NCBI GenBank assembly: GCA_965240325.2 | Contig: OZ251231.1 | Span: 1,178,001 to 1,242,000 of the forward strand | From: Rebecca billardiae RCC1528 | Lineage: Eukaryota > Protista > Haptophyta | Direction: 5' to 3' | Length of the DNA stretch: 64,000 bases | Part shown: positions 1 to 64,000 of the stretch, one piece after another | Position numbering within the stretch: the first letter of the stretch is position 1 | Layout of the letters: every line of letters begins with the position of its first letter | Notes under the pieces: model-generated | What the model was told of the DNA's origin: nothing | What the model saw: only the letters and a program-made list of their open reading frames with translations | The model's database searches: none | Position numbers and translations under genes: made by a program

Positions 1-3000
1 CGGTGTCAGCGGGCTGAGCAATGCCGTACGCGTCGTCGTCGTTCGGCACGATGATGTCGTCGGCGTTGGCCTCGTCGCCGAGCGGTGGATGGATGGAGGG
101 GCTGGCGATCGCGCCCAGCGAGTCGTCCAGCGAGTCGGCGCCGCCATTGTTGTAGTAATCGATGGGCTCGAGTCCGGGCATCAGGTCCTTGGGGAGCGGG
201 ATGGCCGCGGCGGCAGCGCCGTCGAGAGCAGCGCCGCGCGATCGCAGCACGCGGTCGGCTCCGAGTGGGGGACGGTCGTGGTGCACGATGTCGTCGCGGT
301 CCTCGTCGTTCTCAAGCACCTCGTTGGCCTGGCGCTCCTCCTCCTCCTCCTCGGCCGAGTGCTGCTTGCTGCACGTCGGTCGCGCCGTCGGAGCGCCCGC
401 GAACGAGAGCTCATCAAAGAGAACGTGCCGAGAGATCACGATCTTCTTGGAGGAGGGGATGTAGATCTTGTAGCCGAAGATCTTCCGCGTCGTGTTGCCG
501 ATCTGGACGCCGTCGCGCGCGTAGCCCGCGTGCCAGCCGATGATGCCGCGCGACTTGAGCTTGTAGCCGCCGGGGCCGACCGCGGAGTGGTCGTACACGA
601 TCGCCTTGCAGCCAAAAGGGCGGAGGTGCGCGATGTCGGGCTTGTAGCCGTAGAACTTCTCGATGGGCGTCTTGCCGTCGCGCTTGGCGAGGTGGTTGCG
701 GTGGTACGCCGCCACGAGCATCGCCTCCGGCCAGTACTTGTGCGCGACGCCCGACTGCAGGAGCATCGCGCGCGCGTCCGCAACGAGCGTGCCCCACTTG
801 CGCTCGGCGATCGGGTTCTGCTGCGGCGTGTGCGGCGCCGAGGTGACGTTGATGAGGATGCCGAACTCGTCGAGCACGTCCTGCCACTCCTGGGAGTTGA
901 GCTCGCCGGCTCCGTCCGGATGGAAATGCCCGTCCGCCATCGAGGTGCCGAGCGAGATCGAGAGCAACGTCATCGCCCCGACATCGCGGATGTACTGCCG
1001 GAGCAGCTGAGGCGCGAGGTCGCGCGTGCGGCACGTGTAGATGCGCGTGTAGTCCGAGTGGTCGTCGATGAAGCTGAGCGCGTAGATGTCCGCGAGCGGC
1101 GTGCCGTCGGCCGTGTGCGGCACGCCCTTGCGGTACGGGCCGAAGAAGTCGACGTGCACGATCTCGAGCCGCCGCGTCGCGCGCGCCATCTTGCCCGGGA
1201 ATGGGAGCAACTTGATCTTGGAGACCGCGCAGATGTCGCAGTCGATCGCGTCGGGCTTCGAGGCGCCCATGCCGGTGGCGGCGTGCTTCGTGCGTAAGAT
1301 CGCCTCCATGTTCGCGTGCCCGAAACGGCGATGCCAGGTGTCGCGCCACGCGTCCTTCAGCTTGCCGCCGTCGCGCGAGTCGGCGCCGCGCCCGCGGTCG
1401 GAATCAGTTCGCGCGCCGTCCGAGTTGAGGTTGGAGTCGTCGAGGGCGCCGGGCTGCGAGTCCGCGACGTCGGTCTGGCCGTTTAACGCAGCAGCGCGAG
1501 CGTCGCCGTCGCCGATGCCGTCGTCGCCGGAGCGCGTCGCCGCCTCCTCGGCGAGGGAATTGGCTCCCCCCGAGCGGTGGTTGGCCTCCTTGATGATGGA
1601 GTGTGACAGTCTGGTGCCGCCATCAGAGCGAGATGAGGAATCAGAAAGTGAGATGGCAGAAGCTTCCGGCCCAGAAAGTGAGCACAAAGTTGATAAGGAC
1701 GATGGAGGCCGAGAGACCGAGAGGGCGAGGAGGTTGAGCCGATGGGGCTGGGCGCGCCACGGCACGCGGTACGGGAAATCGACGGTGAGCTTGTAGTCCT
1801 CGTTGAAGTGGATGCAGCCGACGTCGTCGACAAAGCTGATGGGGACGCCGGCGCGAGCGAGAGCGTGCACACTCAGGAGTGGATCGCTGAGTGCCGGTAC
1901 GAGGAGTACATCGTGAAGGTTGGCGTCGAACGGCTTGCCGCCGTCGTCGAGCATGTAGGCCTTGATGGTGCCGCGGGCGACGGCGAACATGTACTCGCCG
2001 TCGGCCACCTTGACCGAGAGGGGCTTGTCCTCCGGGAAGTAGCGCAGGTTGAACATGAGCGACGAGTCGCCGATCATGACGTCCGAGGCGCCCGAATCGA
2101 GGAAGAAGTGGAGGTCAAGGTCCGAGGTCGGGTCCTTCGCCTCGGCGCGTGAGGCCGTCGTGGCGTGCGCGGTTGCCGCTGAAGCCGCGGCGTCGGGCGG
2201 CGTGCCGCCGTACTCCGAGGACTTGATGGTCGTCTCGGAGCTCTTCAGGTTGGACGCGCCGCCGGCCGTCTCGGTCGCGACCTTGCCCTTGGCGTCGGCC
2301 GAATGGACGAGAACATGAAGCGGCGGGATGGGCGCGCGCAGGAGGTACGACTTCTTGTTCGCCTTGACGGTGCGGTGCATCTCGGAGTGCACGAAGGCCA
2401 GCTGCTCGTGCGCGGACGCGACGGTGCCGATCGTCTCGATCATCGGGTGCGAGCCGTCGAGGAACTTCGCGTGCAGCTTGACCGCGGACTGAATCTCCTC
2501 GACCGTCCGGTCGTCGTCGGGTAGAGTGCTCTTGCCGTCCTCGATGGCGATGCCGCGGCTGAGGCGGAAAAAGTCGCACATGAGGCCGTGGTTGCCGAAG
2601 TGGTCGGCGTCGCGGCAGGCAAAGGAGCAGTACACGGCCGCGTTGCACCCGCCGCACATGTAGTTGCCGGTGTCGTGGCAGCCCTCGCGCTGGCAGTAGT
2701 AGTGCGGGCGCGGGCCCTTGGCCACATAGGGCTCCGGCATCAGCGCGGTCGGCCGCGGCGTGATCTCCGAGCAGATGATGTCGGCCTCGGAGAGCGGGTT
2801 GGCGCTGGAGTTGGCGTAGTACACGCCGGGCGGGCTGGTCTCCGCCGTGGTGAAGTCGGGCTCCTCCTCCGAGACGATGGCCATGCGCGCGCCGCTTGCC
2901 GATCTGGGCACGCCGCGCGTCGACTTGGCCTTGAGATCGAAGGTCACGGCCTGCGTCTCGGCGGCGCGCGGCTCCTTGTGGATCGCCTTGTCCGAGTGCT

Positions 3001-4237
3001 GGCGGGGGTGGTGGCGCTCGCGCTGCGGGCACTGGTGGCGCCAATGGCCGTGCTCGCCGCAGGTGGGGCACGGGCTCGACGGGACGGCGGGGCGCTCGCC
3101 GCCGCCGCGGTGAGGGCGCGCCGCGCCGCGCGGCGGCGGGATGGGGCGGTGCTGCTGCCCGCCGGTCGGGCGCGCGGGCGCGCGCGCCGCCATGGCCGCG
3201 CTGGCCGGCCTGGCGAGGTTCGCCGAGGCGGCCGCCGACTTGATCGAGGTAACGTACTTCTCGAATGACTCCGACTCGATCGAGCCGGCCTCGGTGAGCG
3301 CGACGAGCTGCGGGTAGCGCTGCTGAGTGAGGTGAAGCGCGAACACGAGCTTGAGTATGTCGTGGTTCATGTCGAGATGAATGAACGCGTTGAAGGTCTG
3401 CTCGAAGTTGGCGATCCAGTCGTCGACGTTGGAGTGCGGGCTGAGCGACTTGAGCGAGAGGAGCTCGGTCAGCTTGAGCCGCCCTGTCGTCAGCGGCGAG
3501 CGCCGCGAGTTGACGACGAGGTAGTTGTGGACGTCCGCGAAGGTCGGGCGGAATGAGGTCGTCGCATGAACAGAGTCAATGAGCGACGCGGACATCGACT
3601 CGGCGAAGAGGGTCTTCATGAGAATGGCCGAGACGTTGATGAAGACGTACCCGTGATGGGCCTCGAGGCGGAGCGATACCGCCTTGACGCGCAGCTCGAG
3701 CTGCTGGAGCTCGTCCTCCACATCGCCTGTGATGGAGGGGCTGGAAGAGGGGGCGCGACTGGCTGTGAGTTCGCGCGGGCGCGCGGACGCGCCGTCGTCA
3801 TGCTCCTCCTCCGAGTCGTCATCGGAGGTAGAGAGCGGGGAGTACGCGTGCGGGGTGATCGGTTCCGGGGCATACATCTTGGGCGTGCCGATGGCGGACA
3901 TGCCGTCTCCGAAGCTCATGCCGCGGCGCGCGCGCGGGCCAAGCGGCGTCACGAGCACCGCCTCCTCAGCAAGCTCGGTCTCGACGTGGAGCTGGGCGAT
4001 GCGGTCGAGGGACTCGTCCTGAGTGAGCGCGCGGGAGAGCGGGTCCTTGGGGTCCTCAAACAGTAGAGCTTCGACGGAAGCCCCCTTGAGCTTGAGGATC
4101 GACTTGAGCGCGCGCGAGTCCGACTGCACTTGCGCGATCGCATGATGAAGCTCTCTTTTGACTGCGCGCGCGGTCAAATCCGAGTGAGAGTTCAGGGTCT
4201 TCTTCTTGGGATCCTTCTGGTGCCTTGCGGAGGCCAT
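1..4237 (-). CDS. Ty1/copia Gag-Pol polyprotein, 3'-truncated by the window edge (Gag, CCHC knuckle, MYND-like finger, aspartic protease, GAG-pre-integrase, integrase)
   Basis: One minus-strand frame read by hand; it is absent from the ORF track because it runs off the window. Motifs: CPTCGEHGHWRHQC (3029-3070), FFLDSGAS protease (~2083-2108), WHRRFGH...CDIC, integrase VHVDFFGP / PDGAGE / PQQNPIAERKW, then HLRPFGC and ISRHVLFDE. Protease followed directly by integrase is the copia order. Confidence 0.93.
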   Translation of the reverse strand, partial: MASARHQKDPKKKTLNSHSDLTARAVKRELHHAIAQVQSDSRALKSILKLKGASVEALLFEDPKDPLSRALTQDESLDRIAQLHVETELAEEAVLVTPLGPRARRGMSFGDGMSAIGTPKMYAPEPITPHAYSPLSTSDDDSEEEHDDGASARPRELTASRAPSSSPSITGDVEDELQQLELRVKAVSLRLEAHHGYVFINVSAILMKTLFAESMSASLIDSVHATTSFRPTFADVHNYLVVNSRRSPLTTGRLKLTELLSLKSLSPHSNVDDWIANFEQTFNAFIHLDMNHDILKLVFALHLTQQRYPQLVALTEAGSIESESFEKYVTSIKSAAASANLARPASAAMAARAPARPTGGQQHRPIPPPRGAARPHRGGGERPAVPSSPCPTCGEHGHWRHQCPQRERHHPRQHSDKAIHKEPRAAETQAVTFDLKAKSTRGVPRSASGARMAIVSEEEPDFTTAETSPPGVYYANSSANPLSEADIICSEITPRPTALMPEPYVAKGPRPHYYCQREGCHDTGNYMCGGCNAAVYCSFACRDADHFGNHGLMCDFFRLSRGIAIEDGKSTLPDDDRTVEEIQSAVKLHAKFLDGSHPMIETIGTVASAHEQLAFVHSEMHRTVKANKKSYLLRAPIPPLHVLVHSADAKGKVATETAGGASNLKSSETTIKSSEYGGTPPDAAASAATAHATTASRAEAKDPTSDLDLHFFLDSGASDVMIGDSSLMFNLRYFPEDKPLSVKVADGEYMFAVARGTIKAYMLDDGGKPFDANLHDVLLVPALSDPLLSVHALARAGVPISFVDDVGCIHFNEDYKLTVDFPYRVPWRAQPHRLNLLALSVSRPPSSLSTLCSLSGPEASAISLSDSSSRSDGGTRLSHSIIKEANHRSGGANSLAEEAATRSGDDGIGDGDARAAALNGQTDVADSQPGALDDSNLNSDGARTDSDRGRGADSRDGGKLKDAWRDTWHRRFGHANMEAILRTKHAATGMGASKPDAIDCDICAVSKIKLLPFPGKMARATRRLEIVHVDFFGPYRKGVPHTADGTPLADIYALSFIDDHSDYTRIYTCRTRDLAPQLLRQYIRDVGAMTLLSISLGTSMADGHFHPDGAGELNSQEWQDVLDEFGILINVTSAPHTPQQNPIAERKWGTLVADARAMLLQSGVAHKYWPEAMLVAAYHRNHLAKRDGKTPIEKFYGYKPDIAHLRPFGCKAIVYDHSAVGPGGYKLKSRGIIGWHAGYARDGVQIGNTTRKIFGYKIYIPSSKKIVISRHVLFDELSFAGAPTARPTCSKQHSAEEEEEERQANEVLENDEDRDDIVHHDRPPLGADRVLRSRGAALDGAAAAAIPLPKDLMPGLEPIDYYNNGGADSLDDSLGAIASPSIHPPLGDEANADDIIVPNDDDAYGIAQPADT

Positions 4238-5042
4238 GCCGTAAGCAATCGAGTCGCTCGCCGATACCATGAGAGACTTAGGAGACTCGAAACGAAGCAG
4301 GTGGCTCGCTGCAGCTGGCAAGGGGTCGACCGCCCCCGCAAGGCACTGAAAGATATACTCCTGTCTGAGCAGGCAAGCTGGCTCTGGAGGCCGGGGCTCG
4401 CCCCGAACTCAAACTGGTTTGAGGTCACGAGACCAGCACGTCAAGTGGAAGTGCTGCTCCATAGGTATCTCCCACCTTTCAGGCTGGGACGAACCTGTGG
4501 AACACATACGGAAGCGGTAATTAGCAATTACCAATGATGGAGGTAAATAGAGCAGGTCATTGACGATGCAGTTATCAACTGCACGTAGATCACTTGAGCT
4601 GCACCTAGAGCAGAGTAGCGATTGGCTCCTCGAAAGCTCTCGGTGTCATGCGGGTAAATCTGGCTAGCCCAGATTGCCCGACAGGGCTCTTCGAGGCGGG
4701 CGTGATTGATCGTGCCCGGCGCGCACGTGGAGAGCGCGCGCCGGTGCGCCCAGGCGGCCCGCGGCCGCGGCCCGTGCCGCTGTCCACGCGTGAGCTGGCG
4801 CTGCAGTGGGCGGACAGCGCGCTCTCGACGACCTCGCATCGCGCGTGGCCCGCATTCGGAGGGGAAGACGCCGAGGGCGTGCAAGGAGCGGCTACTCGCG
4901 CCCGCGCCTCCTGCACGGCGACGCGCCGGGCGCGCGCATCGTGATTCGGTGAAGAACGCTCGACAACTGCGACAACTACCACTGGTAGGGCCGTGCGCCC
5001 TCAACTTCGTTGTTTACTACCCGAAGATCGGCGTAGCCGATC

Positions 5043-5043
<1 letters not shown>
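1..5043 (-). mobile_element. Ty1/copia LTR retrotransposon (5' portion), putative 5' LTR 4270-5043 and PBS ~4256-4269
   Basis: Minus strand reads ...CTCTCA|TGGTATCGGCGAGC, an LTR-end CA followed by a TGGTATC PBS-like motif just upstream of the Gag ATG. A candidate LTR start TG lies at 5043, next to a (TA)n tract. The second LTR is outside the window, so LTR limits are tentative. Confidence 0.7.

Positions 5044-5073
<30 letters not shown>
5043..5073. repeat. (TA)n microsatellite
   Basis: Direct observation. Confidence 0.95.
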
Positions 5074-5393
5074 GTCTTTCACTGCTATACTAGTAGTACG
5101 ACAGCAAATAATAATAATAAATGACCGCGTTCCGCGGTCCTTTTCTGCATAGAATCAACGCAGTTGGGGGCCCGCGGTGGCCGTGCAATCGCGGCTCTCC
5201 GCCGTAGTGGCAGTTCGCCAGTTGAAGTCGGTTCTGAGATGACTGAAGCTATATTAGTCCGACCGTCGCCCTGCCTGCGCGACCGCGAGACTCATTCACA
5301 CTTCACACAATCACAGCAGCGGACCTGAGACCGCACCCTGCACCGGTCGTCAAATCGGACGTCCGTCTGACAACTAGCTGCCAAATGTCCAAC

Positions 5394-5520
5394 TGGCTGA
5401 TCAGCTCGGATCCGACCCGTCCGCGATCGTGCCATCGGCATCGGAATTACTACTAGTAGCTGCCAAACTGTGTCCAACTCTGGCTGATCAGCTCGGATCC
5501 GACCCGTCCGCGATCGTGCC
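5394..5520 (+). repeat. ~40-bp direct repeat (tggctgatcagctcggatccgacccgtccgcgatcgtgcc) x2
   Basis: Copies start near 5394 and 5481. Confidence 0.85.
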
Positions 5521-7303
5521 GAGTGAGTCGTGCCGCGGAGCTCGGAGTACTGAAGGAGTCGGGTGTGACAGCAGGGTGCTTTAGCGCTGCGGCCCGTGCC
5601 AGCCAACGACCAGACGTACTCTGGCCACTTGACCCGTTGCACGGGTGAGTGACCGTACGCCCTGCCTAGTGCCTACCGCGCGCGCCGCGCGACCGGCGAC
5701 TCGGTCTCGGGGTGATGGAGAGCGGATGGCGACAGCAGCAGCAGTCCTCATGAAGACGATGAAACTGGCGGCACGGGTGCACGAGGTGGCAGGCGAAAGC
5801 GCGCCGACGAGACCGCATTTGACACACCTGAGCCGCACGCGCGTGCCGTCGCCGAGCGGCGAGCGCTGCAAACGCGCAACCGTACCGCGCGCGCCACGAC
5901 GGCGCGGCACTAGCTGATGCAGGCCGTACTGCCGGCACTGCTTCTGCGATCATGCGCCACGGTCGCAGCTGGCTGCGTGAGCAGCAAGCGGGAGGCGGGT
6001 CCGGAGGCACGTGCAGGCGCCGTCCCGCATATCCGCCATCGCCCATCGTGCCGGGGCACGTCACCTCCGACGATCCGGATGTGGCCCAGTCCGGACGTCA
6101 CGCGATCCGGGAAGACGAGTACGATTCGCTCGTAACGAACCGTTACACTAATGTCACGTCCAGCTGACGTCCAGATCGCACTTTACTTAAGGGAATCAGC
6201 TGGGCGCGCTTTTTTTTGGCCTGATAGACCTCTCAATGCGATCTCAAAAACTCGAAACTCGGTCTCCGCCAGCCCTAAAAATCGCCCCCCGTCCCTTTTT
6301 TTCCGCCGCCCCCCGTCCCTTTTTTCTTGATCAAAGATCTTTTTGAAACGTGGTTCGGGCCCGCTGGTGCGGGCTCCACGCTGCGCGCTCCGCCCTGCAC
6401 CGCGGGCCATTTAGCAGGGTGTGGCGGACCCGTTGCACGGGTGAGTAACCGTGAGCGTATGAAAAAACGACAAGCGTATGAAATCTCGCGGTTTTGTCGC
6501 TCGCGCTGCCGCATGGCTGACGTCCGCGCCGATCCGAGCGCAATGGTGCATTGCGAAGCCGATTCGCAATGCACCAATCCAATCCGCATGTCAATCGACC
6601 CAACCGTCGCTGAGAACGAACGACAAAACCCAGGGCAGGTGTCCACCACGAAGCCACGCCGCGCGCGCGCTGGCAGCGTGAGCCGGCGCGGTTGCAAAGG
6701 GTTGCCCAAAGGCAGAGAGATCAGCCAATGCGGCTACCTTCGGCAAGCACGCCACCTCAGCGTCAGCATCGGGTGGGGCCGTGAGGATACATGCCCTTGG
6801 ATGCGGCTCCAGCCAAACGGCTCTCGACGCGGGGAGCCGCCATCGGCCGCGAGCGCGTACACGGATACACGTGCTGTCCTCGTGAACGAGGATTCAGGAG
6901 ACGAGGCGCGGCCCGCGATGCGCAGGCAAGACCTAGGGAGTGGCTCACGCTTTGATCGCGGGTACGGGTACAGAAGGCGTGCGCACGCAACCACACCGCC
7001 TTCGTGAAGCGCGTGGGCAAGCTGCTGAAGCTCTCACGATGCGCGCTTACTTCTCATCTCCGTGCGCTCGCCGACCGCTCACGCTGCCTTCCGCGCGGCG
7101 GACCTGGGAAACCTGCCACCTGGCGCGCACGACGCAGCGCGTAACGCGGAAGGTGGTAGATCTGCTGCCACGCTCCCGCTGCCGCCGCCGGCGGCGGCAG
7201 CGGCATGCCCACGATGCGGCGACGGTGCTGATGACTATCACTGCCAAAGTGTCGTTTTTTCGGCGCTCACGCGTGCAACGGGTCGGCGATCGCGCTGGGC
7301 CGG

Positions 7304-7627
7304 GGCGCGGCGGCGGGCGTGAGTGCGGAGCCAGCAGCGCGACTCGGAAGCACGGCTGCGAGTCGTCCGGCAGGTGCGGGCGCGGCGGCGGGCGTGAGTG
7401 CGGAGAGCAGCGCGACTCGGAAGCACGGCTGCGAGTCGTCCGGCAGGTGCAGCACGTGCGCGCCGTCGCGCAGCGCGCCGCCCAGCCTCCCGCGGTCGTC
7501 CGGCAGGTGCGGGCGCGGCGGCGGGCGTGAGTGCGGAGAGCAGCGTGACTCGGAAGCACGGCTGCGAGTCGTCCGGCAGGTGCAGCACGTGCGCGCCGTC
7601 GCGCAGCGCGCCGCCCAGCCTCCCGCG
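7304..7627. repeat. GC-rich complex tandem repeat (about 3 copies of a ~70-bp core with two ~55-bp spacers)
   Basis: Recurrent gcgcggcggcgggcgtgagtgcggag...gactcggaagcacggctgcgagtcgtccggcaggtgc. Confidence 0.85.
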
Positions 7628-8465
7628 CACGCCGAGCCCCAGCGGTCGGCCGTGGCGGCCAAACATGCCGAGCGAGCGGCAGTCGCGGGCCGCCGCAGCG
7701 CGGCCCCGCGCCACGAACCTGGCGGGTATTTTTCCAGCACTTCGTCCTAAGTGGGGAGCTCAAAAAACGCTTACGGGTAAGATTCCCTCATTTGGTCATA
7801 TCACTTATTCGGCCACGCCCGCACGGGGCGCATATCTGGTCGAAGCGAACCGCCGTTTTTGTAAGTTTGTATGATAAGTTAATCTCATAAAGGGTACGGC
7901 GAAACGGTGCGAAAACGCGTGCCTAGGCGTTTTTGATTAGGCGAAGATCTGGCAGGGTTCATTTCGCGGGTACCAATAGACAAACGAGCCGCGATGACGA
8001 ACGTCGTGCCATAATACGTTGATACTGAAACGTTGTTTTTGAAGTGTGGTTCTCTTCAGAGGAGAAGGATAATAGGAGACGATACTTTACTCTTTGAATT
8101 GGAATCAGCAAACCAAAAGTGTATATCAGCAGGAGAATCACGAACGGCCCACCATAATTATATCAGAAAGATGCAGACGCCTTTGTCCTATTCGAGTTCG
8201 ATTTCTTCTATTACTTACTATCCAAGGATTAAGGAGCAGTACAAACGCAATCATGAGCAGCGATATCGAGTCAAATGCGGATTTCACACCTAAATCCACC
8301 TACAAAAATCCCCCAAATCCTGCGCGTCCTCTTTTTTGATTTTGCGGAGCACGTGCGCCGCCCCCCCCGGCTTTCGCTCACGCTCAGACCTTTCGGGGGG
8401 GCCGTGCGTCATAATGACGGCCACTGCAAGCCGCCACCAGATGTCGATCGTCTCAGGACTAAATT

Positions 8466-8572
<107 letters not shown>

Positions 8573-8661
8573 GTACATGATGCATCGCGTCGTCAGCCGC
8601 CAGTACGGCAGTCACAGCATGGCTGATCATGACTAATGATCGACTCACGACTATAGCACTA

Positions 8662-8991
8662 CAGTTTACTATGTTTTAACGTGCACACTTGGTTAAGGCG
8701 TGATTGACGCCATCCAACACTGCACAAAGACACCGCCACAAAACAGACCGGCGCAGGCAGGTGAGGGGCGCGTTGCCGCACCTCATCGAGGCGGCCATTG
8801 CAGCAAGCTGCCGCCCCGCGCTCGGAGGCACGCGCTCGGGAGCGCGCTCTGACACCACACGGGGAGGGTGCTGCACCTGGATGTTGTATCCCAGCCACCT
8901 CGAGAGTGCAGCCGCGCCAAACAGTATACTATACGAATGAGTCGTATCTCGCCTGCCTGAGCTGTGTGCGTCTGTTATTCTTAGTAAACTG
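8662..8991. mobile_element. Putative Tc1/mariner-type MITE bounded by CAGTTTACTA inverted termini
   Basis: TA|CAGTTTACTA at 8660-8671 and TAGTAAACTG at 8982-8991. The right end is a copy of the dispersed 46-bp terminus. The right flank is TG rather than TA. Confidence 0.5.
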
Positions 8992-9609
8992 TGATGGTAA
9001 TAATAAATAAAGTCTGAATAAAAGTGCGCTGATCGGCATCAGTATGATGACTAAGCTGGCAGCAGTGATCAGCCGTACTCAGGCTGGCAGCTGGCTGCAT
9101 AAGACTACTACTACTACTCTAGTTAGACTAGTAAGAGACGCGGTAATAACTGCTAAATATTATCTAATTACTCATATTAGTAGTTATATCAATAACAGTC
9201 TACTACTAGGCGGCTACTGCTACTGTCACTCCGCGTACTCCGTAGCCATGGGCGTGGCCAGCAGCGGCTGGCTGTCAGGCGGTGAGCCCCGTGTAACGGC
9301 GACTGCCCCGACGGTGCCCGTGGGCCTGGCGGCTGCGACGGGGTCACGGGCCGGTGGCGGAGTGGGCGGTCGCCCGTGGCCGGGCGTGGCAGACACTGCG
9401 GGCGGTGCATCCGCCGGGCGGCTTCGGCTGCACCGCTGCAGGCCTGGTGATATGGTGACAGCGCGAGCTGTAGGCTGCGGACCGGAAGCGCGCGCGCACA
9501 CGAACGGCACCGCCAGCTGCCTCGACCAAATCACCAATGCATCCCATTGCCAGCGCGCGGCCCCAGCCGGACGGCGCCGATTTCTCAGATCAGATCGGCA
9601 TCTGAGCCG

Positions 9610-11250
9610 TCAGACGGTCTGCAACCCGACGATGCGCTCGCCGCTCAGCTGCTCGATGCGCCGAGCGGCGCGCACGGCGATGGCGTGATACCGCGCGACT
9701 TCGCCGTCGACGGCGACGACCTCGACGCCGTCGACCTCGGTGGTGGGTGCGGGGGACGCGTGCGCCGCGTGCGACTTGCGACCACCGCGGGCGAGCGCGA
9801 CGAGGCGCGCGACGGCAGCCCGGCCGGCCGGCGGCGCGGCGGCGCGCTCGTCCGCGAGCGCCTGCGCGTCGTTGGCCGCGAGCAGCGCGATCTCGAGCTG
9901 GATGATGGCCGCGTACTTGGAGATGGGTAGCACCTCGAGCGCGGTGAGGCGGCGGCGCGTCTCGCGCGCAGACTCGCTGTACCCGAGCACGGGAGCGATC
10001 GAGGAGATGAGCGCGTCCACGGCGCCGACGAGCGCGCGCGCGCCCGCGCTCGAGATCGCCTCGAGCCCGCCCGCGTCGCTCGGCGGGTCCGCCGACATCA
10101 CGCGCGCGTCGAAGGCGAGGCTGAAGGGCTCCTCGATCACGTGGCCAATCTCCTCGAGGCTGAAGAGGACGTACCCCATCCCCAGCTCGACGAGGGGCAC
10201 CATCGGCAGCGGGCAGTCGTGCAGCAGCACGAAGGGCAGCGTGAGCAGGAAGAGCGTGCAGAAGCGGCTCGTGTGCCGCGCGTACGACCACGGGATCGGC
10301 GTCTGCTTGAGCCGCTCGCACGCCGACGTCACGTGCACGAGCGCCTCGACGTGCCCCGAGAGCTCGGTCCACAGCGCGGCCTGCCGCTGGCCAGACGGGT
10401 CGTGCGCGCGCGACTCGGCCGAGCGCGGCGCGTCCGGCCAGAGGAGCGCGCCGATCTGCGAGCTCATCGCGGCGAGGGTGGAGGAGGGCATGTGCTGCGC
10501 GACCGAGACCGCGCGCAGCCGCCGCGCAGCCGCGTGCGCGCTTCGGTCCTCCCGCCACGGCTCGAGATACGACTCCCAGGTCTCGGCGAGCTCCGTGGCG
10601 TTGCGATTGCCGCGCAGGTGCTGCTTCAGCGCGACCGTGAACGTCGCCGCGTGCGCGAGGAGCGAGTCGCGCGCGGGGCCGGGCGGGAAGTGCGCGAGCA
10701 CGAGCATCGAGATCGAGCGCGACGCCGAGTGCGCGTCGGCCCACAGCTCACGCCCAGACCAGAAGCGATCGTGCGCCTGGTCGGTGCGGAAGACGAGGAG
10801 GATCGAGAGGAAGGACGCCACGGCCTCGTGCGGCCACGATGGCAGCGGCCCGATGTTCCAGAGCGCGTGCGATGCGAACGGCAGCTCGCGGTCCGCGGCG
10901 AAGAGCGCGGCGACGAGCACCGACCACACGGTGGTGCCGAAGAGGCGCTCGGCGATGTTGCGCAGCACGCGGCTCTTGCCGATGGCGAGCAGATCGCGCA
11001 GCCAGTTCGCGCGGCGGTCGCGCAGGTCCGGCGAGTTGAGCGGCAGGCCGCGGTCGTTGGTGGACGTCTCCCAAGTCCACGCGAGCTCCGGCTGCGGCCG
11101 CGGCGGCGGATCAGGCGGGAGCGCTGCCATGGCTGCATGGCCGCGCGCGTCCGCCGCGCGGCGCGCGCTGGGCGCGGCGCATCTAGGAGCGAGCTGCCGC
11201 GCAGACGGGTTCAGCGCGGCGCATGAAAGCAGCGCGACCAGCAGCCGCAT
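9610..11250 (-). CDS. Bestrophin-like anion channel (YneE/VCCN/BST type), probably plastid-targeted
   Basis: LLVFRTDQAHDRFWSGRELW, ACERLKQTPIPWSYARH and LEEIGHVIEEPF motifs. The likely start MRLLVALLSCAALNPSA looks like a signal peptide followed by an Arg/Ala-rich transit peptide. Confidence 0.9.
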   Translation of the reverse strand: MRLLVALLSCAALNPSARQLAPRCAAPSARRAADARGHAAMAALPPDPPPRPQPELAWTWETSTNDRGLPLNSPDLRDRRANWLRDLLAIGKSRVLRNIAERLFGTTVWSVLVAALFAADRELPFASHALWNIGPLPSWPHEAVASFLSILLVFRTDQAHDRFWSGRELWADAHSASRSISMLVLAHFPPGPARDSLLAHAATFTVALKQHLRGNRNATELAETWESYLEPWREDRSAHAAARRLRAVSVAQHMPSSTLAAMSSQIGALLWPDAPRSAESRAHDPSGQRQAALWTELSGHVEALVHVTSACERLKQTPIPWSYARHTSRFCTLFLLTLPFVLLHDCPLPMVPLVELGMGYVLFSLEEIGHVIEEPFSLAFDARVMSADPPSDAGGLEAISSAGARALVGAVDALISSIAPVLGYSESARETRRRLTALEVLPISKYAAIIQLEIALLAANDAQALADERAAAPPAGRAAVARLVALARGGRKSHAAHASPAPTTEVDGVEVVAVDGEVARYHAIAVRAARRIEQLSGERIVGLQTV

Positions 11251-12750
11251 CGGCCGCCCGGCGAGACCGCCCGCTGCGGTGGTCCGACCGCCGCACGACC
11301 GTCGTGTTTGTCGTGTCGGCGACGACTGGGGTCTGGCGCGGTTGACCTCAGCAGTAGCGCAGTGCCGCCTACCATACCTCTGCTGGTGTGAATTTGCTGA
11401 TGAAATTCGGGCCGGACCAGGGGCCGGACCGAGCGCTGCGCTGCACACCTGACACCACGCCTGATGGAGTGATGGGCGGCTACGAGGGGGGGGGAGGGGG
11501 TGGACGACGGCGAGGAGCGCTGATCCTGGTGTTTGTCCCTGCTGCTCGATCTGCTGCTACAGCTTGCTAACTCTGACGCCTGCCTGTGTTACCGTACCAC
11601 GTCGTAAATATATGTACATGGGGGAGATGATTTGTAATTCCTGAAAAAAATAAGCAGTTCACTATCTTATATCTATCCATCATCATAGTTACTGTCAGTC
11701 TACAGCGGGCTTCTGGGCTTGATGTCGCCGTCGGAGACTCGGAGCGGTGCGGCCGCGCAGGAGCAGTGCGTGCGCCGTTGTCAGAGTCGGATGACACCTG
11801 ACGGCGTGATTCTGCCGTGATGAAAAGCCGATTATTATGATGTGATGAAGTTACCCCGTGCGAAAAGTGACAATGCGTCGTCGAGTGGCGGTGTGGGTGT
11901 GTCGTGGCACAGACGTGCAGTCGGCAGTGGCGGACGACCGGACGCGACAATGGTCATCCGGTCAGTTCCGAGTTCGTCACTCCGAGCACAGTGGCATCAT
12001 GCATGGTGATGGAGGACTCGGCGGTCCGACACGGCCTACGGTGGCCCACTGTGACTGCAGTCTGACACTCAACAGTGCTTGTCCTAGATCGTCATAGCTG
12101 TGGTGCATTCCCCCTTGTGCAGTCGGCGGTCATGCCGTTGAGGCCAGTCCTGGACTACTCTCCCAAGTTTAATAGTACACCAGTGGCAACAGTCGCCTCG
12201 GGCCCGATCAGCTTACAGCGGCCTCGGCTCGGTCCTGCACGACAGTCTAGTCATCAGTCACCGGAGCTAGGAGGCTATACTCTGATTATTTGTCAGCGAG
12301 ATCGCCTGTGTGCAGGCAGAGAAGCTGGTGAGGGCACATGCGGTACCGCACTCCGCAGCGCACTGAGTGGGTACTTCCCGGCTAGCCCGAGCCAACTGCA
12401 CTCCGGGGCCGGCCACGAGTCCCCACCGCCGGAGAAGACCACTCGATCAGCGGACCAAGCCTTGGCGTCAATGACGCCGCCATTCGCCTTTGGTTGCCAC
12501 CCGTTACGAGGACGGTGGGATGGTCTGGTGAGTGGTGTCGCTTGGCGTGGCCAGCTCGAAAGCCTCACAGTCACACCGTCAACGCTCAGCAAGCTACTCG
12601 CCGGGCCTGGCACCATCTGTCTATCTCATCTGGTGTGTTCCAACTGAGGCTCTGGCCAAGTGGCCGTTGTGAGTGCTCATTTGCACCAAGGGAGACGGCT
12701 ATCTCCCGTGTTTGCACGCGGGCCAATGCACACCTACTACATTGTTGTCT

Positions 12751-12900
12751 ACTAAGAATAAGAGACGCACACAGCTCAGGCAGGCGAGATTGACGCCCGC
12801 CAACTGTCACCGGCCATGAAGCCGTCGCCGATGGTAGCGCCGCCGGAAGATTCGTTCAGCCGTCCGCCTGCGAGGCCTGGATGAGGGAGCGCTGCGGCCA
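12751..12900 (+). repeat. Dispersed transposon-terminus repeat, long copy
   Basis: 46-bp core (5'-truncated) plus ~110 bp shared with ~39018-39142. Confidence 0.85.
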
Positions 12901-13013
12901 CTACAAGCAAGTTTGACACACTTTGCCCGTCCCTGCAGCTGCGGCCATCGTGCGGTCTCGACGATTGTTATGAGTTTGCACGGATTCGCGTTTTCAACTT
13001 TTCATTAGCAGTA

Positions 13014-13067
13014 CAGTTTACTAAGAATAAGAGACGCACACAGCTCAGGCAGGCGAGATTGACGCCC
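13014..13067 (+). repeat. Dispersed 46-bp terminus repeat (TA|CAGTTTACTAAGAATAAGAGACGCACACAGCTCAGGCAGGCGAGAT)
   Basis: Matches the copies at 18605 and 56350 (reverse). Confidence 0.92.
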
Positions 13068-13273
13068 TATTTATTCCGCTCCGATTGATTTCCCAAACTT
13101 CGTTGACTACCGTATTATTATATTACTACTTTACTACCCCCCATACTTTTATACTGCTTGATCATGTCATCAGTTTATGTGACCAAACCGAACTGAACCG
13201 CGCGGGGTCGTTCCCGCTGGCTCCGTAACTTCGCGCGTGTGCTCACCTACTCATAAATATGAGGAGGTTCATT

Positions 13274-13311
13274 CAAGGGGCTTACAAAATTTTGTAATTA
13301 TAAGCCCCTTG
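13274..13311. mobile_element. 38-bp micro-element with 11-bp TIR and 7-bp TSD
   Basis: GTTCATT|CAAGGGGCTTA-16 bp-TAAGCCCCTTG|GTTCATT. Confidence 0.7.
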
Positions 13312-13833
13312 GTTCATTGACCTGCCTGACGAACCCGCTTGGTGCATAGTCAACACCCGAGCGGCGGGCGAACCGACCAAAAGTGTACCCGGTCGCGGTA
13401 CGCACCGCTCCCGGCACTTGTATTTTCAATATTTTCACATACAAAAAGTGCGCTTCGGCCATCGGGAAAAGTTCTTGGATTCTTCATCAGTGCGTTGATG
13501 ACAGGTTTGGACCGGTCGGGAGGTGCAGAACTTGCCGATTGAAATCGAGGTAAATGCAACTTGAAATAGGTGCACGCGCCATTTCGCATCGGATGTGAGA
13601 ACATTGCTAACGGTCCGTCCGCTATTCTGCCAGTGGTAATCTCGGGTAGTTGGGTTGATTGCACCGTAGCAAAACAATAGGTGGCCAACCCGTTGGAGTG
13701 GTATCGGAGTAACGAGGGTTCAGGTGCACCTTCACGTCACGCATCTCCCCACGCAGGCCGAGAGAGCTTTGTACCCAGCAGGTCCTCACGGGGCACAAGC
13801 CACCACTTGACGGGCCCATCAAACCGCGGGCTG

Positions 13834-16800
13834 ATGAGTCCGCCGATGCGGCCAGGGAACCTCATCAACTCGCTGTACGACTCGCGGGCATCAAAGGTAT
13901 CGGCGCTGGACGTGCCCGACGTGGCGAAGCTGCTCGTGCTGGCCGCTTTCGCCGCGTATGTGTCGCTCGTCGGTGCCGTGTACATGGCGACGCGCGGGGA
14001 GTGGCAGCGGCTGATGCCGTCCGAGCGGATGGCAGCAGCTGCCAGCTCGGGCATGCTCCTCTCGAGCGTGGTGATACGGACAGTGGAGATTCTGGCGAAT
14101 CCCAAGTCCCACCGCACCGGCGCGAGCCACGTGGTGTGCGCGGTCAAGGGCATCGCCGGTGCGACCAACCTGATGTTCGCGCTGCTGCCGACGCCGCTTG
14201 TCATCGACGGGGTGACGCACTGCCGCGTGCACCTGCTGCGCTGGTGCGAGTGGACGGTGCTCGCGTTTGTCATGTCGTTCGTCGTGGAGGCGGTCGACTC
14301 GCAGTCCGTCCGGCAGCCGCTCATCTTTGCGATGACCATGGGCGTGAGCACGGCGTGCGGGATTCTCTTCCCGTTCCTCGGGACAGCGATGTGGACGCTG
14401 GCGATGGCCTTCTCGTTCGCGACGTACTTCTACGTGTTCGTGCGCGCCCGCGCCAAGTACAGAGCCCTGCCCGCGCCCCCCGACGGCTGGCCGCACGGCG
14501 GCACGCCGCGCGAGCGCGAGGCGTACCGCCGCTCGCGCACGGCGTGGCGGCTGATGGGCACGTGCGCCGTGATGTGGACGGTGTTCGTGCTGAACTACTT
14601 CATGGCGTGGATGGTGCAGCTGCGCGCGACGCGGCTGGGGCACGGCTACTCGCACTGGCCCTTCGTCGCCGACGCGTTCATCGACGTCTGCACCAAGCTC
14701 GCGTACGCGCTCGTGCTCGCCGAGGCGCAGGAGAGCGTGCCGACCATGTTCAACCTCGACTTCGCCGACTGGTTCCTCGCGCACATGAACATCGTGTGGA
14801 ACAACGTGTCCGACGTGATCGTGATCTCGTCGCGCGTCCCCGAGCCCTCGCGCAGCACCATCGAGACGATCGCGTGCTCGAGCCTCGGCGAGATGTTCGG
14901 CGGCGACGTGTGCGAGCTGTACGGCAGCGGGCACACGCACCGGCTGGTCGACGGCAGCCCGGAGGACCACGGCATCGGGCGCGACGTCGCGTTCGAGCGT
15001 ATCGTGTCGTGCGCGTGGCGCGCGTCGGTGGCCGGCGCGATGGTGCGGCACCTCGAGCCGCGCGGCGGCGAAGGCGGCAAGGAGTCGCCGCAGGCCACCG
15101 TGCAGGTCTGGCACGTGCCGCAGCCGGGCGGCGGCAAGCTGAGCTGCGAGGTGCACGCGTCCGCGCTCTCCGACGGCATGGCGGTCGTGATGGTGATGCG
15201 CGACATCAGCGACCGCGTCGCGCGGCACCTGGCGGAGAAGGCGCTGCTCGCCGAGACCGCGGAGAAGCGCATCATCGCGCAGAAGATCGGCCGCGAGAAG
15301 GACGAGGAGGCCAACCGCTTCACGCGGCACGAAGTGAAGAACGGCCTGCTCTCCGCACTCGGCGTGTGCAACACGCTCAAGGAGCTGCACGAGCACGGCG
15401 GCAAGATGGGCACGCTCGCGTCGGCGGAGTACGAGCGCACGTTCAACGGCCGGGTCGCCGCGCTCAGCGACACGCTGCAGCGCACGCTCGACACGGCGGT
15501 CGCGCACGCGATGGCGCGCGACGTGATGAACGGCGTGTACACGCCGCGGCCGGAGCCGACCGAGCTGCAGGAGCTGCTCATGCGCGGCGAGGGCGGCGAG
15601 GAGCGCTTCGCGTACGCCTTCTCGCCCAGCCCGTTCCCGCGGCTGGACCTCGACCCGCGGCTCGTCTTCCACGTGCACCGCAACGCCGTCTCGAACGCGG
15701 TCAAGTACGGCCTGCGCGGCGGCCGCGTCGCGACGCAGCTCGAGCACCAGAACGAGTGGATCACGATGCGCGTCATCAACGAGCCCGGCGCCAACCACGA
15801 CCGGCTGCTCGCGCTCAAGACGCCCGAGGTCGTGTTCGAGAAGGGCCGGCGGCTGACGACGCACGACCACCAGGGCGGCGCGAGCGCGCACGAGGGGCGC
15901 GTCTCCGCGGGCGACGGCGGCTGGATCATGGCCAAGTGCGCCGAGGCGCTCGGCGGCGAGTGCTCGATCCGCTTCGAGCCGCAGTGCACGGTGTTCACGC
16001 TGCGCTGCCCCGCGCCGCTGCACGTGTCCGACGAGGACGTGCTCCAGTTCCGCATGCCGGCGCACGCGCGCGCGATCGCCGTGGACGACTCGCCCGTGCA
16101 GCAGTGGACGCTCGTCTCGATGCTCGGCATCCTCGGCTTCCCGCCCGAGCGGATGCGCGTCGTCGGCGCGCAGGACGAGGAGATGGAGCAGTTCGCGGCG
16201 CTGTGCGCCGCCGAGGTCCAGGCGCACCCAGACGCGCTGTTCCTCATCATCGCGGACGACAACCTCGAGCTCTCGGACGGCGTGCACACCGTGTCGGGCA
16301 GCGCGCAGCTGCGCCGGCTGCGCGAGCGGCTGCGCGCGCCGGACGAGGCGCGGATCCTCACGATCACGCGCTCGGCCAACGACTCGGACGCGGACATCGC
16401 GCTCTACCTCAAGTGCGCGCACGCGTTCATCTCCAAGGACCCTCTCGTGCCCGAGAGCGTGCTGCGCGCCGTCGTGCCGCGCTGGGTGCACCGCTTTGGC
16501 GTGCAGTCGCGCGCGGCGCCCACGCCGTCGGGCGTGCCCAACGCGCAGCAGCTCGAGGAGCAGCTCATCAGCGAGATCCGGCTGCTGATCGATCGGATCG
16601 GCGGCGTGCCGGCGCACGAGTGGGGCCGCGTGCGTCCGCTGCTTCACCAGCTGAAGGGAAACGTGCGCTCGATGCCGGGCATGAGTGCGCCCGCGCGGCG
16701 CAAGATGGTGGCTGAGATCGAGGAGCTGCAGCACGCGACCGCGCGCCCGCCCAAGTTCGAGCAGGAGTGGGTCCTGCTGCGCGCCGAGCTGCACGCGCTC

Positions 16801-17644
16801 ATCGAGCGGCCGACGCTGCTGTACACGCACCGCACGGCGGGCACGCCGCCGTGCGCGCGGCGGCACGCGCTCGGCGCCGAGCAGGCCGCGCGCGCGGCGC
16901 CGAGCGGGCTGCGCTCGGCGAGCCCGGCGCCCGGCGCGCTGCCCGCACTGCTCGCGTCGCGCGTGCCCTCCGCCGGCCCGCCCGCGGCGGCGGAGGAGGA
17001 GCTCGAGAGCGTGGTCGAGTCGCTGGCCGAGGTGACGCTCTCGTCCCTCGCCAACAAGCCGATGCACAACGTGATCAAGATGCGCGCTGTCTTCTCGGGT
17101 ACGCCGCCTCCGCCACCGCCGCCGCCGCGCGCCGCCCGAGCGCGCGCCGCGGCCACCGCTGGCCCCCGCGCGCCCGCGCGCCGCCTGCCGCCGCTCACCG
17201 CACGTCCCGCGCGCGCCGTCCGCCGCGCCGCGCCGTGCAGACAACGCGCTCGTCATCTCCAAGGCGGTGCACGCGTTCCTGAGCTCGCACCGCACCACGC
17301 CCGAGACGCTGCACGAGAGACTGGCCGAGAACAACCTGGTCAAGCTGCACCGGCTCGCGCACCAGTGCAAGGGCTCCGCGGGGTACCTCGGCGCGGAGCG
17401 CGTGCACTCGCTCGCGCAGGAGCTGCAGGAGTGCCTCGAGAAGATGATTGACGACGACGGCTCCGACGGCGCGCAGCAGCGGATCCCGCCCGTCCTGCTG
17501 CGAGCGCAGGTGCGCGTGCTCAGCGACGAGGTCAAGGTCTTCGTCGCCGAGCTCGACCGGCTGGGCATCGCCGAGGAGGCGGTCGCTCGGCGCATGTGCG
17601 GCTCGGGCAGCAGCCATGATGACGCTGCGCCTGCGGCCGAATGA
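13834..17644 (+). CDS. Histidine-kinase rhodopsin: 8-TM microbial rhodopsin + PAS-like + HisKA + HATPase + receiver + two Hpt domains; exons 13834-17098 and 17241-17644
   Basis: Helix C LLRWCEW; helix G FIDVCTK (Lys at 14695-14697); H-box FTRHEVKNGL; N-box RNAVSNAVKYG; G boxes NEPG and AGDGG; receiver AVDDS...IIADDN...RSAN...ISKDP; Hpt motifs LHQLKG and LAHQCKGSAGYLGA. A GT-AG intron at 17099-17240 joins ORF 13681 to ORF 17267 in frame. Confidence 0.9.
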
Positions 17645-18298
17645 CGCTGTCCTCAGACCTCACTGGGTCTGTCTGAGCCGTTCGCGCCGCATTCGCCGTC
17701 CGAGCTCACAGTGGCAGCTGTCCGCGTTAATTAACCGGGCGGTAGCTTATCGACTATCACTACTCTTCTAGGCACTCACTGACAGAGTCTACATTAATAA
17801 TTAAGACAGCCGACTGTCAGCACTGCTCCGTATCTAATTATATAGCAGCAGCTTGTTTGCTTTTAAAGTAATCAGTTCCGCGAATTATTATTATTTTAAA
17901 AAACTATATTCTCTGTCGGTACTAGCAGCTACATCTAGCTACTCTGCTAACTCAGAATGAGAATCGACTCTGGCACTGTTAATGACAGCTTCGGTCTCCG
18001 GGACCGGGACGGACGCCGCAATACTACAGCGAGAGTACTATATACCCGATGACATACTACATAGTAGTAGCTTAGTCGTACGAAGATGAATAGTTATGAT
18101 TATTGATTGTGACTCGAGACTCAGTCTAAGCAGCAGTGCCGAGGTGCGACCCTTATTCATATTCAGTTTCGTCAAGCTAAAAGCTCCGACGGGCCGGGGC
18201 CGCGTTGCGCCTTGCGGCCTTGCGGGAGAAGCAAGAGAGGTTGCCACCACCCGTCCCAGAAAGCCCGTGTCGCCGTGAGCCCGTCGTCGGCTCAGCGG

Positions 18299-18328
18299 GC
18301 TCATGACCGTCCATGGACGGTCATGAGC
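18299..18328. repeat. Perfect 30-bp palindrome
   Basis: GCTCATGACCGTCCATGGACGGTCATGAGC is its own reverse complement. Confidence 0.9.
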
Positions 18329-18604
18329 TCAGTGACTATGAAATGGGCTGGTAACGAATAGCTGCGGGTATTTTTCAATACCAGGGGAGCCTTGATGTAG
18401 GGGGCTGGGACTCGTCAAGACACTAGGTGTCTCGGTCAGTGGTTTGAGGTTGGGTGAGGGTGGTGGTTGGTTGGGGGCTGGCCAGGGTAGGGCTGGAGGC
18501 TTCGGCCGCCAGCCTGATCACCCTGACCCGGAGCCCGTTATAAAGGGGACGGCATATGGGTCGATTTTTAATGTTTTTGGCTTCGGCGCACGGGAGGGCT
18601 GGTA

Positions 18605-18650
18605 CAGTTTACTAAGAATAAGAGACGCACACAGCTCAGGCAGGCGAGAT
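18605..18650 (+). repeat. Dispersed 46-bp terminus repeat
   Basis: Exact copy, preceded by TA and ending GAGATA. Confidence 0.92.
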
Positions 18651-20041
18651 ACAGTAGCGGGCGCCCATGGCGCCCGTCCGCCCCAGTGGCGCTCCACTGT
18701 GTCCAACGCGAGCTCCTGCGCTGCCCTACGCGGGTGCCGTTGGTCGCGCGCTGGTCGAGCGACCTTGGGCGCATGACTGCTCCTCGTGGCGCGCGTCTTG
18801 ACCGTCGACTGAGCGCGCACTCCTGCCCACGAGCACGCCGCACCGACCTCGTCGCATCATTCGAACCAGTGGGCCGCGCAAACATGCGCGTGGGTAGGCA
18901 TGAGTGAGGTGAGCGCGCTCAAACGCTCGCTTGCCTGGAGGGGAGCTCCGTATCGATGAGTCTCGCACGCGTTTGCCTCGCGTCGAGCCCATCTGGGAGC
19001 AGTCACCACACGCGCAGACACGCGTTGCGAAAGGATGATCAGCCGGCCACGCGTGCAGAGCAAAGCAGATGACTGCCCGTGCGTCAAACCGCATCAGACT
19101 GGTATCCGCCGCTGCGTAGCATGCGAGCCGTACCCAGGCGCGACTGCACAGCCAGCAGACGCCGCGCCCAACGCCTTCAAACAGCGCACGCACCGCCTGT
19201 TGTCATCCTCGTGGATTGCTCGGAGCCGACGATCGCAGCACGCGGATAGCAAACAAGCTCTGGCCGACGTTTGAAGCCCGTAACGATGCCGAGCTGCGCT
19301 GTGCGTGTGTAGTATGGGTCGATCGCGTGCGCGCCACAGCCACGGCACGCACCCCAACTCCACTGTGGGCCCATGATGCGTGCGTACCAACCAGCAGTCA
19401 AAAACACACCGCCGAGCACCGTCGACGTGTCAACCGTGCACACACTCAAGGCGAGTGCGAGCACAGCCGGGTGCAGGTGGCTGGCCGTGGCAGCTGGGGA
19501 GAGCGCTGCGTCATGCTAGCCGCCGCTCGCCTCGATGGCCTCGCAGAGGAGCAGCAGCTTAAAATTTTCAAGCTCACCTGCGCGGAGAGCACGTGATGCG
19601 TGTAGCGCGCGCAGGAAGGGCGTCATGCGGTTAGGTCTTCCAGTTCCTGTCACAACATCATCTGAACCATCTCAAACTGCCAAACCTAACCGCATGACGC
19701 TTTTTCTCGTCCCGCAACGTGGCGCGCAAGCATGCGCAAGAATGCAACATCCAAATGCAATCGCTGCGTGTGCGCGAGGCAGACGCGGAGAGGGGCGTGG
19801 CGGCGCGCGAGATGGCGCACCTGGGTGTCCTCGTCACCGCCGACTAGCGCGAGGGGCCGCGCGCCCTTCGCCCGCGTCGCACGACCCCGGCAGGCGCGAG
19901 CCCCCGCAAACGCAACTTTCGCGCGCTTTCACGATGGCCGCTCGTTGACGAGATCGGCGCTCCGTGCGCCGAAGCCAAATAAAAAATCGACTAAAAAGGG
20001 TCGGGCGGCAGTAGAGCCCGACAGGACGACGGTCGTGGACG

Positions 20042-20599
20042 ATGGGCGTCTTCGGCTCGTTCTGCCAGATCTGTGGCATGCCCCTGCAGCACAACTGCTA
20101 CGTCCGTGACCCCAACGATGCGCGGCTCGCCCGCATCTATCGGGGTCCCGAGTCTCAGGGCATGGACCCTCCGCCCTTCCTCGATCCCGTGGCCCACGCC
20201 TGGCTCCTTCACGTGGTCGCGCTGCGCACAAGTCCCTCTGAGGAGCCTCAGGTGTACACAACCCGCGCGGGTGTGCAGGACGGAGACCTGACGCTCGAGG
20301 ATGGTCAGACTGTGGATGTGGAGCTCGGGGACGGAGATCGCTTCGGCCTGCATGACTGCTGCTGGCGCCTCGCAGGGTGCGTGGAGCGAGATGTGCTGGT
20401 GCACATTGCTAATGGTGAGGCGTGGAAGGACATTCAGGCCAAGTTCCACGCGCAGCTTTTTGACTTTGAGCGCCTCGTCGAGGAGGGTTGCGCGTGGATG
20501 CTCGCCTGCCCAGACGCGCAGACCGGGGATGGCAGGCGAAATCGGGTGCGCATAGAGACCATCTTGGCTGCTTCATCGCCGGCTGCGCGCAGCTTGTGA
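20042..20599 (+). CDS. Hypothetical protein with N-terminal CxxC and internal HxxC (possible Zn binding), intronless
   Basis: MGVFGSFCQICGMPLQH...LHDCCW; protein-like composition unlike the overlapping shadow ORFs. Confidence 0.7.
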   Translation: MGVFGSFCQICGMPLQHNCYVRDPNDARLARIYRGPESQGMDPPPFLDPVAHAWLLHVVALRTSPSEEPQVYTTRAGVQDGDLTLEDGQTVDVELGDGDRFGLHDCCWRLAGCVERDVLVHIANGEAWKDIQAKFHAQLFDFERLVEEGCAWMLACPDAQTGDGRRNRVRIETILAASSPAARSL

Positions 20600-21000
20600 G
20601 ACTGCTGCCACTCTGCCACTGGCGGCTGGAGACGCCCGCCGGGACAGGCATGCGGGCACGCGCGCGTCAGCGTCAACGGTGCAGACTACGGTGTCAGTGA
20701 CTAGCTTAGCTTGAGGACCGTTCAGGGTTCATTCAGGGTCGTTGTTCCGTCATCAAGCCTCATCATCAATAACGACGACATATTATGATGACGACTGTTG
20801 CAACGCGCTTCGGATACTGCTAGTTGATTAAAATCATAAATAATAAGATAATGATGTGATACTCTATTACTCGGATAGTCGGAGTGGACCCGCCGGTCCC
20901 GGACCCGGCCCCGGGCCGGACCGGCGCCGTGCGCGGGCACTGCATCACTGCTTGTGCTTAAGTCCGCCGGCAGCTTGACCTGCGACTGCGTCGCGTACGG

Positions 21001-21048
21001 TATAGAGAGAGAGAGAGAGCTAGAGAGCTATAGTAGATAGATAGACTG

Positions 21049-21079
<31 letters not shown>

Positions 21080-21087
21080 GATAGATA
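21001..21087. repeat. Compound (GA)n/(TA)n/(GATA)n microsatellite
   Basis: Direct observation. Confidence 0.9.
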
Positions 21088-21585
21088 GCGGCGGTGCGCT
21101 CGACCCGGTGACGACCCGGAGGCCGGACGTTATACCGGCGGAGTCCGCGCCGACGGTCGAGTCCGCGCGGACCACTGGACCGCGGCGCCGCAGACGCGGG
21201 ACGCATGCGCCCGCTGCCGGGCGCTGGCCGCTGATTATTATTATCGGGACCTGCCACCAGTATAATTTTATTATATATATATATTATCGTTGTATTTAAA
21301 TTAATAAATATTATTATAAGTAGCATCAGCAGCCATCTCCGTACTCGGCCCTAAGTTATTAGTATAAACTAAGTACTAATTAGTACGTATAACTACGACG
21401 CGTACGCCGATCGACATTTGACTGTCAAATTCGTCAGTATATATGAATTATCAGCATGATGTTTCGGGCGGCGCCGCGCTGTCTCGCTCGGCCACCCGAG
21501 CGTCGATATCGTCAAGATAGCACTTAGCAGCCCGCTAGCAATCGCCGTCGTCGTCTGCACGTCGATCGTCGGCGTAGTGGCTGCA

Positions 21586-24500
21586 TTAGGTGTCGTCACC
21601 ACCGCCGGCTTCGGAACTTGTGTCAGCTTCGCCGTCCGCGCGGGCGCCGGCGGCGCCCGCGACACCGTGGCCACCACCGCGCGAGATGTCGCCTGAGCTG
21701 CCGTTGCGATCGCGCGCAGGCAGCGCCGCAGCCTTGGCGGCGTTGGCAGCGCGGCTGCCCCCGCCCAGATTCCTGAGCGCGGTCACGAAGAGCGACGCGA
21801 AAAAGGCGCCAAACGCGCTGTCGCCCTCGGCCTCGAGCGCCAGCCGCGCGGCGCGCGCCGCCGCGTCCTCCTCCCGCTCCCCGTTGCGCTCGCTCGCCGC
21901 CAGCTCGGACGCGCGCTCGATCGCGGGGAGGTACTCGCGGATCGTCCGGTTGAACGGGCCGACGCCCGCGAGCTCGATCACGTCCGTCAGCCGCTTCTCG
22001 ACGGTCTTGCCCTCGTGCTGCGCGTACAGCACGTGGAACGCGTCGAACGCCGAGACGGTCGCGCGCGCCGCGCCCTCGGACGCGCCGCCGACGATCACCG
22101 CCTCCGCCTCCTGCAGCCGTGAGCCGAGCATCCGCCACGCGTACAATTCGACGACCGGCCAGAGCTGCTGCACGAGGGAGGCGCTGCCGAGGACGAGGAG
22201 CCGGCTGCACCGGCCCAGGTACACGAGCTCGTGCGCGAGCTGCTCGGTGGGCAGCAGCGAGTGGTCCTGCGACAGCCCGTCCAGCCAGACGACCGGGCGG
22301 CGGCCATGCTGAACCTCGAACGCGCGCGCCCACTCGCCGAGCGCCGCGACGCGCGCGTCGCGCGGGTCGCGGTGGCAGTGGACAACAAACGCGTCCGCGC
22401 GCGGCGCGTGGCTGAGGAGGTCGGCCTCGTCCGCGCCCTCCGTGCTGGCGGCGGCGGGCGCGCGCGAGAACGCTTCGGAGCGGTGCCGAGCCTGCAGCCG
22501 CGCGCGCGCGGCGATCAGCCTACTGGCCGTCGAGCTCTCCTGCTGCCGCTGCTCCGACGACGACAAGAGCACGGCGCCGCGCGGCGCGTGCGTCGCCGAC
22601 CAGGAAGGCGGGTGCATCAGCCCAGACGAGACGGTGCGCACGCGCCGCGTGTCCGAGAGCGAGAAGGGCATCGCGCCGCTCGCGAGCAGCCCGAGCGCCA
22701 CGTCGTCGAGGGCCACGGGGAGGAAGGACATGGCCGCCTCCAGAACGAGCGCGCGCGGCTCGACTTCGCCTGACACGACGCCGTAGCCCAGCAGGGGCGC
22801 GAGCGAGGCCTCGGGGCCGCCCGAGCGGAGCGCGCGCGCGAGCACCGCCTGCGCCTGCTCGCGCGAGCGGGTGCGCACCACCGCCGGGCCGATCAGCAGC
22901 CCCACCGCCACGCTGCACGCGACCACCACGAACAGCCCAAGGGGCCTCTGCGCCGCCATCCCCGACTCGAGCGTCCACACCAGAATGTTCAAGTCCAGTA
23001 GCGCGCTCAGGAGGATGTAGAGACCAGCGGCTACCCACGTGGCGCGCAGCAGCACGCGCGCGCTGTGCCAGTGCCGCACGATCGCGACGAGCAGCGCCGA
23101 CCACAGCCCGATGTTCTGCAGCACGCGCACCGCGTAGTGCGCGGTCCACACGCCCCGGTAGAAGCGCCCGTCGCGCTTCGGGTCCGCTTCTGAGAAGGTG
23201 TCTTGGTAGCCCTCGTCGCCCGCCACCGCGGCCAGGTTGTCTACGTGAGGAAGGCTGACGATCCAGCAGAGCAGGATCGGCGCGAGCGCGACCATGCGGA
23301 TGCGGACGATCTGCGAGTCCGTCGGCACGAGCGAGAGCAGCATGCAGACGACTGAGGCCTGCCGCCACGCGCGCGCCGGGACGGGGCGGCCAGTCGGAGG
23401 CGCGGAGGGCGGGCGTTCGCGTGGTGCGTTGTCAGCGTGAGCGGCGGGGCGGGGCGGAGCGCGGGGCGCACGCGAGCGCGCGGGCCCGTCGGCTCGCGCA
23501 CCTGCCCGCCCAGCAGGTACACGTGCGTGCGGATCGCGTAGCCGTCGTACATGTCGTAGATCACAGAAGCAGACACGCCGGGGTTCACAGCGAGCAGGGC
23601 GCTTGTCTCGAGTGCGTAGCTCGCGCTGCAAGCGACGAGCACGATGATGCCTGCGGTGAGCGTGGCCAGGGCGATGGACATCTGCCGCCGGCGCGCGCCG
23701 CCCAGCGCCGCGTCGAAGCGCGCGCACAGCTCGTCGTACCCCATCGCGCACGCGTGCAGCTCGCTCGAGCCCGGCCGGACCGGCTCCAGCAGCCGCTCGC
23801 GCACCGGCGGCCGCGCCGCGGCCGCGGCGGGGCTGTCGAGCGGAAGATCTCGCCAGCGGCGCGTGTGCCCGCGCGGCGGCGCGGCCGCGTGCGCGGCCGA
23901 GCGCGGGGCGGCGTCGTCTGCTGCGCCGCGCGCGGAGCCGTCGGCGCCCCCGCGCGCGCCCGCCTGCTGCCAACTCGCGCCCGATGCTGTCGGCGCGCGC
24001 GCGGCCGCGCCAACGCAGGGCGCCAGCAGTCGAGTCCCAAGCCCGGCCGCGCGCGGCCGCGCGCTCAGCGGCCCGCCGTCTCCGCTCGCCGCGCGCGTCG
24101 CGTTCACGACGTCGTGGTACACGTCCCTGAGCAGGTTGAGCACGTGGTTCACGTCGATCATGTGCGCCGCGTCGAGGAAGAGCCAGTGCGTCGTGCCGCC
24201 GCCCGGCGCCTCGTCCGGCGCGCGGCGCGGGAACCTCCGCGCGTGCGCTCGCAGCGCCGACGCATCGGCGGTCGGTTCCACCGCTCTCGCTGCCGAGGCG
24301 AACACCGAGAAATGGTGCGCTGTCTCCGGCAGCACGGTCATCAGCGCGAGGACTGCAGGGGCGTGCGCGCGCGCGGGCGGCGCGCGCGGCGTGGGCGTGC
24401 GTGAGCGCGCGGGCGCGAGCCGCGCCCAGGCCATGACGGCGCGGCGCGCGGCCGGTGCCCCCGTGCGCGCTCGCGCGGCGCAGCGCTCAGCGCGCGCAGA

Positions 24501-26075
24501 CGGGCCTGGCCTGTCGTGTGTTGGGCGCGCGGAGCTGGGCGCGCACCGTCGTACGGCTTGACGAAGCTGCGCGCCGCGCGCCGCGCACGCGCGCCGTGGC
24601 GGGAGGGCGGGTGCGCGCGCGTGTCACACTGCAAGCTCGCCGGGCCCCGCGCCCAGCACGCGCGCACGCGCGCGCGCGCGCTGCGTGCACCCATTCAGAT
24701 ATTCTACAATGTCGGCCGTCGGGCCGAGCCTGCCGAGCCGCCTCGCCTTGAACTCGGCGGGCCCGACGCCGCAGAACGTCTCGAAGTACCACTGCTTCGT
24801 GCAGCGCGCGGGCAGCTTGCCGCCGCACAGCTTCTTCCACAGCCCCTCCAGCCCGAGGAACTGCGCATCTGAGAGATAGCGCATCACAGGGCAGTCGGTG
24901 CGCTCGGCGAACGATCGCGCGAGCTGCATCGGCAGCAGCGGCACCGCGTGGCGCGAGACGACCTGCAGCTGCAAGCCGCGGCTGAGGCACGTGTGGTACA
25001 CGTACGCGGCCGCTTCCATGTCGAACTGCGTGCGTGGCGCGGCGGCGCATCAGCGTGGCGCGGCGGCGCAGCGTGGCGCGGCGGAGCATCAGCGCGGCGC
25101 GGCGGCGCAGCGCGGGGCAGCGGGCGCGGGCCCCGTGCACAGGAGGAATGGGCGCGACCATTCTTGTGTAGGAAAACAGGTCTCAGCGAGCCTCCGCGCG
25201 CACGCCCACACAGGCGCGCGCCGGGGCGCGGCACGCGTGCACAGGTGCACGGGCTGCATCGCTGCACGCGCGCACGCGCACGCCAGCGCGCCCGGCCGTG
25301 GCGCAATGCCGCAGCGGCAGCCATCGTCCCGCCTCACCGTGTTGTTCACGCTCGTGTCGGGCACCCAGCCGAAGGGCGCGCTCGGGTCGGGCGCGAGGCC
25401 GCCCTGCACCGAGACGGCGCGCACGCGCGAGAAGGCCAGGTCCGGCCGCGCCTCCATCACGTCGGCCAGGTCCCGCAGCGAAGAGATGCACACGACGTAC
25501 ACGCTGCGCGCCGCGCTCGACTCGAGCGCGCGCACGAGCAGCGAGTGGCCGTGGTAGAGCTGCTCGTCGCGCACCGCGTCGTAGCCGGGGAGGCGGTACT
25601 CGTGCGGCTGGGGCGTGTACACCTGCGACCCCTCCGAGCCAATGCCCACCGGCACGTCCGTGACGCCCACGTGGTTGAGCAGGCATTGCGCGAGCCGTGC
25701 GCGCGCAAGCGCTTGCTTCCCGCCGTTGGCCACCACGGCCTTTAGGAGTAGCCGGCGGCGGCGGTGGAGCATGGCGGCCACGAGGATCGCCTGCAGACGG
25801 GGGGTGCGCGGGCGCGGCGGCGCAGATGAGCAATGGGTCCGTGCTCGCCGCGGGCCAACCCCGGCCCACGGCGGGCTCGCCGCGCTCGCCGTGGCGACGG
25901 CACATCGCGGCACCTTGACATCGTCGGGGTCTGGCCCTGGATCCGTGATGAGGATGAGCGATCTACGCTTGCGCTCCGCGATCGGGTTGAGCCATCCTCG
26001 CGAGGATAGCGCCTCGCTGATCTGCGAGCGGTGCGAGCCCGAGTCCCGTCGAGCCTCTCCCGCACCCGGCGCCAT
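21586..26075 (-). CDS. Nucleoside hydrolase (IU-NH)-like + multi-TM + TIR-like fusion, ~1197 aa; exons 26075-25914, 25790-25338, 25025-24691, 24566-24547, 24352-23502, 23358-21586
   Basis: ILITDPGPDPDD (NH aspartate cluster), VPVGIG, NNTFD and PYDVLAL, the last built across a 20-bp micro-exon. About 5-6 hydrophobic segments follow, then ADAFVVHCH...VVWLD...YLGRCSRLLVL...LWPVVELY (TIR-like). All five introns are GT-AG and phase-consistent; exon total 3594 nt. Confidence 0.8.
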
Positions 26076-26193
26076 TATTTGGCACGGTGCCCAGCTTTGA
26101 AGCCGCCTCGACGGGTTCGAAGACCGGGCACGCCTTTTTACAACCGTTCGCGTCCCAAGCAGGAGTCTCAACACTGACAATGGTGATCCATGG

Positions 26194-27891
26194 TCATACA
26201 CTAGCCATGCCGTGCGCGGCGCGTCGGCTCCCAGGCGCTCGGGGCCCGCTCCGGCTCCCGCGACAGACGCAGTGCGTGCGCGTGCTCAGCTGGCACACGC
26301 CCAGCGCGTACAGCGCTCCCAGTGCCAGCAGGAAGGCGGCGCTGCCCGGCCCGCTCGCGAGCGCGGGCTCGACTCCGCGCGTCACGGCAGGGTGAAGGCG
26401 AGCACCGCGCTCCGCCTGCAGCCCGGTGATGGTGCCGGCTGCCGCGCCCGCGCCCGGCTGGTCTTGCCACAGGGCACGCTCGCGCGCGCGGTCGGCTCCC
26501 ACGTAGCGGGCCCAGCGCACCCTGTCTGTGCGCGCGCCGCCGCCGGCGTCCGCCTCCGCGTCCGCTCTCGGCCAGCCGCCCTCGTCCGCTCCCTCCTCGC
26601 CCTCGTCGTCCTCCTCGTCGTACTCCCACGCCGCGCCGTCTCTCCCAGAGTCCTCCCACAGCACCGGCAGCTCGGCCACAACGGCCGCGCCGGCGGACTG
26701 CTGCTGGCTCGTCGCCCGAGCAGTGGCGCTGAGTGGCGGGAGGGCAAGTGGCATCCAAACCAGCTCGCACACGCCCTCGCCGCCGCCGGGGCAGCGGCCC
26801 TCACGCAGGTTGGTCTCCCAGAGAAGGCCGACTTCGGCGGAGCGGTTGCCCACCGCCGGCGGCGGGATCGCGAAGAGCGACGAGTAGCCGAACGTGCGCG
26901 CCCTGTGCGACACACGTGCGAGCGGCTGCCATGACGCGCCATCGTCGGCCGACGCCATGATCAGCCCGCCGACGCGGCCGAGCCGGTTCGCCGCGCCGCG
27001 GTTCACATTTCCCGGGTTGGAGAAGAGCAGCGGGCCGGTCGGGCGGAGGCGGACGAGGGAAGCTGAGCACGCCGGCTCGAGCAGCGCGGGCTCGCGCCGC
27101 AGCGGGCCGAACGTCGCGCCCCCGTCCGTCGACTCCGCGAGCGCGCGGCACTCGCACCGATGCTTGTGCTCCTTCGTGCGCATGGACGCGAGCACTCGGC
27201 CATCGCTCAGCTCGGTGAGCGTGCCTTCGTCCACGCCCGGGCCGAAGCGGAGGAGCCTGCCCGTGCGCGCGTCGCGCGAGGGCGTGTACGTGCGCCCGCC
27301 GTCGTCGGAGAACCACACGACGTCGTACGAGTAGGCTGGCTGCTGATGCCCAATCCACAGGAGCCGGTGCGGGGCGGCCGCGTGCCGCGCGCTCAGCGCG
27401 AGCCCCGGCGAGGGCCCGACGAATGTGGGCAGCTTGAAGAGTCGCGGGAAGTCGACGGGCGTCGACCACGAGGCGCCCAGGTCGATGGACGCCACCTGCG
27501 CATTCATGTACCGCTTCGCCTCGAGCTGCCAGTTGAACTGCAGCAGCAGGCGGCGAGAGCTGACGTCGTAGACCGGTGAGGGCTGAGACGCGCACTCGGC
27601 GACGAGGCGCACCGGGCCCCACGTGCGCCCGCCGTCGTCAGAGATCTTGAGCACAATGTCCGTCGTGAGCGCACACGCCTGGTCCCCAGGCTTCTCGTCG
27701 CTGCGCGCCCCAGCGCCGCTCGCTGAGACCTCGCAGAAGTCCCCTCCCCACTGCCTCGCCTCAGCGAACGCGAGCACCCTGCGCGATGCGGTGATGACGA
27801 CGGGGATGCGAAAGCACGGGTACGTCTTGCGCCAGCCATCGCCGGCGTCAGCCCTCTCGTTGGGCTCGAAGACGATCTCAGGCACGCCCAT
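26194..27891 (-). CDS. Sialidase/neuraminidase-like (GH33) with C-terminal TM anchor
   Basis: FRIP motif, AFAEAR, Asp-boxes SDDGGRTW, SIDLGASW, SDDGGRTY, STDGGATF and ADDGASW, GYSSL, hydrophobic tail. Confidence 0.9.
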   Translation of the reverse strand: MGVPEIVFEPNERADAGDGWRKTYPCFRIPVVITASRRVLAFAEARQWGGDFCEVSASGAGARSDEKPGDQACALTTDIVLKISDDGGRTWGPVRLVAECASQPSPVYDVSSRRLLLQFNWQLEAKRYMNAQVASIDLGASWSTPVDFPRLFKLPTFVGPSPGLALSARHAAAPHRLLWIGHQQPAYSYDVVWFSDDGGRTYTPSRDARTGRLLRFGPGVDEGTLTELSDGRVLASMRTKEHKHRCECRALAESTDGGATFGPLRREPALLEPACSASLVRLRPTGPLLFSNPGNVNRGAANRLGRVGGLIMASADDGASWQPLARVSHRARTFGYSSLFAIPPPAVGNRSAEVGLLWETNLREGRCPGGGEGVCELVWMPLALPPLSATARATSQQQSAGAAVVAELPVLWEDSGRDGAAWEYDEEDDEGEEGADEGGWPRADAEADAGGGARTDRVRWARYVGADRARERALWQDQPGAGAAAGTITGLQAERGARLHPAVTRGVEPALASGPGSAAFLLALGALYALGVCQLSTRTHCVCRGSRSGPRAPGSRRAAHGMASV

Positions 27892-28079
27892 GTCGGCGTG
27901 CCTCCCCGTGAGCTTGTGCCTTTAAATCCCCACTCCCTCCCGTTGTCACGCTTCCGCCATCGTGCGCGATGGCCGTGGAGCGTGGGAGCTCCTGACCAGG
28001 CCCGGCACGCCGGCCGAGCAACGGCCGCTGCACGCTTGGATCGGCGAGACCCATTTCGACTCGCCGCGCCGCCACGGTG

Positions 28080-28865
28080 ATGGTCGAGCGCGAGAATGTG
28101 GCGCCCGAGCGCCAGGCAGTCCGCATCCTGGACACGGACTTCAGACGGTGTCGCCCCACACCGATGCTCCTCGGCGGCGATTCAGATCTCGGGCCACGTG
28201 GCGCGTTAGCGATCGCAGATGAGATGGTGATCATGTGGAGCGACCGCGCCGGCAACGGCATGCTCCTCTCTGAGGGCGAGGAGGCACGCGCGGTGTGGGA
28301 GGATGTGGCGTGTGCGTACCCACGCGCGCGACTTGCGGTGATCTTCGAGAGCCTGCAGCCTCAGCTGCGCCCTGCTGCGAGCGAGTTTGGGGCTCGCACG
28401 CTCTGCGCTGACGGCGGCGGCGTGGCTGTCCTGCAGGCGAGCGGGAGGAGCGAGACGCTGCGCATGGTCGAACGGCTGGCCAGCTCGGCTCAGAGTGGGC
28501 ATACAGACGATAAGACGTACCTGCAGAGCTGCGTGCTCGCCAAGCCCTCGGGCGGCATCCCCTACCCCGAGGGCGACGCGCGCGCGCCATGGCTGCTCAT
28601 GCTGCTGCAGGTCCCGGGCGTATCCATGGACATCGCCTCGGCGGTGGTCGAGCGCTATCCATCCTGGTTCGCGCTCATGCGTGCGTATCGTGCGCTCGAG
28701 GGGAACCCGCCCGCGGCCGCGGCGCACAAGGCACAGGCGAGCCTCCTCGCGGATATCCCTCGGGCGGCACGCGATGTGGGCAAGCAGATGCGCATTGGGC
28801 CGGCCGCGTCTGCGCGCATCCACAGCGTGTTCACCACCAGAGACCCGCAGCTAGCGCTGTCCTAG
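28080..28865 (+). CDS. EME1/ERCC4-family crossover junction endonuclease subunit-like
   Basis: C-terminal WLLMLLQVPGVS..IASAVVERYPS...LLADI...RIGPAASARIHSVFTTRDP tandem HhH pattern typical of EME1. Confidence 0.7.
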   Translation: MVERENVAPERQAVRILDTDFRRCRPTPMLLGGDSDLGPRGALAIADEMVIMWSDRAGNGMLLSEGEEARAVWEDVACAYPRARLAVIFESLQPQLRPAASEFGARTLCADGGGVAVLQASGRSETLRMVERLASSAQSGHTDDKTYLQSCVLAKPSGGIPYPEGDARAPWLLMLLQVPGVSMDIASAVVERYPSWFALMRAYRALEGNPPAAAAHKAQASLLADIPRAARDVGKQMRIGPAASARIHSVFTTRDPQLALS

Positions 28866-29169
28866 CGTCGTGAAGAGGATGGGCAGTGGTGACCGGCCGG
28901 CGGACGATGTGCGAGGCTTGGAGTGCATCTGCCGCCCCTTTGGCAATGGCCAGTCCGGCTGCTGAAGCGTGCCGCGCATGCATGGGGGCGGCATAGTATG
29001 GCCGCGCGGGGCCGGCCGCGCGGGCGGCTGGCGGCCCGGCCCCGGGCCTCGGCCTTACAAGTGCCTTACTTGTGATCTCGTCACGCGCTGGCGCCGAGGC
29101 TGCGCGGTGTCACGCTAGCGCTGAGCCGCCAGCACGACAGCAATGCATACTACGCAGAAAACTACTTAT

Positions 29170-31156
29170 TCACTGAGACTGAGGAGTATAGATGATAGGC
29201 TTCAGAGCGAGGGACAGGTTCCATCGCGCCTCTGGAGCGTGTGGTCCTGCGGCGCGCTCTGAAACTGCGCTGTCTGATGACACTGTCAGACCGCCAGCGG
29301 GCGCCTCGAGCATGCCTGGGCGGCCGCACAGCAGCAGTGCTGATTCGCGCCGGCCGCCTTGCGCCTCGACGACAAAGAGCGCTGACGCGTGCGCCACGCG
29401 CGCCCCCGGCGGCGCGCACGCTCTGCGCTCGGTCGCCCACGCCAAGCTCCGCGCGCAGTCGGCGTAGACGTGTGGCGCGTGATCGTCCAGCGCAGCGGGC
29501 ACGGCCGAGAGCGGCGCGGAGCGCCCAGGGCAGAGTGGCGAGCGCTGCCGGAGGACGACGTCGGGCGGATCCCCCGCAAAGTGCACGGTGCACGTGCGCA
29601 AGTCGTACCGGGCCGCGCCCGGCTCGTACCACGCCTCGTAGAACCGGCCAAACTCCCAGGGGATGTGCACGAACGTGTCGGGACAGTAGGAGAGCGCGGT
29701 CGGGTAGGCACCGGGAGAGACGTAGCTCAGCGTGACCGAGCGGCGGATGGGCTGCACCGTGGCCGCGCGGCGGGGCGGTCGGGGCGCGCCGAGCTGGATC
29801 TGGGCGCGCAGCGCGCCGAAGAGGCTCATGTCGAGCCCAAGCACCTCCCTCGGCAGCATGTGGATAAATGTGACGCGCTGGCAGACCGAGGGCGGGCGCG
29901 GTGCAAGGGCCGGCGCCGCGCGCGGGTTGGGCGCAGGGTGAGGCGCGCGGCGAGAGCAGGAGCGAGCAGGCGCGTGGGCACACGCCGTGTGCGCATGGGC
30001 AGCCGCGTGGCACGCCGCGCACGCCACACGGCGGGCTGGTGCAGACGCACGGCCCGCGCGCTCGCGCACAAACGGAGCCGTGCCCGCGCGCGCCGCCGCG
30101 CCCATCCGCCGTGCTCACAAGGGGAGCGCTCACCATGTTGGGGTCCACCAGGAAGGCACGGCCGGACCGATCGACATGGAAGTCGAGCTGCAGGCTGCCG
30201 GTGTATCCGAGCGCGGCGACGACCGCCGCGACCTGCCGCGTCATCTCGGGCATGTTCACCGCGCGCATCACCAACGCCGCGCCAGTCGGCCCCCTGCTCA
30301 CCAGGTCGAGGTAAGAGAAGCCTGCCAGCAGCTGCCCGTCCACGGCCGTGGCCGCAAACTCGGCGTGCACGCCGTCGATGAACTGCTCGAGCATGACAGT
30401 CGTGCCCTTGCGGGCGGCCGCCTTCAGGCCTCGCACGAGATCGCTGCGCGCGTAGCAGATCGTGATGCCCCAGCCGTCCCCGTCCACGTCGCTCTTCATC
30501 ACGAGCGGCAGGCGCCGCTCGAGCGCAAGCAGCCGGGCCGCGCCGGTGGCGTTGCCGGCGGCGACCACCTGGTGGGGGTCGCCGATCTGCTGGTGCCACG
30601 GTGTCCGCACACCGTCGACCGACGAGAGCGCGGACATGAGCTTGAGCTTGTCGTTGTACACATCCCAGGCCTCACGCCGCCGAGGCAGCGAGCAGCGCAT
30701 GACGCTGAGCGTCGAGCGCAAGTCAGGCCGCAGCGGTGCTCGCAGGCTCGCCCGCTCCAGTCTGCGCGCCGCGCTGACCATGAGCTTTGCCGACGCGCGA
30801 TAGTCAGGCACAACCAGTGCTGGGCGCCAGGCCGACACGGCTTTGATGAGCTCGTCCACCCTGTCGCCCGTGTCCGGCACAATCCGAGCGAATCGGACGA
30901 GCGGCGGCGCCCCAACGGACCATGTGCTGTTCTTGGGAGGCGGGCTGAGGACGCCGACCTCCCAGCCCGCGTGATGGAGGCCCGACATGAAGAGCGGGAC
31001 GTAACGGATGAACGACAGGCCCATCAGCAGGATGCGTGACCCGCCCGCAACGCGGGCGGCATGGCACTCATCAGCGTCAGCGTCGTCGAACACCATCGTT
31101 TCCTCACGTGTTGTCGTACGATTTTGCGCGATCCCACGCGATTTCCAATTCTCCAT
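29170..31156 (-). CDS. ATP-grasp domain protein; exons 31156-30134 and 29877-29170 (start uncertain)
   Basis: NDK, TPW, LPLVMK..GDGWGI, MLEQFIDG, GYTGSLQLDF...FLVDPNM|RV completed by a GT-AG intron. Confidence 0.75.
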
Positions 31157-31208
31157 GCAGTATCCGCCGCCGCCGGACGGCGGCGCCGATGCGTGTGTCG
31201 AGTCAAGT

Positions 31209-31835
31209 ATGGCGGACGCGGTGGCCATCCCGTCATGTGGTGTTGAGCATGTGCACAAGACACGCGATCATCCAGGCTACATCACACCTCCCGTGCTGCG
31301 CTCCGTGTGTGCTTATCCCAAGCAAGAGGAGCTTGCACCGTTCGTGTCGATCCTCCACGTGGCTGGAGTGACACGTGTCACTTCCATTGGGGCAGGCGAG
31401 GGCTGGGTAGAGGGCTTGCTGGAGATGAGCGGTCTTGAGGTCACCTGTGTCGACATTGACGTGCACGCGCGCTTCCCAGAGCTTTACGACTCGTTTGCCA
31501 CGTACACCAGGCGTGGCGTAGTTGTCCGACTGCCCTACTCTTCCGCGGTGTACGCTCCTACTACGTCTGATCCCAGATCTGCACTCCTTTTCGCTTTCGG
31601 CAAGCGTGTCCCGTTCGACTGGTACGCTGAGAATGCGTCCGCGCCTATCATCGCCGTCATTGGCGATCCCGCTCCCATCTCGGACGAGACATGCGTCACG
31701 CAGCCATCGGCGTACTGCCTGGCATCCTCACAGCACTGGCAAGTTGTACACGATGGGCCTTGTCGGGCAGTGATGGAGGTGCGCCTCGTAGTGTACGCCC
31801 GGCGGCAAGCTGACGTCCGACCGCCACTCATCTAA
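31209..31835 (+). CDS. SAM-dependent methyltransferase-like protein
   Basis: VTSIGAGEGW (motif I) followed by VTCVDID. Confidence 0.65.
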   Translation: MADAVAIPSCGVEHVHKTRDHPGYITPPVLRSVCAYPKQEELAPFVSILHVAGVTRVTSIGAGEGWVEGLLEMSGLEVTCVDIDVHARFPELYDSFATYTRRGVVVRLPYSSAVYAPTTSDPRSALLFAFGKRVPFDWYAENASAPIIAVIGDPAPISDETCVTQPSAYCLASSQHWQVVHDGPCRAVMEVRLVVYARRQADVRPPLI

Positions 31836-32367
31836 GCATAGTCTGCCAGATCGGACTGATTGGTGACGAGCAGCAGCAGAGCCTGATGAGCCGCCACCCA
31901 GCTTACCTGCGAAAGTATATTCTGATTAAATATTATTATACAGTTATCTAAATAATAATGATACAGTAGTAATAATATTATAATAATTTAATTAGTAAAG
32001 CTCAACCAGCTGCCCGTCACTGAGCTGGCCGGCTGATGTGATGATGGGGGCGCCCGCCCTGGCATCGGCCTGACAGGCTGACTGTCTCCGTGATGATCAC
32101 TTGGCGCACTACTAATAAGCTAGTCATCGTGGTGGTTGCCACGCGACGTTACCACTACCAGTGATGATGACAATCGCCCGCATCTGGACGTCGTGTTCTC
32201 AGTCTGAGACTTCACTCATCACTAATATATATATCATAGGATGAACCTGCGACAAAAACCGCCGCCTGCTGAGTGCTGTGCTGATGAGTGATGATGACGA
32301 TCGATATACGTCGTACTCCTCCGTCTCAATAAATTATATATATATGTGCTCTGATGACAACTGATGA

Positions 32368-34549
32368 TCAGAGCACATCCATGACGAGCAGAGGCCTGCC
32401 GATGCAGCCGACAACGATTCGCGTGTCGTGACACGCCACCCGGGTGCACCGACTCATGATCGGCGCAGGCAGCACGGCTCGGAGGTTGTTGGCGAGCGCG
32501 TCCGGCTCGTCCCCGACAGGCCGCGCCTCCGGGCTGCTCCACAGCTTGACGCTGCTGTCGAAGGAGGAGGTGACGATGGTGTCCGCCGTGATCTGCACGC
32601 CGGCGATCGCGTCGTCGTGCGCGTCCACCATCGTCGCGTACGGCCCGCGCTCGAACGCGCGCAGGTCCCAGATGTTGAGCGAGCCGTCGGTCGCACCGGA
32701 GACGAGCATGTTGTCTCGCACGTCGAGCGACCAGACAGGGCTCTCGACTCCAGAGCCAGGGCCTGCTGCCACGGGCTGGTGCGCCTTGCCGGCTGCGCCG
32801 CACAACACAGGCGCACAGGGGCGCGCGCGCGCGGAGGAAGGGGGGGGAGTCAGGCGCGCGTGCGGCGCACGGGTGGGCGGGCGGGCGCGTACGCGCGGCG
32901 CGCGCGGCGCGGCGCACCGATGCGCAGGTCCCACTGCAGCACGCGCCCGTCATCGCCGCCCGTGAAGACGAGCCCGCTGCGCGCAGAGCGCGTCAGGCCG
33001 CACACGTGACCCGTGTGTGCCTCGAACGAGTGAACGCTCCGTCCGGACCAGTCCCACTGGCGCATCGAGCCGTCGAACGAGGTGGAGAGGAGGCCATTGT
33101 CGTACCCGAGCGTGCTCACGATCGGGCCCATGTGCCCGAGCATGTTGAGCAGCACGCGCGGCGAGTCTGCGCTCGACTCGGCCGAGCCGTCCAGCGGGGG
33201 CACCGCCCACACCTTCAGGATAGAGTCGAAGCCGCCGGAGACGACGCGGCGGCACTCGCGCGGCTCGAGCCACAGCGCGAGCACGCCCACGCCGTGCGAG
33301 GAGAGCGTGTACAGCACCTCGTGCGTGCACATGTCGCGCAGCTGCACCGTGCCGTCCTCGGACGACGACGCGCACACGCAGCCGTCTTCGGAGAGACACA
33401 CGCCATACACGGGGCCCTGGTGGCCGTCGACGCCGCCGAGCAGCGTCTGCGTCGCCTCGCCGCGCGCCCAGCGGCGCGCGTGCTCGAAGCGCTCGCGGTA
33501 GAGCACGCGCCAGTCACGCGCGAAAGCCGCCCCGCCATGCGCCGCGGGGGCGTCCCGCGCGCCGCCCTCCTCTGGCCCACCGAGCCGCGCGGCAGCGCCG
33601 GAGTAGTCGGCGGCGCAACGGACGCGCCACATCAGCTGCGCGCTCGCGATGCGTGCAAAGATGCGGCAGCACGAAGCGGCCGTGCCGAGCGGCTGCACGG
33701 GGAGCCAGCAGAGTACCTCGTGTACGAGGTCGTCCGTCAGCTTCGCGAGCAGCTCGCAGCCACCGGCGTCTGCGTCGGGATCGCCCTGCGACGCTGCGCG
33801 CCCGCCGCCTGTGCTGTCGTCGCCGCCCGCCGCCTCGTCGCTCCCTGCTGGCGGCAGCGCGTGCGGACGGCGTGCACGCGCCTCGTCGAGCTTCGACGCC
33901 AGCGACGTGCGCCATTCGGCCCGCTGCCGCTCGTCCACGCCCTCCGCGTCGCCCAGCTGCGCGCCGCTGCCGCGCGACGCGTCCAGGCGGCTGAGCGCGG
34001 CTCTGAACGTCTCCACCGCCGCGTCCACGAGGCCGAGCTGCAGCTGCGCGGCGCTGCGCGGCGGTGCGCGGGCGGAAGGGCGCAGACGAGAGGGCAGATG
34101 CGCTGTGCTGAGCCACACGCACGCGCCGAGGTGGCGCGGCGCACGGCTCGCTCGGCCGCGCGGCGCGCGCACCCGAGCCGATGGTGACCCTTCACGAACG
34201 ACGAGTCGAGGCTGACCGCCGCGTGCGCGTCGTCGAGGGCGTCGCGCGCGAGGCCGAGGGCAAGGTACGCGGCCGAGCGGTTGCCCAGCAGCTGCGCCTG
34301 CGTGCTCGCGCCCGCGCCACCCACGTTGAGCGCGTCCGTGTACAGCCGGACGGCGAGCGCGTATGACTGGCGCGCAAACGCCTTGTTGCCCGCCGAGCGG
34401 AGTCGCACGATGCGGCGATCGTCCAAGCGGCGCTTGACGAGCGTATAGCGCGCGACGAGGTCCTGCCGCTCCACGCAGTCCGCGTACTTCACGCCCCGCC
34501 GGTCAAGGAAGGCCTTGATCTGCGAGAGAGGCGTGACGGCCGCGGCCAT
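32368..34549 (-). CDS. SAP/HeH-like + TPR + F-box + WD40 protein; exons 34549-34173, 34053-32918, 32792-32368
   Basis: IKAFLDRRGV..CVERQDLV; TPR GNKAF..Y..A..LYT.AL and NRSAAY; F-box LTDDLVHEVLCWLP..CCR; about 7 WD repeats (GH...SEDGTV, GFDSILKVW, SFDGSMRQWD). Introns are phase-consistent. Confidence 0.85.
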
Positions 34550-34849
34550 CGTCGGCCGACTCACGTCCAAGCTCTTGCAGGAGACCGGAGGCCCCGCCCG
34601 GGCCCGGTCCGGAAGCTCGAAATCTATGATGAGTAAGTACTGGTAGATAGCCGGTATTGTAGCGGTGATCGATGACCAATTAATTTTCGCGCGTGTCTCC
34701 GACCGAATCTCCGCGGGCGAAACCGGCGTTTGTGCGTTGGTTAGCGCTGGGGCGGACGACTTCACCCTCGGCGACAGCGGCACCTCGGCGGCGCTCGCGC
34801 CGGAGCTTTTAGCAGGGCTCGACACGCTTGGAGCTCGCGTTACCCGAAC

Positions 34850-35599
34850 ATGAGCATGATGCCCGGCTCATCCCGCAAGGCCGCGGACGCGCCGGCAGGC
34901 TCTCGCAATAGCACTGCCGTCGGGTTGGCCGTCGAAAACATCTTGGCTGCTCTTCAGGAGACGAATGATCCCGAGGGGCTTGTGAAGCTCTTGCGCGAGG
35001 GCGCCATGGGATTCGATGACGCCGTGATGCGCGAGCCTTGGCGAGATGTGATGGGCAAGGAGCGCGAGCGCATTGCCAACATCGGCCTCGTGGCAGCCCT
35101 CTTCCTCACCATCTTCGTGCCTCTCGCCTTGCAGGAAGTCACCCCGATCGACGAGCCCCTGGCCAGCGGCATCAGCAGGGACGTGATGAAAACGGTGTAC
35201 CTGTGCTTCACCATGCTTGGGTCGTGCTCCTCGCTGGGGCTCACGATCTCAGACGTGCTCTACCTGGCCAACATGGGCGAAGCAGTGCGCGATCTGGACG
35301 ACTTTGTCACGTTCCATGGGAAGAACTACGTCCTCTCCATCCTCGTCCCGCTCTATATCAACATCATCTCCTTCATCGGCGCCCTCCTGACAGGGATCGC
35401 CGTCGTCCATCCAGAGCCCGCGCTCACTGTGATCCTCTGCGTGGGGCTGGCCACGATGGTTCTCTTCATCGGTCTCGTCGTCCCCATGCAGCTCAGCTAT
35501 GGTACGCTCAAGCAGAGGACGAGGCAGGGCCTTGTGGGCGCTGCGAGCAAGGGCCAGATCATCGACCAGGCCTGGGAGGTGTTCCAGTCTCGCCGCTAG
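34850..35599 (+). CDS. Four-TM membrane protein (PGG-like)
   Basis: NIGLVAALFLTI plus three further hydrophobic helices. Confidence 0.75.
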   Translation: MSMMPGSSRKAADAPAGSRNSTAVGLAVENILAALQETNDPEGLVKLLREGAMGFDDAVMREPWRDVMGKERERIANIGLVAALFLTIFVPLALQEVTPIDEPLASGISRDVMKTVYLCFTMLGSCSSLGLTISDVLYLANMGEAVRDLDDFVTFHGKNYVLSILVPLYINIISFIGALLTGIAVVHPEPALTVILCVGLATMVLFIGLVVPMQLSYGTLKQRTRQGLVGAASKGQIIDQAWEVFQSRR

Positions 35600-36038
35600 C
35601 TCCGGTCCCGGGGCTGGGGCTCCAGCTGACCGGCGGCATCGCAGGACTTTGCCAGCTACATTCCGCCAGCTAGTTCACGGTCACGCGGACAGTGAGTCGT
35701 GAGACCGATCCGTTACTAAGCTAAATACTAATACTTACGGTCTCTGACTAGCTCATGCTGGCAAATAAGTTGATTGACTCACTCCAGCAAGACTACTAAT
35801 GGTCCGCGCGGAGTGACACCGCCGCGCGGACGGGCCGGGAGACGGGCGGGAGCGTCAAGCTGTCAGCCTGTCCGAGCAGGCCGGCAGACACGGGACTCCG
35901 GACCGTTGGCACTCGCAGTACAGGCAGTAGGCTACGACTAGTACTCGAGTACTGACTCGGACTAGTGCACGTCTGGCACGACACGCAGACCGGCGGACTG
36001 GCTGAGAGTCAAGCGGACTGCCAGTAGTGTCAGGTCGA

Positions 36039-37331
36039 TCAGCTCTGCATGTGCTGCACAACGTCGAAGTCGTTGTAGTTGATGTTTGCAGCGACTACCC
36101 GCGAGCGGCAGTACGCGGCAAACGCCGTCGCGATCCGCCACACAGCGCGGCCAACGACACGCTCCTTCTCCGCCGACACGTAATGTGAAAAGCGGCTGTT
36201 GGCACCGCCCTCGAGCAAGAAGTAGTTGAAGGGGTGGTCGTGCCCGCCGAGCTTGTGGCTGATGATGTGATCGATTTGGTATCGGCAGAGCTCGTGCGCG
36301 GCGACGGGGCACTCCTCGGGGTGCCGGAAGAGCCACTCGCGCACCGCCGCGGTGCTCATCCGGCCGCCGCCAGTCTCACTCACGAGCGCAGGCACGTAGC
36401 CAAGGTATCGGCGCGCGCGCGGCAGCGCGTGGAGATCAACGCCGGTGAGCTCGGAGCTCCCCTCGGCGGCGCACTGGCTCGCCTTCTCGTCGGTGAGTGG
36501 TCTCTGCGGTGTGCGCGCCTGTGTCGCCTCGGCGGCGTTGCGCTCCGAGGCCGTCGCGATGGTTGAGAGTGGCCGCGTAAGCCGCGGTGGCGGCGGCGGC
36601 GGCGGCGAGGCGATCATAGCTGCAAGCATGGAGGCGCGCTCGGTGTTCGCCGCGCCGGCGAGCACAGCGAGCTCAATGGCCACCGGAGTCTCACACTTGA
36701 CGTTCGAGTTGGCGCTGTCGTCGCCGCTGGGCTGCCTGGCAGCGGAGTCGGCGGCCTTGGCCTCGCGAGCCGCCGCCGCCTTGCGCATGGAGCGGTACTT
36801 GTCAGAGAGCTGTATGTTGGAGCGCTCGCGCAGCGCGTCGGCGAGCGTCGCATCCGACTTGATTGCCATCCAGTTGCCCGGCCCATGCCGCTGCAGCCCC
36901 TCCGTCAGCGCGTCGACCTCTGTGGGTGTCCATGAACGGCGCGGCGTGGCGGTATGAGCGGCGCAGCCCTCGGTTGAGCGTGTCGGCGTTCGAGCTCCGT
37001 CACTCGGCCGGTCGGGCGTCTCGGCGCCACCACCGGCTGAGGTGAACGCTACGCTTTCGCTGCGCAGAAGCGAGCGCCCCTTCCGCTGCAGGTCCAGGTT
37101 CGACCTCCGGCCGAGCGTGACGCTGAACTCGGGATCTGCCTTGATACTGGCCCACACGTACACTGCGCCGCGGTGCTTGGCAAGGGCGCTCTTCAGCGCG
37201 CGCGTCTCTTCGTCAGTCCAGTTGACGCGCGGCTTGCGCGTTGACTGCCGCGCCCCGTCGACCTCAAGCGCAGCGAAGAGCGCGCTTAGCTCCTCCGCGG
37301 AGGGCGCATCGGCGCCGTCCAGGCCGGCCAT
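36039..37331 (-). CDS. Tandem telobox/TRF-type Myb protein with C-terminal HNH-type endonuclease motif
   Basis: Myb1 RVNWTDEETRAL..W..I...RSNLDLQRK; Myb2 RSWTPTEVDAL.EGL..HG.GNW..I...RSNIQLSDKYR; C-terminal QIDHII...GGHDHPFNY...AN. Confidence 0.85.
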   Translation of the reverse strand: MAGLDGADAPSAEELSALFAALEVDGARQSTRKPRVNWTDEETRALKSALAKHRGAVYVWASIKADPEFSVTLGRRSNLDLQRKGRSLLRSESVAFTSAGGGAETPDRPSDGARTPTRSTEGCAAHTATPRRSWTPTEVDALTEGLQRHGPGNWMAIKSDATLADALRERSNIQLSDKYRSMRKAAAAREAKAADSAARQPSGDDSANSNVKCETPVAIELAVLAGAANTERASMLAAMIASPPPPPPPRLTRPLSTIATASERNAAEATQARTPQRPLTDEKASQCAAEGSSELTGVDLHALPRARRYLGYVPALVSETGGGRMSTAAVREWLFRHPEECPVAAHELCRYQIDHIISHKLGGHDHPFNYFLLEGGANSRFSHYVSAEKERVVGRAVWRIATAFAAYCRSRVVAANINYNDFDVVQHMQS

Positions 37332-37474
37332 CGGCCGGGGAAAGTGAGCCCGCGCGCCGTTTCGCGGAATCGCGCCCCCCCCCCCGGCTCTGAGAAGTCT
37401 GACCGAAGAACTTCGTCAGAACAGCTGGCGTGACGGTCCTGGGTCGCGCCAGGGCGCCCGCGCTCCAAGTCGCG

Positions 37475-38347
37475 ATGCCGCCGTTCGGGGAAAGCGGGAG
37501 CAGGCTCGCGCTGACCGCGGGCGCTGCGGCCGCGGCGCTGCTCGCGGCGGGCGGCATCCGCCTCTGGCTGCGGCGCTCGCGTCAACGCGCCGAGCGCGAA
37601 TCGCTCGAGCGCCTCGCGGCGCGCCTGTCGACCTCCGTCAAGGAGCTCGAGCAGGCGGAGGCTCTGAATCTGATCAACCAGAACCTCGACGACACAGACG
37701 CGTTGGCGCTGTGCGCGCTGCTGCGCCGGCCGTCGTGCGCGCTAGAGGAGCTGTACGTGTGGAACAACAACATCTCGCACGTCGGCGTGGCGGCCATCGG
37801 CCACGTGCTCCCGCTGAACACCTCGCTGCGTGCGCTCTGGCTCTCGCGCAACGCACTGGGGGATGCTGGCGTGGTGGCGCTCGCGCGCGGGCTGCGGCGC
37901 CACCCCGCACTCACCGACCTGCGGCTGGCCGCCACCGCGATGAGTGACCACGGCGCCTGCGCGCTCGCGCGCGCGCTGGCCGGCGGCTCCCTGCCCCTCA
38001 AGGAGCTGCACCTCTCCGCTAACGCCATCGGCGACCGGGGCGCGCGTGCGCTTGCGCGCGCGCTGCTGGCTGCGCCGGACCTGCAGCTCCTCGCGCTCAA
38101 CTCGAATCGTATCGGCGAGCCCGGCGCGCGCGCGCTTGGCGGCTGCCTCCTGCGCTCCGCCGTGCGCGAGCTCTGGATCGGGCACAACCCGCTCGGCGAC
38201 GAGGGCGCGCTCGCCGTCTCAGACGGCGCGCTCGGTGGCGTCGTGGAGCGACTGTCGCTGGTCGACGTGCCGTTGAGCGAGGCGGCGCAGGCGAAGCTGC
38301 GCGAGAACCCGGTGTGGTCCAGCGGCTACCGTGCGCTGGCGCTGTGA
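37475..38347 (+). CDS. RNI-like leucine-rich repeat protein with N-terminal membrane anchor
   Basis: 28-aa LxxLxLxxNxIGDxGA repeats; hydrophobic ALTAGAAAAALLAAGGIRLWL. Confidence 0.88.
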   Translation: MPPFGESGSRLALTAGAAAAALLAAGGIRLWLRRSRQRAERESLERLAARLSTSVKELEQAEALNLINQNLDDTDALALCALLRRPSCALEELYVWNNNISHVGVAAIGHVLPLNTSLRALWLSRNALGDAGVVALARGLRRHPALTDLRLAATAMSDHGACALARALAGGSLPLKELHLSANAIGDRGARALARALLAAPDLQLLALNSNRIGEPGARALGGCLLRSAVRELWIGHNPLGDEGALAVSDGALGGVVERLSLVDVPLSEAAQAKLRENPVWSSGYRALAL

Positions 38348-38911
38348 GCGGTGCCAGGTGTGGCGGCCGAGCGCATGGCCGCCGCCCCACGCCCGCGCTG
38401 GCGCGCTGCCTGTCTGCGGAGTGGTGCCAGTCCGCGAGCGTGGACGGTGAAGGCACGCATGCTGCCGCCTGCCGCCGTGCGGGCCAGCCGTAGGCTACTG
38501 AGTGGCCATGCACGCGCGTGGCCGTCGCGGCGGCACCCCTTACTCGAGGCCATACTGGATACATGGATACTGGATACATGGATGACCCCCAGCGCCATCG
38601 ACCTCGCTGATGAGCGTGCCCTCCGTGGGTCTCAGAGTACTGTTGCCGAGCCTGATTGAGTGATTCGTGAACCGTGGCCGTCGGAACGCGACGACGGCCG
38701 AGTGCCGGCACTCGGCAGTCACAGTCGTCCGACAGGCGGCCATCGGGCCTCGGCCCGCCTCGCAGTGATTCTCACTCATTCGGCGTCTTACGACTTACCG
38801 TCGCGGGTGCTTAGCACTTAGCCATGAAAGGCTGAAAGCCATGCCCGGGCCCTGCCGGCAGTGAATTTTCTGTGAAATGGGTGCGACTCCGAGTCCGACA
38901 CTCCGTGCGTT

Positions 38912-39142
38912 ATAAGAGACGCGCGCACTCTGTACAGCTCAGGCCGCAGGCGTCCTACCTGTCACTGAGTGTAGTAGGGTCAGATGACTGTACCTGTGTC
39001 GTTAAATCATATAGAATGAGATTGACGCCGCCAACTGTCACCGCCCTGATGAAGCCGTCGCCGACGAGCCCGACGACGATGGTAGCGCCGCCTGAAGATT
39101 CGTTCAGCCGTCCGCCTGCGAGGCCTGGATGAGGGCTGCGGC
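38912..39142 (+). repeat. Degenerate, interrupted copy of the dispersed terminus element
   Basis: ataagagacgc...cagctcagg..caggcg, then gagattgacgcc...cgaggcctggatgaggg matching ~12786-12887. Confidence 0.75.
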
Positions 39143-39470
39143 CGCCTCGCGGCGCGCCAGCGCCCGTCCGGGCCGTCGTCCTCGCGACCTCGCCCCACCG
39201 TCGTCCACAAAACGTCGTCGTCCGAACTCTCCGACTGGGCGCCGATGCGACATACAGCGTTGTACCAGTATTCAGTAATCGTTGTAATCATCGTGTCGCG
39301 GGTTTCGCAAATCGAATTTCTTCAGCATCGGGCTGTGCGTGAAGAACTGCACACGTGCACACCTTCTTGGCGAAGTCATCTCAAGTTTCGATGCCGAGCG
39401 CTTGAGAGCTGCTCCTCATCGGAGTTTGCAGGGTGGCTGCCTACGGCGTCCCCGATCGACCCGGCACGGG

Positions 39471-42400
39471 ATGCTGTCCGCGCTCTTCAGCGGCCCAGTG
39501 CGTGTGGACGAGGTGTACGCGCCGCTCTTTGAGGGCAACAAGCGGCACCACGGCTGCTCAGTCACTCAGATCGAGAAGCGGGGCGTCACGCTCGCGCAGC
39601 TGCGGCGCGCGTGCAAATACACCCTAGGGCGCGCGATTGCGGAGCGGTGGACGTCAGTGGCGCCGGAGAGGCGAGGCCAGCCGCTGACGGAGGAGAATCT
39701 GACGCTGAACGACTTCGTGCAGCTGGTCGTCCTTCCCGCCACCGCCCGGCGCGACTGCTCCTTTGTCGAGCTCGTTGCAACCAAGCCGCAGCCGCCTCGC
39801 TGGCTCGTGTCGGTGTGGGGCGGGCAGCCACTGGCGGAGGTCGTCGCGTGCCTCGAGCAGCACGTGAACGACCACCGCGATCTGAGCGAGGACGACGCGT
39901 ACTGGGTGCGCCGCGCCACGCGTGCCGCTGCCGCGCCGTGCCCCGCCTCCGCCCGCCAGCGCGCAGCTGGGCCGCATACGCCCGCGAGCTCACCCCACGC
40001 CCGCGCGCACACCGCACACCGCGCGCGCGGCTCGCGGTGCGGTTGGTGCGTGCAGGTGTACGCGTGCGCGGCGAACCCGCGGGAGCAGGCCTCCGAGCTC
40101 CCGCGCGCGCTGACCGTGCGCGACCTCGCCTTCCACCGCGTCATGTCCAGCGTGGAGGGCGCGGTCACGCTGCTCGACCGGCAGGGGACGGCTCTCTCGG
40201 CGCGCGCGTGGTGCGCGCTCGAGCTGTACGAGGCGACGCACTCGCGCGGCGTCGACCTGAAGCACGAGGTGTACACCGCGGTGCAGCAGGGCGACGACGA
40301 CGACGACCAGTTCCCCGCCGACGACGCGCCGGCCGTCGGCCTGACCGACGGCTACGCTGCGTTCGACCTCGGCAGCGCCGCAACCAAGGCGCGGCGCGAG
40401 CGCGCATTCCCCGCCCTTCTTGCTTCTCGCGCGCTCGACTTTAAGCTCGAGGCGGCGCAGGCGGCGTCGGAGGAGGACCGCGAGGGGATCGTCGGGCTCG
40501 TCGGCGACGACGCCGGCCCGTTCAACTCCACCGTGCGCGCGCGCGTCGGCGCCGCCCTGCTCGTCCGATGGCTGGACGACATCGCGGCCGGCCACCGCAC
40601 CGGCATCGTTCAACTCGCGCCGAGCGCAAGTGCCGCGAGCCTGGGCGGCGGCAGCCGGCGCTCGAGCGGCGGCAGCTACGCGAGCAGCAGCGGCGGCGGC
40701 GGCGGCGGGCTCTTCACCCCGTGCGGCGCGCGCGCGCGCTCGCGGCTGCCCCCGGACGCCGCCCCGCTGCTCGGCCCGACCCTCGCCAACCTGAAGGCCT
40801 CGCACCTGCGCAAGCTCGAGGTGATCCGGGCAGACGCAGACAAGCCGGTCGGCGGCTCTCTCCTTTCGCCCAACCTGCCGAGCACGCTGGAGGAGCTCCG
40901 GCTGCGCGGCGTGAGCGCGGAGGTGGCGCACGGCGCGGCGCGGCTGCTCCGCCTCGCCGACCTCCGAGTCCTCCAGCTCCACTCGTGCGCGCTCGACGAC
41001 CGCTCCGCCGAGCAGATGGGCAAGGCGGTGCTGAACAACGGAAGCCTGCGCGAGCTCGATCTCGCGGGCAACGCGATCGGCGACGCCGGCATGCGCGCGC
41101 TCGGCGCGGGACTGCAGCGGTGCAGGCGGCTCGCGCTCGTCGACCTCTCGTGCGCGCGCGCGCGCGCATCGCGCGCCGCGCCCGTGTGCGTGGCGCCCTG
41201 CGCGCGCGCGCTGCGCTCGCTGCGGCCACACGGCTGCCGGCTGTGACGCTGCCTGTGCATACACCGCGCGCGGGCGCGCGCCGTGTGCCATCGCGCGCCG
41301 CTCGTCGGCCGCGGCGCCAGGGCGAATCGCATCTCGGACAACGGCGCCGCCGCCCTGGCGCAAGTCCTCACCGGCTGCAAAACCGTGCGCGTGCTTGACC
41401 TGAGGTGCGCGCCGAGACTGCCGCGCCGCGCGCCAAGCTCGGCCGCACTGCGCGGCGCGTGTGTCGTTCTTGCGCGCGGCTCCGGAGGGCAGGCAGAGCC
41501 CGGGGCGCCGCCGCGCGGACGCCGACCGGGCTGGCGCTGGCCTCGCCATGTGCTGCGCTGCGCGCGCGGCGATCTGTGCACTCGGCGGGGGCATGCGCCC
41601 GTCGAGCTGGATCTCACGCCCCAAGCTCCCGCCCGCCCTCCCGCCGCCCACCCGCCCGCCCGCCCGCCCGTGCGCCCCGCCCGCGCGCCCGCCTCCGCCC
41701 CGCGCGCCGCGCGCCGCGCGCCACAAGCTCCAACCGGATCGGGGACACGGGCGTGACCGCGCTGGCGCAGGGCGTGTCTGCGAGCAAGAAGCTCTTCGAG
41801 CTACAGCTGAGGTGTGCTTTGCGCGCGGCGCGGATCGCGCGGCGCACGCCGCGCACGCCGCGCGCACGCGCGAGGGCGTCCACTGGCCACCGTCTCCTCC
41901 GGCACCGGCGCGCTCGGCGCTGCCAAGCGTGTTACGCGTGTGCGAGCGTGCCGCGCCCCTGCTGCGCCGCACCGCCATGCTGCCCTGTGCGCCCACGCCG
42001 CCCGGTGCGGCGCAGCGACAACAAGCTGACAGACAGGGGCGTCGCCGCGATTGCGTCCGCGCTGACCAAGGCGAAGGCGCTGGCGATCCTCGGCCTCAGG
42101 TGAGCCACGCGCGACACGCCGTCCGCCGCCCGCGGCCGCGCGGCTGCGCAGCCGTGGCACCGCGGCCATTGATCGATCCTCGCCCCGCTGACCTCTGCCG
42201 CGCCCGCGCGCCCGCGCGAATCGGCCGCGCCGCCCAGCCACAACTCGATCGGCGACGGCGCAGCCAATGCCCTTGGAGAAGCGCTGCTCAAGCGCACCGC
42301 GCTCTCGGCTCTGTTTCTCGAGTGCGCGCCGTCGGCCGTGCCGTGCCGTGCGCGCCCCCAGCAAGCACGAGCGCCGCGCCGCGCGAGGCCGCGCGCGTCC

Positions 42401-42900
42401 AGCTGCCGTGCTGCCGTGCGCACTCGGCGCGGGCGGCACGCGCCGCACTCACGCCCCCCGCCCGCGCGCCTGCCGCCTGCCTCCACCGCCACCAGCGGCA
42501 ACCGGATCACGGACGACGGCTCGCGGCTGCTCACACGCGGCCTGGTGAAGAACCGCACGCTGCGGACGCTCTACATTCAGTGCGCGCGCCCGCGCGCCGC
42601 GTCCACGCCGCGCGTGGACGTGGGGCGTGGGCTATGCCCCCTGCCTGCCGCGAAGGGCCTGGTTGCTTGCCTGCCGCGAAGGGCCGGCTGCGATCGATCA
42701 GCACGCGCACCGCGCTGCGCTCTGACCGCCGCGGGCGCGTGCGTTCCCCTGCGCGGCGCAGGACCAACGCGCTGACTGACGAGGGGGTCATGGAGATCCG
42801 GGCGGTCTGGGATGAGACTGGCCGGAACAACATGATCAGCAATGGGCGGAGCTCCGATGCCATGCCAGCGCGCGGCGGGCAGCGGGGGCTGCTGGTGTGA
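39471..42900 (+). CDS. TIR/HET-like N-terminal domain + RNI-type LRR protein; exons 39471-39905, 40056-41149, 41321-41404, 41728-41811, 42016-42099, 42238-42321, 42496-42579, 42762-42900
   Basis: SFVEL..PRWLVSVWGGQP..YW|VYACAAN..RAWCALELY; five consecutive 84-bp exons each encode one LRR (xNxIxDxG...LxL) with GT-AG boundaries. Confidence 0.85.
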
Positions 42901-43096
42901 TAGGACGTTTGGCGATTGCCCGGGCCGGCCGTCTGCCAACTTTGCCATTGTCATCGTCCTGTTCTGTCAAAAGTCCGGGCGACTTCCGGATTCTGCTTGC
43001 GGACGATTTTCCTCGTCTGCCCTCGAGCGGCGCGGCCCCCCGACAAATCATCTCGAAACGGGCGATCCCGTCCAGGAACCGCACGACGCCCGCGAC

Positions 43097-44476
43097 ATGC
43101 CGCCGTCCGTCGAGCCAGCCTTCCCAATGCCGCCGCCACCGGCGAAGCGCGCGCCTCTGGGCGCTCAACCCATAGCACTCGCCAACAGTGCGCCAATCGC
43201 GCCCGCGACCATTCCCACGCAGCCCAAGCCCACGCCAACGCCGCCCAAAGCCGCTGCGCGAGCCGAGGCCGTGCGCAGCCGCGGCAAGCCAAAGCCCACG
43301 CCGCCCAAAGCCGCCCCGCGAGCCGAGGCCGTGCGCAGCGGCGGCTTTGGACTCCTCCAATTTGCATCGTCGGTGATCTCCACGCTCGATGAGGTCGTGG
43401 AAAGCATCGAGAGCACGGCACCGCCGTACGAGGACTTTTTGCCGCCAAGCAAGCCGCACCACGCGCGGCAGCCGTTCGCGGTCCACTCGGCGTATGACGA
43501 GCTCGTGCTGCCCGCGCGCCCAAGGGGCGAGACGCGTAGCACGGTTGCGGCTGAGGAGGCTCGACGGGCCGCCTCGGCGCCGGCGTCGCCCGTGCGTGTG
43601 CGGCACGTGCGCAGCACGCATGCGACTGCGCCGTCAAGCCCCGCCGAGCCAGGCAGCGCCGGCCTCTGGGTCGAGCTCTCGACGGAGTTTTCCGAAGTGG
43701 CCTCTACCGTGGCCTCCTCCATCGGGATTGTTGACCGCTGGATCGACGGCACGCTCGACTCCCTCTTCGAGCGCGTGCTCGCGGCGCCGGGCGCAGGCGG
43801 CGCGGGCGCGGGCCGGGTGGCTGTCGACGAGCGCGCCGCGCCGTGGTGCTTCCGTGAGCCCACGCTGGGCGCGCTCGAGCCGGAGGCGCAGGCGCGCATG
43901 CTGCTACTCAGCCTGCACGGTGGGAGCACGCTGCTCTCGCCCGACTCGCTGCCGGCTGACGGCGGCGTGGCCGAGCGCCTCGAGGCGGGCAGCACGCTGA
44001 CGAGCGCGCAGCTCGATGCCATGCTCCCGCTTGCGCGCGCCGCCATCGCGGGAGACCCGCACCTCCTCTCCGCACGGCAGGCGCTCGTCCCGAGCCGATT
44101 GTCCGAGCGCGCCTTCTGGTGTGCATACGCGCGCCACTGCCTCGCCGCCAAGCGCGCGCTGGTGCTCGAGCGCGGGGAGGCCGCGCTGCAGCTCGCGAGC
44201 CGCATTGCAGACGAGCCATGGTCTCCAACCTCGCGGGTGGAGCCTTGCGGTGCGGCGCCCGACACGGAGAGCTGGTGGCACAGCTCGGCGGCGGGCGGAT
44301 CGACTGACGAAGAGACCAAGGGCAAGCAGAGCATGGGCCTTGGGTCCGGTGCTGAGGGTGCGCAAGCTGCTGCTGCGCGGCTGGTGCAGTCTGCGGGGCC
44401 GCCTGCGAGCGCGATGGCCGCGTGGGTGTACGAGCTCGAGCGTTGCCTCGCGGAGATCCCGAAGCCGAAGGCGTGA
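43097..44476 (+). CDS. BSD-domain protein with Pro-rich N-terminus (start uncertain)
   Basis: DPHLLSARQALVPSRLSERAFWCAY matches the BSD LVP..E..FW..Y signature. Confidence 0.75.
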   Translation: MPPSVEPAFPMPPPPAKRAPLGAQPIALANSAPIAPATIPTQPKPTPTPPKAAARAEAVRSRGKPKPTPPKAAPRAEAVRSGGFGLLQFASSVISTLDEVVESIESTAPPYEDFLPPSKPHHARQPFAVHSAYDELVLPARPRGETRSTVAAEEARRAASAPASPVRVRHVRSTHATAPSSPAEPGSAGLWVELSTEFSEVASTVASSIGIVDRWIDGTLDSLFERVLAAPGAGGAGAGRVAVDERAAPWCFREPTLGALEPEAQARMLLLSLHGGSTLLSPDSLPADGGVAERLEAGSTLTSAQLDAMLPLARAAIAGDPHLLSARQALVPSRLSERAFWCAYARHCLAAKRALVLERGEAALQLASRIADEPWSPTSRVEPCGAAPDTESWWHSSAAGGSTDEETKGKQSMGLGSGAEGAQAAAARLVQSAGPPASAMAAWVYELERCLAEIPKPKA

Positions 44477-45421
44477 GTACGCGACGCCGCCATGCGATCT
44501 CAGATCATCATCGGTCAAGTCGTCAGTAGTGGCGGACGATACAAAGTGCAATGCGTAGCCTGGGGCGCGCGGGCCGTATACCCGATACCGCGTCCGCTGA
44601 CAATCGTCGGTCTCGGACTATTACTCCATAGCCTAAAGTGAAAGTCTAAACGGTATATACGACTTGTCTCTAATAAGAGTCGTCGTATAACTTGGTATAG
44701 GCTGACTATCGACCGTCGGCGAAATCCGGCTGCCGCCGAATTCCCGAATAAAGTCGTTATTATTACGGCTAGTGATGAGTTTCAGTTTATCTGCTGCCGA
44801 AGCCCGCCAAAACGGGCGAAAGTATTCTTGATCTGATCGCACCGTATCAGGGCCGGATCATAAGCCCAGGGGCTACTAGTACTGCGTGCTGACACTTTAT
44901 TTTGATTCCCGGCCCGGTTTATTAATTAAGCCTACTTACTACTGTAGTTCACTAGTTGGGCGGCTAATGAGTAATGGTGCGAGGTGGTCACGGAGTGGCG
45001 AGCGCACTCGTACGGCGAACGCGTCAGACGCATAATAAATGGGGTCGAGTAGGCTCTGAGCCCCACCTGACCCGCCACGCGCCAGCCCCGTTCGTCCGCT
45101 CGTGAGCCTCGGCAGTCGCGCGAGGCCGAGGCGGCGGTGTGCACCGGATGGCGAGCCACTCGAAAGGACGACGAAACCCCATCGCTAAAAGCTGTAACGG
45201 CGACGACCGCACCCGCTGTAACGGCGACGACCGCTGGCTGGACCGCTGGCTGGACGACGAAACCCCATCGTCCCGCGCAGCGATTCCCGCACTCGCCCCT
45301 CGCCGTCATCACGCGCCCTCAGCGGCGCGCCGCTGCGCGGCGGCGTGCCCAACCCAGCCGGGCGGGGCACGCGCTCGCGCTTGCTCCCACCTCGCCCTCG
45401 AGACGAGCGCGGGCGGCGGGG

Positions 45422-45520
45422 CTCCTCCTCCTCCTCCTCCTCCTCCTCCTCCTCCTCCTCCTCTTGCGCGCCGGCGCCGGCGGGGCGGCTCCTCCTCCTC
45501 CTCCTCCTCATCCTCATCCT
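45422..45520. repeat. (CCT)n microsatellite tracts
   Basis: Direct observation. Confidence 0.9.
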
Positions 45521-46001
45521 CGCCGGCGCCGCGGCCGCCGGCAGCGGCGGCGCCGCTGGCGCCGCCGCCGGAGAGGGGCCGCAGAGGGGCGGGAGGGGCG
45601 GCAAGGAGCCGCGGCCTGGAATGACCTGCGCGAGCACGGGTGTCGCCGATGGCGACGGCTGTCGCCGGCTGTCGCCGATGGCGACGGCGCCGGTGCGAAG
45701 GGCAGCACGGACTGTCGCGGGCGCGTCGTCCATGCTGGCTTCAGCGCGGCTTCAGCCCGCTTCAGCGGGCTTCAGCCGTTGAACTCGGTTGAAGCCGCGC
45801 TGAAGCCGCACTGCGCGTCGCTTCAACATTGTGCTGTATTGTTGCCCCAAAGCGTATCTGGCTTCACCCTCTACTAGTAGTATAGAACGTATACAGTATG
45901 GTACACACTAATAAATCATCTATGGATAGTAGTACGTTTCTCATATCGAATAGAATGAGTATCATACATATCTCATAGAATGGAATTAGTATGACTGAGG
46001 A

Positions 46002-47390
46002 ATGTCGCTCGGTAGAATGAGTATGACGATGACGGTCCTAGCCCTCACGGCATGCGCCGTGAGGCGCGAGGCGTCCACAGCGAGCGTCGCCAGCCGCATC
46101 ATTCCCGTGATGCTCGCCTTTGCATCGCACCACAAGACGGGGACTGTGCTCATGCTCACGCACGAGCACCAGATCGGCGCGATGGGCCCGCGGCGCAACG
46201 TCTCGGTCTGGCAACACCCGGCCATCGGCTACGAGCCGTGGCCGGAATGGCGAGAGCTGCCCCCGCGCGCCGCTCGAGCGCGGCTCGTGACCATCCGCTC
46301 CGCCCATGCGCAGCCGCTGCCATCGCTCCCCACCCGAGCCAGCGCAGCCAACGCGCCTCGATACTGCGTCCTGCACACGATGCGCGACCCCGTCAGCGTC
46401 GCCGTCTCCGGCTTCCTGTATCACCTCCGCACGGGCCGCGCGAACATCGGGCGTCTACGGACGAAGGACAAGATCTTCCTCTCCGAGATAGCCATCCACT
46501 TTGTGGAGCCTGAGTGCGCCGCCGTGCCCGCCGCGCTGGGCCCGAACGGCACGCGCCTCCGTCGGACCCACTACGATCTCCTCAAGGCGGCGCCGTGCGA
46601 CGAGGCGGGCGTGCTGTGCGAGGTTGAGGCGAAGGCGATGAACACGACGTGGGAGATGCTGCGGCTGGCCAAGTCGCTCGAGTCGTACCCCCACGCACTG
46701 GCAGTGGACATGACCGAGCTCGAGCGCTCACCCGCCAGTGTGTACGCCCAGCTGAGCCGCACGTGTGCGCTCTCAGACGACGTTCGCGACCTGCTTGACG
46801 CAGTGGCACGGTCAGCAGCGATCCGGTCCCCCCCGCGGTCCAGAATTCACGTCAACAACGATCAGGCGCGAGCCCAGCGCCTCCGGGCATTTCTGCGGGC
46901 GGGCGACCTGTCCCCAGTCACGCGCCACCTGGACGCCCATGCGCAGCGCACCGTCGTGGCTCGCTACCACGAGTTCATGGCGCTGAGTGCTCGGCTGGGG
47001 TACGTGCAGCCTGCGCCCTCGGCGTCCACGGGGCTGGCGGCTGAGCCGCCACTCGAGGCCGTGCTGCAGCGCGACGGTGTGGTGCCGAGTTGGGAGGCCC
47101 AGGATGAGTTCGAGCTCTGCCGCAAGAAGATGCGCGGGCTGTTCAGCGCAGCCATTGCGGCACAGCGCGCACAGGGGCTCCGCGTTGACCCCACCAGCTA
47201 CAACTGCGAGCACCAAATCTGGCCCACCGCGCGCGCGGGGTACACGCGACACGAGCAACAAATGGATGCTCGGGCGCGTGCAGAAGCCATCGTAAGCTAC
47301 CTGCGAGGCGTCTACCGGATACCTGCTCCTCAGCATGACACGGCGACAATGGCAACTTCGAACAACATCACTGTGACGGCGACGACATAG
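46002..47390 (+). CDS. Sulfotransferase-like protein with N-terminal signal/anchor
   Basis: HHKTGT (5'-PSB loop) and MRDPVSVAVSGFLYH (3'-PB motif). Confidence 0.75.
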   Translation: MSLGRMSMTMTVLALTACAVRREASTASVASRIIPVMLAFASHHKTGTVLMLTHEHQIGAMGPRRNVSVWQHPAIGYEPWPEWRELPPRAARARLVTIRSAHAQPLPSLPTRASAANAPRYCVLHTMRDPVSVAVSGFLYHLRTGRANIGRLRTKDKIFLSEIAIHFVEPECAAVPAALGPNGTRLRRTHYDLLKAAPCDEAGVLCEVEAKAMNTTWEMLRLAKSLESYPHALAVDMTELERSPASVYAQLSRTCALSDDVRDLLDAVARSAAIRSPPRSRIHVNNDQARAQRLRAFLRAGDLSPVTRHLDAHAQRTVVARYHEFMALSARLGYVQPAPSASTGLAAEPPLEAVLQRDGVVPSWEAQDEFELCRKKMRGLFSAAIAAQRAQGLRVDPTSYNCEHQIWPTARAGYTRHEQQMDARARAEAIVSYLRGVYRIPAPQHDTATMATSNNITVTATT

Positions 47391-48445
47391 TCCCCCTCGG
47401 GGCACGATGGCTGCCGGCAGTTGAGGCAAAAGCGTTGCCGCAAGGCTTTTGGTTCGTGATGACGACCCACTGCGTGCCAGTGCGGCACGACGCACAAGGG
47501 CCGAGGTATGGGAGGCATGAAAGGGCGGGCACGGCAGGGCGCGGGGCTTTGATGGTCGTAGATGACTCTTCTTCAGGCCTTGGCATCGCTGGGCGACTCG
47601 TATCCACCTCTCTCCAGCTCCTGTTGTCCCTGCTTCCGCATGGCCTGTGATCGACGTGCACGCCGACCGTGCACGGGGCAAAGACAAGTGCATAACGCCG
47701 GGGGAGGCCGGAGTTGTCGGTGGTGGATGTTTGCGCATCGTTCATGGAATGCCGTCAGCGCTCGAAGCTCGCATGTAGTTTCGCTCGCCGCTCCAGGGCC
47801 AGCGTCTCCGCTCCTGTGGTAGTATACCAGGCATTACGGTGATTGCTTTTTGAATTGGGATTTTTCTGCAGCTTCTGTCATGTATGGCTCTGGAGCTCTT
47901 CCTGGGGGTGTCTGCAAGGATCGGATGGGCTCGAGAGCTCGCGCACGCGCTGGCAGCCTCCCTCCGAAGGCTACGTGCACTGCTCGCGTTCACTCATCCA
48001 GGAGCGCAGGGTAAGAATCCGAGCAGGGCGCCCGCGCGGGCGGGCGTACGATCAAAGATCACAGCAGCGGTCGCTTGCACAAGCCAAGCGACAATGGAGG
48101 TAGATTACAGGCGCCAATGTGCGTAGATACCTCAAGCACGTACATGTCACACAACCCGCAACGCCACACGCGCCGTCGCGCCCGTGGTGTCCGCGTGGGC
48201 GCTCCCTCGGTGTGCGAGAGATGGCCCACGCTGGGAGCGATGGGCAGCCATCTCGCGAGCCGCGGCAACGCTTTTGAGCCGGACTGGCGCCCCGAGGGGG
48301 ACTATTGTGATGAGAGTGCGGGGCCAGACGTTCGTCACCGTCACTGTAACGTCGTCACGCGACTCACGCGTCACTGCTCGGTTACGAATACGAGTCGCCC
48401 GTGGCGGAGTTGGTCGTGACAACATTGCGTCGTCATCATCATATA

Positions 48446-49227
48446 CAGGGTCTCCAACATTAAACTGGACACTTTGGGCAGCAGCTCAGCGTACGGCCTG
48501 TGGCTGCCTCGCGCGGGGTCAGGAGCGGCCAGCTCGGCTCGTGTGCACCCCACTAGGTCTGTCTGCGACCGCGCATAGCCGGGCAGCCCGCGTGGAGCAC
48601 CCCTCTGGGTCATGCGGACAGTCGGCACAAGGCTGGTCGTGAGGGCCGTGAAGCAGCCGTGTGGCTTCTGCGCATGTCTGTAGCCAGCAAGCCCGCTCAA
48701 GGCCGCGCAGATATTATTACGTGGCATGGTCGATGACTATGCGGCATGCGCTCGACAGCCCTGGGCAAGCCCGGACGTAGCGCTACACCAGGAGTATATA
48801 CGGCTCGATCGGACCAGCCTACCAGTTGCGCACCTCGCTTGCACAGCTGCTGCACAGCCCATCGATCGGCTCTGGCCGTGCAGGCAAGGGCTACAGTCGG
48901 CGCCACTACCCGCAGCGAACGCTGGAGACCCACCAGTGCGCGCACCAACCCGCCCGCCGCCAAATGCAACCGTGCGCCAGATACGAATTTTAGCAGGCAT
49001 GCCACCCGCGGGGGCTCCGTGGACCTGTTCAGAGCCAACCGCTAGTCGGTTGAGCTGTACATCCAAGCCAGCCCTGGCCACACGCTGAGCGCGCCGCTCG
49101 CTGCACCCACACCCTGTCGTCATCCGAGGAGTAAGGTCCATGGCGCTCATGCGAGCCTCTGGCCCATCTCATCGTTAGCAGCCGTAGTCAGCAAAAATCA
49201 GTGTCCGAACAATTGTTGGGGACCCTG
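48446..49227. mobile_element. 782-bp TIR element, copy 1 (Tc1/mariner-like termini)
   Basis: CAGGGTCTCCAACA...TGTTGGGGACCCTG imperfect TIR; TA on the left; apparently identical to 50036-50817. Confidence 0.85.
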
Positions 49228-50035
49228 TGTGCACACTCGCCTGCCGCATGTTGAGTGACTGTCAGCCAGGGAGCTGAAGACGACGGCTTCTCAGAGGCCG
49301 CGCGAGCTCGACGGCGGCGCGCGCGGGCACGGTGGGCTGGCGCGGCCCCGGCGCGCGCCCATCCGGCCGCACGCCGCCGCGCCAGCCGCTCCTGCACGCG
49401 GGCTGACCGAGGCGCCAGCCTCACCCAACCGCCGCTGCTTGCCGTGGAGCTGGTCGGGAGATGATGGGGTGGGTCGGCTGCTCCCAGAAGCTCCCCACGC
49501 GCGCCGCGCGCGCTGCATACGGGTGCGGCGGGTCGGCGCGGCCCCGCCGCGCGCCCATCCGGCCGCGCGCCGCCGCGCCAGCCGCTCCTGCACGCGGGCA
49601 TGGCTGCCGAAGATCCGCACGGAATCGGCCGGGCATCAGACAGCAGTACCCGAATAACGGTTCGAATCGCTCAGTAACGTCGAAAGCAATGCCTGCCGGC
49701 CGCGGCGCGCCGGCGCGCAGGTCAGCACGGCGGGCACGCGCTGGTACGGACCACTGTGGTGCTCCTGCGAGCAGCTGCTGACGCGTTGGCGCGATGAGAC
49801 CAGCGTCCTCGCAAACACGTGACCAGGTGGCCCAGTGCCACTGCCCTGCCTCCACACGCTAGTCGAGGGAGTGACGCGTGCCGAATGTGTCTCGCCGGAT
49901 GACCACCAAGGCTGCTGTCAATAAATATGAGGTGGGTCTCGTCGACAACCCGAACTGCTGGGTGTCTATTTGAAATATACTCCGCAGATTCTGCCAGTGG
50001 CAGCTACGGAGCTACGCTCGTCGCCGAGATACCTT

Positions 50036-50817
50036 CAGGGTCTCCAACATTAAACTGGACACTTTGGGCAGCAGCTCAGCGTACGGCCTGTGGCTGCCTC
50101 GCGCGGGGTCAGGAGCGGCCAGCTCGGCTCGTGTGCACCCCACTAGGTCTGTCTGCGACCGCGCATAGCCGGGCAGCCCGCGTGGAGCACCCCTCTGGGT
50201 CATGCGGACAGTCGGCACAAGGCTGGTCGTGAGGGCCGTGAAGCAGCCGTGTGGCTTCTGCGCATGTCTGTAGCCAGCAAGCCCGCTCAAGGCCGCGCAG
50301 ATATTATTACGTGGCATGGTCGATGACTATGCGGCATGCGCTCGACAGCCCTGGGCAAGCCCGGACGTAGCGCTACACCAGGAGTATATACGGCTCGATC
50401 GGACCAGCCTACCAGTTGCGCACCTCGCTTGCACAGCTGCTGCACAGCCCATCGATCGGCTCTGGCCGTGCAGGCAAGGGCTACAGTCGGCGCCACTACC
50501 CGCAGCGAACGCTGGAGACCCACCAGTGCGCGCACCAACCCGCCCGCCGCCAAATGCAACCGTGCGCCAGATACGAATTTTAGCAGGCATGCCACCCGCG
50601 GGGGCTCCGTGGACCTGTTCAGAGCCAACCGCTAGTCGGTTGAGCTGTACATCCAAGCCAGCCCTGGCCACACGCTGAGCGCGCCGCTCGCTGCACCCAC
50701 ACCCTGTCGTCATCCGAGGAGTAAGGTCCATGGCGCTCATGCGAGCCTCTGGCCCATCTCATCGTTAGCAGCCGTAGTCAGCAAAAATCAGTGTCCGAAC
50801 AATTGTTGGGGACCCTG
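50036..50817. mobile_element. 782-bp TIR element, copy 2
   Basis: Direct repeat at offset 1590 (identical ORF translations); TA on the right. Confidence 0.85.
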
Positions 50818-50846
50818 TATATGATGACGATGATGATGTGATACGC

Positions 50847-50849
<3 letters not shown>

Positions 50850-50933
<84 letters not shown>

Positions 50934-50937
50934 ACAT

Positions 50938-50968
<31 letters not shown>
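50850..50968. repeat. (TA)n/(TG)n compound microsatellite
   Basis: Direct observation. Confidence 0.95.
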
Positions 50969-51155
50969 GTCGTCGTGATTACTCGTGACTCGTCTACTAG
51001 TCACTGAGTCGTCAGACTCAGAGTCAGACGTCAGATCGACATCAGATGTCAGTGCAGTTATAGGGGGTCCATCTGATTAAATCGAGTTTATTTGATTTCT
51101 TTTCTTTTCCTGTTCAGAACTTGTTCGGCGTGTTTTCGCGATCGGCAGATTCCAA

Positions 51156-52728
51156 GGTTGTATAACCGCTCGGTTATGCGGGTATAACTCACCGGTAGCC
51201 CTCATGAGGGCGGGCTGGCAGCCAGGGTCCGGCTGCCTGGAGGTTTTCCGGTCGTCAAGCCGAGCCAGGCCCGGATTGGGCGCGGGTCTGGATTTGCTCA
51301 GCAGCTGCTCGGCAAGCGATGCGCGTCTGGGTGCGGCCGCGCTCGCTGGCTGCACCCGCGGCGCTGCGGCCGGCGTGGCTGCTCTGGTCACCGCTGCGCT
51401 GGTGGCTGCTCCTCCTCTGGGAGTTGTTTCTTCCAGGTGCGTGTGCGTCGGCGGTAGGCCGCCCTCAGCCCTCGCTCTCTCCACTCGTGCACCTGCCCTG
51501 CTTGCTCTCTGCTTTCGATGGGGGCGCCTCGGAGCCGCTTCGAGGCGTCCCCGTCTGCAATCTTCTCATGCTCTATCTGCTTTCGATGGGGGCGCCTCGG
51601 AACCGCTTCGAGGCGTCCCCGTCTGCAATCTATCTTCTCATGCTCTGCTTTCGATGGGGGTGCCTCGGAACCGCTTCGAGGCGTCCCCGTCTGCAATCTT
51701 CTCATGCTCTGCTTTCGATGGGGGCGCCTCGGAACCGCTTCGAGGCGTCCCCGTCTGCAATCTTCTCATGCTCTGCTTTCGATGGGGGCGCCTGGGAACC
51801 GCTCCCAGGCGTCCCCGTCTGCAATCTTCTCACGCTTCGCAGTCTCGCTTGCCTTCATCGCCTGGCGGGTGGGTGCTGCTCTCTCCTTCTCTGCCGCCTC
51901 CTCTGCAGTCTGCCGTGCACTGCTGTGTGTGGGATGCGACCTGCTACCTTATCTGACGCTACGCGTGCGTGTCTCGCGCCTGCTCCCCGCCTGCGCCGCC
52001 GCCGCCGCGCATGTCTTCGAGTGCCCACTGTCGCATGCCGTCTGGATCGTCCTTACTCATACAACCCTGCGGGGAGCCCCTCTGGGCCTCTGCCGCCTTC
52101 GGTCCTCGCGCTACCCCTTCGGCGGCCTCGGCCTCTTCGGGCCCCCGGCCACCACCCCTGCGGGGTGTGGCATTCCACACCTCCTTCTGGGTGGAGGCCC
52201 TCGAGGCCTCTGCCTCCTGGGGCGCCGCGCTCTGCCCAAACTTGCGTTGGGGGGGGGGGGCGTCGGCTGCCAGCGCCTGCGGTCTACGTGCTCCATCGAG
52301 TACTTCCTCTTCGGCGTCTAGGCGGTCATCGGCTTCTGTCGGCGTAGTTGCTCGAATGCATCGGCGAGTCCTTCCTGGTCGGCGTCGCATCCTGGACGGC
52401 TTCGGGGGTGTGACCTAGTCACCTCACGCGTTTATCAACGCGGCCCCCACCTCAATCTACTCTCATGTGGGTCTACCGAGTGAGTTATGGTTGTATAACC
52501 GCTCGGTTATGCGGGTATAACTCACCGGTAGCCCTCATGAGGGCGGGCTGGCAGCCAGGGTCCGGCTGCCTGGAGGTTTTCCGGTCGTCAAGCCGAGCCA
52601 GGCCCGGATTGGGCGCGGGTCTGGATTTGCTCAGCAGCTGCTCGGCAAGCGATGCGCGTCTGGGTGCGGCCGCGCTCGCTGGCTGCACCCGCGGCGCTGC
52701 GGCCGGCGTGGCTGCTCTGGTCACCGCT
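51156..52728 (+). repeat. ~240-bp direct repeats (51156-51395 and 52489-52728) enclosing ~1.1 kb that includes the hairpin array
   Basis: ggttgtataaccgctcgg...ctctggtcaccgct occurs twice. Confidence 0.88.
51506..51832 (+). repeat. Tandem array of five 64-68-bp units, each containing a 17-bp stem-loop
   Basis: Hairpins start at 51517, 51585, 51653, 51717 and 51781. Confidence 0.92.
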
Positions 52729-53497
52729 ATCCGCGCTCGGCTCGGCCCGGCGCGGGAGCGGAGCTCTGAACGGGGTCGGCAAGGCTGATGGCCCTCGTCG
52801 ACGGCCGTCCGCTCGCCATTGGGCGCGCCCACATCGGCGCAGGCGCCTCGCCGAGCGACTCGGTGGACACGGACACGTAGCCACGGTTCGTGTGGACCGG
52901 GCTCTCGCTGGGAGTCGCTGGCCAAACGACGCTCGTGCTTCATCATTTGAATCTGCGTGCTCGACGTGTGCTGCTCGCGACCAAGGAGCGCGTCCTAGGA
53001 GCACGTGTAGGAGAGCAATACGGAGACGAACATGCGCAATATGGTGGGATTGGCATCGACAACGACTGGACACTGTCTCCTTCCCCACCCGTCGCTGCCA
53101 TCTCGCCCTCGGACGTGCCCGCGACGCCTCTGCCGCAAGGGCCAGCTGCCGCCGACCAACTTGCGGACCGCTGTGCCGGTCATGACGAGGTCCAGGGCGC
53201 GGCAGATGATGATGCACGCGTGCCCATGGGTGTGTGCGACCCGCCCGAGGTCCCTGCCGGCACCGCCGAGGGGCTCGCCTCCTCCGCGGACGGCCTCGAC
53301 TGTGAGCAACCGTGCAGGCCCGAGCTACGGCCTGACGTCAACGTCAGCGCGCAGCAGCTCGAGGAGACGGCGGTGGCGGCGCGCGCCATCCACGTGCTAC
53401 AGCCCTCGACCAGCTGGCGCGTGGCCGGCACTCGCCCGCGGTACGCATCGGTGCTCGACTTCATGCTCCTCGACCTCCTCCGCACGCTCGTGGTCTC

Positions 53498-54253
53498 GTG
53501 GAGCTCATGCTTGAGAACTCGAAGAAGCACAAGCCGTTGGTCAGAGTGTTCACCCCTGCGTGCGCCCAGACCGCGCGCGACGGTCGGACGAAGAAGCCCA
53601 AGGCGCTCACGCTCGTCTGCGTGGATGCGCTCGGCATCTCGTTGCGCCACGACTCGCCGCGGCTCGAGGTGATCGGCATCTGGCTGATGACCGTGCACAG
53701 GTGGTGGAAGGGCAAGCACGAGGACATGGAGCGCATCCTGAGCCGGAAGCAGGGCGCGTCGGCGGCGGAGAGGAAGGCGGAGCTGGATGTCGACGACACG
53801 TCGCTGGGCGCCGGCGACGACAGCTGCCCCTTCCGCGACCTCTACTCGCCCCCCGACGCCAGCGCGCCGCGCGCGTCCGCAGCAGGCCGCGTGCAGGTGC
53901 AGCTGCACGAGCAGCGCGTGACTCCTGCTGAGCACGCGATCATCTTGGAGCAGCAGGTGCGCCTGACGGAGCAACAGGTGGAGCTGAACTCGTCGCGCAA
54001 GGCGATCGCGCGCGCCGTCGCCGACGCTGCGCGCGCCAGCTTGCGCGCCAACGCAACCGAGCGGGGGCACAGATCGAGCTGCGGCCGAGCGGGCTGCCAT
54101 GGCTGCCGACTGCGCCGAGTTCGAGCGCGAGAGGAGAGCGGCGGAGCTCGAGGGCGAGCGCGCGGCGAAGCGCGCGCAGTCCGCCGCAGTACTGGTGGAC
54201 CGGTGACGCCCTCGCGTGGGCTAGGGTACGACGAACGGCGACGACGCCGGTGA
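53498..54253 (+). other. Possible degenerate coding fragment (coiled-coil; perhaps TE-derived)
   Basis: Protein-like stretch LENSKKHKP...EQQVRLTEQQVEL flanked by apparent frameshifts; no recognisable domain. Confidence 0.3.
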
Positions 54254-54464
54254 CACAGAGCACGGGCACGGAAGTCGCCGAACGCCGCCAGTTAGGTCCA
54301 CCGTGCGAGTCGGTCACCGGGGCGCGAGCAGCCAGCAGGCCCAGTCGTCGGGCGTGATAGCAGGCGGCGGTGCTTCAGATATTGTCGTCAGACGACGACA
54401 TACGTGCCATCACTCATCACTGCTCATCATCAGCAGACGAAGCATTTGTCAGCACAGATTACGA

Positions 54465-56174
54465 TCAGCGCCGGGCGCCGTGCCCTGCGGCCCGCTCACG
54501 CGGGCGGACCATGCGGATGGTCCCATCCGCATTGAGCTCAACGTGCTCATGATCGACGTCGTCTTCTTCGCGTCCTCCCGGCACATCGCCGGCAGCTCGA
54601 GCTCGGGCAACTTGGTCCGCGCCGCCCGCACCCATGCGGGCTGGCGACCCACTGGCAGCGCTGCCCTCAGAGTCGTGGTCTGAGCTGCGATGCGCTGAGG
54701 CGTCGGCACCGCTGCGTCCGCCCGCTGCGTCGTGGCCTGCCGACGACGAGCGCTGCCCTTGCTGCCCCAGCTCGGCGCGCTCGGCGCCGCCACGCCCGGA
54801 CACCCCGCCCCCCTCGTCCCCCGGCGGCGCGTCCCCCACGCGCACGTTGAAGTAGGCAAGGGCCGACCGCGCGCTGGCCAGCAGCTCGCGCAGCTGCTCG
54901 TTCTCGCGCTCGAGCCGCTCGAGCTCGGCGGCGCGCGCGTCGCCGAGCCGGACGGGAGGCGAGGACGCGGTCTCGCCGCTCGGCGGTGGTGGTGGTGGTG
55001 GTGGCGGCGGCGGCCCCACCGTGCCCGTCGCGTGCGCAGGCGCCCCGCCATCCCCGCCGTCGCAGTCCGACACCTTGGCGTCACCCACGGCGTGTACGAG
55101 CAATGGCCGCTCGCACGCGGCCGCTCGGCCGGTGGGCTGCGGGAGGTCGGCGTCGGGCGGCGGCGGCTCGGCCGCCGGCTGGGCTCCGTCGTCGTCGTAC
55201 GGGCACGCCACGAGCACGTCCGCGTGCGCCGTGCGCTGCAGCAGCAGCGCCTGCCCCGACGGGAGCTCGCCCGCCAGGCAGTAGGACGGCTCGCCCGAGT
55301 CATCCCAGCGCACTCGCACGACGCGCGCATCAGTGGCCGCGGAGTTGAAGAGCTGCACGTCGAGGAGCGCGCGAGCGGAGGCGTTGGCGCGAGGTGGCGG
55401 GCCGTGCTCCTCGGTGCCGTCCTCCGCCGCCTCCGCGCACGCGCGCGCGTCGCCGCCGGCCGACGCCGCGCTCGCCGCGGCGGCGTCGATCCCGAGCGCC
55501 CGCAGCTCGCGCGCGCACTCGCAGTCCTGCACGAGTGCGCGGCCGACCAGGTACTCGCGCACGACCTCGTCGCTCGGTGGCGGGCGGCGCACGCGCCACA
55601 GGGCGCCGTGGTACGTGAGCAGCTCGGCGCGCGCGCCCGGCAGCAGCGTGACGTAGTGGTGGTCGGCCGACCCGTCGTTCCAGTGAAGGTGCAGAGTGGA
55701 GCGCCCGCCCACGTGTAGAAAGCCGACCTTGTTCACGCGCGGCGTGGCCATGGGCGCGCGGTACGCCCACGACCAGCGCGGCGTGTTCGCGTCACTGCAC
55801 GCCAGCTGCGCGCCCGCACACTCGTGCGCCTCGCACCCCGCGGCCGGCGCCGAGCGATGCGCGGCGTCCGCTCGCACGTATGAGCGCCAGTGCGGGGACG
55901 GGAAGACAGGTGGCGGCTCCGTCGAGCGCGGCGCGAAGCGCTTGAGCTCGTACCAGCGCGGGCGGTCTGGGTCGAAGGTGAGCAACTCGGGCGCGGTGCC
56001 TTCCGGCGCATCGTCGACGCGCAGGGACAGCCCCGCGCACGGCCAGATCACGCCGCACTCGTCGATGGCCGCCTGCAGCGTGCCGTGGAACGATGAGCGC
56101 AGGTCGGTGAGGGGGGACGCGGCGAAGAAGCCGTGGACGAGCGTGAAGTTGATGAGGGCGCGAGAAGGAGGCAT
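54465..56174 (-). CDS. Protein with two VHL-beta-like domains and a short coiled coil
   Basis: VGFLH..LHLHW....Y.TLLPG....TY.G..WRVR and a second degenerate copy LFNS...VRW...GELPSG. Confidence 0.65.
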   Translation of the reverse strand: MPPSRALINFTLVHGFFAASPLTDLRSSFHGTLQAAIDECGVIWPCAGLSLRVDDAPEGTAPELLTFDPDRPRWYELKRFAPRSTEPPPVFPSPHWRSYVRADAAHRSAPAAGCEAHECAGAQLACSDANTPRWSWAYRAPMATPRVNKVGFLHVGGRSTLHLHWNDGSADHHYVTLLPGARAELLTYHGALWRVRRPPPSDEVVREYLVGRALVQDCECARELRALGIDAAAASAASAGGDARACAEAAEDGTEEHGPPPRANASARALLDVQLFNSAATDARVVRVRWDDSGEPSYCLAGELPSGQALLLQRTAHADVLVACPYDDDGAQPAAEPPPPDADLPQPTGRAAACERPLLVHAVGDAKVSDCDGGDGGAPAHATGTVGPPPPPPPPPPPSGETASSPPVRLGDARAAELERLERENEQLRELLASARSALAYFNVRVGDAPPGDEGGGVSGRGGAERAELGQQGQRSSSAGHDAAGGRSGADASAHRSSDHDSEGSAASGSPARMGAGGADQVARARAAGDVPGGREEDDVDHEHVELNADGTIRMVRPRERAAGHGARR

Positions 56175-56349
56175 CGTTCAGCCCGAGGCTCCGCACGCGC
56201 CGGCGAGAGCGCCACAGCCCGAGAACGAGAGCTTGCTCACTTGGTGGAGCCAACACGACGACGCGCCTCCGCCATCGTCATCAACTCATCCGCCGTGTAC
56301 AAATCGCGCGGCATTTTGGCGCAGTCTTACCCCCCCCCCCCCATACGTA

Positions 56350-56395
56350 ATCTCGCCTGCCTGAGCTGTGTGCGTCTCTTATTCTTAGTAAACTG
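56350..56395 (-). repeat. Dispersed 46-bp terminus repeat (reverse)
   Basis: Exact reverse-complement copy followed by TA. Confidence 0.92.
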
Positions 56396-56488
56396 TAGTG
56401 CTGATTTCACCTCGTCTGCGCTGATTTCACCTCCGCGCTCCACCACGCCAGTGCTTCCGCCGCGCGACGAAACGAGTGCGTCCAGGCT

Positions 56489-57412
56489 GTGGAGTGGTGC
56501 GCCGCGCACAAGCTGGCCGGCATGGTCGACGTGTGGACCCGCAGGTGCGATGAGGCTGGCTGCACAAAGAGGCCATTGTTTGGCATGCCGGGTGATGCGC
56601 GCGGCAGCCGGTGCGCTGCGCACAAGCTGGCCGGCATGGTCGACGTGGTGAACCGCCGCAAGTGCGATGAGGCTGGCTGCACAAAGAGGCCAGTCTTTGG
56701 CATGCCGGGTGATGCGCGCGGCAGCCGGTGTGCAGCGCACAAGCTGGCCGGCATGGTCGACGTGGTGAGCCGCAAGTGCGATGAGGCTGGCTGCACAAAG
56801 AGGCCAGTCTTTGGCATGCCGGGTGATGCGCGCGGCAGCCGGTGCGCCGCGCACAAGCTGGCCGGCATGGTCGACGTGTGGACCCGCAGGTGCGATGAGG
56901 CTGGCTGCACAAAGCGTCCATTGTTTGGCATGCCGGGTGATGCGCGTGCCAGCCGGTGCGCCGCGCACAAGCTGGCCGGCATGGTCGACGTGGCATTGCA
57001 CAAGCTCACAGGCATGCTTCCGCTGTCGCATGGCAACAAGAGAGATCACGTGGCCAATGGCTCTCCCTCAATGCCCGCCCAGATCGGGCGCAGCAAACGC
57101 CCCCGTACACATGACTGCGATGCCGATGGACATACACGTGCTGCGCGTGCAAGGACCAGCATTGGAAGGCTGCCTGCCAATGCCACGACGGCCGAGCTAC
57201 AAGTCGAGCACACTGTGTCTCCAATGCTACCCATTGTCGTGGCCGTGGGCGAGGTTGAATGCATTTCCTCGGGCTCGGGCTCGGGCTCGATGCTGCTGTC
57301 GTTGGCGGCTCACCATCAACCTCGTCGGGATCTAGTGTCACAGGTGCTCGTCCCGCTGGCACCAGAGCTGCCTGTGGTTTCTGCTGGTCAGATCGAGTTT
57401 CGGCTACTCTGA
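56489..57412 (+). CDS. EsV-1-7-type Cys/His repeat protein (4 full ~38-aa repeats; 5' end uncertain, first ATG 56522)
   Basis: Repeat RCDEAGCTKRPxFGMPGDARGSRCAAHKLAGMVDV matches the EsV-1-7 C-C-C-H pattern; ~114-bp DNA tandem repeat 56498-56992. Confidence 0.75.
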   Translation: MEWCAAHKLAGMVDVWTRRCDEAGCTKRPLFGMPGDARGSRCAAHKLAGMVDVVNRRKCDEAGCTKRPVFGMPGDARGSRCAAHKLAGMVDVVSRKCDEAGCTKRPVFGMPGDARGSRCAAHKLAGMVDVWTRRCDEAGCTKRPLFGMPGDARASRCAAHKLAGMVDVALHKLTGMLPLSHGNKRDHVANGSPSMPAQIGRSKRPRTHDCDADGHTRAARARTSIGRLPANATTAELQVEHTVSPMLPIVVAVGEVECISSGSGSGSMLLSLAAHHQPRRDLVSQVLVPLAPELPVVSAGQIEFRLL

Positions 57413-58105
57413 CTCACTGAGGCTCATCAGGCGAATACGACACCAGATCGATCGATTATGATTGATGATATATCATTACGGGCGGGCTGCCGCGGGCGGT
57501 GCGCGGGCGCGGATGGGGATCACAGTCCGGGCAACGGTGTCAAGCTGGGTCTGCGGAAGTAACTTACCCGCGGCCGCAGGCGCATAGACTGATATTAGAT
57601 ATATTAGATATATATATATATATATATTATAGAGAGAGAATGCCGGCCACGTATGTCACGTATGAAATAATGAAATCTGAATGACTTATTCGGCCCGCCT
57701 GATCGGCATCGGCACAGCCGCCTATATATAACTATATATACTCTACTTGAGTAAACTCGGTGTCACGGCCGCCACGACTATAGAGTATACGGCTTATACG
57801 TACTTACTCAGTAGTTACGTTCCGGTTTTAAACTCTTAGGTAGACTAGTTATTTTGTCTAGTACTGAGTCAGTAGTAGTACTAGTAAGTAGTAGCGGTTA
57901 TAGCTACGCCTACGGTCTACCGGGGGAACTCGAGTAGGCTAGGAGCCAGTGTGATATAAGCCTTTTATGTTATTTTGGAATAAGGGTCGTGCTTTTACGA
58001 GATGATCCGTGATCGAGTTGAATCGTCACGACGGCAGAATCGTCGTCCGAGACTGAGCCGCCTGAGACGGTCGTCGCCTCGCTTGATGGCTGGAATAACT
58101 GGCAC

Positions 58106-58810
58106 CTACTCCAGTGACGACCATGACTTGGCGTCTCCGGCGCCGATGCGCTCGATCTCGAGATGAAAGTCCCCCGCGACGCCCTCGGCCCAGACACCCA
58201 CCTGCGAGATGGAGCGCAGGTTGTGGGCCGTCACGCACACCTCCTCGTGCGCCTCGTCGCAGCACCTGTGCGACTGCCCCGTCGGGTCCAACGTGTCGCA
58301 ATCTCCCGTGAACGGGCTCCAGTCGTTGGAGAAGTTCGGCCTGAACGGTATGGCAACCGTCTGCCAATCGCGCGTGGGCTGCAGCTTGAACCTGGCCTTG
58401 TACGACATGAACTGAGGGTTGAGCGTGTTCGCGGCGAAGGCGACTTTCCAGCCCTTGTACGCCGGCGTGGAGGAACGCACGCGCAAGAGCAGGTGCGAGA
58501 ACGGCGAAGCGTCGTTGAAGCGCGCCGTGATGCCGAAACCGTCGGAGGTGGCGGCCGTACAGAAGCCAGGCGCCTTGAGCGACGGCACGATCGCGACCGT
58601 GCCATTGAAGACAGCCACCTTGCGCGACAGCTCCACCGAGAAAGACGAGGTAGAGAGGCCACCCATCACGGGGTCATTCGTCAGCCGCCAATGCCACGTA
58701 GTGCCTTCTGCGCCGTCGAAGGAGGCCAGGGTCGCGCCAAACCGCGGCTCTGCGCCGACCCCCCACGCGAGAAGCAGAGGCATCATTATCGATGAGCGAG
58801 ACGCCGCCAT
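58106..58810 (-). CDS. CIA30 (NDUFAF1-like) domain protein with signal peptide
   Basis: WRLTNDPVMGGLS, PGF, WQTVAIPF, GDFHLEI. Confidence 0.85.
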   Translation of the reverse strand: MAASRSSIMMPLLLAWGVGAEPRFGATLASFDGAEGTTWHWRLTNDPVMGGLSTSSFSVELSRKVAVFNGTVAIVPSLKAPGFCTAATSDGFGITARFNDASPFSHLLLRVRSSTPAYKGWKVAFAANTLNPQFMSYKARFKLQPTRDWQTVAIPFRPNFSNDWSPFTGDCDTLDPTGQSHRCCDEAHEEVCVTAHNLRSISQVGVWAEGVAGDFHLEIERIGAGDAKSWSSLE

Positions 58811-59032
58811 GCTTTGCGATCGCGCGCTCGCCGTCGATGAGTTCGCACGCCGGTCATGGTTTCACGCCCACTCCGCTCCGGACTTCCGGAGGCGCGGCCC
58901 GAACCGGTTATTACCCGGGCGCTTCGGCGCGGAAGGGCGGGATCCAGCGACCTTCGAGAGACTTCATCACCCACCGCGCCCCGTCAACCGGTCATCACCG
59001 GCGTGCACGCCCGACACCTTCCAGAACGCGCC

Positions 59033-59685
59033 ATGCTCGCCGTGCTCTTCGCCGTCCACGCGTTCGCGGGCCCGTGCACTGTCCCACAGCGGTTGGCTAG
59101 GACGGCTGTGACGCACCCGAGCGCTGGTTTGATCACCATGGGCTGTGCGTCGCTCGCGCCTTTTGGCCGATGCGCGCGCGCGCGCGCGCTCTCCCGCTGA
59201 CCGCTCCCACGCAATGCGCGTTGCGACCACCCGGCGCAGATGTGCCTGATGGCATGACAAAAGAGCAGTACGAACAGATGAAGGCGAAGGAGCGGGCACG
59301 GAAGGGCAACCTGGGTGTCTTTGGCGTGACCACGTTCAAGTCGCGCGAGCTGGACGCCCGTGCGGCGGATGAGGCCAAGGCGCAGGGCACCCCCAAGCGG
59401 TACCGCTTCCCGGATAAGGAGTCGGGTAACAAGAACAACTACGTGCGCCGCGCTGGTGGTCGCGAGGCGTTCCGCTCGTCGCAGGAGTTCGCGCAGCTGC
59501 AGCGCGAGCGTGAGGCCGAGCTGCAGCGCAAGCGCGCCGAGTCGGCAAAGGTCACGGGTGCATCGGGCGGCGTCATGAACTTCGGCATGAACTTTGGCAA
59601 GAAGCCGAAGGCGACTCAGGCTGCCCCGCCAGCTAAGAAGCCCGCGGGCGGCAACCTCTTCGGCGGCCTCTTCGGTAAGAAGTGA
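59033..59685 (+). CDS. Small plastid-targeted hypothetical protein; exons 59033-59144 and 59240-59685
   Basis: Bipartite presequence MLAVLFAVHAF...; GT-AG splicing yields MGYVPDGMTKEQY; C-terminal FGGLFGKK. Confidence 0.75.
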
Positions 59686-60224
59686 GCTCTCGTCCGCCCG
59701 GCATCGGCGCCGCATTATTTACCGCGGTCACTATTCAGATGTCGCCCGTACAGTAAGTTTTGAACGCTTTTTTATAGATGCGCTGATATCGAATTCGATC
59801 GATGACGATGATCGATTGATGACGAGTCATGCTTCATATGGAAAAAAAGCTAAAATTTCGACGATCTATAATTAATTAATAAATAACGAGTGTATATTTT
59901 ATTTGTATATTCAGCTAATTATAAGCTGTGTCTGAAGTGTGTACCGCGACACATCTGACTAAACAGTACAATTTAAGTAAAATAACTGATGAGGCTTCTC
60001 TCGGCGGAGCAAACAAAACGTCGACACGCGGGTAGTGCTCTGGCACAGCGTAAAAGAGCCTCGCGGCGTCGCGCCAGGCGAGAGGTGGGAGCGTGTCCGA
60101 CGAGACACACGCCGCTGCCACTCGCCAGTGTCAGTGCCACGGCCGGCGCCGTGTCAGGCGCGCAGGCGGGCGGAGTCCGGCAGGCACTGCAGAGAGCGGC
60201 GGCGGCGGGTGTGGGGTGTGGTGC

Positions 60225-61079
60225 TTAATAGACGGACGTGAAGCCGCTGAGCGACATGTTCTCCGCGTCACCGCGCGCGCTCGAGCCCGTGCCCGCGCCC
60301 AGCACGCTGCCCGCCTCGGAGAGCGTGCGCGCGCGGAGGCCCGGCTTACCGCCGAGGCCGAGAGCGTGCTGCAGCGCGACGTTCGCGTGCTGCTTCCGCT
60401 GCTGCTCTGAGCGGAAGAGCGTGGCGGCGGTCTTGGCGCGGTTGAGCAGAGGCTTGCGGTCCGCGGCCGTGATCGCCGTGCTCGGCGCCGGCATCGATCG
60501 GCGCAGCGAGCCCGGCACGGACGCCGCGGGCGCGCGCGGGGCGGCGGCGTCGGCCTTCTCAGGCACCTCGGCCTGCCAGAACCTCATGGTCGCGCGCAGG
60601 GCGCGCTCGTTGGCCGACGCCGCGAGCTTCTTGGCGAGGGCGGCCTCGATGATCGCCGTCTCCGCGCGCGACGCGTCGAGCTCGCGCGCGAGCTCCTCGA
60701 CCTTCACGTCTGCGCTGAACGCGCGCGCGTCGACGGCTGAGTTCCAGAGGCAGGCGAGCGCTGGCGCGAGGAAGGCGACCAGCTCGGGCGAGGAGGAGAT
60801 GGTGGGGTGATCGAAGCACGACTTGAGGAAGCGATCGAGGCCCTCCTTGCGGTCGACGAGGAACACGCGGTCGTGCTTGTCGGCGAGGTGGAAGCGCGGC
60901 GGCATGCCCGGAAGCTGCGCGTGTTCGCGGCCGAGCGCTTCCCGCAGCGCGTGGAACTGGGAGTAGCGCTTGGTGATCGTCGCCTCCTCGCCATCCCAGA
61001 CAGTCTTGATCACGTACAACACCGGGTCGCTGCGCGCGTCGACCGCGCTCACCGACGCTTCGATCGGGAAGGGGAACAT
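60225..61079 (-). CDS. PX (phox homology) domain protein
   Basis: KRYSQFHALREAL...LPGMPP...FLVDRKEGLDRFL...LVAFL. Confidence 0.9.
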   Translation of the reverse strand: MFPFPIEASVSAVDARSDPVLYVIKTVWDGEEATITKRYSQFHALREALGREHAQLPGMPPRFHLADKHDRVFLVDRKEGLDRFLKSCFDHPTISSSPELVAFLAPALACLWNSAVDARAFSADVKVEELARELDASRAETAIIEAALAKKLAASANERALRATMRFWQAEVPEKADAAAPRAPAASVPGSLRRSMPAPSTAITAADRKPLLNRAKTAATLFRSEQQRKQHANVALQHALGLGGKPGLRARTLSEAGSVLGAGTGSSARGDAENMSLSGFTSVY

Positions 61080-61704
61080 TGCTGCTCGCGCGTGGACGCC
61101 GCCGGGTCGCGGTCACACGTCCTAAGGTGGTTGGGTTGCGTCGCGTCCAGACCGTGACTCAAAACCCGGCAATCGGAGCGTTTCTGATGGAAAGCGCCCG
61201 CATGCAAAACGCTCGTCAATGCACCAGCTCGAGCCTGACTTTGATTGGCTGGGAGAATCTGAGTATCTGACGAACGTCGGAGGACTGGTGCACGCGCGTT
61301 TCATCGGAGAGATTCTCACGGGGCGGGGCCCGGTCCAAAATCACAGGTGATGAACAGCAATCCATGGCCGACCAAGGCCGACCGACTCGGACCGGCGCCG
61401 GTCGTGGCTGGCGATGACGACCCGAGTCATGACGCGGGACATGATTCGTGGCGAGACATCAGGTGCTACGCGGCGAAATCACGCCGGCTATTGCCCACGG
61501 TGGGGCAGTGCTCCGCACTCCAGAAGCTCGGTGCATGATGAGTGCATCGTCGACGCGCGCGGACCTGACTCGGCCGGTGGCACGGTGGCACCGACTCAGT
61601 CACAGTGACTCCGGGTACGGTCTACGGATACGGGATAACGGACCGTTATAGACTAGTGTATCAGTCAATTTGGCTGAAGTATTTCACCGCCGGAGCCCCG
61701 CGCC

Positions 61705-64000
61705 TAGGGGGGCCAAAGTGGCACTGTGACGTGACTGACGGTAGGGGGGCCAAAGTGGCACTGTGACGTGACTGACGGCTACGAGCGCTGGTCCTAGCGA
61801 GTGTTTAGCGCTGAATTGGGGCTGGATCATATGCCCTCTGGAGGGGTCTGGGCCAGCCAAGTAAAAAAAGCAGGTGCACATACCCTGAATATAGGGCGTA
61901 ACGGCTAGCATATTTACTTATTAGAATGAGCCTGAACTTATTGGAAACGGCATGTAACGGCTGTCTTATATGTGACATATAGACCATGTCGACTTCACTT
62001 TGATAGAGCATCTCGGCGAGATCGTTCTGAGTCCCCAGCAGCAGCAGGTCCCAACATGCGATATAAGCTGTGTACTGGCAGGCTGTCAAACACGTAGTTT
62101 CCCGGAAGCCACTGGTCGTTACATACCCACCGTGTATATAGACGCCATTCTGATGAATACAGTCTCGTCTGATCTCGAGCCGCGAGATACGTTTTCAGAC
62201 TGTGTATACGGCCACGCGTACGGCGTATTGCAGACATAGTAGACCCAAAGCACCGGCCCCATGTCCTCAGCCCGGGAGTACTCTCGGTCATAATCAAGGT
62301 TTAAAGTCACTCGAGCCAACCGTCACCGCTCCATGGCCGAGACCTACGAGGCAGGTCAAATCTGTCGTCATCGCAGTGCGGCACAGTGCCGAGCATGCGA
62401 TTCGGCAGCAAACGCCTGCTCCAGGTGGTGGCTGGCGTCTCTGCACCAAACCAGGCCGGATGGGATCGGTCCATATATGTACGCCCTACCCTGTTCCGCG
62501 CTATTTCTGGGCGTTGGGGCGGATATTCGGCCTACAGAGGCTGATCCGGCGCTGTTCGGCGCTCCTGGCTGGCTGCGCGGAGCCCAATGGCAAGCGCCGG
62601 CGTGTGCAAGGTGTCAAGATTGAGACGATCTCTGACGCTCCCGCCGGTCTTGGGCGCACCACGTGCATGGAGGCCCATCTGCGTCTGCTTCTGCAGGCAT
62701 GCGCGTCACAGGGGCGCGCTTGTAGGCACGGTCGAGTGCACGTCGGAGGCCTGTCGAATGAGCCAACCGCTGCCTGCGAGCACGTCCGCAACGTCCTGAG
62801 AGGCGAATGGGAGGCGCCCCGACGCCATCTGGGGGCACGCATGACCCATACCCAACGTGCTGACCATCGCCAGTGCCACGGCAGGTGCAAACACGGGCCC
62901 TACGAGCGGAACATGACAGTTGCGGGCTCCGCGGAGGTGTTGCGCGCGAGCTCGCGCAGGTCTGCTGACGGCGATTCCGGCGCAGCAGGGCAGGTTAGGC
63001 GAGCTGGGCATCCACGGATACACATGAACACTCGGGGCGAGCATCGATCTCCCCGGGGCGAGTTGATCTTGAGCCACAAGGAGCGGTAGCGTGACGGGCG
63101 TACGCAGCGCACCAATTCAAGCCGGCCGACGCGCGCCGCGCACGGCGCGAGGTGGCCAAGAACCGGGTGGTGAGCCGCTGGTGGCGCAAAGACAAGGGTC
63201 AGAAGCGCCCACCAGCGTCACGCGCGCGCGCTCCCGAGACCATATCGGCGTCTCATGGGACGCGAGCGCGCGGCGGTCCACTGCCTCCGGCCGCTCGTGC
63301 TCGAGCGGAACCGAGCTCTGAGCGCCCGAACGCGTCGGAGCTCGATTTTCGAGCGGGGTCCGAGAAAAGGGCTCCGCGCCACCCTAAAAGGCCGAGGGAG
63401 GAGCGAAAATGCGCCGCGGCTTTGATTTTCTTTTTTTAATGAGCGGTTTGGCCCCCCTACTGACGGCTACGAGCGCTGGTCCTAGCGAGTGTTTAGCGCT
63501 GAATTGGGGCTGGATCATATGCCCTCTGGAGGGGTCTGGGCCAGCCAAGTAAAAAAATCAGGTGCACATACCCTGAATATAGGGCGTAACGGCTAGCATA
63601 TTTACTTATTAGAATGAGCCTGAACTTATTGGAAACGGCATGTAACGGCTGTCTTATATGTGACATATAGACCATGTCGACTTCACTTTGATAGAGCATC
63701 TCGGCGAGATCGTTCTGAGTCCCCAGCAGCAGCAGGTCCCAACATGCGATATAGGCTGTGTACTGGCAGGCTGTCAAACACGTAGTTTCCCGGAAGCCAC
63801 TCTGGTCGTTACATACCCACCGTGTATATAGACGCCATGCTGATGAATACAGTCTCGTCTGATCTCGAGCCGCGAGATACGTTTTCAGACTGTGTATACG
63901 GCCATGCGTACGGCGTATTGCAGACATAGTAGACCCAAAGCACCGGCCCCATGTCCTCAGCTCGGGAGTACTCTCGGTCATAATCAAGGTTTAAAGTCAC
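61705..64000. mobile_element. Outer (host) copy of the same transposon, split by the nested insertion and running off the window
   Basis: Left end at 61705-61741; continuation 63460-64000 is near-identical to 61772-62310. Confidence 0.85.
61742..63459. mobile_element. Complete ~1.7-kb non-autonomous TIR transposon (hAT-like termini) inserted into another copy of itself
   Basis: TIR TAGGGGGGCCAAA...TTTGGCCCCCCTA; TSD CTGACGG at 61735-61741 and 63460-63466. Confidence 0.85.

What the first reader, a model, noticed from the sequence alone, without database searches (positions are those of the whole stretch)
13834..17644. Self-contained light-sensing phosphorelay: 8-TM rhodopsin-HK-receiver-Hpt-Hpt
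Seen: eight hydrophobic helices, the retinal-binding Lys (DVCTK), and complete H-box, N-box, receiver (DD, D, S, K) and two HxxKG Hpt motifs once one intron is removed. Known: chlorophyte histidine-kinase rhodopsins are Rh-HK-RR, often with a cyclase; His-Asp-His relays usually use one Hpt. Inference: this protein has no cyclase and instead ends in tandem Hpt domains, so it could pass a light signal to two different response regulators. I do not recognise this architecture as described.
Basis: partly seen in the sequence, partly recalled or inferred. Interest (0 to 1): 0.85.

Follow-up and report, generated by a model that had tools for sequence, protein, structure and literature searches.

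The report
Rhodopsin-kinase light sensor with two Hpt
An intact two-exon gene of a GC-rich haptophyte alga fuses an eight-helix, retinal-type light-sensor domain to a full histidine kinase, a receiver and two phosphotransfer domains, and it belongs to a large haptophyte and diatom family that domain databases miss; the second phosphotransfer domain is seen only in this gene.

Summary
Window 13834-17644 (+) encodes a 1222-aa protein from two exons, with an intron at 17099-17240.

**Rhodopsin domain.** The N-terminal domain models with high confidence (pLDDT 93) as an eight-helix type-1 rhodopsin. It matches rhodopsin phosphodiesterase at Z 23. The Schiff-base Lys (K288) and helix-C Arg (R136) are invariant in 57 relatives.

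**Relay domains.** After the rhodopsin come:
- a PAS-like linker;
- a divergent but motif-complete histidine kinase (H499, N-box);
- a receiver (Z 15 to CheY; D751/D752, D808, S847, K868);
- a divergent four-helix Hpt-like domain (H938);
- after the intron, a canonical YPD1-type Hpt (Pfam E 8e-12; H1129).

**What is not unique.** The rhodopsin-HK-REC-Hpt chain is the standard architecture of a large family: 309 clusters at 50% identity, from haptophytes and diatoms. Pfam sees almost none of it, and I found no paper describing it. This scan has already reported three paralogues on other pieces of the same genome.

**What is unique.** The second Hpt is absent from about 190 relatives examined and from the sister gene in Pavlovales sp. 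CCMP2436.

**Untested.** The splice rests on a codon-position GC frame switch, not on RNA. Retinal binding and phosphotransfer were not tested.

The parts
13834..17098 (+). Exon 1 (aa 1-1088 plus the first base of codon 1089)
   Evidence: Open frame with GC3 of 0.93-0.99. The first in-frame ATG is at 13834.
13915..14805 (+). Eight-helix type-1 rhodopsin domain (aa ~28-324: TM0 plus helices A-G and a cytoplasmic extension of helix G)
   Evidence: AF2 pLDDT 93.4. VIA Z 23.1 to Rh-PDE 7cj3/7d7q including TM0, and Z 19-21 to other rhodopsins. Foldseek E 5e-7. Family profile against the PDB: Rh-PDE E 1.3e-6.
14236..14253 (+). Helix C motif LRWCEW (R136, E139, W140, equivalent to BR R82, D85, W86)
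   Evidence: R is 57/57, E 53/57 and W 52/57 in relatives.
14683..14697 (+). Helix G motif DVCTK (D284 equivalent to BR D212; K288, the putative Schiff-base lysine, at codon 14695-14697)
   Evidence: K is 57/57 and D/E 55/57.
14806..15243 (+). PAS-like linker (aa ~325-470; W..SDV..IS ... RDISDR..AEK)
   Evidence: Conserved across the family. Only weak profile hits to the PAS of Brucella LOV-HK, E 0.38. Inferred, not shown.
15319..15339 (+). DHp H-box FTRHEVK (phospho-acceptor H499 at codon 15328-15330; HExxN motif)
   Evidence: R, H, E and N are invariant in 29 relatives.
15652..16014 (+). Catalytic ATP-binding domain (HATPase_c, aa 607-727). The N-box, F-box and GDG box are present. The G1 Asp is replaced by an invariant Asn (VINEPG).
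   Evidence: Pfam E 8.1e-6, 26.7 bits against a cutoff of 26.4. Profile against the PDB: YycG E 1.5e-4 and 9m08 E 1.7e-3; 9m08 also has Asn at the G1 position.
16066..16497 (+). Receiver domain (aa ~745-888; D751, D752, D808 at codon 16255-16257, S847, K868)
   Evidence: AF2 pLDDT 88.7. VIA Z 15.0 to CheY 6tg7, rmsd 2.2 over 129 residues. Motif invariance.
16543..16806 (+). Hpt1: divergent four-helix Hpt-like domain (aa ~904-991; H938 at codon 16645-16647 in LLHQLKG)
   Evidence: Four helices are predicted, with the His on the second. REC plus tail matches bacterial REC-Hpt modules in the ESM Atlas, TM 0.63-0.67. Pfam Hpt is sub-threshold, 17.1 bits. The family motif is conserved.
16807..17098 (+). 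Ala/Pro-rich linker and the helix preceding Hpt2
   Evidence: Translation. GC3 is 0.98 in frame.
17099..17240 (+). Predicted intron (142 nt, GTACG...GCAG)
   Evidence: No codon periodicity (GC 0.89/0.94/0.85). The frame switches exactly across it. It is the only GT donor that fits the end of exon-1 periodicity. No RNA confirmation.
17241..17644 (+). Exon 2: canonical Hpt2 (H1129 at codon 17360-17362 in LAHQCKGSAGYLG), C-terminal tail and TGA stop
   Evidence: Pfam Hpt E 8.1e-12, 45.7 bits. Aligns to yeast YPD1 with His on His. There is no in-frame ATG between the upstream stop and the His.

Best explanation
This is an intact nuclear gene for a light-regulated, multi-step His-Asp-His phosphorelay carried on one polypeptide.

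**Proposed mechanism (all steps inferred).**
1. An eight-helix type-1 (enzymerhodopsin-like) rhodopsin domain binds retinal at K288. E139 and D284 are the likely counterions.
2. Light-driven movement of helix G and its cytoplasmic extension passes through a PAS-like linker to a HisKA-type dimerisation domain.
3. The kinase autophosphorylates H499. The divergent catalytic domain has an N-box, NxPG in place of DxGxG, an F-box and a GDG box.
4. The phosphoryl group moves to D808 of the fused receiver.
5. From there it moves to a histidine of a fused Hpt: H938 in the family-typical divergent Hpt1, H1129 in the canonical YPD1-type Hpt2, or both. Free response regulators take it from the Hpt.

**Shown here.** The gene structure, the folds, and the conservation of every catalytic residue.

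**Inferred.** Retinal binding, the direction of light regulation (chlorophyte 2c-Cyclops are light-inhibited), and which Hpt is used.

**Evolution.** The single-Hpt chain is the ancestral state of a large haptophyte/diatom family. Hpt2 was added in this lineage on a separate 3' exon.
For: **Fold of the TM domain.** pLDDT 93.4. Z 23.1 to Rh-PDE including the extra N-terminal helix, Z 21.2 to bestrhodopsin, Z 19-20 to BR, SRII and xenorhodopsin. All of Foldseek's top 50 are microbial rhodopsins.

**Sequence of the TM domain.** The family profile hits Rh-PDE at E 1.3e-6, and ChRmine and bestrhodopsin more weakly. R136 and K288 are invariant. E139, W140, W248 and D284 are near-invariant in 57 relatives.

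**Kinase.** HATPase_c at E 8e-6. H499, E500, N503, N621, N649, G652, F668 and G695 are invariant.

**Receiver.** Z 15.0 to CheY. DD, D, S and K are conserved.

**Hpt1.** A four-helix bundle with H938 on helix 2. The REC+tail model matches clusters in which 96-99% of members carry Pfam Hpt. The D. lutheri relative is named 'HPt domain-containing protein' by UniRef.

**Hpt2.** Pfam E 8e-12. Alignment to YPD1.

**Splice.** GC3 frame switch at 17098/17241, and a canonical GT-AG. No ATG is available for an independent Hpt gene.

**Family size and spread.** 309 clusters at E<=1e-3. Members come from Diacronema, Pavlovales sp., Chrysotila, Seminavis, Thalassiosira, Cyclotella and Cylindrotheca.
Against: - No RNA evidence for the splice: no runs were listed, and no junction-spanning contig was found.
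- Pfam and NCBIfam give no rhodopsin, HisKA or Response_reg hit.
- The G1-box Asp of GHKL kinases is an Asn here, and the kinase scores barely above Pfam's cutoff.
- Hpt1 is below Pfam's threshold. It is not significantly similar to Hpt2 by hhalign (E 0.23) or BLASTP.
- The Hpt1 His is replaced in 5 of 29 relatives.
- Some Hpt1 tails match DUF7032 better than Hpt.
- Helices C and F lack the prolines of BR.
- Retinal binding and photochemistry are untested.
Confidence: 0.65

Rival explanations
1. Only one of the two Hpt domains is a working phosphotransfer site. Hpt1 would be a structural or docking four-helix bundle, for example holding the receiver or the dimer. The newly fused canonical Hpt2 would be the real His-2. 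The relay is then a single linear His-Asp-His chain, not a branched one.
For: - Hpt1 is sub-threshold for Pfam, and only 7 of 28 relatives' tails hit Hpt at E<=0.1.
- Its His is replaced by L, Q, R, Q or F in 5 of 29 relatives.
- Hpt2 carries the full HxxKGSxxxxG signature and aligns to YPD1.
Against: - In this protein, and in 24 of 29 relatives, the HxLKG His is present, and K and G are (near-)invariant.
- The REC+tail model superposes on bona fide REC-Hpt modules.
- Most relatives have no other Hpt in the chain.
Confidence: 0.3
2. The mature protein has the family-typical single Hpt. The intron is not removed: translation reads through to the stop at 17449-17451, giving an Ala/Arg/Pro-rich tail. 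Alternatively, exon 2 belongs to another transcript or to an alternative isoform.
For: - The exon-1 frame stays open through the proposed intron to 17451.
- No RNA data exist.
- The sister gene in Pavlovales sp. CCMP2436 ends after Hpt1 and has no Hpt2 within 4 kb.
- No other relative has a second Hpt.
Against: - Codon-position GC shows that the exon-1 frame stops being coding at 17098, and that 17241-17641 is coding in the Hpt2 frame.
- That frame has an upstream stop and no ATG before the His, so it needs an upstream exon on the same strand.
- A canonical GT..AG pair restores the frame exactly at the periodicity break.
Confidence: 0.15
3. The membrane domain has a rhodopsin fold but is not a photoreceptor. 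It binds no retinal and senses something else, or is only an anchor. The protein would then be an ordinary membrane hybrid histidine kinase.
For: - No Pfam Bac_rhodopsin hit.
- Identity to solved rhodopsins is only 9-17%.
- The prolines of BR helices C and F are missing, and W189 is Tyr.
- The ESM Atlas feature search gave nothing.
Against: - The Schiff-base Lys and the helix-C Arg are invariant in 57 of 57 diverged relatives (about 25-35% identity).
- The carboxylates at the D85 and D212 positions, and the W86 and W182 equivalents, are kept in over 90%. That pattern is hard to explain without a retinal chromophore.
- The RW(Y)xEW helix-C motif is the one aligned to RYAEW of light-active Rh-PDE.
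Confidence: 0.1

Closest known systems
Histidine kinase rhodopsins / two-component cyclase opsins of green algae (Cr-HKR1/Cop5, Ot-HKR, Cr/Vc 2c-Cyclop1)
   Same: An eight-TM type-1 rhodopsin with cytosolic N-terminus, followed in one chain by a histidine kinase and a receiver. In 2c-Cyclop, phosphoryl transfer H->D is controlled by light (PMC6284317, read; PMC12558739).
   Different: - No cyclase.
- A PAS-like linker.
- One (family) or two (this gene) Hpt domains after the receiver. Ostreococcus is thought to use a separate Hpt protein (PMC12704426).
- The rhodopsin domain is invisible to Pfam.
- Found in haptophytes and diatoms rather than chlorophytes.
- Common ancestry with chlorophyte HKRs was not tested here.
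Rhodopsin phosphodiesterase of Salpingoeca rosetta (PDB 7cj3, 7d7q)
   Same: The best structural and sequence match of the membrane domain. It includes the extra N-terminal helix TM0, the R-Y/W-x-E-W helix-C motif and the D...K of helix G.
   Different: The output is a phosphodiesterase, not a two-component kinase. Identity is only 15-17%.
Bacterial unorthodox hybrid kinases with fused Hpt (ArcB, BarA, TorS type), and the rare eukaryotic HK-REC-Hpt fusions (Physarum, Albugo, multi-PAS HKs)
   Same: HK-REC-Hpt in one chain, giving an internal His-Asp-His relay. NCBIfam gives weak hits of Hpt2 to the TorS, BarA, ArcB and LuxU Hpt regions. The REC+Hpt1 model matches such bacterial modules. Eukaryotic cases are described as exceptional in PMC6324907.
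   Different: The sensor is a rhodopsin. There are two non-homologous Hpt domains in tandem. Hpt2 is of the eukaryotic YPD1/AHP type.
Paralogues in the same genome and the haptophyte/diatom family reported earlier by this scan
   Same: The same rhodopsin-PAS-like-HK-REC-Hpt chain and the same family. My searches reproduce this family reading independently.
   Different: Those reports describe one Hpt-like tail. This gene adds a second, canonical Hpt on a 3' exon.

Membership tests
Type-1 (microbial) rhodopsin, 8-TM enzymerhodopsin subtype | Seven-helix rhodopsin fold plus an N-terminal TM0 | tested here: met
   AF2 pLDDT 93.4 with eight helices. Z 23.1 to Rh-PDE over model residues 7-284, and Z 19-21 to more than 40 other rhodopsins.
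Type-1 (microbial) rhodopsin, 8-TM enzymerhodopsin subtype | Schiff-base lysine in the last helix, preceded by a carboxylate four residues upstream (D212/K216 of BR) | tested here: met
   D284 and K288. K is 57/57 and D/E 55/57 in relatives.
Type-1 (microbial) rhodopsin, 8-TM enzymerhodopsin subtype | Helix C with Arg, counterion and Trp (R82-D85-W86 of BR), and helix F Trp (W182) | tested here: met
   R136 57/57, E139 53/57, W140 52/57, W248 56/57.
Type-1 (microbial) rhodopsin, 8-TM enzymerhodopsin subtype | Recognised by the curated family model (Pfam Bac_rhodopsin) | tested here: not met
   No hit at E<=0.1 for this protein or for 10 relatives. A custom family profile does reach solved rhodopsins.
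Type-1 (microbial) rhodopsin, 8-TM enzymerhodopsin subtype | Covalent retinal and a photocycle | not testable with these tools
   Needs expression with retinal and spectroscopy.
Histidine kinase rhodopsin (Rh-HK-REC) | HisKA-type DHp with a phospho-acceptor His directly downstream of the rhodopsin | tested here: inconclusive
   The H-box FTRH499EVKN is invariant in 29 relatives, with an HExxN motif. Pfam HisKA does not hit, and a PAS-like segment of about 145 aa intervenes.
Histidine kinase rhodopsin (Rh-HK-REC) | GHKL catalytic domain with N, G1, F and G2 boxes | tested here: inconclusive
   HATPase_c scores 26.7 bits against a cutoff of 26.4. The N, F and G2 boxes are invariant. The G1 Asp is replaced by an invariant Asn.
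Histidine kinase rhodopsin (Rh-HK-REC) | CheY-like receiver with an acidic pair, phospho-Asp, Ser/Thr and Lys | tested here: met
   Z 15.0 to CheY. D751, D752, D808, S847 and K868 are conserved.
Histidine kinase rhodopsin (Rh-HK-REC) | Shared ancestry with the chlorophyte HKR1/Ot-HKR/2c-Cyclop clade | not tested
   No chlorophyte HKR sequence was returned by the searches, and no joint tree was built.
Hpt domain (PF01627): second domain, exon 2 | Match above Pfam's gathering score, and the HxxKG(S) His on the four-helix bundle | tested here: met
   45.7 bits against 24.6, E 8.1e-12. H1129 aligns to the YPD1 phospho-His.
Hpt domain (PF01627): first domain, aa 904-991 | Match above Pfam's gathering score, and the HxxKG His on the four-helix bundle | tested here: inconclusive
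   13.6-17.1 bits, below the cutoff. The HQLKG motif and the predicted four-helix bundle are present. The fold was supported only jointly with REC, in the Atlas search. It was not searched alone.

The most novel reading that the evidence does not exclude
Haptophytes and diatoms, two of the ocean's main phytoplankton groups, carry a large and so far undescribed class of enzymerhodopsins. In these, a cryptic eight-helix rhodopsin drives a complete His-Asp-His relay in one chain. In this gene the relay has gained a second, canonical Hpt through a 3' exon. One photoreceptor could then feed two phosphotransfer outlets, or a family-specific outlet and the cell's general Hpt pathway.
Probability: 0.4. 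Interest if true: 0.85.

Novelty: new variant of a known kind. Interest (0 to 1): 0.7.

Why it matters
Histidine kinase rhodopsins are known and studied only in green algae. There they end in a receiver or a cyclase.

Diatoms and haptophytes are not credited with such receptors in the reviews I could read. One open-ocean metatranscriptome survey reported no rhodopsin-histidine-kinase transcripts (PMC8017926). That is what one would expect if standard profiles miss this family.

If these proteins bind retinal, three things follow:
- A whole class of light sensors in major marine primary producers has been overlooked.
- The proteins would be compact optogenetic parts: light into a phosphorelay, with the Hpt outlet built in.
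- The two-Hpt variant found here gives a natural test of whether the divergent family Hpt or a canonical Hpt carries the signal.

Tried and rejected
- Direct Pfam and NCBIfam scans of the protein gave only HATPase_c and Hpt2. They could not settle the rhodopsin, receiver or Hpt1 claims.
- phmmer of the TM domain against the PDB was only suggestive, with Rh-PDE at E 0.08. The family profile was needed.
- The ESM Atlas feature search gave no usable hit.
- RNA evidence was sought three ways and not found: no RNA run was listed; a protein-guided scan of metagenome contigs for Hpt2 relatives found none; an exact search for the predicted exon-exon junction found none.
- A word-based search for stand-alone relatives of Hpt2 (73-233 aa) found none.
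- Hpt1 against Hpt2 was not significant by hhalign (E 0.23) or by BLASTP. I therefore rejected the idea that Hpt2 is a tandem duplicate of Hpt1.
- The profile of the linker region against the PDB gave only E 0.38 to a PAS domain. 'PAS-like' stays an inference.
- The VIA wide search of the REC+Hpt1 model was filled by receivers and did not test the Hpt1 bundle. Both structure-prediction jobs were then spent, so Hpt1 could not be folded alone.
- I considered an independent Hpt gene in exon 2. I rejected it because that frame has no ATG before the His.
- I listed other in-frame GT/GC...AG pairs. I rejected them because they delete periodic coding sequence or retain non-periodic sequence.
Full report
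**Gene model**

The + strand carries a 1256-codon ORF at 13681-17451 whose first ATG is at 13834. Downstream, in another frame, 17267-17644 encodes a Pfam Hpt domain (E 8.1e-12, 45.7 bits). Removing 17099-17240 (142 nt, GTACG...GCAG) joins the two frames. The product is 1222 aa and ends at the TGA at 17642-17644.

Codon-position composition supports this splice:
- GC at the third position is 0.93-0.99 in the exon-1 frame up to 17098.
- All three positions are equally GC-rich in 17099-17240 (0.89/0.94/0.85).
- From 17241 the third-position peak (0.97, 0.89) lies in the Hpt frame.

The Hpt frame has a stop upstream and no ATG before its conserved His. It therefore cannot be an independent unspliced gene. 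Of the in-frame GT/GC...AG pairs I listed, only 17099/17240 coincides with the break in periodicity.

I could get no RNA evidence. No RNA run was listed. Two scans of metagenome contigs, one protein-guided and one for the exact predicted junction, found nothing. First-reader notes elsewhere in this genome speak of GTGCG donors and GC-rich intron bodies. That fits GTACG and a CCG-rich body, but I did not test it.

**Membrane domain**

Pfam and NCBIfam see no rhodopsin. An exhaustive phmmer search with aa 1-372 found 309 cluster representatives at E<=1e-3, and 218 at E<=1e-10. An alignment of 57 of them (A1) has exactly two invariant columns: the Arg of LRWCEW and the Lys of DVCTK. I matched positions to bacteriorhodopsin (BR) numbering by motif. 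The census over the 57 relatives is:

| Residue here | BR equivalent | Conservation |
|---|---|---|
| R136 | R82 | 57/57 |
| E139 | D85 | 53/57 |
| W140 | W86 | 52/57 |
| W248 | W182 | 56/57 |
| D284 | D212 | D/E 55/57 |
| K288 | K216 | 57/57 |

The positions of BR T89 and D96 are Leu and Val. The BR prolines of helices C and F are absent. This agrees with the first-reader note on an 'E-L-V' motif.

The family profile hits solved rhodopsins and nothing else: Rh-PDE at E 1.3e-6, ChRmine at 4e-3 and bestrhodopsin at 0.019.

AlphaFold2 with A1 gives pLDDT 93.4 and pTM 0.88. The model has eight helices, a B-C beta-hairpin, and a long cytoplasmic extension of the last helix. Fold comparisons agree:
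- Foldseek's top 50 are all microbial rhodopsins.
- VIA-align gives Z 23.1 to Salpingoeca Rh-PDE (252 residues, rmsd 3.1), covering the extra N-terminal helix.
- It gives Z 21.2 to bestrhodopsin and Z 19-20 to BR, SRII, xenorhodopsin and others over the seven-helix core.

So the eight-helix rhodopsin claim is confirmed at the level of fold and pocket residues. Retinal binding itself is an inference.

**Cytoplasmic modules**

An alignment of 29 relatives from the H-box to the C-terminus (A2) shows these invariant residues:
- R498-H499-E500 and N503 (FTRHEVKN, a HisKA-type HExxN box);
- the N-box Asn (N621);
- N649 and G652 (VINEPG, in place of the usual DxGxG);
- F668 and G695 (GDG);
- D751 and D752;
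- N810 after the near-invariant D808;
- S847 and K868.

HATPase_c is just above Pfam's cutoff (26.7 against 26.4 bits). The profile reaches YycG (E 1.5e-4) and a second solved kinase, 9m08, which also has Asn at the G1 position. The kinase is therefore divergent but under strong constraint.

The stretch between helix G and the H-box (aa ~325-470) carries conserved W..SSDV..IS and RDI(S/T)(D/E)R..AEK motifs. It hits only the PAS of Brucella LOV-HK weakly, at E 0.38. I call it PAS-like by inference.

A second AlphaFold2 model (aa 734-1015, alignment A3) has pLDDT 88.7. It shows a (beta-alpha)5 receiver followed by four helices, with H938 on the second. The receiver matches CheY at Z 15.0, rmsd 2.2 over 129 residues.

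In the ESM Atlas, the best matches cover both parts of this model (224-238 residues aligned, TM 0.63-0.67). They are bacterial REC-Hpt modules whose clusters carry Pfam Hpt in 96-99% of members. Clusters without Hpt align only to the receiver. This supports Hpt1 as an Hpt-type bundle. However, Pfam scores it below threshold, I could not fold it alone, and five of 29 relatives lack the His.

Hpt2 is canonical. It aligns to yeast YPD1 with H1129 on the phospho-His and the KGSxxxxG signature intact. Hpt1 and Hpt2 are not detectably similar to each other, so Hpt2 is not a tandem duplicate.

**Family trait versus gene-specific trait**

Of 40 relatives with a complete receiver, 28 have a tail of 90 aa or more with the W..W..LHxLKG(D/N) motif. 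The rhodopsin-(PAS-like)-HK-REC-Hpt chain is therefore the family norm.

Named members come from these sources:
- Diacronema lutheri (KAG8462663.1, which UniRef calls 'HPt domain-containing protein');
- Pavlovales sp. CCMP2436;
- a Chrysotila/Pleurochrysis cluster;
- the diatoms Seminavis robusta, Thalassiosira sp., Cyclotella cryptica and Cylindrotheca fusiformis;
- many marine metagenome and MMETSP sequences.

All are annotated as hypothetical, or at most 'signal transduction histidine kinase'.

A quick maximum-likelihood tree places the window protein as sister to the Pavlovales sp. CCMP2436 protein (45% identity, SH-aLRT 94). Both sit inside a haptophyte-type clade that is separate from a large diatom-rich clade. 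That sister ends after Hpt1, and no Hpt2-like sequence lies within 4 kb downstream. The same is true of the D. lutheri locus and a metagenomic locus.

One relative (P0015) has an N-terminal Hpt. The second Hpt is thus specific to this gene or its close lineage.

**Literature**

The searchable library describes histidine kinase rhodopsins only as Rh-HK-REC, with or without a cyclase, and in green algae. The Hpt is a separate protein in Ostreococcus.

The survey of eukaryotic histidine kinases calls HK-REC-Hpt fusions exceptional in eukaryotes. It lists 'multi-TM' kinases of Micromonas and Guillardia as an undescribed group (PMC6324907).

No paper combining histidine kinase rhodopsin with haptophytes, diatoms or Hpt describes this family. 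An open-ocean metatranscriptome study reported no rhodopsin-HK transcripts (PMC8017926). The library lacks many subscription papers, so 'undescribed' is provisional.

**Earlier findings of this scan**

After I had reached the family reading, a look-up showed three follow-up reports on other pieces of this same genome. They describe paralogues with the same rhodopsin-HK-REC-Hpt reading and the same 'missed by domain searches, found in no paper' conclusion. This gene is therefore a further paralogue. Its new element is the second Hpt.

**Surroundings**

A 612-codon ORF on the minus strand (9610-11448) is a Bestrophin_2-family protein (E 7e-50). It lies head-to-head with this gene, about 2.4 kb away. 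tblastn found no second copy of any module of this gene in the window.

**Verdict**

It overstates uniqueness for the first Hpt, and its claim of two response regulators is unproven. The best reading is a light-regulated internal His-Asp-His relay of a new, cryptic enzymerhodopsin family. Here it carries an added canonical Hpt whose role (second outlet or the only working one) is open.

Noticed in passing
window 9610-11448 (-): A 612-codon ORF with a strong Pfam Bestrophin_2 match (E 7e-50). It lies head-to-head with the rhodopsin-kinase gene, about 2.4 kb between the starts. Rhodopsin-bestrophin fusions (bestrhodopsins) exist in marine algae. Here the two are only neighbours, and that may be chance.
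   Followed up: no
window 14806-15243 (+), aa ~325-470: A conserved PAS-like segment lies between the rhodopsin and the H-box (W..SSDV..IS at its start, RDISDR..AEK at its end). Its profile gives only weak PAS hits (E 0.38).
   Followed up: partly
window 15772-15789 (+), aa 647-652: In the ATP-binding domain, the G1-box Asp of GHKL kinases is an invariant Asn (VINxPG) across 29 family members. One solved histidine kinase (PDB 9m08) shows Asn at the aligned position too.
   Followed up: partly
Hpt1-like tails of relatives (alignment A4): Five of 28 family tails match Pfam DUF7032 (best E 6e-5), which is better than their match to Hpt. I did not look into what DUF7032 is.
   Followed up: no
P0015 (696 aa, Logan contig): One relative has a Pfam Hpt domain (E 1e-6) at its N-terminus, before the rhodopsin domain. 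The family has therefore recruited Hpt modules more than once.
   Followed up: no
window 17650-17900: Immediately after the stop codon, GC drops from about 0.73 to about 0.53. The sequence there has AT-rich palindromic bits (TTAATTAA, TTAATAATTAA), marking the 3' end of the gene.
   Followed up: no

Follow-up and report, generated by a model that had tools for sequence, protein, structure and literature searches.

In bacteria, plants and animals, TIR domains produce immune signals derived from NAD. Haptophytes, algae that are key marine primary producers, live under heavy viral pressure. In one of them, Gephyrocapsa huxleyi, TIR genes with N-terminal membrane helices, or with an ectodomain, have been described whose expression responds to virus infection (PMC12489294). 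XopQ and HopQ1 are type III effectors secreted by plant-pathogenic bacteria. A recent preprint describes XopQ as a hydrolase that turns 2'cADPR, a product of TIR domains, into ADPR, and reports both the D120N mutant and the D120N/D399N double mutant as catalytically inactive (10.64898/2026.06.15.732069). In the XopQ crystal structure 4p5f, ADPR is bound. Neither HopQ1 nor XopQ showed activity on standard nucleosides, and the hallmark of the HopQ1 family is a non-canonical DXXXDXDD motif in place of DXDXXXDD (PMC3608555). HopQ1-like proteins (HLPs) were reported earlier from algae, haptophytes included (PMC6019455). The fungal HET domain (PF06985) is a remote TIR homologue whose chemistry is unknown (PMC10890737).

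Here we describe a locus in a 64,000-nucleotide stretch of contig OZ251231.1 from the haptophyte Rebecca billardiae RCC1528 (hereafter the window) that appears to join a HopQ1/XopQ-type hydrolase domain, six predicted membrane helices and a TIR-fold domain in one protein. Like the G. huxleyi genes, it comes from a haptophyte and places a Glu-bearing TIR domain after membrane helices; the accessible portions of the G. huxleyi report describe no fused hydrolase, the "hydrolase" mentions there being glycoside hydrolases in an expression table. Unlike XopQ and HopQ1, it would be an endogenous algal protein, and it adds the six helices and the TIR-fold domain to the hydrolase.

Exon structure and coding frame

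A sequence-only reading of this DNA had joined four apparently separate open reading frames through five GT-AG introns, with a 20-bp micro-exon among the exons, into a frame of about 1197 residues. Manual reconstruction of the model from the sequence gave the same structure: positions 26075-21586 of the minus strand hold six exons and five GT-AG introns that give 3594 nt, i.e. 1197 codons plus a stop.

Exon 1 (E1): 26075-25914, minus strand, 162 nt, 54 codons; opens with ATG and carries the HopQ1-type aspartate motif
Exon 2 (E2): 25790-25338, minus strand, 453 nt, 151 codons; holds the nucleoside-hydrolase fold core and ends in S-V-N-N-T
Exon 3 (E3): 25025-24691, minus strand, 335 nt, 111 codons and 2 nt; hydrolase domain, second half
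Exon 4 (E4): 24566-24547, minus strand, 20-nt micro-exon; codes for (G)FVKPYD(V)
Exon 5 (E5): 24352-23502, minus strand, 851 nt, 2 nt and 283 codons; closes the hydrolase domain, then linker, helix 1 and the first half of helix 2
Exon 6 (E6): 23358-21586, minus strand, 1773 nt, 590 codons plus TAA; helices 2b to 6, linker, TIR-fold domain and low-complexity tail

All five introns begin with GTG and end with GCAG, and the codons split at the micro-exon are GG/C (Gly) and G/TC (Val). Across the joined exons the coding sequence has neither a stop nor a frameshift. GC3 lies between 0.90 and 1.00 in every exon but E1 (0.76), exon GC2 is about 0.5 and intron GC is 0.78-0.85; the linker encoded in E5 is rich in Ala, Arg and Pro. 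The motifs on which the sequence-only reading relied fall in E1 (TDPGPDPDD), across E4 and E5 (YD/VLA) and in E6 (WPVVE).

Although the gene model was derived from sequence, it draws support from paralogs in the same genome and from a related MMETSP transcript ORF. Two intron-free paralogs, L028 and L036, run in one frame through the equivalents of all five junctions, with the in-frame strings DPDDxK-ALL, SVNNGFD, LxGFVKPYDVLALM and HVY..LVQAG.., so that GFVKPYDV, the peptide of the micro-exon, is read through uninterrupted. Each intron beside the micro-exon also occurs singly at the same site: intron 4 in L030, L035 and L037, and intron 3 in L038, with neither present in nine other paralogs. 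On both counts, we regard the joins as beyond chance. The transcript ORF (P0005) carries the hydrolase domain at residues 34-183 and the TIR domain at 884-1046. The only public contig that contains the gene, from Logan ERR14847148, is unspliced genomic DNA and 100% identical to the window. Since frame, splice sites and GC3 agree and intron-free paralogs cross all of the junctions, the locus is well supported at the sequence level as one coding sequence and one intact gene, predicted to encode a polytopic membrane protein of about 1197 residues. We considered whether the gene might be fused to the BNR gene that lies upstream of it, with its stop 118 nt from the ATG, and rejected this because family members, a transcript ORF among them, begin 20-35 residues ahead of the hydrolase domain.

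Two soluble domains and a membrane block

To characterize the domains, we searched the exons one by one and used the intron-free paralog L028, which is 34-71% identical per exon, as a continuous proxy for the protein. With E2 alone as the query, Pfam PF01156 was matched at E 5e-5; the 23.5 bits fall short of the gathering score of 34.2, which is passed by the intron-free paralog (42.7 bits) and by P0020 (48 bits). Against the PDB, E2 gave a weak match to XopQ (E 0.06), and E3 matched XopQ chains only (E 1.6e-5). The hydrolase part of the intron-free paralog found XopQ at E 2e-24 and classical enzymes at 5e-6 or worse, and its model aligned to 4p5f in Foldseek with E 3e-14 and a TM-score of 0.72-0.75. 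In VIA, the paralog model scored Z 36.1 to XopQ versus 27.2 to the next, classical enzyme. Identity between window and paralogs in this region is 55-61% for E2 and 65-72% for E3. The sequence-only reading had called this domain IU-nucleoside-hydrolase-like; the hydrolase fold holds, while its type is closer to XopQ. We consider it well supported, from sequence matches and paralog models, that the N-terminal domain has the HopQ1/XopQ-type nucleoside-hydrolase fold and is not a classical IU nucleoside hydrolase.

The residues expected to contact calcium, ribose and substrate in the HopQ1/XopQ family are likewise retained, as is well supported by alignment. The HopQ1-type motif D45-x3-D49-x-D51-D52 is encoded at 25943-25920 (T-D-P-G-P-D-P-D-D). 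The S-V-N-N at the end of E2 supplies the ribose-contact Asn, equivalent to N265 of HopQ1 and corresponding to the Asn of A-Y-N-N, and the K-P-Y-D of the micro-exon supplies a Tyr-Asp pair equivalent to Y383/D384 of HopQ1 and D399 of XopQ. Identity to XopQ is only about 23-24%, and two positions differ: A263 of HopQ1 is Ser here, and family members have Val where XopQ has Tyr279. This Val makes it possible that the substrate is not 2'cADPR.

Six-helix membrane block: 23681-22864, minus strand, interrupted by intron 5 (23501-23359); placed by alignment to the paralog AF2 model

The multi-pass middle proposed by the sequence-only reading is borne out by hydropathy and by the AF2 model of the paralog, in which six long helices (pLDDT about 90) lie between the two domains and each has an aligned segment in the window. 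By both measures, helix 1 lies at about 23681-23613 and helix 2 straddles the E5/E6 junction. Pfam searches with separate exons gave no match for this block, and an ESM Atlas feature search with it returned nothing usable. The helix count and the topology derive from the paralog model (34-71% identical per exon), and the positively charged flanks are compatible with an N-in/C-in arrangement. The sequence-only reading had asked whether both soluble domains are cytosolic. From six helices in the paralog model, they should lie on the same side of the membrane; that this side is the cytosol is probable, given the lack of a signal peptide, an even number of helices and positive charge at their flanks.

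TIR-fold domain: 22440-21901, minus strand, residues about 914-1093; placed by AF2 model, Foldseek and VIA

The C-terminal domain was modeled by AF2 with a pLDDT of 94.7 and a pTM of 0.89. In Foldseek the top 50 rows were all TIR domains, with a probability near 1 and E values as low as 6e-4, at TM-scores of only 0.4-0.5. VIA ranked 7xoz (Z 11.0), RPP1 (10.8), RUN1 (10.6) and SARM1 (10.0) among neighbors that span Z 11.0-8.4 and are all TIR domains except rank 49, a nucleoside 2'-deoxyribosyltransferase. The putative catalytic Glu is residue 1011 (codon 22149-22147), in W-P-V-V-E-L, a motif that lines up with the WCxxEL helix in TLR15 (WCxYEL) and with the WC motif of SIGIRR. In the numbering of the domain model it lies in helix 93-104, after strand 81-85 (strand C). 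The domain thus resembles the enzymatic TIRs (RUN1, RPP1 and RPS4; SARM1; AbTir, SPARTA and ThsB) in its five-strand flavodoxin-like fold (Z 9-11 over 115-140 residues) and in a W-x-x-x-E-L with Glu in the helix after strand C. It differs from them in identity (10-16%), in the motifs F-V-V-H and W-L-D..D, which characterize the HET-like branch, and in its place C-terminal to a polytopic membrane block, and its NADase activity is putative. With an E cutoff of 10, the window domain had no match among Pfam TIR models, and a word-index protein search with E6 returned the window's own fragment only, low-complexity candidates dominating. By its modeled fold, the assignment of a TIR domain with Glu at the catalytic position, which the sequence-only reading had drawn from WPVVE, is well supported, with activity remaining putative.

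A gene family in this genome and in relatives

A search of the genome returned 122 matches to the TIR-like domain and 84 to the hydrolase; these include 55 ordered pairs of the two, 2.1-5.7 kb apart. The paralog survey that the sequence-only reading had proposed therefore yields, as a well-supported count from sequence, at least 55 loci of the same domain order; at least 65 further TIR-like domains in this genome have no linked hydrolase domain. Linkers and membrane blocks vary among the copies (25-35% identity) and the TIR alignment proved too variable to yield a search pattern. The hydrolase active sites are almost invariant: DXXXDXDD, the Asn and the Tyr-Asp pair are nearly unchanged throughout the family. 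Of 52 copies, 31 keep the TIR Glu and 21 have lost it; since this is a loss in about 40%, TIR chemistry may often be dispensable.

Relatives are present in the pavlovophytes Diacronema lutheri and Pavlovales sp. CCMP2436. We found no description of the hydrolase-membrane-TIR architecture in the searchable literature, in agreement with the sequence-only reading, which knew of none; family members, however, are already deposited in databases as hypothetical proteins.

What the domain pair may do

We infer an immune or signaling function for this gene. Our preferred reading, to which we assign a probability of roughly 50%, is a membrane-anchored XopQ-like and TIR protein that makes and breaks an NAD-derived signal within an immune-type family. 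Upon oligomerization or some other trigger, the TIR domain would cleave NAD+ to an ADP-ribose-derived product, and the tethered XopQ-like domain would hydrolyze this product, or a close ribosyl-linked relative, in the way that XopQ hydrolyzes 2'cADPR. The outcome could be a self-limiting, membrane-anchored protein that both makes and breaks a nucleotide signal, or one that converts NAD+ to ADPR in two steps, in a gene family that would be expanded and fast-diversifying in the manner of immune genes. That the hydrolase domain may process TIR products has its outside precedent, by analogy, in XopQ acting on 2'cADPR. Against this reading, it is not evident why one protein should be built from both the maker of a signal and its breaker, the source for the XopQ activity is a preprint, and the TIR-like domain has kinship with the HET branch.

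If the preferred reading is right, a natural XopQ-type/TIR fusion would be the first hint of a host-side XopQ-type role in TIR signaling, of haptophyte algae using TIR-signal chemistry, and of one membrane protein combining signal making with signal breaking. Conserved among pavlovophyte species and present in about 55 copies whose hydrolase active sites hardly vary, the fusion offers a testable pair of recombinant domains for finding the TIR product on which the algal XopQ relative acts. A broader and tentative proposal, which we would not expect to hold, is that pavlovophytes have an endogenous TIR-nucleotide signaling system with synthase and XopQ-type hydrolase mounted on a six-helix module, itself maybe a gated output, and that XopQ and HopQ1 are copies of a eukaryotic "off switch" and not a bacterial invention.

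The alternative that survives best, though we think it unlikely, is that the XopQ-like domain binds a nucleotide signal from other TIR proteins and thereby activates its own TIR NADase and/or the membrane block, the latter as a pore or membrane-damaging effector, which would place Thoeris-type effector logic in one chain. The TIR-like domains unlinked to a hydrolase are potential signal makers, and the ADPR bound in 4p5f is compatible with such sensing. Haptophyte clusters in the ESM Atlas match the membrane block and TIR part of the paralog model; these clusters are large and without the hydrolase, which makes the hydrolase look like an added input module, and the same hydrolase domain is attached to WD40 and receptor ectodomains. 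However, the nearly invariant catalytic set fits turnover better than binding alone, and whole-model structure searches, which were filled by hydrolase matches, assigned the membrane block to no pore or channel fold.

Next, and also unlikely, the C-terminal domain could be HET-like, possibly non-enzymatic, and serve regulated cell death or self/non-self recognition, with the hydrolase as an independent nucleoside- or nucleotide-degrading effector. The TIR-like domain is indeed nearer the fungal HET branch. When Pfam was run on 52 paralog domains, HET was matched by four (best E 0.001) and TIR_2 by two (best E 0.0058). Divergent copies carry SHSW..DD and WLDKxCIDQ, and with them the HET pattern of aromatic-x-S/H-H-x-W..D, W-I/L-D-x-x-C-I-D-Q and R-x-W-x-x-x-E. 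HET is a documented remote TIR homologue (PMC10890737), the algal genes and the HET genes alike form large, expanded families of conflict type, and 21 of the 52 copies have lost the Glu. The window copy, in contrast, has no Pfam HET match and retains the Glu and the Trp ahead of it, together with the W-L-D strand; its structural neighbors among the top Foldseek rows are TIR domains, enzymatically active ones included. Host and partner domains also differ from those of fungal HET proteins, and the partner domain, being related specifically to XopQ, speaks for chemistry on TIR products.

We consider it improbable that the protein is a membrane-anchored nucleoside hydrolase of purine/pyrimidine salvage, perhaps coupled to transport, with the TIR-like part as an oligomerization scaffold only. 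Its fold and calcium-site residues are those of a nucleoside hydrolase, but the motif is the non-canonical DXXXDXDD, HopQ1 and XopQ showed no activity on standard nucleosides, and a salvage enzyme would hardly be expected in some 55 diverging copies whose linkers and membrane blocks vary. Less credible still are four separate ORFs, or a decaying pseudogene with chance splice joins, since the fragments returned by prokaryote-style gene callers (P0001, 569 aa; P0102, 227 aa) stand against five of five joins crossed in frame by intron-free paralogs, intron sites common to paralogs, a transcript ORF covering both domains, an undisrupted frame and high exon GC3.

Relatives of the hydrolase were also sought in viral contigs; none was found in those scanned, which carries little weight either way. 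The hydrolase domain occurs in other fusions as well, with WD40 and receptor ectodomains in this genome and with TPR in diatoms.

Exon structure and evidence for a single gene

The sequence-only reading had joined apparently separate ORFs into one gene of six exons, five GT-AG introns and a ~1197-aa frame with a 20-nt micro-exon, and we reproduced this model from the minus-strand sequence.

Exons of the fusion gene, rebuilt base by base from the minus-strand sequence
26075-25914, minus strand: exon E1
25790-25338, minus strand: exon E2
25025-24691, minus strand: exon E3
24566-24547, minus strand: exon E4, the 20-nt micro-exon
24352-23502, minus strand: exon E5
23358-21586, minus strand: exon E6

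The exons total 3594 nt, or 1197 codons plus TAA, and all five introns carry GTG at the 5' end and GCAG at the 3' end. We placed the acceptor of intron 5 at the AG at 23360-23359 since the frame is otherwise broken. The window is GC-rich eukaryotic DNA (GC 0.56-0.77), and within the gene the introns (0.78-0.85) exceed the exons (0.60-0.76) in overall GC and lack the codon-position periodicity of exons, where GC3 is 0.90-1.00 (0.76 in E1) and GC2 is ~0.5. Introns 1 and 2 have lengths divisible by three; as intron 1 is free of in-frame stops, retaining it would add just 41 residues. One public contig was found to carry the locus; it is unspliced DNA and matches the window at 100% identity.

Evidence that these ORFs form one gene came from paralogs. 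Window exons were searched one at a time by tblastn against 16 paralogous loci, some of which have fewer introns, and the paralog L028 (contig 21, an intron-free open frame of 1267 codons) served as a continuous proxy for the whole product. L028 and a second intron-free paralog, L036 (contig 18), are in frame across the equivalents of all five junctions (DPDDxK-ALL, SVNNGFD, LxGFVKPYDVLALM and HVY..LVQAG..). The window gene has both introns that flank the micro-exon; at identical sites, three paralogs (L030, L035 and L037) have only the downstream one and L038 only the upstream one, while nine have neither. Since each flanking intron is found alone in some paralogs, the micro-exon is accounted for exactly. 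Lastly, P0005, a related MMETSP transcript ORF of 1054 residues, holds both the hydrolase domain (34-183) and the TIR-like domain (884-1046), so one mRNA carries both in a relative.

The adjacent upstream ORF (26194-27891, also on the minus strand) is 565 codons long and encodes a BNR/sialidase-like beta-propeller (PF13088, E 4e-13) and, at the C terminus, a hydrophobic segment. Only 118 nt separate its stop from the fusion-gene ATG, and the UTRs must therefore be very short or overlapping.

A XopQ-like hydrolase and a membrane block

The N-terminal domain had been described as IU-nucleoside-hydrolase-like; the nucleoside-hydrolase fold stands, and by E and Z it lies nearer XopQ than the classical enzymes. 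E2 alone scored below threshold against Pfam PF01156 (23.5 bits), L028 passed it (42.7 bits), and the sole PDB matches of E3 were XopQ chains (E 1.6e-5). L028 matched XopQ (7jlu_B, 4kl0, 4p5f) at E 2e-24, versus 5e-6 or worse for classical hydrolases. In its AF2 model, where residues 6-388 are mostly above pLDDT 90, XopQ was the best Foldseek match (E 3e-14, TM 0.72-0.75), and an exhaustive VIA search gave XopQ Z 36.1 over 328 aligned residues and the next enzyme Z 27.2. The window gene has the non-canonical DXXXDXDD motif, the defining mark of HopQ1 and related proteins, as TDPGPDPDD, and retains the N-N and Y-D residues listed as ribose and substrate contacts (PMC3608555). These motifs are nearly invariant among family members. 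Unlike XopQ, which has Tyr279, this family has Val at the aligned position.

XopQ and HopQ1 are reported to convert 2'cADPR, a TIR product, to ADPR with near diffusion-limited efficiency; XopQ D120N is described as catalytically inactive, and a D120N/D399N double mutant was also used (2026 preprint 10.64898/2026.06.15.732069). By our mapping (chain index + 81), the equivalents of D120 and D399 are window Asp49 and Asp323 of the micro-exon. The tethered domain may hydrolyse the product of its own TIR domain or a close relative of it. That this domain, with such residues kept, is instead a sensor seems unlikely to us.

The hydrolase is followed by the multi-TM segment of the sequence-only reading. 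Hydropathy per exon gave one helix in E5, four in E6 and one more hydrophobic stretch divided by intron 5; the L028 model has six long helices (pLDDT ~90), to each of which window segments align. Because the paralog model has six helices, the window product has no signal peptide, and Arg-rich flanks lie ahead of helix 1, between helices 4 and 5 and after helix 6, the hydrolase and TIR domains are predicted to lie on the same side of the membrane, probably the cytosol. Structure searches with the whole L028 model and an ESM Atlas search left the fold of the membrane block unclassified. ESM Atlas haptophyte clusters (282 and 56 members) match L028 residues 441-1193, that is, membrane block and TIR domain without hydrolase.

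The C-terminal TIR-fold domain

No Pfam model matched the window C-terminal domain, and a PDB sequence search gave only hints, to the SIGIRR and TLR15 TIR domains (E 0.3-0.8) over the WCxxE helix. Structure was more telling. An AF2 model for which 52 paralog domains were aligned (pLDDT 94.7, pTM 0.89) returned TIR domains for all Foldseek matches listed (RUN1, SNC1, RPS4, RPP1, SPARTA and MyD88; probability ~1, E down to 6e-4, TM 0.4-0.5). The best VIA match was 7xoz (Z 11.0, 136 residues, rmsd 3.4), with RPP1 at 10.8, RUN1 at 10.6, MyD88 at 10.1 and SARM1 at 10.0. The Glu of WPVVEL, singled out from the sequence, sits in the helix that follows strand C and aligns with that of the TIR WCxxEL motif; 31 of the 52 copies in the genome retain it. 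Some divergent copies match Pfam HET (4/52, best E 0.001) or TIR_2 (2/52), and HET itself has been described as a remote homologue of TIR whose chemistry is not known (PMC10890737); we therefore assign the domain a TIR fold and place it on the HET-like side of that superfamily.

The anatomy of the fusion protein is what we observe; its NAD+ chemistry we infer, with the TIR domain putatively cleaving NAD+. Given the HET matches, the domain could instead act in cell death in the HET manner and have no NAD chemistry, which we consider slightly less probable even than the sensor.

About 65 TIR-like domains in the genome (G000:C12:124893-133596 and some 60 further sites) have no linked hydrolase. 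Many are more HET-like (SHSW..DD, WLDKxCIDQ), and three copies with this signature lie inside 9 kb on contig 12. In the genome search, window 39471-42900 had no match to the TIR-like domain at E 0.001 or better.

An expanded family and its proposed role

The 72-Mb genome has 122 TIR-like-domain and 84 hydrolase-exon matches, and in our paralog survey 55 loci had the hydrolase ahead of the TIR on a single strand, at a spacing of 2.1-5.7 kb. Queried with L028, an exhaustive search without profiles gave 1696 relatives, of which 165 had E 1e-30 or better; among the top 150, 29 have both domains in the same order, including proteins annotated as hypothetical in Pavlovales sp. CCMP2436 and Diacronema lutheri. 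Contigs from other samples share only 65-70% DNA identity with the Rebecca billardiae genome. Among paralogs (tblastn), the hydrolase domain is best conserved (55-72% identity) and the linkers and membrane block most variable (25-35%). The window copy has both residue sets intact, plus its unusual micro-exon.

Algal HopQ1-like proteins, haptophyte ones among them, had been reported before, in a paper that mentions neither TIR nor membrane fusions (PMC6019455). Our literature search for nucleoside hydrolase or XopQ/HopQ1 with TIR, haptophytes or algae found no description of the fusion, and public databases hold the family as hypothetical proteins only, in agreement with the claim that the architecture is undescribed.

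An immune or conflict role is supported by the expansion of the family, by the patchy retention and loss of catalytic residues among its copies, by further fusions of the hydrolase domain to WD40, receptor ectodomains and, in diatoms, TPR, and by the virus-responsive TIR genes of another haptophyte, which have N-terminal membrane helices (PMC12489294). Nucleoside salvage, the remaining reading of this hydrolase-bearing protein, is highly improbable.

Three other large proteins of the genome carry the XopQ-like hydrolase (L093, G000:C23:518000-526500; L094, C15:874000-882500; L095, C12:2171000-2179500), one with WD40 repeats in a 2228-codon frame and two with an ANF-receptor/periplasmic-binding-type ligand-binding domain N-terminal to it. 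These contexts are receptor-like or NLR-like. In an ESM Atlas diatom cluster of 81 members, TPR repeats are fused to a hydrolase domain of the IU type.

Follow-up and report, generated by a model that had tools for sequence, protein, structure and literature searches.

Can a single eukaryotic gene join Myb domains that read duplex DNA to a nuclease of the HNH type, and, if so, what would its product cut? The question is raised by one open reading frame (ORF) in a contig of the GC-rich haptophyte Rebecca billardiae, of which we analyzed a stretch of 64,000 nucleotides (the window). A first-pass annotation had described this reading frame as a fusion of Myb domains to an HNH-type domain, and our data bear out that architecture, in which every catalytic position is kept and which is conserved in other algae. 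We consider it probable that the protein, P0001, is a modular nuclease directed to DNA sites in the host nucleus, in which two Myb domains would bind duplex DNA and a tethered C-terminal HNH domain would cut near the bound site. Outside mobile elements, few natural proteins fuse a eukaryotic sequence-reading domain with a small nuclease, and P0001 looks like a natural enzyme in the style of zinc finger and TALE nucleases (ZFN/TALEN), assembled from Mybs and a Cas9-type HNH.

The boundaries first drawn for the gene coincide exactly with one complete ORF in the ORF list, comprising 430 codons and a stop (Table 1), and gene calls on two independent public (Logan) assemblies (L003 and L004) give the very same protein. 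The gene had also been described as intronless, and the ORF is indeed uninterrupted throughout, as are its orthologues at L005, L009, and L010. A full-length AlphaFold2 (AF2) model computed with a 77-row alignment divides P0001 into three confidently folded modules (pLDDT of 94 to 98 for residues 35 to 99, 95 to 98 for residues 130 to 199, and 87 to 97 for residues 300 to 430) with disordered linkers between them. Given that the modules are rigid, that the linkers have a pLDDT below 50 to 60, and that the model as a whole has a pTM of 0.44, the modules should behave as independent units that are flexibly tethered to one another. The linker at residues 200 to 299 permits no alignment among orthologues. 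Beyond Myb, we found no further Pfam domains in P0001; the rest of the chain consists of disordered linker and the HNH domain. The N-terminus is acidic and lacks a hydrophobic or presequence-like leader, and we rejected organelle targeting because this acidity, as far as sequence can tell, disfavors organelle import. The protein is presumably located in the nucleus.

Table 1. Features of the Myb-HNH gene, in window coordinates
Feature	Position	Strand	Evidence
ORF P0001	36039..37331	(-)	ORF list; same protein in L003/L004; GC3 0.83
Myb1, residues 33-99, divergent Myb-like helical domain	37035..37235	(-)	AF2, orthologue conservation
Myb2, residues 128-190, TRF/telobox-class	36762..36950	(-)	Pfam, PDB matches, Foldseek
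Ala/Pro-rich disordered linker, residues 200-299	36435..36734	(-)	AF2 pLDDT mostly below 50 to 60
HNH nuclease domain (C-terminal, predicted), residues 300-430	36042..36434	(-)	phmmer family, AF2, profile and fold searches
Beta-beta-alpha-Me core, residues 351-381: D354-H355, G362-G363, N369, N378	36189..36281	(-)	Family conservation, AF2, GeoCas9 HNH alignment

The case for a nuclease depends on the C-terminal domain, in which P0001 has no Pfam HNH match even at E ≤ 10; its sole profile sign there is a faint match to IscB (E = 0.11). An exhaustive phmmer search with residues 288 to 430 against 1.84 billion cluster representatives, however, yielded 113 proteins at E ≤ 1e-3, including 37 at E ≤ 1e-10, and in most of these clusters the HNH-like domain is C-terminal. 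Across the 114-member alignment the mean column identity is 17%, and only D354, H355, G362, G363, N369, N378, and G394 reach at least 90%. Columns so conserved amid so little overall identity lift the motif QIDHIISHKLGGHDHPFNYFLLEGGANSRF (residues 352 to 381; window positions 36189 to 36278) far beyond chance. The DH...GG...N...N signature of beta-beta-alpha-Me nucleases that the first-pass annotation recognized in P0001 thus holds for the family at large. That annotation had also proposed looking for orthologues with conserved His and Asn residues, and H355, N369, and N378 are kept across the family, H355 being invariant in alignments A1 and A6.

Profile searches place the family near known HNH domains. 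Pfam models match a minority of the 114 members at E ≤ 0.01 (HNH_5, 15 members; HNH_4, 14; HNH, 5), all of them weakly, and the members that we inspected individually have HNH-type scores under the Pfam cut-offs; among NCBIfam models, Cas9d is matched by 40 members and IscB by 12. All matches of the family profile to the PDB are HNH domains, namely, those of Cas9, a group II intron maturase, Cas8-HNH, ZRANB3 (E = 0.38), and McrA. The GeoCas9 HNH scores best (E = 0.0067), and the alignment to it is gapless across DH...N...N and extends into the helices that follow. Zinc-binding cysteines are absent, and the layout is the H-N-N type of Cas9 and IscB (HNH_4-like). The family also has motifs of its own, GGxDHPxNYF and an N-terminal helical part, YLG...MST..VR.WL. 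PADLOC defence models gave only scattered single matches.

Structure prediction of the C-terminus, likewise proposed at the outset, speaks for the same fold. The AF2 model of the domain with the family alignment (pLDDT of 93.1, pTM of 0.84) has a predicted strand-strand-helix core, the beta-beta-alpha elements of which fall at domain residues 64 to 68, 83 to 87, and 88 to 94 (the helix); the full-length model places the same strands at residues 351 to 355 and 370 to 374 and the helix at residues 375 to 381. Foldseek, VIA-align, the ESM Atlas, BFVD, and protein-language-model features all return lists dominated, at the superfamily level, by HNH or beta-beta-alpha-Me nucleases. The scores for similarity to HNH domains of known structure are weak (Foldseek E ≥ 0.03; VIA Z ≤ 4.1; atlas TM of 0.40 to 0.47), and the best Foldseek matches in the PDB, ScoMcrA and EcoKMcrA (E of 0.03 to 0.05), have whole-domain rmsd values of 9 to 12 Å. 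We make the HNH assignment because many weak signals converge and because the catalytic columns are conserved. The domain is very probably a catalytically competent HNH domain, and P0001 would accordingly be expected to be active as an enzyme.

The fusion is not peculiar to Rebecca. Myb and HNH domains recur together in P0003 to P0009, in P0026, and in P0028 with its cluster member P0142. P0003 to P0009 have HNH domains 52 to 61% identical to that of P0001 and carry orthologues of both Myb1 and Myb2; P0026 and P0028 have a Myb2-type repeat only. In a tree of the HNH domain, obtained by a quick search, a single branch sets off all Myb-bearing rows (one change; SH-aLRT of 81), which fits a fusion that arose once. 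Among named orthologues, the closest is the 652-amino-acid protein KAG8466264.1 of the haptophyte Diacronema lutheri, which combines three Mybs with an HNH domain 55% identical to ours over 130 residues by tblastn (57% by phmmer). An MMETSP transcript of the cryptophyte Hanusia phi encodes a Myb together with HNH_4 (E = 0.0011), and the fusion also occurs in several metagenomic algae. Family branches that carry the HNH domain and no Myb include a transcript of Euglena mutabilis and a member in Paulinella micropora. The contig of another family member also bears an SBP-domain gene, and the member P0025 adjoins DNA methyltransferases and a UvrD helicase.

This family came to light through exhaustive phmmer rather than through word-indexed searching. 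A word-indexed search with full-length P0001 found only the protein itself and P0002, and a search restricted to the region found only the protein itself and P0003, the profile version returning nine metagenomic proteins. A scan of metagenomes by pattern gave only four further weak loci. Narrow peptide patterns, a blank from which is weak evidence, revealed no prokaryote relatives in 185,579 genomes and, with two motif sets, no viral relatives in 2.9 million viral contigs. Two viral resemblances in fold were recorded: the BFVD protein V5LQG6 (139 amino acids) matches the whole HNH domain (E = 1e-5; TM of 0.68 to 0.70), and an ESM Atlas cluster of Nucleocytoviricota proteins matches it with a TM of 0.61. 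Public records for the Myb-bearing members of Diacronema and Hanusia say only "Myb-like domain-containing protein," and full-text searches of the literature found no description of a Myb-HNH protein or of a telomere-linked HNH nuclease. HNH nucleases and TRF-class Mybs are known already as separate kinds of protein; it is their fusion that appears to be undescribed, as does the Cas9/IscB-like HNH family itself, which is widespread in eukaryotic algae and was missed by Pfam.

Free-standing homing endonucleases are as a rule built from an HNH domain and a DNA-binding module separate from it, and the first alternative is that P0001 is such an enzyme, selfish or domesticated and of viral or bacterial ancestry, which cuts one genomic or foreign site for its own spread or makes a programmed break in the manner of HO. 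The absence of introns from every orthologue that we saw, both viral fold matches, the neighborhood of P0025, and the patchy distribution over haptophytes, cryptophytes, euglenids, and Paulinella all fit this account. The locus itself argues against it. The P0001 gene is single-copy within the window, where we found no duplications and no terminal or flanking repeats, inverted or direct, around the ORF. Its GC3 is close to the 0.84 to 0.90 of neighboring ORFs, and the orthologues at L005 (Diacronema), L009, and L010 lie among unrelated, ordinary neighbors that differ between genomes (in one case adenylate kinase, FtsZ, and Sec7, and elsewhere a galactosyltransferase together with a sulfate transporter). 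Mybs and HNH are conserved as orthologous modules over deep algal lineages, with different surroundings each time, and we found no relatives in the viral contigs with either motif set.

We rejected a mobile element on the grounds that repeats are absent and codon usage is host-like. Of the marks of a mobile context (an intron or intein, flanking repeats, multiple copies, foreign composition, and viral presence), none was found, the fold of V5LQG6 being the sole caveat. Because its codon usage is host-like, its flanks are free of repeats, and its neighbors are unrelated from one genome to the next, we take P0001 to be a gene of the host, which may descend from an ancient viral or bacterial source, and regard a homing-type enzyme as an unlikely explanation. 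Further searches of the locus found no Rfam RNAs between window positions 33000 and 40000 and no RNA runs containing it; the three sequencing runs that match it consist of short DNA-type contigs, 100% identical over four small pieces.

If P0001 is a site-directed nuclease of the host, its choice of site should lie with the Mybs. Pfam Myb_DNA-binding matches the protein in two stretches (E = 4.5e-9), that in Myb2 covering residues 131 to 158. Two TRF-like Mybs had been reported at window positions 37235 to 37075 and 36945 to 36785; these coordinates, which correspond to residues 33 to 86 and 130 to 183, fit the folded modules, and both are real Myb modules (AF2 pLDDT of 94 to 98), but only Myb2 belongs to the TRF/telobox class. 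Myb1 is a real but divergent, family-specific Myb that is not telobox-like. It is predicted to form helices at residues 40 to 52, 59 to 65, 67 to 73, and 78 to 99, carries the family-specific motif SLGRRSNxDL, and is orthologously conserved as a separate repeat (36 to 48% identity across six orthologues, with invariant positions that include R35, W38, T39, and E42). Its profile retrieves weak, generic Myb matches from the PDB (MYB21, E = 4.6e-4; Reb1, E = 0.05).

Myb2 is far easier to place. When residues 122 to 192 were searched alone against the PDB with phmmer, the top 20 matches were all Mybs of telomere proteins, led by TRF2 (E = 3.4e-5) and TRF1 (E = 1.1e-4) and followed by Tbf1, zebrafish Terfa, and plant TBP1/TRP, and SNAPc4 and c-Myb scored far lower. 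With a profile built from the Myb2 domains of ten orthologues, TRF1 is matched at 1.4e-11. Foldseek superimposes the Myb2 model on the TRF1 and TRF2 Mybs with a TM of 0.79 to 0.85 and an rmsd of 1.3 to 1.7 Å; the three-helix Myb of TRF1/TRF2 is the closest fold for Myb2 and not for Myb1. The recognition helix of Myb2 is RSNIQLSDKYRSMRK. The telobox likeness seen in its RSNIQLSDKYR segment is sound as a matter of class but incomplete in P0001 itself, where IQLSDKYR has Ser (S175) in place of the first telobox Lys, which most relatives keep (VQLKDKYR), and Tyr in place of Trp. Six of nine relatives retain LKDK or LKDR in this helix, in most of which Y or H replaces the Trp, and their R[ST]NVQLKDKYR is near the telobox VDLKDKWR. 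The S175 site is one that we take to be a base contact in TRF1/TRF2, so that one contact residue would be changed in P0001. We infer that the Mybs bind duplex DNA in a sequence-specific manner.

A second alternative disputes this specificity and makes P0001 a structure-specific nuclease associated with chromatin or repair, in which Myb/SANT-like domains would bind nucleosomal or linker DNA or histones unspecifically and the HNH would process intermediates as in ZRANB3. Myb2 does match the SANT-type HTH model of CHD1 (PF23588; E = 3.9e-5, under that model's cut-off), the ZRANB3 HNH is among the PDB profile matches, and the gene behaves as a single-copy, housekeeping-like host gene. Yet Myb2 matches sequence-specific telomeric Mybs far better than SANT domains and retains the basic N-terminal arm and the D-K-x-R recognition-helix residues of DNA-reading TRF Mybs, and the absence of the protein from most eukaryotes argues against a core repair role; we judge this account improbable. 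The weakest alternative, in which P0001 would be a Myb transcription factor or a protein that binds telomeres and its HNH, catalytically dead, would serve only as a DNA- or protein-binding module, could draw on the purely Myb-based public names of the orthologues, on the missing Pfam HNH match in P0001, and on the existence of inactive HNH domains elsewhere. We rejected a dead HNH as highly improbable because conservation across the 114 divergent members centers on the catalytic residues (D-H, N, and N), joined by the GG pair and G394, whereas a domain that had lost its activity should show the reverse.

A site-directed nuclease remains the reading that we prefer, and its parts suggest how it might work. 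Myb1 and the TRF/telobox-class Myb2 would dock on a specific site in duplex DNA, from which a flexible linker of ~100 residues would tether the C-terminal HNH domain (HNN-type, Cas9/IscB-like), allowing it to cut DNA within linker reach of the bound site. In the core, D354-H355 would supply a metal ligand and the general base. Since each chain has one active site, the enzyme is probably a nickase, and its default product would be a single-strand nick unless it dimerizes or two molecules cooperate.

What the Mybs would read is a more tentative matter. DNA of the TTAGGG type, telomeric or interstitial, is the best single guess because Myb2 is TRF-class, and we put it forward as the leading single candidate, with more doubt than confidence. 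Counting against a telomeric target are the non-telobox character of Myb1, S175 in Myb2, the lack of a TRFH-type dimerization domain, and the window itself, in which we found no telomere-repeat array. TRF-class Mybs are also found in proteins that read non-telomeric sites. A bolder version, which we think distinctly unlikely, makes P0001 a telomere-repeat-directed nickase that acts at TTAGGG tracts away from chromosome ends, where it would trim or police interstitial repeats or make staggered breaks that are healed with telomere repeats. If true, P0001 would be the first nuclease in nature known to be targeted to telomere sequence, and one reason why telomere repeats are seeded inside genes.

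These data bring to light an HNH family of eukaryotes, 113 clusters in size, that had escaped Pfam. Should Myb2 read telomeric repeats, P0001 would open the processing of telomeres and interstitial telomere tracts in algae to direct tests; should the Mybs read another motif, it would still be a compact, guide-free scaffold for a site-specific nuclease or nickase.

Comparison with known systems sets P0001 apart from each of them while relating its parts to several. Its nuclease domain resembles the HNH of Cas9, Cas9d, and IscB (the HNH_4 branch) in that D-H ends strand 1, an Asn follows 14 residues on, and the metal-binding Asn lies 9 further; like them it is without zinc-binding cysteines, it aligns with the GeoCas9 HNH without gaps, and Cas9 and IscB are among its fold matches. 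This likeness falls under every curated threshold, and the family has motifs of its own. Unlike Cas9 and IscB, P0001 has no RuvC, no parts that bind guide RNA, and no CRISPR or omega-RNA context; its targeting would use Myb domains, and its gene is eukaryotic and nuclear.

On the DNA-reading side, Myb2 is closest in sequence and fold to TRF1/TRF2, Tbf1, and plant TBP1/TRP, and the fungal proteins Tay1 and Teb1 have two Mybs in one chain, as P0001 does. The build differs from that of TRF1, TRF2, and Taz1 in that the Mybs lie at the N-terminus instead of the C-terminus and that we found no TRFH or other dimerization domain, and P0001 departs from telobox proteins in its Myb1 and in the Ser at the first telobox Lys. 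To our knowledge, TRF1/TRF2, Tbf1, TBP1/TRP, and Tay1/Teb1 all lack a nuclease domain; nucleases known to act at telomeres, such as Apollo, are brought there in trans by TRF2.

As a whole, P0001 shares with homing endonucleases of the I-HmuI and HNH-AP2 types, and with engineered ZFN and TALEN, a DNA-reading module, a linker, and a small nuclease that cuts nearby. Its order is reversed relative to theirs, with DNA binding at the N-terminus and HNH at the C-terminus, and it would read DNA with a Myb instead of an HTH, AP2, zinc finger, or TALE domain; unlike homing endonucleases, it was found in no intron, intein, or mobile context and is conserved as a host gene across algal phyla. The type IV restriction enzymes ScoMcrA and EcoKMcrA likewise place a C-terminal HNH behind a DNA-reading domain, but their readers (SRA and SBD) are unrelated to Myb, and they belong to bacterial defence against modified DNA.

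The Myb-HNH gene of Rebecca billardiae RCC1528 and the RNI-type leucine-rich-repeat open reading frame on the opposite strand form a very compact divergent pair, with only ~100 bp separating their starts in the window. A common promoter may serve both genes. The locus is also represented in one other public sequencing run, X1, in which four short contigs of 151 to 243 bases are 100% identical to it; the sample from which this run derives therefore contains, at low depth, either R. billardiae RCC1528 itself or a strain nearly identical to it.

Coordinates of features at the Myb-HNH locus and in members of the HNH family
Feature	Location	Strand	Remark
RNI-type leucine-rich-repeat ORF, 305 aa	window:37430-38347	+	opposite strand to Myb-HNH gene
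Piece of Myb-HNH locus covered by X1 contig	window:36263-36505		three other short pieces also covered
P0025 surroundings	L007:2790-5608 and L008:3505-5916		DNA methyltransferase and helicase ORFs adjoin P0025
N-terminal HNH domain	P0024:1-139		small branch of HNH family
N-terminal HNH domain	P0038:1-143		small branch of HNH family

Among the viral protein structures of BFVD, the 139-aa entry V5LQG6 matches the entire 143-aa predicted model of the HNH domain (E 1e-5; TM 0.68 to 0.70), and solved structures all score far worse against this model. This structural match may be a sign of giant-virus origin or of transfer. The family member P0025, which has the HNH domain without a Myb, is adjoined on one contig by split N6/N4 and C5 DNA methyltransferase open reading frames and on a second by a UvrD-type helicase. 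The GC content of these loci is 58%, and their setting could be virus-like or restriction-modification-like.

At least three HNH-family members from Paulinella micropora (P0084, P0179, and P0180), with lengths of 106, 384, and 564 aa, fall inside a single 90% cluster, and one member of the family carries a SAP domain in place of the Mybs. The HNH module therefore seems to have been paired with various DNA binders across the family. In the branch that includes P0024 and P0038, the HNH domain is followed by ~250 residues without any Pfam match, a domain order opposite to the usual architecture of the family.
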